Assembly: GCA_051885395.1 (NCBI GenBank)
Contig: JBJEXB010000102.1
Coordinates: 1 to 29,370 of the forward strand
Origin: Candidatus Enterousia sp.
GTDB lineage: Bacteria; Pseudomonadota; Alphaproteobacteria; Rs-D84
Direction: 5' to 3'
DNA length: 29,370 bases
The notes beneath the pieces were generated by a model. It was not told the origin of the DNA, searched no databases, and saw only the letters and a list, made by a program, of their open reading frames with translations. This document shows positions 1 through 29,370 of this stretch, piece by piece (within the stretch, counting starts at the first letter, position 1; every line of letters starts with the position of its first letter). The translations under genes and the position numbers were made by a program.

Positions 1-72
1 TTTGCGCTTTTATTTTCAAAGCCTGTGTATTCTATCCATATTTATGACAAATGTCAAATTAAAAATTCAAAC

Positions 73-100
73 TTGACGAAATAATTTTTTTATCTATAAT
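73..100 (+). promoter_or_regulatory. sigma70-type promoter of the hydrolase gene
   Basis: TTGACG (73-78), 16 nt, TATAAT (95-100), 47 nt before the ATG at 148. Confidence 0.65.
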
Positions 101-147
101 GCCAGCAACAAAATAACAATACATATTTAATATACAAAGTATAAAAA

Positions 148-1038
148 ATGATACAAAACATTACGCCAGATATAAAAAAACAATCAATTCAATGGCGCGC
201 AAAATTTTCATCAGATACAGAAATTGCATCCACAGGATATATAGTTAAGTACGCATTACATGCTGAACCACGTGGTAATCTTGTGCTGATTCCAGGGATG
301 GCAAGTAACTGTAAAACCGAACCACTAATGCAGGGATTCATAACATGGGGATTACTGCACAAGTATAATATATACACATTGGAAACATTTCTGGCATGTT
401 TTCAACCAGATGTAAGTTTCAACATCGCCAAAAAAAATACTGCACACGAACTTATCAGTTTAATTGACCGTGGATTAACTATTATTGAAAAATACAGCAC
501 AAAACACCCAATGCGTATTGTTGCACATTCTGCTGGTGCGGTCAGTACTGTCTGTGCTCTCAACCAACAAATTGCCCAAAACCGATTGATAAACATTGAT
601 CATATTACATTGTTCGCACCATTTATTGCGGACGAACGATTTACCAGAATCAAGAAATTTTACCGTGGTCGCAAATCAGATGCAGAATTCCAGCGCACAC
701 CAATAAAAATTGAAAATCCATATATTTCAAAGTCACAACCACGATGCATTTCTGTTTTACCATCATTTTTTGAACAGATAATAAATATGAACATAACAGG
801 TCCAGAAATTGAAAAATACACATTCCCTGTAACAATTGTTGCTGGTGGTCGTGATACCAAGGTACCTGCTAATATATTACATGAACTGTACAAGAAGTTA
901 GCATCATTGCCTAATGGCAACATGTTTAATTATGTATTATTCCCAAAAAGCAACCATTCTTTTGCATGCCAGTCAAATGAATTACTAAACATGATATCAA
1001 AAATAAATCCATACGTTATGCCATGCCGTTCGCGGTAA
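148..1038 (+). CDS. alpha/beta-fold hydrolase (296 aa)
   Basis: LVLIPGM oxyanion-type strand, nucleophile elbow VAHSAGA, candidate Asp in GGRDTKV and His in SNHSF, in the canonical order. Confidence 0.8.
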   Translation: MIQNITPDIKKQSIQWRAKFSSDTEIASTGYIVKYALHAEPRGNLVLIPGMASNCKTEPLMQGFITWGLLHKYNIYTLETFLACFQPDVSFNIAKKNTAHELISLIDRGLTIIEKYSTKHPMRIVAHSAGAVSTVCALNQQIAQNRLINIDHITLFAPFIADERFTRIKKFYRGRKSDAEFQRTPIKIENPYISKSQPRCISVLPSFFEQIINMNITGPEIEKYTFPVTIVAGGRDTKVPANILHELYKKLASLPNGNMFNYVLFPKSNHSFACQSNELLNMISKINPYVMPCRSR

Positions 1039-1048
1039 ATCTTTGTAC

Positions 1049-1077
1049 TGGACAGATTTTATAATAGTTTCTATAAT
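1049..1077 (+). promoter_or_regulatory. sigma70-type promoter of the ABC exporter
   Basis: TGGACA (1049-1054), 17 nt, TATAAT (1072-1077); only 9 nt before the ATG at 1087. Confidence 0.55.
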
Positions 1078-1086
1078 AACCACGCT

Positions 1087-2898
1087 ATGAAAAAAATATC
1101 ACAAAAATTAAAGACCCTGATAAAGGGCGATGAATCAAATGGTCGCATCAAGTGGTCATTATATGTACGTATATGGAATGAAATTGGACGTCCCCAGTGG
1201 AAATGGTTATTATTCGGCATAATCGCAACGGTTGGTACCGCCGCTGCCGAAGGTTATGCAATCACATTGGTGCAACGTGTCGTTGACGATGCATTTATCC
1301 AAAGAAGTATGCAAAATATATACATAATCGGATTACAGGTTGTCGGTGCATACGGTATGAAGGGTATATGTGGATATGCCAAAGCATTAATAATGTCCAA
1401 GGCTGGATTACTGGCCAGCGCACGCCTGCAACAACGCATTTACAATCACGTCGTTAAAATGAATATATCAAAATTCTATGGCGATGGAATTGGCAAAACA
1501 TTAAATTATTTCGGTGTCCAGGCAGGTGCAGTTTTAAATCTGATTACAGGTACAATTGTCAGCACAGTTCAACAAATTGCTACATTGGCAATTACATTGG
1601 GATTGATGGTGTATTATGCCCCACAAATGTGTGCAGTATTAATATTCTTGGTTCCTGCAATTATTGCGCCAACAATTTTGATTATGCGCAAGCGTCGTAA
1701 ATTATCACGTAAATCATTTGCGATTGCCAATGATGTATCACAACATTTGAACCAAACATTGCATGGAATCAAGACAATTCAGGCATTTGCAAACGAAGAT
1801 GTCGAAACCAAAAAATTCAGCCGTGTATTAAATGAATCAATGACCAACGCATACAAGGGAACCCAGGCACAAGCCCTGCAAACCCCATTAATGGAATTGA
1901 TGATTTCAATCGGATTATGCCTGTCATTGATTATCGGTGGACATTTTATCGTCAGTGGTGCTATTTCAACCGGTGACTTTACAGCATTCTTGCTGGCATT
2001 AACCGCAGCATATAAACCAGCAAAAAGTATGACCAAAACTGGTGACACTGTTCAACATGGACTGCTGGCAGCAGAAATTCTGTTTAATTTCTTGGACAGC
2101 AAACCAGATATCCAAGACGCCCCAGATGCAATTGAATTGCATAGCAAAAAAATGTCTGTTGATTTCAAAGACGTTTCATTTGAATATAACGCTGGCGACC
2201 CAGTATTGCACGATATCAATCTGCACGTTCCCGCTGGTCGTGTTTGCGCACTGGTTGGACCATCGGGTGGCGGTAAAACAACTATGTTCAATTTACTGGA
2301 ACGTTTTTATGAACCACAAACAGGTAAAATTGAAATTAATAACAAAGACATAAAGAAATACACACTGAAATCATTGCGTAACAATATCGCAGAAGTATCA
2401 CAGGATGTATTCTTGTTCAATGGCACAATCGAAGATAACATAAAATATGGTGTCCCCGATGCAACCCGTGAACAGGTTATTGCCGCGGCAACTGCTGCAA
2501 ATGCGCACGATTTTATTATGGGATTTCCAAAACAATATGAAAATTGTGTCGGCGAAGGCGGCGCATTACTATCTGGCGGTCAAAAGCAACGAATCGCTAT
2601 TGCGCGTGCAATATTGAAAAACGCCCCCATCCTGCTGCTGGACGAGGCAACGTCTGCACTGGATACACAAAGCGAAAAATTAATTCAGTCTGCATTAAAA
2701 GATTTAATGCGTGGACGTACGACATTTGTAATCGCACACAGACTGTCAACTATTCTGGACGCAGATATTATCTGTGTTGTCAAAGGTGGTCGCATAATTG
2801 AACAGGGAACAGATGCTGAACTAGTTGCATTGGGAGGCGAATATAAAAAACTGCGTGACATACAATTTCGCCCAACCAAACGCAAGAAAGGTAAATAA
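1087..2898 (+). CDS. MsbA-like ABC exporter, fused TMD-NBD (603 aa)
   Basis: N-terminal membrane domain; Walker A GPSGGGKTT, Q-loop EVSQD, signature LSGGQKQR, Walker B/D-loop LLLDEATSALD, H-switch IAHRLST. Confidence 0.9.
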   Translation: MKKISQKLKTLIKGDESNGRIKWSLYVRIWNEIGRPQWKWLLFGIIATVGTAAAEGYAITLVQRVVDDAFIQRSMQNIYIIGLQVVGAYGMKGICGYAKALIMSKAGLLASARLQQRIYNHVVKMNISKFYGDGIGKTLNYFGVQAGAVLNLITGTIVSTVQQIATLAITLGLMVYYAPQMCAVLIFLVPAIIAPTILIMRKRRKLSRKSFAIANDVSQHLNQTLHGIKTIQAFANEDVETKKFSRVLNESMTNAYKGTQAQALQTPLMELMISIGLCLSLIIGGHFIVSGAISTGDFTAFLLALTAAYKPAKSMTKTGDTVQHGLLAAEILFNFLDSKPDIQDAPDAIELHSKKMSVDFKDVSFEYNAGDPVLHDINLHVPAGRVCALVGPSGGGKTTMFNLLERFYEPQTGKIEINNKDIKKYTLKSLRNNIAEVSQDVFLFNGTIEDNIKYGVPDATREQVIAAATAANAHDFIMGFPKQYENCVGEGGALLSGGQKQRIAIARAILKNAPILLLDEATSALDTQSEKLIQSALKDLMRGRTTFVIAHRLSTILDADIICVVKGGRIIEQGTDAELVALGGEYKKLRDIQFRPTKRKKGK

Positions 2899-2903
2899 AA
2901 ATA

Positions 2904-3308
2904 TCATCTAAAAACCCAAATATAACAAACATCATAAAAAAAATTATTATCTGATCCGCGTTTTGTTGATTGGGTATCTATTGCATTTTCTGTCATCTGT
3001 GACGGCATACACCCATTAATAAAAATACCCAGTTCATTATTGGGAATACATGTATACGGTTCCAGCGAATATCCTGGTTGACAATCAGTACAAGAGAATT
3101 CAACCATCCAACTATTACAATCTTCGGGGGTCCATCCATCATAGATACTCCAATACAGTGGATCACGACAACCACCATCCCAATATCCATTAGTACAATG
3201 ATTTGCGCTCAATATATCGGCTGGTAATGGTGTCCCTATATCAGAATAACCTGCTGCAATTGCATATTGCGACCATATCCCAACAGACATTGCAACGGTG
3301 ATTATCAT
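2904..3308 (-). CDS. small Cys-rich putative secreted protein (134 aa)
   Basis: ORF fills the gap between convergent genes; hydrophobic N-terminus ending YAIA; several Cys including CTDCQPGY; start is uncertain (see findings). Confidence 0.55.
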   Translation of the reverse strand: MIITVAMSVGIWSQYAIAAGYSDIGTPLPADILSANHCTNGYWDGGCRDPLYWSIYDGWTPEDCNSWMVEFSCTDCQPGYSLEPYTCIPNNELGIFINGCMPSQMTENAIDTQSTKRGSDNNFFYDVCYIWVFR

Positions 3309-3420
3309 TATTTTTTCATTGTTTCATATCCTGATTAAGCACAGGTCTTCCCCCCCCATCAATGGAATACCAATTGACGCTTTATATAATAATTATAATT
3401 TGTGCAAAAATCAATACAAA

Positions 3421-3444
3421 TCATCCCCCGAATATGGGGGATGA
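3421..3444 (-). terminator. rho-independent terminator of clpB
   Basis: TCATCCCCC-6 nt-GGGGGATGA perfect stem 12 nt after the clpB stop, T-rich tail on the minus strand. Confidence 0.75.
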
Positions 3445-3456
3445 CTTAGTCAGCAT

Positions 3457-5514
3457 TTATTTTACGGTCAAATCTTTGCCAGAAACATCAATATGGACTG
3501 TGCTGCCTTCGCCGACTTTGCCAGCCAAAATCAGGTCTGCAATTTTGTCTTCGACACTTGATGTAATCAGACGTTTTAATGGTCGCGCACCGAATACCGC
3601 ATCGTATCCTTTTTCAGCCATCCATTTTATCGCCTTGTCCGAAACATCTAATGTTATACGACGTTCTGCCAATCGCTTTTCCAATCGCGACAGTTGAATC
3701 TTTACAATTCCTGCCATAACATCTTTGCCCAATGGGTTAAAGAACACAATTTCATCAAGACGGTTTATAAATTCCGGTCTGAAATGTGACTTTACCGCGT
3801 TCATATCTGGCAAATTACTGGTCATTATTATGATAGTGTTCGTAAAGTTCACAATATGCCCCTGCCCGTCGGTAAGTCTGCCATCATCCAAAATCTGCAA
3901 GAACACATTGAACACATCGGGCGCAGCCTTTTCAATTTCATCAAACAACAACACCTGATATGGACGACGACGTACGCTTTCTGTTAATACACCGCCCTGT
4001 TCATAGCCAACGTACCCTGGGGGACTGCCAATCAGACGTGATACAGAATGTGGTTCCATATACTCACTCATATCAATTCGCGTCATTGCCGTGTCATCGT
4101 TAAACAGATATTCTGCCAGGGCTTTTGCAACCTCGGTCTTGCCAACACCTGTGGGCCCCAGGAACATAAATGAACCCGCCGGACGATTTGGGTCAGACAA
4201 TCCTGCACGACTGCGGCGTATTGCACGTGACACAACATTCAATGCCAAATCTTGCCCGACGACACGTTTGCGTAATTCTTCTTCGATATTTAACAGTTTT
4301 GACTGTTCTTCCATGCTTAATTTATCCGCAGGAACACCCGTCCATTTGCTGACCACCGCGGCAATATGTTCTGGCAACACCGTTTTATATTCACGCGCAT
4401 CTGCGTTCATTTTACGAATATTTTCCTCTAATTCTGGAATCTTGCCATATTGCAAGGCAGACGCCTTTTCATAGTCGCCATTACGCATCGCGGTTGCAAC
4501 TTCTGCCTTGGCAGCGTCCAGTGCAGCCATTGCATCCGACAGACCACGCATTTTTTGCTGTTCTGCGCGCCATTCGTCCGTCAGTTTCTTGGATTCTGCC
4601 TCTGTTTCCTTAATCAGTTTTTCCAAATCTTTCAGACGTTTTTTTGAATCTTCGTCTTTTTCTTTCTTTAATGCCTGCTGTTCGATTTTCAGTTGCATTA
4701 AATGACGATCAATTTCATCTAACTTTTCAGGCTTTGATGCGACCTCGATACGAACACGGGCAGCCGCTTCATCCATCAGGTCAATTGCCTTGTCCGGCAA
4801 GAAGCGGTCTGTGATATACCGATTCGATAATTTCACCGCGGACACCAACGCACTGTCGGAAATACGCACACCGTGATGCCCTTCGTATTTTTCTTTTAAT
4901 CCGCGCATAATTGAAATTGTATCGTCAACAGTCGGCTCGTCAACGTACACAGGCTGGAAACGACGTGCCAAGGCCGGGTCTTTTTCAATATACTGGCGAT
5001 ATTCGTCCAATGTCGTTGCCCCCAGGCAATGTAATTCCCCACGTGCCAACATTGGCTTTAATAAATTACCAGCATCCATTGAACCTTCGCCTTTGCCAGC
5101 ACCGACCAAAGTATGCAATTCATCAATGAACAAAATGATTTCGCCATTTGATTCTTTGACGGCTTTCAAAATAGCCTTAAATCGGCCTTCAAATTGACCA
5201 CGGAACATTGCGCCAGCCATTAATGCGCCCATATCTAATGACAATAATTTCTTATTTAACAGATTTTCTGGCACGTCACCTGACACAATACGTTCTGCCA
5301 ATCCTTCGACAATCGCGGTTTTACCAACACCAGGACTGCCAATCAAAACAGGATTGTTTTTCGTACGGCGACTCAATACCTGAATGGTACGACGTATTTC
5401 ATCATCGCGCCCAATTACAGGGTCCAGTTTGCCATCTGCCGCCAGTTTTGTAAAATCTGTCGTATATTTTTCAATCGCCTGTTGTGGCGTTTCTTGCATT
5501 TCTTCTGGATTCAT
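3457..5514 (-). CDS. clpB: ClpB disaggregase lacking the N-terminal domain (685 aa)
   Basis: [15 protein letters not shown], Walker A GSPGVGKT and GPTGVGKT, Walker B LFIDE and LLFDE, coiled-coil M-domain ending [15 protein letters not shown] pore loop, GARPLKR; SD AAGGAGG. Confidence 0.97.
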
Positions 5515-5550
5515 TGTAAATCCTCCTTACTATTATTTTTGTTATCCTTT

Positions 5551-5578
5551 ATATAGTTGCATTTTTTCACCTTTCAAG
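5551..5578 (-). promoter_or_regulatory. RpoH (sigma32)-type heat-shock promoter of clpB
   Basis: minus strand CTTGAA-N15-ACTATAT, matching the alphaproteobacterial RpoH consensus CTTGAA-N15/16-CCTATAT. Confidence 0.7.
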
Positions 5579-5604
5579 ATACAGGTATCAAATCCCGAAA
5601 CCTG

Positions 5605-5633
5605 TTGCGCACAATAATATTTTACTTTATCAT
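5605..5633 (+). promoter_or_regulatory. sigma70-type promoter of the DUF4301 gene
   Basis: TTGCGC, 17 nt, TATCAT; GGGGG ribosome-binding site before the ATG at 5655. Confidence 0.5.
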
Positions 5634-5654
5634 CAATTTATCACAGGGGGACAT

Positions 5655-7100
5655 ATGACAACTTTTTCCGATACAGACATTAAGCAAATACAAAATCACG
5701 GACTGGATATTGCCACTATCATGAAACAATTGCATGATTTCGAAACAGGATTTCCATATTCAAATATTAACCGTCCTGCAATTATTGATGATGGCATTAT
5801 TTCCCCAGACGAAAAAACTGCAACAGATGCGATTGCGAAATACGACAAGTATCGCAAAACACATAAAATCGTAAAATTTATTCCAGCATCAGGCGCCGCA
5901 ACCCGTATGTTCAAAGACCTTTATGAATTCTTGGATTCTGGCGTTATGAACAACGCGACCCAAACTGTAATCGACAATCTGAAAACATTTGCTTTTTATG
6001 ATGATTTAAAAAAATATTTGCCATTAAACCCAACCGCACATGACATCATTGAATGTATTATAACAGAACGCGGATTAAATTATGGTAATATGCCCAAGGC
6101 ATTAATCAAATTCCACAAATACAAAACACATTCACGCACCGCGGCAGCCGAACATTTAATAGAAGGCGCACTTTACGCATGCGGTCAAAACAACACAACA
6201 AATATCCATTTTACAGTATCCCCTGAACACCGTGACGGATTTGAAAAATTGCTTAACGATATTGTACCAGAATATACATCACAATTTGATACCACATTTA
6301 ATATATCTATGTCATATCAAATGCCGCATACTGATACAATCGCTGTAAATTTAGATAATTCACCTTTCCGAAATAATGATGGCACATTACTGTTTCGCCC
6401 CGCAGGTCATGGCGCATTAATTGAAAATCTGAACAACATAGACGCCGACCTGATATTTATAAAAAATATCGACAATATATGTACGGATGACGCACGTGAT
6501 ATTACTGTATATAACAAAAAATTATTGGCAGGTATCGCCGTCGCCACCCAACAAAAAATATTTGAATATATCAACCAAATTGATAATGGCACCGCAAATT
6601 TATCCGCAATATCCCAATTTATAAATAAAAATTTGGGTATAACAAAATTCGCAAATGATGCACACATCTTGCGCGCAATTTTAAACCGTCCGCTGCGTGT
6701 GTGTGGAATTATCAAAAATACTGGCGCACCTGGGGGTGGTCCATTCTGGGTGCAAAACTCTGACGGCACACAATCATTACAGATTGTTGAACCTGGTCAA
6801 ATCGCGCCAAATCAAATTGAAATTTTAACCCGTGGTAAATTTTTCAGTCCAACAGATATAGTATGTGCCACCCGTGATATAAACGGAAATAAATTTAATC
6901 TGATCGACTTTGTTGATGACACAGCAGGATTTATATCTGAAAAATCAAAAAATGGTCACCCATTGCGCGCAATGGAACGCCCAGGATTATGGAACGGCGC
7001 AATGGCACGGTGGAACACGATTTTTGTCGAAACGCCAATCATAACATTTACGCCTGTAAAAACAATTTGTGACCTGTTGGACACGACACACAAGGGGTAA
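5655..7100 (+). CDS. DUF4301 family protein, predicted nucleotidyltransferase-like fold (481 aa)
   Basis: KFIPASGAATRMFKDL, FRPAGHGALIENLN, FIKNIDN, GGGPFWV and ERPGLWNGAMA motifs recognised as DUF4301. Confidence 0.85.
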   Translation: MTTFSDTDIKQIQNHGLDIATIMKQLHDFETGFPYSNINRPAIIDDGIISPDEKTATDAIAKYDKYRKTHKIVKFIPASGAATRMFKDLYEFLDSGVMNNATQTVIDNLKTFAFYDDLKKYLPLNPTAHDIIECIITERGLNYGNMPKALIKFHKYKTHSRTAAAEHLIEGALYACGQNNTTNIHFTVSPEHRDGFEKLLNDIVPEYTSQFDTTFNISMSYQMPHTDTIAVNLDNSPFRNNDGTLLFRPAGHGALIENLNNIDADLIFIKNIDNICTDDARDITVYNKKLLAGIAVATQQKIFEYINQIDNGTANLSAISQFINKNLGITKFANDAHILRAILNRPLRVCGIIKNTGAPGGGPFWVQNSDGTQSLQIVEPGQIAPNQIEILTRGKFFSPTDIVCATRDINGNKFNLIDFVDDTAGFISEKSKNGHPLRAMERPGLWNGAMARWNTIFVETPIITFTPVKTICDLLDTTHKG

Positions 7101-7123
7101 AAATTAAAATATGAAAACATTAC

Positions 7124-7150
7124 TTGACTTTCTGTGATTTTTGTTATAAA
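7124..7150 (+). promoter_or_regulatory. sigma70-type promoter of rpmB
   Basis: TTGACT (7124-7129) and TGtTATAAA (extended -10) upstream of the ATG at 7178. Confidence 0.55.
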
Positions 7151-7177
7151 TTATGCCGAGTTAAAAGGATTAGTAAT

Positions 7178-7549
7178 ATGCCACGTGTATGTAAAGTTAC
7201 AGGTAAGAAAACAGAAGTTGGGATGAACGTTTCCCACTCTATGCGTCATACGAAACGCACATTCTTGCCAAATCTGCAAAAATTAAAATTCCACAGTGAT
7301 ATTTTAAATCGCGATTTTTCATTGCGTATTTCAACCGCTGGTCTGCGTACATTGACCAAACACGGCGGTCTGGATGCGTACGTAATGGCGAAACCAGTAT
7401 CACGTTTGACCGAAGAAATGGCAGCAATCAAAAAAGCCATTGAAAAAAAGCAGGGAAAACCTGCCACACCAGCGAAAAAGGCTGCCTACAAACCAAACCG
7501 CAGCGCACGCTTGGTAAAAAAGGTCGAATCTAAAACAGTCGCAAAATAA
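7178..7549 (+). CDS. rpmB: 50S ribosomal protein L28 with a Lys-rich C-terminal tail (123 aa)
   Basis: MPRVCKVTGK...GMNVSHSMRHTKRTFLPNLQ...LRISTAGLRTL; start at 7178 (the track's 7124 TTG start lies in the promoter). Confidence 0.95.
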   Translation: MPRVCKVTGKKTEVGMNVSHSMRHTKRTFLPNLQKLKFHSDILNRDFSLRISTAGLRTLTKHGGLDAYVMAKPVSRLTEEMAAIKKAIEKKQGKPATPAKKAAYKPNRSARLVKKVESKTVAK

Positions 7550-7566
7550 TTTATGCGGACGGTTTT

Positions 7567-7651
7567 GGCCCCGTGGCGGAATTGGTAGACGCGCTTGACT
7601 CAAAATCAAGTTCTGCAAGGAGTGTCGGTTCGAGTCCGACCAGGGCCACCA
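7567..7651 (+). tRNA. tRNA-Leu(CAA)
   Basis: D-arm TGGCGGAATTGGTAGACGC, anticodon arm CTTGA-CTCAAAA-TCAAG, long variable arm, T-arm GTCGG-TTCGAGT-CCGAC, encoded CCA. Confidence 0.95.
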
Positions 7652-7657
7652 GAATTG

Positions 7658-7681
7658 AAAGCACCCCATTTGGGGTGTTTT
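7658..7681 (+). terminator. terminator hairpin after tRNA-Leu
   Basis: AAAGCACCCCA-TT-TGGGGTGTTTT. Confidence 0.7.
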
Positions 7682-7695
7682 TAATTCTGTGTTTT

Positions 7696-7782
7696 TCTGG
7701 CTGGACGAGAACCATGGTGAGAGTCCGGCCAGTAATCGGGCCCCACAAAAATTATAATTTTTGTGGGTGATTTGCCGCCAGA
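7696..7782. ncRNA. unassigned structured RNA candidate
   Basis: GC-rich island in AT-rich intergenic DNA; hairpin 7697-7732 and perfect 26-bp palindrome 7742-7767; lies between two terminators. Confidence 0.3.
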
Positions 7783-7791
7783 TTAAAACGG

Positions 7792-7816
7792 AAAACATCC
7801 CTTGTGGATGTTTTTT
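7792..7816 (+). terminator. bidirectional terminator-like hairpin
   Basis: AAAACATCC-CTTGT-GGATGTTTTTT. Confidence 0.7.
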
Positions 7817-7965
7817 GTTTTAAGTTTTGATGTTTCTGAACGAATGAAGAACCTATAAACCGTCATACAAACATAAAATTCTTGTCAGGATTTCTTATTT
7901 CTGAAATCAATCCTGTGCATATCAAATCGCCATACTGATATAGTTATAAAAGAATTAAATCTCTA

Positions 7966-7995
7966 TTGACATTATTTGCACGATTTTACTATGAT
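7966..7995 (+). promoter_or_regulatory. sigma70-type promoter of the MotA/MotB-like operon
   Basis: TTGACA, 18 nt, TATGAT; GGGGGA ribosome-binding site before 8025. Confidence 0.6.
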
Positions 7996-8024
7996 TTAAT
8001 ATATCACAGTGGGGGAACAAAGTA

Positions 8025-8765
8025 ATGACAAACCAATTTCACATAAATCTTAATCGGATGGCACTGTTTACCGCGTTGCTGGCAATTGGGCTAATTTTGT
8101 TCCGCAGACAGTTTTTACAGATTGCCGTATCAAATCTGTACTTAAACGGGGTGATTATTGGTGTAACCTTGTTTGGAATTGGGTTGTGCTTTGTTGAAAT
8201 ATTTAAATTATTGCCAGAATACAAATGGTTACGTTCATACGTGCGCGGCAAACGCCGTATTGAAATGCCACCACAATTATTACGCCCTGTTGCGATTATG
8301 CTGGCATCACGTCCACGTCAAATTTCAGCATCTGGTCTGAATAATATGATGGATATGATTTTATTACGTTTTGATGATTCACGTGAATCAATTCGATACA
8401 TCACAAATACATTGATATTCTTAGGACTGCTGGGAACGTTTTGGGGATTAATTTTAACCATTGGCAGTTTTGCAGATTTAATGACCAATCTGAATTTTAA
8501 TGACGATTCGGTTCTACTCGCAATGCAACAAGGATTGGCAAAACCATTATCTGGTATGGGAACCGCATTTACCAGTTCACTGTTGGGACTGGGGGGCAGT
8601 TTGACAATCGGATTTCTGGGCTTGCAGGTTCAATTGGCGCAAAATTCAATATTTAATGAACTGCAAGAATATTTTGCGGCACACACACGTGTTGCTGCAC
8701 CAGTTGCCGACACAACAATTGTAACAGATTTTTCCACCACAGATGAATCATCATCTGATAAATAA
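8025..8765 (+). CDS. MotA/TolQ/ExbB proton-channel family protein (246 aa)
   Basis: two N-terminal hydrophobic helices plus the channel helices IFLGLLGTFWGL and GMGTAFTSSLLG. Confidence 0.85.
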   Translation: MTNQFHINLNRMALFTALLAIGLILFRRQFLQIAVSNLYLNGVIIGVTLFGIGLCFVEIFKLLPEYKWLRSYVRGKRRIEMPPQLLRPVAIMLASRPRQISASGLNNMMDMILLRFDDSRESIRYITNTLIFLGLLGTFWGLILTIGSFADLMTNLNFNDDSVLLAMQQGLAKPLSGMGTAFTSSLLGLGGSLTIGFLGLQVQLAQNSIFNELQEYFAAHTRVAAPVADTTIVTDFSTTDESSSDK

Positions 8766-8795
8766 AATAATAAGAATCAAAGAGAGAGAGAACAA

Positions 8796-9908
8796 ATGTT
8801 AAACTTTCGCAACCAAGACAGAACAAATACATGGCCAGGATTTGTGGACCTGTTTTCGAATTTGGTTATTATTTTAATATTTCTGTTGATTGTATTTGTG
8901 TTTTTATGGACAACAACCAGCGTGTTTAACAAAAGCACGGGTGCAAAAACTGTTGCTGAATTAAAAGAAGCAAACAATGCCCAGGCAGAACGCATCCAGC
9001 AAATGGCCGCAGACGAAGAAGAAGCAAAACGCTTGCTGATTTTGGCACGCAAAGAACTGGAAAATCTGGAATCAAATAACGCAGCATTAACAACCGAAAT
9101 CCAAGAAATGGATTTAAGCATCGAAGATTTAATTTCCGCCTATGAATCCAAGGTTGTTGAACTGCAATCCCAGGGCGTAAATATGCAGCAAACAATTGCC
9201 GAATTAACAGAACAATTAAATCAGGCAACATTGGATAAACAACGTACAGCCGAATTGGAACAAGAACGCAAAAAATTACAGGACGAAATGAACACGCAGC
9301 GTGCATCATTGTCTGAACAACTGGCAAAATTGCAAGCCGCCCTGGATGCCGCCGAAGAAAAATCACGCGAACAAGAAGTTCAATATGTTGAAATGTCATC
9401 ACGCCTGAACAAGGCATTGGCTGACAAAGTTGCAGAATTGAATAATATGTCCAAATATCAGTCTGCGTTTTACAGGGCTATTAAAGAGGCTTTGGGCGAC
9501 ACCACCGCTATCAAGCAAGAAGGCGACCGCTTTATCGTCCCCAGCGATATTTTATTCGCCAGTGGTTCATACACAATATCATCAGATGGTAAAAACCAAC
9601 TGCGAACAATCGCAAATGTGATAAAAAATCTGGAAAATGAAATTCCATCAGACGTAAAATGGATTATACGTGTTGATGGTCATACAGATAACAAAGCGGT
9701 CATACCAGGCACACGTGGATATCGCAATAATATGCAATTGTCATTACTGCGCGCAACGGCTGTTGTGGACGAACTGTCACGCGGCGGTGTAAATCGCACC
9801 CGTCTGTTACCAAGTGGCTTTGGTGATTTACATCCATTCGCCCCAGGCAATACTGCCGCCGACCTGCAAAAAAATCGTCGAATTGAATTACAATTAACAA
9901 ATCAATAA
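8796..9908 (+). CDS. MotB/OmpA-family peptidoglycan-binding partner with a long coiled coil (370 aa)
   Basis: TM WPGFVDLFSNL with conserved Asp, about 190-aa heptad-rich stalk, OmpA-like domain SDILFASGS/RVDGHTD/LSLLRA/NRRIE. Confidence 0.88.
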   Translation: MLNFRNQDRTNTWPGFVDLFSNLVIILIFLLIVFVFLWTTTSVFNKSTGAKTVAELKEANNAQAERIQQMAADEEEAKRLLILARKELENLESNNAALTTEIQEMDLSIEDLISAYESKVVELQSQGVNMQQTIAELTEQLNQATLDKQRTAELEQERKKLQDEMNTQRASLSEQLAKLQAALDAAEEKSREQEVQYVEMSSRLNKALADKVAELNNMSKYQSAFYRAIKEALGDTTAIKQEGDRFIVPSDILFASGSYTISSDGKNQLRTIANVIKNLENEIPSDVKWIIRVDGHTDNKAVIPGTRGYRNNMQLSLLRATAVVDELSRGGVNRTRLLPSGFGDLHPFAPGNTAADLQKNRRIELQLTNQ

Positions 9909-9918
9909 TAAACATCTG

Positions 9919-9948
9919 TCCCCATGGTAACATAACTTGGGGATTTTT
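9919..9948 (+). terminator. terminator-like hairpin after the motB-like gene
   Basis: TCCCCA...TGGGGA stem followed by TTTTT. Confidence 0.5.
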
Positions 9949-9952
9949 ATTA
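9937..9952 (+). repeat. left copy of a 16-bp direct repeat TTGGGGATTTTTATTA
   Basis: identical to 13094-13109. Confidence 0.85.
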
Positions 9953-9963
9953 TAGGCGTGCCT

Positions 9964-10554
9964 TCAACCACAAAAAAAATTGTTTATTGTGCTGGGACTT
10001 ACATTCAAAATACTGGCTATCTTGCGATTTGAAAAGCCCATATTACGTAAATCAAAAATCTTATTTGATAAGCCGTCTAGTTTATGTTTTTTATTTTTAC
10101 ACCCACGAATTCGCCCTAACCTTTCACCACGGCAACGTTTGATTGCCAGTGCCTCACGCGTGCGCTGCGATATTAAATCGCGTTCTATTTCCGCAGACAA
10201 TGCAAATGCGAACGCCAGAACTTTACTTTGAATATTATCCCCCAGTTCATAGCCATCTTTGACAGTATAAACCACCGCGCCAACATTCATACAATGTTCC
10301 AATATACGCATTATCATAAACAGTTTGCGTCCCAACCGCGATAATTCAGAACATATAATAATATCGCCTTTTTTTATTTTACGCAGTAATCCACCCAATG
10401 CACGCTTTTCAGGTGGCAATGTACCCGATATACCATCGTCATAAATGTATTTATCAACCGTCAACCCCATTTGCCCACACTTTGTAATAATACCCAGTTT
10501 TTGATTTTCACAATCTTGTTTGTCTGTTGACACACGAACATACGCATAAACCAT
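9964..10554 (-). CDS. serine recombinase (resolvase/invertase, Mpi-like) with a C-terminal HTH (196 aa)
   Basis: YAYVRVSTDKQ (catalytic Ser), ELSRLGR, AEIERDLISQRTREAL, HTH GFSNRKIASILNVSPSTI. Confidence 0.93.
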   Translation of the reverse strand: MVYAYVRVSTDKQDCENQKLGIITKCGQMGLTVDKYIYDDGISGTLPPEKRALGGLLRKIKKGDIIICSELSRLGRKLFMIMRILEHCMNVGAVVYTVKDGYELGDNIQSKVLAFAFALSAEIERDLISQRTREALAIKRCRGERLGRIRGCKNKKHKLDGLSNKIFDLRNMGFSNRKIASILNVSPSTINNFFCG

Positions 10555-10771
10555 CAGAAATCCTTTTTTTATTTATAGAAAAAACACCGCCAAAGACGGT
10601 GTATGAATTTATTTATCGAACCATTAATTTGTTCAATTTCTGCCCCAGATTATATCAAAAAAATTGGGTAAAAGCAATAGAATTTCTAAAAAATCGCTTG
10701 CATAATTTCAACCTTGGATAGAATTGTGCAATTAATTCTAGTCACCCATCAACGCGTGGGACAATGCAAAA

Positions 10772-11788
10772 ATGGCAAATGCAAGTCTGCAATCTGCGAA
10801 ACAGGTAAAAAATGATGAGTTTTACACTCAGTTTTCAGACATAAAAACAGAATGCGATAAATACGCACGCGCATTTCGGGGCAAGGTTATTTATTGCAAC
10901 TGTGATGACCATTATGGCATCAGCAAAGGCACACCAAAATCAAACTTTATAAAATATTTTGCTGATAATTTTCAAGCGTTCGGATTAAAACGCTTAATTG
11001 CCACCCATTACGAGAAAGACGGCAGTAATAGTTGTGCATATATCCTGGACCGCGATATCACAGGTGATGGCATTATATGTTTAGAAGATATAGAAGAAAT
11101 TCCGCTGCGTTGCGATGGCGATTTTCGCAGCGATGAATGTATTAAATTTCTGAAACAAGCAGATATTGTTATCACCAATCCGCCATTTTCATTATTCCGT
11201 GAATATGTTGCCCAATTGATAGAATATAATAAAAAATTTTTGATAATTGGAAATGATAATTGTCGCACATACAAAGAAATATTTCCACTGATACAAACCA
11301 ATAAAATGTGGTGCGGGTATGGTTCAGTAAAACAATTTGCAAAACCAAACGGCGAAACACAAAGTTTTGGGAATGTTTCATGGTATACCAATCTGCCGAA
11401 CGCACGCAGAAATGAATGGCTAAATACGGGGGCGGAATACACAGGGCACGAATCCGAATATCCGAAATACGATAACTATGATGCCATAGAAGTCAGCAAA
11501 GTTTCACATATTCCAATGGACTATGATGGGGTAATGGGCGTTCCAATTACATTTCTGGACAAACACAATCCCGAACAATTTGAAATTGTCGGAATGTGCG
11601 AGAACGAAGACCTGTATAAATTGAAAATAAAAAAATACTCTGCCGAAGAATGCAAAAATGCATATCGTATCCTGTTCAAAAAAAATGGGGTTTATGACTT
11701 AAATGCAGCAGGCGTCTTAAATCGTGATGGAATTTATAAAAAAGTTTATCAACGTATTCTTATACGCAAAAAAAAGGCAAATAAATGA
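10772..11788 (+). CDS. EcoRI-family adenine-specific DNA methyltransferase (338 aa)
   Basis: KNDEFYTQ start, VIYCNCDD, GDFRSDEC, catalytic ITNPPFSLF, MGVPITFLDK. Confidence 0.9.
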   Translation: MANASLQSAKQVKNDEFYTQFSDIKTECDKYARAFRGKVIYCNCDDHYGISKGTPKSNFIKYFADNFQAFGLKRLIATHYEKDGSNSCAYILDRDITGDGIICLEDIEEIPLRCDGDFRSDECIKFLKQADIVITNPPFSLFREYVAQLIEYNKKFLIIGNDNCRTYKEIFPLIQTNKMWCGYGSVKQFAKPNGETQSFGNVSWYTNLPNARRNEWLNTGAEYTGHESEYPKYDNYDAIEVSKVSHIPMDYDGVMGVPITFLDKHNPEQFEIVGMCENEDLYKLKIKKYSAEECKNAYRILFKKNGVYDLNAAGVLNRDGIYKKVYQRILIRKKKANK

Positions 11789-13077
11789 CAATGAAAGTAA
11801 TCGACCCAAAAGATGAATTTGGTAAAGACTTTATTACCATTGCCGATATTGTTAATGGGTATTGTGATAATCACGAAGGGGGTGTCACTGGTTTTGCTGG
11901 GCGACTGAACATTCGACCCGCATATCAACGCGAATTTATATACGATTCTGCAAAACGCGAAAAAGTTATTCATAGTATTTATAACGGATTACCACTAAAC
12001 TTTATTTACTGGGCAAAAAATCCAGATGGCACATACGAAGTTATTGATGGTCAGCAACGCTTAATATCTATCTGTCAATTTGCAACAAATGATGATGGCT
12101 TTGGCAATCCAATCGCAATTATGTTTAACGGGAAAAATACAGATACCATTGAATCTTTACGCGATTTTTCACCTGATAAATATGATTATATTATGCACAA
12201 ATATAAATTACAAATTTGTATTTGCGAAGGAACCGACGATGAAAAACTGGACTGGTTTAACACAATTAATATCGCGGGTATTCCAATGACACCCCAAGAA
12301 TTGTTAAATGCAAACTTTACAGGTCCATGGTTAAATCACGCAAAAGAACTGTTCAGCAAATCACAAAATAATTTGGCACTGAATGAATCATATCACGGTA
12401 ACGGCGCGGCAGACTCTGATAAGCCATTAGTTATCCCCAGTACCAATGGCGATAAATTTAGCCCAAAGCGGGTTGAACGCCAAGCATTACTGGAACTGGC
12501 GCTATCGTGGATTGTAAATTCAGATGAACGTGGCAACGAACGTGTCACAGACAATGAAATCAACCGCATAATAAACCCAAAGATAAAAGAATATATGGCT
12601 ATTAATCGCACAAAACCAAACGCTAACGAATTATGGAATTATTACAAGGCTGTTTTAGATTGGGTCAAAGCACGATTTCCAGAATACTATGAAGAAATGC
12701 GCGGCATTGATTGGGGAACACTGTATGCAAAATACAAGCATGATGCAACAGATTACAGTGCACGTGTCGCACAACTGATGGCGGATAGCGAAGTTAAATC
12801 TAAACGCGGAATCTTTGAATTTGTTTTTGACGAAGAAAACAATTTTCCAAAACTGTCACTGCGTGATTTTGATGACGCAACAAAACGCACACAATATCAA
12901 AAACAAGGCGGTATTTGCCCATACTGTAAAAACACATCAAATGAAAATAAAATTTGGAAATTATCAGAAATGGACGCAGACCATATCATTGCGTGGCGCA
13001 ATGGTGGCAAAACAGAGCCAGCGAACTGTCAAATGCTGTGCCGACACCATAACCACGAAAAAGGTAACCGCTGGTAA
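11785..13077 (+). CDS. DUF262 (GmrSD-type) plus HNH endonuclease fusion (430 aa)
   Basis: RPAYQREFIY, VIDGQQRL, FNTIN; C-terminal CPYC...DADHIIAWRNGGKT..NCQMLCRHHN; ATGA overlap with the methyltransferase. Confidence 0.88.
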   Translation: MTMKVIDPKDEFGKDFITIADIVNGYCDNHEGGVTGFAGRLNIRPAYQREFIYDSAKREKVIHSIYNGLPLNFIYWAKNPDGTYEVIDGQQRLISICQFATNDDGFGNPIAIMFNGKNTDTIESLRDFSPDKYDYIMHKYKLQICICEGTDDEKLDWFNTINIAGIPMTPQELLNANFTGPWLNHAKELFSKSQNNLALNESYHGNGAADSDKPLVIPSTNGDKFSPKRVERQALLELALSWIVNSDERGNERVTDNEINRIINPKIKEYMAINRTKPNANELWNYYKAVLDWVKARFPEYYEEMRGIDWGTLYAKYKHDATDYSARVAQLMADSEVKSKRGIFEFVFDEENNFPKLSLRDFDDATKRTQYQKQGGICPYCKNTSNENKIWKLSEMDADHIIAWRNGGKTEPANCQMLCRHHNHEKGNRW

Positions 13078-13080
13078 AAC

Positions 13081-13105
13081 AAAATCCCCAACATTGGGGA
13101 TTTTT
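13081..13105. terminator. bidirectional terminator between convergent genes
   Basis: AAAATCCCCAA-CA-TTGGGGATTTT perfect 11-bp stem. Confidence 0.75.
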
Positions 13106-13109
13106 ATTA
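13094..13109 (+). repeat. right copy of the 16-bp direct repeat TTGGGGATTTTTATTA
   Basis: identical to 9937-9952. Confidence 0.85.
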
Positions 13110-13129
13110 ACGAAAGAAAATATATGTGA

Positions 13130-13513
13130 TTACTGATTTATCAATTCGACATAGTCAACATCAACCTCGGTATTAAATACACCACGGTCAATTTCACCAT
13201 ATACTTTGATTGTATCATTTGGTGTAACATTTACACCGCGCCAATCATCATCATCTATTTCGATAATGACTGTACCTGCACCATCTTGGAATAAATATTT
13301 TTCACCACCTGTACGTTTTACAATTTTTCCAGTCATTACAACAGGCGTATCATCACGCAATTCCGTTATTTGTTCTGTTGTAACAATTGTATCTGTACCA
13401 CCTGAAAAACCGCCCTTGCCTGTTGTAACAGTTGTGACCGTTTCTTGAAATTCGGCATGCGCCGCACCAACTAATAATATTGCCCCCAATGCAACAATAG
13501 AAACTTTTTTCAT
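13130..13513 (-). CDS. YgiW/YdeI-family periplasmic OB-fold protein (127 aa)
   Basis: signal peptide MKKVSIVALG...AHA; DDTPVVMTG, EKYLFQDGAGTVIIEIDDDDW, VYGEID. Confidence 0.85.
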   Translation of the reverse strand: MKKVSIVALGAILLVGAAHAEFQETVTTVTTGKGGFSGGTDTIVTTEQITELRDDTPVVMTGKIVKRTGGEKYLFQDGAGTVIIEIDDDDWRGVNVTPNDTIKVYGEIDRGVFNTEVDVDYVELINQ

Positions 13514-13584
13514 ATCATTCCCCCTTTGTATTTTATCCGTGTAATACGATTATATCACAAATTATATTCAAAAAATCTAGGAAT

Positions 13585-13613
13585 AAAAAAATGCTCCATT
13601 CGGAGCATTTTTT
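13585..13613 (-). terminator. terminator of mscS
   Basis: AAAAAAATGCTCC-ATTC-GGAGCATTTTTT abutting the stop codon. Confidence 0.75.
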
Positions 13614-14460
13614 ATTTGATAACATGCACATCCATTTGTGGAAATGGGAAGTTTAATTTCTTCTTTGGTAATGTTTCATAAATCTTTTCGCGAATATCTG
13701 CCGCCGCAGGATACATATCAGCGTATGACGTCCAAAAACGAACAGTCAAAACAACCGCACTGTCTGCCAAATCCGACACAAAAACAGTTGGAACGGCTGG
13801 CTTATTCAAAACACGCGAATCCGCAGCCAATATATCCATAATTACAGAACGCGCTTTTTCAACATTGTCACCGTATGAAATACCAATGGTTAAATCTGTA
13901 CGACGATTTCCACCACGCGACATATTTGTAATTACACCATTTGATAAATTTGAATTTGGCACAATAACAACCTGGTTATCAAAAGTTTGAATTTCTGTTG
14001 TAAAAATCATAATTCTTTTTACGACACCCGTTTGACCACTGGGACTAATAATCGTATCACCAACCTTGAATGGCTTAAAGAACAGTATCACCAACCCACC
14101 TGCAACATTTTGCATTGTCCCAGATAGAGCCATACCAACAGCCAATGCCGCTGCACCTAATGCCGCAGTAATTGCCGTCATCTGGACACCAACCGTGGTC
14201 AGAACGATAACAAAAACAAATACTTTTGATATTATGCTGACAAATGAAGCCAAGAACGACTGCAATGATGGTTCCAGTTTACGACGTTCCATTCCACGCT
14301 TTACAATCTTGGTCAAACGTGCCGACAGCCATAATCCAATAGATAATATTACCAATGCAATCATTATCTTTAAACTGAACCGCAATGCGCCTTCTATAAA
14401 TTGGCGTAACAGGTCATGGAAATTAATATTTACTAATGGTGATGATGTATCTGGCGTCAT
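13612..14460 (-). CDS. mscS: small-conductance mechanosensitive channel (282 aa)
   Basis: three TM helices, ALGAAALAVGMALSGTMQNVAGG, FKPFKVGDTI, IVPNSNL, RRTDLTIGISYGD, FPFPQMDVH. Confidence 0.9.
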   Translation of the reverse strand: MTPDTSSPLVNINFHDLLRQFIEGALRFSLKIMIALVILSIGLWLSARLTKIVKRGMERRKLEPSLQSFLASFVSIISKVFVFVIVLTTVGVQMTAITAALGAAALAVGMALSGTMQNVAGGLVILFFKPFKVGDTIISPSGQTGVVKRIMIFTTEIQTFDNQVVIVPNSNLSNGVITNMSRGGNRRTDLTIGISYGDNVEKARSVIMDILAADSRVLNKPAVPTVFVSDLADSAVVLTVRFWTSYADMYPAAADIREKIYETLPKKKLNFPFPQMDVHVIK

Positions 14461-14530
14461 AATTTTATACCCCCTATGCTTTACTACACGCCCCCCAGCA
14501 TTACGCTGGGGTTATAAATTGTTTCATACA

Positions 14531-16990
14531 TTACATTATAATGTCTTCGCAATCAGGTCCCTTGGTCGAAACATCGCAACTTTGCTTTTTGCCAATTCCC
14601 AAGAATCCACCTTTCTTGGTACAACTCTGCGTTGTTATCGTTGTGCACACGTGACAATTACGAGTTTCGCGGCTGAACAATGCAGATACAGTTTTTGTAA
14701 CACCACTGCCCGCAGTTGTTGTATATTGCGATTCCATATTCGCCGCCTGTTTCATTAGATCTGAATTCGCCATACCTGCGCTGACATCATAACTGATTGC
14801 ATAGGGGGCGGTCAATGGCGTATCCACAGATGCTGTGCCAACACCTGCACTGCCACCATTTTGCGCAATCTTTTGGCACATATATTGTGCCAGGTCTGCT
14901 GATGCATTTTTGGTTGCATCGGCTATTTCTTTGTTCAGTTTTGCATTATAGTTATCTTGTGCTTTACGCAATGCAGAAACTGCAATTTGCATTTTGACCT
15001 GGGTCAACAAATTCGGGAATCGACCTGTGGTTTTATCATTCGCCTTGCCTGTTATTTGTGACAGGTTACGTCCATTAACACAGTATTGAATTTCTGGGTC
15101 TTGTTCAATCATTTCAATTGTACGATTGATTGTACCAGCGATATTGTTCAATTCTTCCTCAATAGACGATATTATACCCGCCGCATTATCAACAGATGCA
15201 TTACGTGCGCGCACGTGACTCAGATATTCTTGAACGCCGATTTCACCAGGGCCAAGTTTTGTATCACCATCATCGCCAATATCCTTGGTACGTCCTGTCG
15301 CGTCACCCATTTTAATACTGCCAAATGAAATCATACCTGTAACGCGATATACATCGCCATCTTTCTGGGAACGCAGCGAACCCGTACCCATCGTATCATC
15401 TGCGGCAAATTTATTACAATCGGTGGTACTGCCACAGACTTCTTCCATTTTGGCATCAACAATGTTTTGGCATTGTTCCAAGGCAGCATTATCAATATTC
15501 AGATAAAGCCCCATTAACATAGAATCCAAATCATCCATTGAAAATGCAGGATTATTAGCCTTGCACACGACCAATTTATCCAGCGGGCAAATATCGTGGA
15601 TGTAGTCGTAATCCATACCTAAGCAATTTTCAAAATTCGGACCACAGCGGTCTTCTGCGGTAAAGCACTCTTTGACCTCTTGCGTACAGGCATCAACACG
15701 CATTGCCGCCAATTTGTCTTTGACATATCCCCAGATTAACGGTTCCATACGTTCACATGGGTCGATTTCAATTTTACAGAAAGAACGCACCATATCCGGA
15801 CGTGATAAACACGCATCCATAGTATCAACACCCTTGCCAACGATATCATCTTTACACGCTGTCTGAACACATTGTGAAATATTGGTCAAACATGACTGAC
15901 GGAACTTTGATTCTGCCTGATTTTCCGCCAATCGAATTGTTGGGGCGGCTTCTCTTAAAAATGCAGGCCACACATTATCACGCACCACAACGCATTGACT
16001 TAAAACGTTTTCACAGATAAAACGTTTTGATTCCAATATTTCCATCGTAGATGCAGTAATATCGTATGTATTAACCGTTGCGATCTGGGTTCCTGCGGTT
16101 GATTTTGCCTTGTTATTCTGCATATTTTCAGACGCAATTGTAAATACGCAATTTTCCCAGTTTTTACCACACGCATCATCTGTCTGCATACACTTTTTAA
16201 ATTCCACCATACATTGACCCAAGTCATATTTATTTGCAGAATCAAAACTTTCTTTTAATGCGGTACGCACTTCGCCCTGGGCAGATGCCAATTCAATTTC
16301 TGCCTCAGACTTTTTCGTAGCCAAACTGTTTTTAAAACCTTCACAATCTGAAACGATTTGACGCGCATACAATTGATGTAAAAAGTTCGTATCCTTTTCA
16401 CATTTAGCGGGGATTTGATTTAAACAAACATTCTCGGCGGCGGCAAATAATGCAGACCCTGTTTTGGACGAAATATCTTCGACTGTTTCCTCGTCCTCAT
16501 CGTCATACAGATTATTTTCAAACAACGCCATTAAATCAGCACGTTTTTTTTGTTTGGTTTCCGCTTCGGACAATTCATCAACATCTAATAAATTACCATT
16601 TTCGTCATAACGACGTTCGCCAGTAAATATGATATCGGCTTGGGCACCAGCCTTGACCTTTTCAACCTCGATAGTACGAATACGTTCTGCCTCGGTTAAA
16701 ATATCTTGGATCTCTGAAAACTGTTTTTCATACTTTGCACTGTCATCACTGCACGCACAACTGCCACCATTCGTATTATCAGCAATACAAAATTGGTCCA
16801 AACATCCAAAATACGCATCATAGCATTCTTGGTCATACAATCCTGTTGCTGTAACCTTGGTACGAACAAAAGTCCCCTTTTGAATAGCAGATTGCTTTCC
16901 AGTATTTTTTGCCGTTACCGCATGACACTGCGGGGCAATAAAAGTCCCCGCAATTATCATAGCAATACCAACAAATATATTTCGTTTCAT
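14531..16990 (-). CDS. large secreted Cys-rich protein, paralogue A (819 aa)
   Basis: signal-like MKRNIFVGIAMIIAG...CHA (start 16990, GGGGA upstream); 36 Cys after the signal; shared N-terminal Cys motif. Confidence 0.85.
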   Translation of the reverse strand: MKRNIFVGIAMIIAGTFIAPQCHAVTAKNTGKQSAIQKGTFVRTKVTATGLYDQECYDAYFGCLDQFCIADNTNGGSCACSDDSAKYEKQFSEIQDILTEAERIRTIEVEKVKAGAQADIIFTGERRYDENGNLLDVDELSEAETKQKKRADLMALFENNLYDDEDEETVEDISSKTGSALFAAAENVCLNQIPAKCEKDTNFLHQLYARQIVSDCEGFKNSLATKKSEAEIELASAQGEVRTALKESFDSANKYDLGQCMVEFKKCMQTDDACGKNWENCVFTIASENMQNNKAKSTAGTQIATVNTYDITASTMEILESKRFICENVLSQCVVVRDNVWPAFLREAAPTIRLAENQAESKFRQSCLTNISQCVQTACKDDIVGKGVDTMDACLSRPDMVRSFCKIEIDPCERMEPLIWGYVKDKLAAMRVDACTQEVKECFTAEDRCGPNFENCLGMDYDYIHDICPLDKLVVCKANNPAFSMDDLDSMLMGLYLNIDNAALEQCQNIVDAKMEEVCGSTTDCNKFAADDTMGTGSLRSQKDGDVYRVTGMISFGSIKMGDATGRTKDIGDDGDTKLGPGEIGVQEYLSHVRARNASVDNAAGIISSIEEELNNIAGTINRTIEMIEQDPEIQYCVNGRNLSQITGKANDKTTGRFPNLLTQVKMQIAVSALRKAQDNYNAKLNKEIADATKNASADLAQYMCQKIAQNGGSAGVGTASVDTPLTAPYAISYDVSAGMANSDLMKQAANMESQYTTTAGSGVTKTVSALFSRETRNCHVCTTITTQSCTKKGGFLGIGKKQSCDVSTKGPDCEDIIM

Positions 16991-17026
16991 ATCATGTATC
17001 CCCAAAGTAAAATCCGCCATATTAAA

Positions 17027-19258
17027 TTACATATTTACGTCTTCACAGGATTCGATTTCCTGGCAATATGTTTCTTTGCCAGAGGCAAACATTCCAGCCA
17101 AACCACCACCAATTAAACCAACCGCACCACCAATTGCAGTTCCCCACCCTGGTGTTACCATTGTTCCAGCAGATGCACCTGCCGCCATTCCACCAGCAGC
17201 ACCTTTGGCAAATCCTGCTCCCTTGGACTCCCCTCCTGTTTCACAAACCTGTTGCATACGGCATACGTGACAGTTACGTAAATCAGGTTCAAATGACACA
17301 CTGCGGATATATGTATAATTTTCTTTGCCTTTTTCTTCGAATTCGGATGGGTCCTGAACCTTGTACGTATTCAGACAGTTTTGACGTGCCTGTTCAATAT
17401 CCTGCTTACGTGACAGTTCTGCAATCTTGGATTCCAATTCACGCATCGCACGATTTTCTGCACCAATTTCCGCAATTATTTTGGCTGTATTGAAAACGGT
17501 TGAGCCTAAACTTGCACGCTTTACACCCTTGGTTGTTGTAGGTTGCTGACTGTCCATACATGCGGCGACAGTAATATCTTTTTCAAACTGTTTCATGAAC
17601 TGTGCAACAGCGGTTTTCGAATTCGCGCGAACTGTTTCACGCAGCGACATTAACCCAGCCTCAGAATCAGGCAATTCAACCAATGACGTAATCTGTGGAT
17701 CCGTTGTCAAGCAAGACATATCTGTACCACACGTACGTCCCAATTGTTCGCTGAAATAGTTCAAACATCCTTGCAACATCTGATAATCCATTTGCAATAA
17801 CGCCGCCTGGACAATAATGTTGTATTGGTTTTCACCCTTGCATGATGGGAACATGCTTTGTGGGCACATTGCAACAATTTCAGATGTCTTTTTGCCAACA
17901 CATTCTGGTGCGGTATAATCCGCGCCACATTTATCCTGCAAGCATTTATCAACGTCGTTTTGACAGAACTGCAAGCGCAGATATCCCAATTTGTCATTCA
18001 CAACAGATTTGATTCCAGGAATTATTGCATTACATTCATCAATAATTGGGCAAACACCTGCTGCAACATTAACGTCGGTCAAGCACGCAGAATTTGTACT
18101 GGTGCTGCAACCTTCTTCCAAACAGTTTTGAATCTGCGCCAAACATGTCTGACGTTTATATTTATCTGCATACTTTGCAGCGTCAACCAAGATAGCCTCT
18201 GATTCCGCTTCCCAGTCTTTTAATACATAAGATTTGCTGGCAGTACATTGATCCAAAATATTTTCACATGCATTTGCACGACGTCCCAGCAAGTCCGCAT
18301 CCAGACAGTTTTCAAAGTTTGTTCCACAACCGCCCTTGTCTGCAATACAAGCCTTATATGCCAGCAAGCATTCACCACGGTTATATTTATTTGTGGTATC
18401 AAACATTTCCAGACGCGCTTTGCGAACGGCCGCTTCTGCGGTGCGTTTATTCGCCTCTGCATTACGTTTCTGGTCTGCCAGATATGTTTCAAACCCCTTG
18501 CAGTCTTGGACAACCTGGCGTGAATACAGCATTTCTTCCATTTCTGCCCGCGCACCACATGATTCCAATGCATACGCGCAATATTCAGATGCCATTGAAT
18601 ACAAACCATCGCCAATATCCGAATCACTGCCCAATGAATCTTCGGTTTCTACATCACCACTTTTCAACCATTCTGAAAAACTAAGCCCTGATGCACGTGA
18701 ACTTTTCTTTGCACGTTCACTTTCACCAAATACATATGCAGCCTTGGCCCCAAGTTGTTCGCGTTCAACACCTTCGGTATATAACTTATCGGCTTCTTCT
18801 TGGATTTTTTGAATTTCTTGGATTAATGACTTTGACCTATTTATATTTGAACTGCATGCGCAACGATACCCTTCGGATTCATCCAGCAAGCAAAATTCAT
18901 CCATACACTGACGATATACATCACGACACGAACCTGATGTTCCACCGCCATTATTACCGCCGTTATCACCACTGCCTGAATTTCCACCAGCGTTGCCACC
19001 GCCATTATCGCCGCCAGAGTTATTTCCGCCACCGTTGTTACCATCAGTATTGTCGCCGTTATTGCCACCATTTGATGTATTGGCATTCCCTGCCACATTA
19101 TTTGTACCGCTGACATTGACCGTCATTGTTGGCGAATGCAATCCTGCCATTGATAATCGCGATACACTGACACGTGCATCTGACGAACGTGGTGTCGCCG
19201 CTACCGCAGCACCCGATGGCACCAATGCTACCAAAGCAACTAATAGTCTAAAATTCAT
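17027..19258 (-). CDS. large secreted Cys-rich protein, paralogue B, with Gly/Asn linker and C-terminal glycine zipper (743 aa)
   Basis: signal [20 protein letters not shown]; 36 Cys; GN-rich segment; GxxxG-rich hydrophobic tip. Confidence 0.85.
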
Positions 19259-19329
19259 ATTTATCCACCCTACATTATTACCTGTATTTTATCAAATGAT
19301 GACCTGTGGCACAAGCAAATAAAAAAATC

Positions 19330-19358
19330 TTGCAATTTTTCAGTTGACCAAATATCAT
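19330..19358 (+). promoter_or_regulatory. sigma70-type promoter of infA
   Basis: TTGCAA, 17 nt, TATCAT. Confidence 0.5.
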
Positions 19359-19396
19359 TACCGACAGCAAATACAGATTTATCAAAGGAAATATTT

Positions 19397-19645
19397 ATGG
19401 CAAAAGATGATGTAATTGTGTTTTCTGGCACGGTCGAAGACAAATTACCAAACACTATGTTCAAGGTTAAACTTGAAAACGGGCATGAAATTCTGGCAAC
19501 TGTCTGTGGCAAAATGCGCAAGGCACGCATCTGGGTAAACGTTGGCGAACGTGTACGTGTTGAAATGACACCTTATGACTTGGACAAAGGTCGCATAACA
19601 TTCGTTGAACGCAACCGCCCCGCCCCAGCAACACCAAACAATTAA
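19397..19645 (+). CDS. infA: translation initiation factor IF-1 (82 aa)
   Basis: [34 protein letters not shown]...[28 protein letters not shown]. Confidence 0.96.
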
Positions 19646-19649
19646 TCAG

Positions 19650-19669
19650 AACGCCCAAACGGGCGTTTT
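19650..19669 (+). terminator. terminator of infA
   Basis: AACGCCC-AAAC-GGGCGTTTT. Confidence 0.75.
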
Positions 19670-19705
19670 ATTTTGTCGTTTATTGGCTGTTTTTTTAAAT
19701 AACCC

Positions 19706-19735
19706 TTGCCCCGATTTGCAATTATTTGCTATCAT
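19706..19735 (+). promoter_or_regulatory. promoter of Cys-rich paralogue C
   Basis: TTGCCC, 18 nt, TGcTATCAT (extended -10). Confidence 0.45.
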
Positions 19736-19749
19736 ATATAGGTACAAGG

Positions 19750-22380
19750 ATGAAAAAGTTTTGGCTGTTTATCGCTGCATGTTCCACTGGGATTGGTGTT
19801 GCCAATGCCACTGTTCGTGATGCATCAAACGTTACACGTTCCACCACATCTGCGAAAACAGTATATGTTCGCCCACAAAGCGCTACTACATCAGGCAGAA
19901 CGAATAACACAACAGTTAATCGCACAAGTGCGCGCAGTACAACGACAGCCCGCACCGCAACAGCACCCGCCAACCGCGTATCCAGCACAGTATCACGCAG
20001 TGCGACACAACCAAAAACTATACGTACGGCGACCACGAACGCCACACAAAAAAATATCATATCTGTATCACGCAGTGCGACAACACAGGCAAAAACCGCA
20101 CGCAGTGCAACGAACGCCAGCGCAACAAATACTTTTGGCACAGGTTATAACACATGTCGCGACGCGTACTTTACATGCATGGATCAATTTTGTGCCAAAC
20201 AAAACGAATCGTATCGTCGGTGCGTATGTTCATCGCGCCTGACAGAAATTAAGTCACGTGAACGTGCATTGGGTGTTGCCGCCGACAGTTTGACATACTT
20301 TAAAAATCTGAACATTGACGTAATCCCCAAAACCGCAGCCGAGGTTAAGGCAATGCTAACCGCCACTGCGGGCGAAAATGCCACCACAACCAAGAAAGAT
20401 ACATCTGCTGCCGCTGCTCAATTGGAAGGCATCAGCGAAGTATTATCAAAAACAAAAAAATCAGCATTATCAACCCAAGGACAATTAGATATCGCAGGCG
20501 ACATAAACGCGATATGGTCAACAACCGACCTGGCGGGTGGTGCAAATATCGCCAACCTGACTGGCGAAGCATTATATAACGCAGTCCATGCCCAGTGTGC
20601 AGAAATAATGTCAAGTTACTGTCCAACAACTGCAACGCAAAACATGGTAATATCTGCATACGGCATGTATATCGAAAATGATTGCAGTGCATTAATTAAC
20701 AGTCTGGACAAAAAATTATTATCAGCAAATTCAACAATACGTGACACAGAACGCGAAATGCAGGTTGCACGTCTGGAAAACTATAATGCACATAACGCCG
20801 CGTCTATTAACGACTGTATCGCCAGTGTCCGCAGTGACATTACTGCCGATACGGCATGTGGTACAGATTTTGTTCATTGCTTGGATGTCAGTGGCCGATA
20901 CCTGAACCGTGATACAGGTGAACCAATATATACACCTGACTTTTATCAATTGGAAAGCCAGGTTTCATTGTCTGGCGATGTTCTGAACAACCAGGCCAAC
21001 CGTATGATTGTTGCCGAATTAAAGAACAAACGTAAATATGCAGAAAACAGTTTAAAAACATGCACAGATTTGGCAGATGATGTATGGGACGAATTCATGC
21101 GCCAGGCAATTCGCGAAATATACCAAGGACAGCAAGAACGCATTCGCCAGGTCAAAGATGAATGCTTGGACGTGGTAAATAAATGCTATGATGAACAAAG
21201 CAAATCACTGAAAGATTTTAGTAACGTCAAAGAACAATTATTACTAGGTCAGCGTTTAGAATTATCCGAAGAAATGTGCCGTGATAAATTAAGTGCGTGC
21301 AGCAATCTGTACGGCAGTATGGATTTGTTAGTAACCGCAATGCATAATATAACAAACCAAAAGATTGCAAAAGAATGTCGCATAACATTACAAGAATATG
21401 CTGCTGATTTATGTGCCATCCCCAGCAACGATACATTGCACGCATATCCATTTTCATGTCGCACATACGCACCTGGTGAACAGCAACACGCAAAAAAGGC
21501 GACATGTAACGCCCAGCTAAGCAGCAGCACATCTGATGATGGCCCTGCCATCAAAAAGGCCCCACTAAGTCGTGCTGCTGGCGAAAACTCTGTCGGATAT
21601 GTCTGTGACAGCATCAAAAAGTACGATTCGTGCAATCCAGGATATTTTATGTCATTAGATGGCGTAATTTGTAATTCATCACCACAGGTAGGCAATATGT
21701 GTGCCCCATGCACAGATGGACAAACATGTCCTGGTGGCACCACATGTCCTGGTACCGCTGGGGAAATTATGACAGCTGAATGTGGGGATTACAATGGCAG
21801 CCTGTATCAAAAACTGGTACGGTATGCATTAAATGCGTGTGTCCGCCCATCAGAAGCCGATACAATGATACCACCAACCACAGTCTTAGAAGATGTAAAC
21901 GTTGTCATGGATAAAATACGTGTCGATATGGCAAAGGCATTATCAAAAGAATGTGAACGCTTGGATGGTGTATGGGTATCAACCGAATGGAAAGACACAG
22001 AAACAGAAGGTGTTGCTAACGGTGGACCTGACGGCAAACACGATACAACAGGAAACAAAAAGTATCGCAAGTTCTATGATGAAACTGGTGCAAATGATAA
22101 ATGGGGATTCTGTGCTGAATCAGGTTCTGGCAGTGATTCAGGATCAAACAATCAATCTGGGGGTGGTGGGAATGCCAATAATGCAGATTTACAGGCAGCT
22201 ATAAACAAATGCCCTGGTCTGTGGATGAACTTTCAATTCCGCGATGCAAATAATAACGGTTATGATGATACCGACGAAAAATACGCAATTGACAACCAAT
22301 TCTATAAAGACAACCCAAACATCGACAAATATTGGGACAAAGGTTGGTGTTCTACCTATAAAATACCTACAAATGAATAA
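19750..22380 (+). CDS. large secreted Cys-rich protein, paralogue C (876 aa)
   Basis: signal MKKFWLFIAACSTGIGVANA (start 19750); Thr/Ser/Arg-rich linker; shared Cys motif; mosaic C-terminus. Confidence 0.85.
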   Translation: MKKFWLFIAACSTGIGVANATVRDASNVTRSTTSAKTVYVRPQSATTSGRTNNTTVNRTSARSTTTARTATAPANRVSSTVSRSATQPKTIRTATTNATQKNIISVSRSATTQAKTARSATNASATNTFGTGYNTCRDAYFTCMDQFCAKQNESYRRCVCSSRLTEIKSRERALGVAADSLTYFKNLNIDVIPKTAAEVKAMLTATAGENATTTKKDTSAAAAQLEGISEVLSKTKKSALSTQGQLDIAGDINAIWSTTDLAGGANIANLTGEALYNAVHAQCAEIMSSYCPTTATQNMVISAYGMYIENDCSALINSLDKKLLSANSTIRDTEREMQVARLENYNAHNAASINDCIASVRSDITADTACGTDFVHCLDVSGRYLNRDTGEPIYTPDFYQLESQVSLSGDVLNNQANRMIVAELKNKRKYAENSLKTCTDLADDVWDEFMRQAIREIYQGQQERIRQVKDECLDVVNKCYDEQSKSLKDFSNVKEQLLLGQRLELSEEMCRDKLSACSNLYGSMDLLVTAMHNITNQKIAKECRITLQEYAADLCAIPSNDTLHAYPFSCRTYAPGEQQHAKKATCNAQLSSSTSDDGPAIKKAPLSRAAGENSVGYVCDSIKKYDSCNPGYFMSLDGVICNSSPQVGNMCAPCTDGQTCPGGTTCPGTAGEIMTAECGDYNGSLYQKLVRYALNACVRPSEADTMIPPTTVLEDVNVVMDKIRVDMAKALSKECERLDGVWVSTEWKDTETEGVANGGPDGKHDTTGNKKYRKFYDETGANDKWGFCAESGSGSDSGSNNQSGGGGNANNADLQAAINKCPGLWMNFQFRDANNNGYDDTDEKYAIDNQFYKDNPNIDKYWDKGWCSTYKIPTNE
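19990..20082 (+). repeat. 18-bp intragenic direct repeat GTATCACGCAGTGCGACA (VSRSAT), two copies
   Basis: exact copies at 19990-20007 and 20065-20082; degenerate third copy (ARSAT) near 20098. Confidence 0.75.
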
Positions 22381-22447
22381 TTAAATAAAACAAGACAATT
22401 GCACCAGAGGCAAAAAACTGATAATATAAATTATACGAGAAAAAATT

Positions 22448-23152
22448 ATGAGAAAAATACTTTATGTTTCTTTATTATCTATAATAACGCTGACAACCAA
22501 CGCAGCAACAACTCCATGGTGGAAGCAACCGACAATTTGTCGTTTGGACCCAACGAATTGTTATCCTGCAATGGGTGCTGGATTTGATTCTGGAATGTGG
22601 GATGCCACAGCAAACTGCTGGGGATTAAAACTGATTTGTCCACACGCAATGAAAACCCAACATAATGACCCAGTTCCTGTCGGTCGTGCTGACATTGCCA
22701 GTGGCAGAAACATAAATGCTGATTTTGATATTTCATTATTAAATGGCGATTGTTTTGGTGTACGAAAAACGACTGCAAATGGAACCAAGGCATCTGTTAA
22801 CGGCACATACGTAAACGTATGGTGCAATGGTATTCTGGATAATCCAGACGAACAGGTTGCATCCGGCGAAATTACATTTGGCACACAACCATCATGTGCG
22901 CGCCTGGCGGCAGATGGATATGTTGCAGTGGAAAATAACCGTTGCTATGGTAAACATTTTAATGATTCTGAATACTTCATTGAATGTACTGGTTCTGATA
23001 TATTGCCCAGTCGTCTGATTGTATTAAATGGTGCAGACTATAATACAGGTGGCGCAAATGTGCCTGCGGATGAATCTGCTGCTGATGCGATATTTGACCA
23101 AATGTATCAAACATCGCAACTACAATATAAAAAGTATTTCAAAGACGAATAA
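22448..23152 (+). CDS. secreted Cys-rich hypothetical protein (234 aa)
   Basis: signal MRKILYVSLLSIITLTTNA; multiple Cys; follows paralogue C without an intervening terminator. Confidence 0.8.
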   Translation: MRKILYVSLLSIITLTTNAATTPWWKQPTICRLDPTNCYPAMGAGFDSGMWDATANCWGLKLICPHAMKTQHNDPVPVGRADIASGRNINADFDISLLNGDCFGVRKTTANGTKASVNGTYVNVWCNGILDNPDEQVASGEITFGTQPSCARLAADGYVAVENNRCYGKHFNDSEYFIECTGSDILPSRLIVLNGADYNTGGANVPADESAADAIFDQMYQTSQLQYKKYFKDE

Positions 23153-23182
23153 AAAAACGGGGAAATCCCCCGTTTTTTTTTT
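23151..23182 (+). terminator. terminator after the 234-aa gene
   Basis: AAAAAAACGGGG-AAATC-CCCCGTTTTTTTTTTT. Confidence 0.8.
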
Positions 23183-23204
23183 CAATAAACATCGCCAAAC
23201 AAAA

Positions 23205-23213
23205 TGCTATAAT
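23205..23213 (+). promoter_or_regulatory. extended -10 promoter of recO
   Basis: TGCTATAAT ending 7 nt before the ATG; no SD. Confidence 0.55.
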
Positions 23214-23220
23214 CAAAAAC

Positions 23221-23877
23221 ATGAAACTGGACAGTCATGGCATTTTAATATCATTGCGCCCACTGGGGGAACGTGATTCGGTTGCCCATATATTTACATA
23301 CGATTATGGGATAATGTGCGGCGTTATGCGTGGCGGTGCCGTTGCACGTAAAAACAAACCATTGGTCGGACAGGTTGGATGTGCAACATGGGTTGCGCGC
23401 CTGGATTCGCAACTGGGAACATTTCATTGGGATGCAGAAAAAAATCTGGCCGCGCCATTAATGCTGGATGCAAATCGATTGCAATTTATGAATGCCACAT
23501 TTGATTTATTAGATACCCTGTTACCAGAACGCGAACAATACGGAACATTATATAATGAAACGATTGATTTACTGACCCAAATGTCAGCCGCAAATCCGCG
23601 TGACGCATATTTAGCGTGGGAGGTAAATTTACTGCGCGACCTGGGGTATGCACTGGATATGTCATGCTGCGCATCATGTGGCAAAACAGATAATTTAAAT
23701 TATATGTCACCACGCACAGGTCGCGCCGTATGCGACGCATGTGCCGCCCCATACATCAGCAAACTGTATAAATTGCCATTAAATTTAAATGTAACATTGC
23801 GTTTTATTGACTCTGTATGTATTCAACAGGGATGTACATTACCATTGTCACGCCGAATAATAAAAAACATAATTTGA
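23221..23877 (+). CDS. recO: DNA repair protein RecO (218 aa)
   Basis: N-terminal OB-fold GILISLRPLGERD...GVMRGG, ARLDSQLG, WEVNLLRDLGYALD, Zn finger CASCG...SPRTGRAVC..C. Confidence 0.9.
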   Translation: MKLDSHGILISLRPLGERDSVAHIFTYDYGIMCGVMRGGAVARKNKPLVGQVGCATWVARLDSQLGTFHWDAEKNLAAPLMLDANRLQFMNATFDLLDTLLPEREQYGTLYNETIDLLTQMSAANPRDAYLAWEVNLLRDLGYALDMSCCASCGKTDNLNYMSPRTGRAVCDACAAPYISKLYKLPLNLNVTLRFIDSVCIQQGCTLPLSRRIIKNII

Positions 23878-23947
23878 TATATTTATTCCTTGCGCTTTTT
23901 CAAGATTGTGTGCTATGGTATTCTCGTTCAACAGAAAGGAGAAAACT

Positions 23948-24769
23948 ATGACTTGGACAATCTTAGTTCTGGTTGTTGGTATTATCTTGTTTATGTTCGG
24001 TGGCATGTTGTTCCGAACAGACAGCAAAAAACCATCAACAGGTATCATCTTGGGTAAAAAAGCAATCAAATTAGTTTCTGTATTGCTGATTGCAGGCAGT
24101 GTTTGCCGTCTGTATATGCCAGTTTATTTGCTGGATGTAAACCCTGCGATTCTGCAAGAAATGGTTACAAAAATGCAGGAACAGCAGAACGCTGAAAAGA
24201 ACAAAGAAATCAAAAAATTTGTACGTTCAAACAGCGACACAATGATTGCAGATGCCCCAGTATTGGGTAACCCAGAAGCAAAGAAAACCATATTCGTATG
24301 GACAGATTTCTCTTGCCCATATTGCCGTCGTGTACATGGCGAATTGGACCGTGTGTTGAAAAACCGTAATGACGTCCGCGTTGTTATTAAAAACTTCTCT
24401 ATCCACGGGGCATTGTCTGATGCACCAGCAAAAGCCGTTATCGCTGCAAAATTGCAGAACCCAGAAAAAGCGGCACAATTGGTTGAAATGTTGATGACAC
24501 GTGAATACTATTCATCCGAAGACATGCAGGACCAGTCAAAATTGGCATCCAAGGTTGAAGCAAATGTTATGAAATTTGCAACCGAAGCAGGTTTGGATAC
24601 AGCCCAGTTGAAAAACGATATGAACGGCGAAGTCGTTGCACGTGAATTGTCAAACGTACGTGACATAGCCCAGCGTTTTGAAATCAACGGTACACCATTC
24701 TTGATTATCGGTGAACAGGCATTCCCAGGTGCAATTCCATATGACCAGATTAATTCTGCATTGGATTAA
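23948..24769 (+). CDS. membrane-anchored DsbA/ScsC-like thiol-disulfide oxidoreductase (273 aa)
   Basis: DFSCPYCRR active site, cis-Pro loop INGTPF, NPAILQEM helix, N-terminal hydrophobic segments; SD AAGGAG places the start at 23948. Confidence 0.88.
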   Translation: MTWTILVLVVGIILFMFGGMLFRTDSKKPSTGIILGKKAIKLVSVLLIAGSVCRLYMPVYLLDVNPAILQEMVTKMQEQQNAEKNKEIKKFVRSNSDTMIADAPVLGNPEAKKTIFVWTDFSCPYCRRVHGELDRVLKNRNDVRVVIKNFSIHGALSDAPAKAVIAAKLQNPEKAAQLVEMLMTREYYSSEDMQDQSKLASKVEANVMKFATEAGLDTAQLKNDMNGEVVARELSNVRDIAQRFEINGTPFLIIGEQAFPGAIPYDQINSALD

Positions 24770-24790
24770 TTGCAAAATACCAAATGATAC

Positions 24791-24814
24791 AAATCCCCCA
24801 ATTGGGGGATTTTT
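24791..24814. terminator. terminator after the DsbA-like gene
   Basis: perfect 22-bp palindrome AAATCCCCCAATTGGGGGATTT plus a T tail. Confidence 0.75.
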
Positions 24815-24884
24815 AATGGATGTATGCATAAATGACCAAGTGTTGTTCGACACTATTACAGAACTTGAAACATTATCCCTCTTT

Positions 24885-24931
24885 GTCATTGCGAACGCAG
24901 TGAAGCAATCCAGTATAAAAAAAACTAGATT
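24885..24931 (+). repeat. truncated REP/RPE-like palindromic element
   Basis: GTCATTGCGAACGCAGTGAAGCAATCCAG resembles the left arm of the alphaproteobacterial GTCATTGCGAG..GAAGCAATC repeat family; only CTAGATT remains of the partner arm. Confidence 0.5.
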
Positions 24932-24960
24932 TTATACCCACTTATATGTATAATGCAGAT

Positions 24961-25221
24961 GCAAAGGCGAATTGCCTTTGTAGGTTTTCAAAGACCTTTA
25001 CAAAGCGTCTTGTTTATTAAGACGAAAAATCTCCAACTCTGGTTGGAGGGTGCGAATAATAAATAAGCACACTATACTTTGTAATAGCTTTGAACCTCCA
25101 ACCACACAGATTTTTCTGGTGGTTTCATTTTTTACTGGTTGGGGTGTGTGAATATATTGAATAAACACTGCATATTGAGACTGCTATCAAGTCCCCAGCC
25201 ACCAAACATTATGGATAAACA
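24961..25221 (+). promoter_or_regulatory. long structured leader or ncRNA upstream of the XRE regulator
   Basis: TATAAT at 24949-24954; at least five hairpins with competing pairings; 20-nt imperfect direct repeat. Confidence 0.4.
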
Positions 25222-25599
25222 ATGTCAGGAAAACCATTTACCCCAACAGATTATGATGTAAAACTGGGGCGCATATTGGCAACAACGCGTATTCGTTTCG
25301 GAATGTCCCAAAAAGATGTCGCCCAAAAATCAGGCGTAACATTTCAACAGATTCAAAAATATGAAACCGCGGACAATCGTTTATCTGTCAGTCGTTTAAA
25401 CAAAATTGTTTCAGAATGTTTTGGTATGACAATTGGCACATTTTTATCCGAAATGGAAAAACCATATAACCACGACAAACATATCACAAACATATTACGT
25501 ACATTATACAATATGAACGATGATGGGCGAAAACTGATTGAACAATTAGTATTTGACATCGCGCCCAATTACACAAAACAAACAAAAAACTGCCGATAA
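25222..25599 (+). CDS. XRE-family HTH transcriptional regulator (125 aa)
   Basis: LGRILATTRIRFGMSQKDVAQKSGVTFQQIQKYETADNRLSVSRL. Confidence 0.88.
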   Translation: MSGKPFTPTDYDVKLGRILATTRIRFGMSQKDVAQKSGVTFQQIQKYETADNRLSVSRLNKIVSECFGMTIGTFLSEMEKPYNHDKHITNILRTLYNMNDDGRKLIEQLVFDIAPNYTKQTKNCR

Positions 25600-25655
25600 T
25601 CATACGATTATCGACAGAAGCGGGAAACTGTATATTTCGTTTTTTACCCGAAACT

Positions 25656-26930
25656 TTATGCAGCCTTTTTGGCATCACGTAATATTTCAATTGGTGCCTT
25701 TTTACCAGCAACAACATTCTTGTCAATCACGATTTCTGCCAAATCTTCTTTGTCTGGCGCATCAAACATTGGCTGTAATAATATCTTTTCCAATATACCA
25801 CGCAAACCACGTGCGCCCGTTTTACGCGCAACCGCCATTTTGGCAATTTCACGCAATCCATCATCTGTTATGTTCAGTTTTACACCGTCCATTTCCAGCA
25901 TCGCATTAAACTGCTTTACAATTGCATTCTTGGGCTCTGTCAGAATTTTAACTAATGCGCCTTCGTCCAGTTCCTGCAAAGTTGTAATTACAGGCAATCG
26001 TCCAACCAATTCTGGTATAATACCAAACTTTACCAAATCTGATGGTTGAACTTCGTCCAGATAATTTTTAGATTCGCGTTCTTCGCGTGATGCAACCGCT
26101 GCACCAAATCCAATGCCACAACGTGTATTTATACGCGCGCCAATTATTTTATTCAGTCCATCAAACGCACCACCACAGATAAACAGAATCTTGGACGTGT
26201 CCAGTTGTACGGTTGCCTCGCCTGGGTGTTTGCGCCCTGCCCCACCAGCTGGAACATTTGCAACAGTGCCTTCGATTAATTTCAATAATGCCTGTTGTAC
26301 ACCTTCGCCAGATACATCACGGGTTAATGACGGATTTTCTGATTTACGTGAAATCTTGTCGATTTCGTCAATGTATATGATACCCCGACTGGCACGTTCA
26401 ACATCAAAATTCGCATTCTGCAACAGACGTGTTAAAACACTTTCAACATCGTCACCGACATATCCAGCCTCGGTCAATGTGGTGGCATCTGCAATAGCAA
26501 ATGGAACATCCAAAATACGCGCCAATGTCTGCGCAAACAAAGTTTTACCAGTACCTGTTGAACCAATCAGCAATACATTTGATTTTTGAATTTCAACATT
26601 TGTAGATGCCGTCGCATTATGGCGTTTATAATGATTATACACCGCCACCGCCAATGTGCGCTTTGCATTTTCTTGTCCGATGATATATTCATCCAAAATT
26701 TCATAAATCTGACGTGGGGTCGGCAATTTTTCAGTGTCTTTGCCAATATCAATACCTGTGTCCCCTGCCATAATGTCATTGCACAATGCGATACATTCAT
26801 CACAAATGCAAACATTACGACCACTGACCAGTTTTTTTACTTCATATACTGCCTTGCCACAGAAACTGCAAAACTGCTGCGAATTTGTCGCATTCTGCTC
26901 ATTCGGCGTTTGTGTTTTATCGTCACTCAT
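25656..26930 (-). CDS. clpX: ATP-dependent Clp protease ATPase ClpX (424 aa)
   Basis: Zn finger CSFC...CICDEC, Walker [13 protein letters not shown] pore loop, [20 protein letters not shown] loop, GARGLR; start probably 26930. Confidence 0.97.
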
Positions 26931-26952
26931 ATCAAATCCTATGAAAAAAGAT

Positions 26953-27534
26953 TTACTTTCTGACCAGAACTTTATCAATTAAACCAAAATCTTTTGCCTC
27001 GGACGGGCACATCCAATTGTCACGTTCCATCGCATCAAACAATTCTTTTTCAGATTTGCCTGTAAATTCAGACATTTGTTTAATCAACATTTGTTTGTTC
27101 TTTTGATATTGGGTCAATTGAATTTCCATATCTGTAATCTGCCCCTGGGAACCTGCCATTGGCTGATGAATCATAATCTGGGTATTTGGCAGAACAAAAC
27201 GTTTACCCTTTTGTCCTGCTGCCAACAATACAGAACCCATTGATGCAACCAATCCCATACCAATTGTCGATACAGGCGATTTTATATACTGCATTGTGTC
27301 CATAATTGCCCAACCTGCGGATACATCACCACCAGGCGAATTAATATACATAGAAATGTCAGCATTTGGATTTTCTGATTCCAAGAACAACAATTGTGCC
27401 ACAATCAAATTTGCCATATTTGGTTCAATCTGACCATTTACCATAACAATACGGTCCCGCAACAGGCGTGAATAAATGTCGAACGACCGTTCACCCCGTG
27501 GGGATTCTTCTATAACCATCGGTATTAATGCCAT
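26953..27534 (-). CDS. clpP: Clp protease proteolytic subunit ClpP (193 aa)
   Basis: [10 protein letters not shown]...[18 protein letters not shown], catalytic ASMG, HQP, ERD. Confidence 0.97.
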
Positions 27535-27603
27535 AATACAATCCTTATATTCTTATTGATAAAACTATACCACATAAAAACCCGATTCGCGAATTTATGA
27601 TAT

Positions 27604-27631
27604 ATATAGGGCTAAGTATCATTTTTTCAAT
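27604..27631 (-). promoter_or_regulatory. RpoH-type promoter of clpP-clpX
   Basis: minus strand ATTGAA-N15-CCTATAT, same spacing as the clpB promoter. Confidence 0.65.
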
Positions 27632-27633
27632 AT

Positions 27634-27653
27634 AAAAATCCCCACACGGGGGA
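27634..27653 (-). terminator. terminator-like hairpin after ccrM
   Basis: minus strand TCCCC-CGTGT-GGGGA-TTTTT. Confidence 0.5.
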
Positions 27654-27667
27654 ATGAATAGTTTTTT

Positions 27668-28777
27668 TTATGCGGCTTTCTTCATATCTGCTTTGACAGA
27701 ACGGATATATTTGCGCAAATCATCAATCGGAACCAATGTTCCATCTTGCTTTTGTGCAGACCAATAATCCCAGCCATTAAAACTGACACTGTGCTGAATC
27801 TTGGCAGCCATAACGTGAATTGATGCCTTGCCATACAGTGTATGCGTCAATTGACCATCACGCGTAATCATAACACGCTCGCCACGTGGCGACACCAGCG
27901 TCTGCCCAACATATAACAGACCCGCATCAATTAATTCACGGAAAGCAACACGTACTTCGGCACGTTTCGGGGCTGCAACCTCTATATCAGACAAATCAAC
28001 AGGTTGCACCGCATCCACACGACGACGGGCAGCCGCAACATACGACGCATCCTTATCAATACCGATAAATTGACGTCCTAACTCTTTTGCCGCCGCTGCG
28101 GTTGTACCGCTGCCGACAAATGGGTCCAAAATTATGTCACCAGGCTTGGTCGATGATAAAATCACACGGCGCAATAAATCCATCGGCTTTTGCGTATTAT
28201 GCAGGCTTTTTCCATCATCGCCTTTGACGCGTTCTTCGCCCAGACAAATATTAATCCCCCAGTCAGAACGCATTTGCTTGCCACCATTTAATTTTTTCAT
28301 CGTTTCATAATTAAATGTATATTTGCCAGTCTTGCGCGGAGTTGCCCAAATCAATGTTTCATGCGCGTTTGTAAAACGCGTTCCACGGAAATTCGGCATA
28401 GGATTGGTTTTTACCCATACAATATCATTTAAAATCCAAAAGCCTAAATCTTGCAAAATAGAACCAACACGGAAAATATTATGATACGAACCAATAACCC
28501 ACATTGCACCATCTGGTTTTAAAATTCGTTTGCATTCACGCATCCATGCACGGGTAAATTCATCGTACGCAGCAACACTGTCAAACGCATCCCACGCGTC
28601 ACGCACAGCACGTGCTGCGGTTTGGTCTTCGGGGCGATATAATGTCTTTGCCCCCAGTTGCAAATTATATGGGCTGTCTGCGAATATCGCATCAACAGAC
28701 GCATCAGGAATTTGACGCATCACCTCGATACAATCACCAGACAAAATTTGGTTCAGATATTTTTCCATCTCTCTCAT
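27668..28777 (-). CDS. ccrM: CcrM-type beta-class N6-adenine DNA methyltransferase (369 aa)
   Basis: GDCIE, FADSPYNLQL, WVIGSYHNIFRVG, WVKTNPMPNFRGTRFTNAHETLIWA, HNTQKP, LDPFVGSGTT, C-terminal SIH...NGWDYW domain. Confidence 0.9.
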   Translation of the reverse strand: MREMEKYLNQILSGDCIEVMRQIPDASVDAIFADSPYNLQLGAKTLYRPEDQTAARAVRDAWDAFDSVAAYDEFTRAWMRECKRILKPDGAMWVIGSYHNIFRVGSILQDLGFWILNDIVWVKTNPMPNFRGTRFTNAHETLIWATPRKTGKYTFNYETMKKLNGGKQMRSDWGINICLGEERVKGDDGKSLHNTQKPMDLLRRVILSSTKPGDIILDPFVGSGTTAAAAKELGRQFIGIDKDASYVAAARRRVDAVQPVDLSDIEVAAPKRAEVRVAFRELIDAGLLYVGQTLVSPRGERVMITRDGQLTHTLYGKASIHVMAAKIQHSVSFNGWDYWSAQKQDGTLVPIDDLRKYIRSVKADMKKAA

Positions 28778-28895
28778 ATCTCAGGTTATATTTTACCATA
28801 TTTGCGCCCCGAAAAAGACACACCCACACCCCAGAATTTTAAATAAAAGACTTGATTTTTATAAAAATGTGATTTTTTTGATTTATAAATTCTGC

Positions 28896-28924
28896 TTTAC
28901 AGTCCGCGACAAGATTGCTACGAT
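28896..28924 (+). promoter_or_regulatory. sigma70-type promoter of nrdR
   Basis: TTTACA, 17 nt, TGcTACGAT, ending 7 nt before the ATG. Confidence 0.55.
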
Positions 28925-28931
28925 TATTGTC

Positions 28932-29370
28932 ATGAGATGCCCATACTGCAATTCTACTGACAGTCGTGTGACGGATTCCCGCCCCGATATCGAAGACGCA
29001 ATTATTCGTCGTCGCCGTGTTTGTAATCAATGTGGCGCAAAATTTACAACCGTTGAACGCGTGCAAATGCGTGACCTGATGGTGCGTAAAAACAGTGGAA
29101 AATTGGAACAATTTGACCGTGAAAAATTACGTCGCAGCATAAAACTGGCGTGTCGCAATCGTGATGTTGGCGATGAACAGATTGAAAAATTGGTCACATC
29201 AATTCACAGACGCTTGGAAACGGAAACTGCTGACGATACAGTAACCAGCGCCCAGGTCGGTCAAATGGTATCTGATTCACTGCTGAACCTGGACCCGATT
29301 GCGTTTGTACGATTTGTGTCTGTGTATCGCAAATTCTCGCGCGTGTCAGACTTTAAGAAAATCATTGAAA
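28932..29370 (+). CDS. nrdR: transcriptional repressor NrdR, truncated by the window edge (absent from the ORF track)
   Basis: manual translation MRCPYCNSTDSRVTDSR...IRRRRVCNQCGAKFTTVER...VRKNSGKLEQFDREKL...AFVRFVSVYRKF. Confidence 0.96.
   Translation, partial: MRCPYCNSTDSRVTDSRPDIEDAIIRRRRVCNQCGAKFTTVERVQMRDLMVRKNSGKLEQFDREKLRRSIKLACRNRDVGDEQIEKLVTSIHRRLETETADDTVTSAQVGQMVSDSLLNLDPIAFVRFVSVYRKFSRVSDFKKIIE

Follow-up and report, generated by a model that had tools for sequence, protein, structure and literature searches.

In Chlamydia, the cysteine-rich proteins OmcB and OmcA are disulfide-bonded together with MOMP, which is thought to stiffen the envelope, and the large and small partners are encoded together. 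CHCH proteins, such as the twin Cx9C proteins of the mitochondrial intermembrane space, place cysteines at fixed helical spacing so that helices are joined by disulfide pairs. Alpha-pore-forming toxins of the ClyA superfamily (YaxAB/XaxAB, AhlABC/SmhABC, Hbl and Nhe) are sets of elongated helical paralogues that lie side by side and differ in the size of their hydrophobic head or tip. Here we analyse a locus that shares some traits with each of these systems, in a window (the whole stretch of DNA analysed) of 29,370 nucleotides from Candidatus Enterousia, a member of the order Rs-D84, which comprises gut Alphaproteobacteria with tiny genomes. Three large genes, A, B and C, and a small one, D, encode cysteine-rich proteins that look exported.

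The likeness to the chlamydial Omc complex, drawn by analogy, would be one of role only. Both would be sets of Sec-exported envelope proteins with about 4–5% cysteine made by a host-dependent diderm whose genome is small. In sequence, however, A, B and C show no relation to the Omc proteins; they appear helical with mostly intramolecular cysteine pairing and belong to a set of 10–14 paralogues, with no developmental cycle known, and neither Chlam_OMP6 nor Chlam_OMP3 is listed for A–D among Pfam matches with E values up to 1. With CHCH proteins, A shares a fixed helical cysteine spacing, in this case C-x6-C (i, i+7), and on long predicted helices disulfide pairs at such spacing could staple one helix to the next. 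The spacing nevertheless differs from that of CHCH proteins, the proteins are 20-fold larger, the compartment and the oxidase are different and there is no Pfam match.

The alpha-pore-forming toxins resemble A, B and C in that neighbouring genes would encode paralogous helical rods with unequal hydrophobic tips. The toxins are half the size, lack disulfide stapling and carry a beta-tongue inside the helical head, whereas the beta module of A and B would be C-terminal. For ClyA, Hbl, Nhe, Yax/Xax and Ahl/Smh there was no Pfam match, no Foldseek match in the PDB with E < 0.001 and no entry in the VIA-align top 50. A fourth comparison concerns B, which contains an insert with a G/A-rich hydrophobic stretch and weak model matches reminiscent of glycine-zipper outer-membrane lipoproteins (SlyB/Pcp and the rickettsial 17-kDa antigen). 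B, in contrast, has no lipobox, and its zipper interrupts a predicted disulfide-clamped loop within a chain of 743 aa. For trimeric autotransporter adhesins, Pfam gave no match of A–D to YadA_anchor or to stalk motifs.

Organization of the locus

Genes A and B lie on the minus strand. A (14531–16990) encodes 819 aa from a conserved start at M11 of an ORF that reaches to 17020 (829 aa), and B (17027–19258; 743 aa) ends 36 nt upstream of the conserved start of A; in 79 of 80 species loci, B immediately precedes A. On the plus strand, C (19750–22380) encodes 876 aa from M9 of an 884-aa ORF that begins at 19726, and is followed 67 nt downstream by D (22448–23152; 234 aa). Start codons were chosen by orthologue conservation. 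The gene infA (19397–19645, plus strand), which encodes the 82-aa IF-1 (Pfam eIF-1a, E = 3.1e-23) and is outside the family, sits between B and C and also adjoins C in loci L119–L123. A terminator-like hairpin after infA (19648–19669) and a promoter-like site ahead of C (19706–19735), both on the plus strand, were called from a consensus scan only. At the end of D, a palindromic GC hairpin with runs of T and A (23151–23179) is terminator-like in both directions.

An earlier, sequence-only reading had described a leftward operon of B and A and a rightward operon of C and the 234-aa gene. Because infA, with a hairpin of its own, lies between B and C, the rightward unit consists of infA, then C–D. 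The layout, in which D, C and infA are read in one direction and B and A in the other, recurs in about 80 species, throughout which A–D are passed on together. The locus showed no switching elements.

Sequence features of the encoded proteins

The description of A, B and C as three large, secreted, cysteine-rich paralogues held up. The ORFs are as described, and BLASTP aligned A with B at 27% identity over 472 aa (E = 1e-51), A with C at 24% identity over 351 aa (E = 1e-21) and B with C at E = 4e-16. Given this sequence similarity, which is far beyond chance, the three are true paralogues. They have in common a 26-aa motif with five cysteines, C-x-D-[AV]-Y-x2-C-[ML]-D-[QE]-F-C-x9-C-x-C-S, which maps exactly to where it had been reported: from residue 66 in A (16748–16825, minus strand), residue 111 in B (18851–18928, minus strand) and residue 144 in C (20155–20232, plus strand). 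The motif is conserved in 150 family members, in which the landmarks that had been noted further along the chain (G188/L191, Y218...D225-C226 and C270...C284-G285...C291) are invariant or at least 90% conserved. The family as defined here combines a signal peptide, an N-terminal C-x6-C-x4-C-x9-C-x-C motif and the landmarks G..L, Y..DC and C..CG..C, all of which are present in A, B and C.

At the N-terminus of each of A, B and C is a single hydrophobic segment of the kind found in Sec signal peptides, as had been proposed, and D likewise starts with a signal peptide of the Sec type. The mature forms of all four have an acidic pI (4.7–5.5). No lipobox ([LVI][ASTVI][GAS]C) is present at the signal-peptide end of A, B or D; C has an IAAC-like site there, although its cysteine is kept in 41% of orthologues only, which does not amount to a conserved lipobox. 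No beta-barrel or known secretion signal was found in A–D.

Mature A has 36 cysteines, all invariant in 79 orthologues, with conservation beginning at M11. Many lie seven residues apart on long predicted helices, and C-x6-C spacing makes up 10 of 36 cysteine gaps. The AlphaFold2 (AF2) model of A (pLDDT 81) consists of helices over residues 64–720 and a beta module over residues 743–828, with long strands predicted at 774–783, 788–803 and 812–828. A may thus be pictured as a rod of helices that ends in a beta module, although the overall rod shape is uncertain (pTM 0.47). The C-terminal residues 789–829 (14534–14656, minus strand) follow the pattern N-C-H-x-C ... C-(loop)-C ... C-E-D-I-x-M, in which the five cysteines and the terminal CEDIxM are conserved in 79 orthologues. 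Within this module, a predicted disulfide-clamped loop (residues 801–814; 14579–14620, minus strand) has hydrophobic or aromatic residues at its tip and basic residues on either flank. The loop varies in sequence, yet its tip is always of the FLGI, NWF or SWF type and adjoins K, R or N. The C-terminal strands are polar and cysteine-bearing and are limited to the A/B subfamily.

B, which has a G/N-rich linker after its signal peptide, also has 36 cysteines, all invariant in 76 orthologues. At the loop position at which A has its short tip, B carries a glycine-zipper insert (approximately residues 676–727; 17078–17233, minus strand) that is highly conserved among orthologues. This insert includes a second hydrophobic segment (residues 706–727) that is seen in B alone and is the only hydrophobic 19-mer besides the signal peptides. 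Residues 655–743 matched Gly-zipper_Omp (PF13488) and Gly-zipper_YMGG (PF13441) weakly (E = 0.0076 and 0.0098), below the Pfam gathering cut-offs (16.6 bits versus 25 and 16.0 versus 28.9, respectively).

C represents a second subfamily; its linker, about 115 aa long, is rich in S, T, R and A, its C-terminal third is hypervariable and its mature form has 33 cysteines. In 63 orthologues, which have a mean identity of 52% to the C of the window, 29 core cysteines are conserved. D has 9 invariant cysteines (22 of 22 sequences) and is a single-copy gene found in 26 of 31 genomes of the taxonomic family, always near the cluster; its structure prediction has a mean pLDDT of 54, too low to support a fold search.

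Searches against known families and folds

That the proteins contain no known domain was borne out by every type of search. A–D had no match in Pfam or NCBIfam and no sequence match in the PDB, and no confident full-length match to a characterized family was found. Whole-chain fold searches with the A model (Foldseek PDB, AFDB clusters, ESM Atlas, and a VIA-align comparison with 48,161 chains) returned only members of its own family or helical-bundle noise; the best VIA-align Z score, 7.4, is below a meaningful level for helical proteins. Matches to trypanosome and Borrelia surface proteins fell within this noise and were discarded. A feature search of the ESM Atlas gave no usable match, and no known domain, adhesin or otherwise, is fused to any of the 43 longest family members. 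Judged by sequence and predicted fold, the A/B/C family is undescribed. A complex prediction with partial chains of A (residues 320–829) and B (residues 320–743) gave a median score of 0.00, which counts neither for nor against the hetero-oligomer that the sequence-only reading had suggested.

Family size, distribution and selection

The three paralogues of the sequence-only reading proved to be members of a much larger family, with approximately 10–14 members per genome of about 0.95 Mb. The genome from which the window derives contains 13 family ORF pieces that total 24.6 kb (2.6% of the genome), and a closed 958-kb genome has about 13–14 members. Public data yielded 983 clusters at 50% identity. 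The family is present in all 171 genomes of its own taxonomic family and in 12 of 29 genomes from other families of Rs-D84, there mostly as weak matches, but in none of 298 other Alphaproteobacteria; a profile search of 399 other genomes in a sample of the phylum was also negative. As far as searched, the family seems confined to gut Alphaproteobacteria of the order Rs-D84.

Selection on these genes is strongly purifying. The dN/dS values were 0.059 for A, 0.059 for B and 0.112 for C, similar to those of neighbouring envelope genes (0.070 for OmpA and 0.076 for MscS), which indicates core parts rather than variable antigens. Long stretches of A and B are nearly invariant, and the two proteins have 61–70% identity between genera compared with 79% for ClpX and ClpP. 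The rate of evolution of C and D is roughly double.

A proposed envelope structure and its alternatives

Genomes of the Enterousia lineage are about 0.9 Mb, poor in transporters and devoid of most biosynthesis and of standard uptake systems; respiration and a respiratory chain are reported to be missing, and dependence on a partner has been proposed (PMC12306168). An outer membrane is present, as BamA was found.

The explanation that we favour, to which as a whole we give about an even chance, is that the three genes A, B and C are paralogues of ancient origin and D is their small cysteine-rich companion, and that together with the other approximately 7–11 paralogues they build a disulfide-braced, membrane-tethered envelope or surface structure. 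The proteins would be exported by Sec and then oxidized by the single membrane-anchored DsbA, A, B and C to about 18 disulfides each, and would thereby become rigid, acidic rods, largely helical and built of three domains. A and B would come from one transcript and be tethered to a membrane through their shared C-terminal beta module, with B inserting its conserved glycine-zipper hairpin and A dipping in its short tip, which is hydrophobic or aromatic and has lysines beside it. C and D would be more outward-facing parts, a placement proposed because of their roughly twofold faster evolution and because of the long disordered linker and variable C-terminal third of C. Together, the paralogues would form a disulfide-braced envelope or surface layer, whether periplasmic, outer-membrane-bound or exposed, for a partner-dependent cell without most biosynthesis.

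A rather unlikely alternative is that the rods stand exposed on the cell surface as an apparatus for contact or adhesion, with C, D and other variable paralogues binding a bacterium, an archaeon, a protist or host epithelium. This is essentially what the sequence-only reading had proposed. It would suit a lineage that has no standard uptake, lacks most biosynthesis and has been proposed to depend on a partner (PMC12306168), as it would the devotion of about 3% of a very small genome to one family, the acidity of all four mature proteins and the long disordered linker and hypervariable C-terminal third of C. A and B, however, are near-invariant, with dN/dS as low as that of housekeeping envelope genes; no route across the outer membrane was identified and no adhesin domain was seen, the 43 longest members included. 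The strong purifying selection and the near-invariant stretches of A and B are more in keeping with a core structural component than with a contact protein that is exposed and evolves quickly.

Decidedly less probable is a new kind of cell-to-cell contact machine, in which disulfide-locked helical rods would project from the cell and insert the zipper of B and the hydrophobic tip of A into a partner's membrane, as an anchor or as a metabolite conduit for a bacterium poor in transporters, with about 230 disulfides per set formed by DsbB-independent oxidation.

Glycine zippers occur in channel-forming proteins, which speaks for a membrane-inserting or pore-forming set built like the bi- and tripartite alpha-pore-forming toxins, with a large head in B, a small tip in A and none in C, that would tap a partner cell. 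That the conserved 45–50-aa zipper of B and the lysine-flanked tip of A occupy the same disulfide-clamped loop points the same way, as does the scarcity of transporters in the lineage. Glycine zippers also simply anchor outer-membrane lipoproteins, however, and the likeness to the toxins is a suggested one, as neither in sequence nor in fold was ClyA, Hbl, Nhe or Yax matched. At twice the size of the toxins, and disulfide-locked, A, B and C would be hindered in the large refolding that toxins undergo. We consider a pore-forming set improbable, with only a small chance of being correct.

Disulfides, oxidation and surface variation

The proteins are almost certainly disulfide-bonded. Cysteine counts are even in A (79/79 orthologues), B (76/76) and most other subfamilies, which for A and B suggests mainly intramolecular pairs. 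In C the count is odd in 60 of 63 orthologues and shifts by twos (27, 29, 31 ... 39), the pattern that paired gain and loss of cysteines would produce. Pairing with the odd cysteine of D does not suffice to explain the odd cysteine of C: in five genomes D is undetectable and C is still odd (25, 25, 29, 31 and 33). A C–C dimer, another partner or a free thiol may account for it.

The presumed oxidant is a membrane-anchored DsbA-like oxidoreductase (23906–24769, plus strand) with N-terminal hydrophobic segments, a CPYC active site and matches to Pfam Thioredoxin_4 and DSBA, which a genome search identified as the sole DsbA-family gene of the genome. A disulfide oxidoreductase downstream of the cluster had been taken as a functional clue. 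The gene is real, but its neighbourhood is not fixed: in other species it is found to one or the other side of the cluster or away from it, and in most it has switched sides or is missing from the 6-kb flank. Because it is not fixed, adjacency is a weaker clue than had been supposed, and we set it aside.

Five Enterousia genomes, including three that are single-contig, yielded neither DsbB nor VKOR. Disulfides that look structural would number in the hundreds per cell, in an anaerobe with one DsbA, yet without DsbB, VKOR or a respiratory chain. One answer to this puzzle would be that the cysteines are not disulfides at all but bind metal or serve as a thiol redox buffer, in an anaerobic gut cell that has no re-oxidation path through DsbB or VKOR. 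The even counts and the steps of two in C argue against this, as do the retention of a CPYC DsbA and the lack of CxxC-rich metal-cluster patterns apart from one C-x2-C, and we think it very improbable, slightly more so than a pore. Variable surface antigens for immune or phage evasion, as with Giardia VSPs or trypanosome VSGs, would also be a multi-gene, cysteine-rich, signal-peptide family, and there is a weak helical-bundle likeness to trypanosome surface proteins (Z 5–7, within noise), but this scarcely credible reading is largely refuted, and we reject it, on the one-to-one orthologues at fixed positions in about 80 species, dN/dS values of 0.06–0.11, the between-genus identities given above and the lack of switching elements at the locus.

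A family that takes up about 3% of so small a genome probably plays a central part in holding Enterousia cells together or in letting them live off others. It is universal in the lineage, is conserved like housekeeping envelope genes and, as far as searched, has no relatives outside the order. Its structure, localization and oxidant would each inform the envelope biology of reduced-genome symbionts. Candidatus Enterousia, which is uncultured to date, and its relatives are widespread in the guts of chicken, pig, ruminant, horse, rabbit and human. In contigs from pig-gut metatranscriptomes, in which DNA carry-over is possible, parts of A, B and C were covered at a depth that was not unusually high and was similar to that of their neighbours.

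Gene organization of the cluster

The window is a stretch of bacterial chromosome with a GC content of about 40%. It carries the genes for the large exported cysteine-rich proteins A (14531-17020, minus strand; an 829-aa open reading frame (ORF) in which orthologue conservation starts at M11, giving 819 aa), B (17027-19258, minus strand; 743 aa) and C (19726-22380, plus strand; conserved start at M9, giving 876 aa), followed by that for their small companion D (22448-23152, plus strand; 234 aa). B and A share a strand and are 36 nt apart, counted from the conserved start of A; C and D are separated by 67 nt. The sequence-only reading had taken 19397-19645 for a divergent promoter region, but this interval between B and C is infA (plus strand), which it overlooked and which encodes the 82-aa IF-1 (Pfam eIF-1a, E = 3e-23). 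A terminator-like hairpin directly follows (19648-19669), with a promoter-like site after it, upstream of C. In five further genomes infA also adjoins C.

A large lineage-specific family

The three large proteins are indeed paralogous, with 27% identity over 472 aa between A and B (E = 1e-51), 24% over 351 aa between A and C (E = 1e-21) and an E-value of 4e-16 between B and C. The 26-aa five-cysteine motif described from sequence sits exactly where it had been placed, and across 150 aligned family members the landmarks proposed beyond it are either invariant or conserved to at least 90%. Every protein carries a single hydrophobic segment at its N terminus, which has a basic n-region and ends in an A-x-A-like sequence; only B has a second hydrophobic stretch (residues 706-727). 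In their mature form the proteins contain 3.9-5.0% cysteine and are acidic (pI 4.7-5.5). As had been supposed, no known domain is recognizable: Pfam and NCBIfam searches at E up to 1 returned chance-level matches only, and none of 43 long family members contained a fused known domain.

Two subfamilies are visible. Members of the A/B type have a common C-terminal module ending in C-E-D-[IV]-x-M; those of the C type have a long S/T/R/A-rich linker past the signal peptide and differ from the A/B type in their C-terminal third, which is variable. The linker of C (window 19750-20150; residues about 30-140) is of low complexity and has many N-x-S/T sites; B has a low-complexity, G/N-rich linker of its own after the signal peptide (residues about 45-108). 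Neither linker sequence is conserved among orthologues.

Matches to A were found in 171 of 171 genomes of the organism's own taxonomic family and, mostly weakly, in 12 of 29 genomes from other families of the order. None of 298 other alphaproteobacterial genomes searched with A had a match, nor did any of 399 other genomes in a phylum sample searched with the family profile. When 1.84 billion representatives were searched exhaustively with a profile, 983 clusters (50% identity) were recovered, of which 604 had E <1e-30. Iterated searching of the window's own genome yielded 13 pieces of ORFs, several of them truncated at contig ends, which together amount to 24.6 kb (2.6% of the genome); a closed genome has about 13-14 members. 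Thus, the 'locus of three' is the most strongly conserved cluster within a large family specific to this lineage.

Predicted structure and possible roles

An AlphaFold2 model of A (80-row alignment; mean pLDDT 81, pTM 0.47) begins with a signal peptide and linker that are disordered (residues 1-48). A long region of three-helix bundle (about 58-305) and a second, helical region rich in cysteine (about 318-545) come next, and the third region combines a small beta unit and a long helical hairpin with long strands that form a terminal sheet (743-828). The model matches no solved or predicted structure outside the family: Foldseek found nothing in the PDB with E <0.001, AFDB clusters gave only an unnamed orthologue and one automatically named family member, VIA-align against 48,161 chains reached a best Z of 7.4 with generic helical bundles, and the ESM Atlas gave no match.

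One feature hints at mechanism, namely the loop bounded by the third and fourth cysteines of the C-terminal module. In A, this loop is short and variable in sequence; its tip is always hydrophobic or aromatic (FLGI, NWF or SWF types) and has K, R or N next to it. In B, the loop contains about 50 aa of G/A-rich hydrophobic sequence, which is conserved and matches glycine-zipper models weakly, under their cut-offs. The feature points to possible membrane association by way of this loop.

We give roughly even chances to the reading that the family comprises disulfide-braced, membrane-tethered structural proteins of the envelope or surface, in which A and B would form a pair that is conserved and anchored, with C and D as faster-evolving partners. 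The closest known analogy is the chlamydial cysteine-rich outer-membrane complex; sequence comparison gave no sign of membership in that complex, and the likeness is therefore restricted to a possible role. An exposed contact apparatus, as first proposed, is compatible with the facts but seems a distinctly less probable account. A pore-forming set, by analogy with bipartite or tripartite alpha-toxins, would have the hydrophobic loops as its only basis, and we regard it as unlikely.

Cysteine parity and likely disulfides

The cysteine counts of A and B are even and constant (36 in 79 of 79 and 76 of 76 orthologues, respectively), and most other subfamilies also have even counts. The count in C differs between species by steps of two (27, 29, 31 and so on up to 39). 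Of the 36 intervals from one cysteine to the next in A, 10 are exactly C-x6-C, placing them at i and i+7 on a helix. Such parity, two-step changes and spacing are what pairwise structural disulfides would be expected to give. Thiol or metal chemistry in place of disulfides is disfavoured by the parity pattern and appears improbable.

Odd counts occur in C (60 of 63 orthologues) and in D (9 cysteines in 22 of 22). A single intermolecular C-D bond was considered as the whole reason, but C is still odd in five genomes in which no D was detected, so D cannot be the entire answer.

Synteny and selection

The gene order D<-C (<-infA) | B->A was found in essentially all of 80 species loci with long enough flanks, and also in another genus. 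In two species where no D gene was detected (loci L122 and L123), an ORF of 456-477 aa takes the place of D downstream of C (L122, 38-1408, minus strand; L123, 3185-4618, plus strand). These ORFs have only 4 cysteines each, and that of L122 has a signal-peptide-like N terminus.

All 36 mature cysteines are invariant in A (79 orthologues) and in B (76 orthologues). Compared with orthologues in G077 (same genus) and G490 (another genus), identities were 70% and 67% for A, 69% and 61% for B, 53% and 52% for C, 57% and 56% for D, and 69% and 65% for an OmpA-like protein; ClpX and ClpP, not in the G077 locus, were each 79% identical in G490. Against the nearest species (dS about 1.0-1.3), dN/dS was 0.059 for both A and B, 0.112 for C, 0.070 for the OmpA-like gene and 0.076 for MscS. 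The cluster genes are old, core and strongly constrained rather than fast-evolving antigens; this conservation contradicts a family of variable antigens, which we consider very improbable.

Cellular and genomic context

The assembly (951 kb, 109 contigs, 95% complete) fits the published description of order Rs-D84, with genomes of <1 Mb that lack respiration and standard uptake systems, have incomplete glycolysis and for which a partner-dependent lifestyle has been proposed (PMC12306168). Close relatives of A come from metagenome-assembled genomes named Candidatus Enterousia or 'uncultured Alphaproteobacteria/Rickettsiales', from the guts of chicken, deer, yak, sheep, goat, horse, rabbit and human, and including a closed 958,618-bp chromosome. 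Sequencing runs containing the exact window DNA are pig-gut samples. In contigs from a pig-gut metatranscriptome, parts of A, B and C are represented at a depth similar to that of ClpX, DsbA and OmpA, which is weak evidence that the three genes are ordinarily transcribed.

BamA is present in the window's own genome, which therefore has an outer membrane. A secretin with a TcpQ-like neighbour (contig C41, locus L095, 13224-15813) suggests a type IVb pilus or related system, and a VirB4-like ATPase gene that is two ORFs away from one for a phage-type integrase (contig C82, locus L096, 410-2824 and 6626-7807) suggests an integrative element. Neither locus adjoins any member of the cysteine-rich family.

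The DsbA-like gene of the window (23906-24769, plus strand) is the only DsbA-family gene in its genome and encodes a membrane-anchored product that has two hydrophobic segments at its N terminus and a CPYC site. DsbB and VKOR were undetected in five Enterousia genomes (the window's own, G077, G350, G490 and G499), three of which are single-contig. The reported proximity of DsbA to the cluster holds in the window but is loose across species loci, as RecO-DsbA is on the A side in some and on the D side in others, and in many is absent from the nearest 6 kb.

Beside A, a block of serine resolvase, EcoRI-type adenine methylase and GmrSD_N/HNH nuclease genes, with MscS, occupies 9964-13077 and 13612-14460. 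In G077 and other relatives, neither the block nor MscS lies between A/BOF and OmpA, so that both look like insertions into the conserved neighbourhood when the window is compared with many relatives. The sole Rfam/ARAGORN match within the window is a tRNA-Leu (CAA) immediately past rpmB (7567-7651, plus strand).
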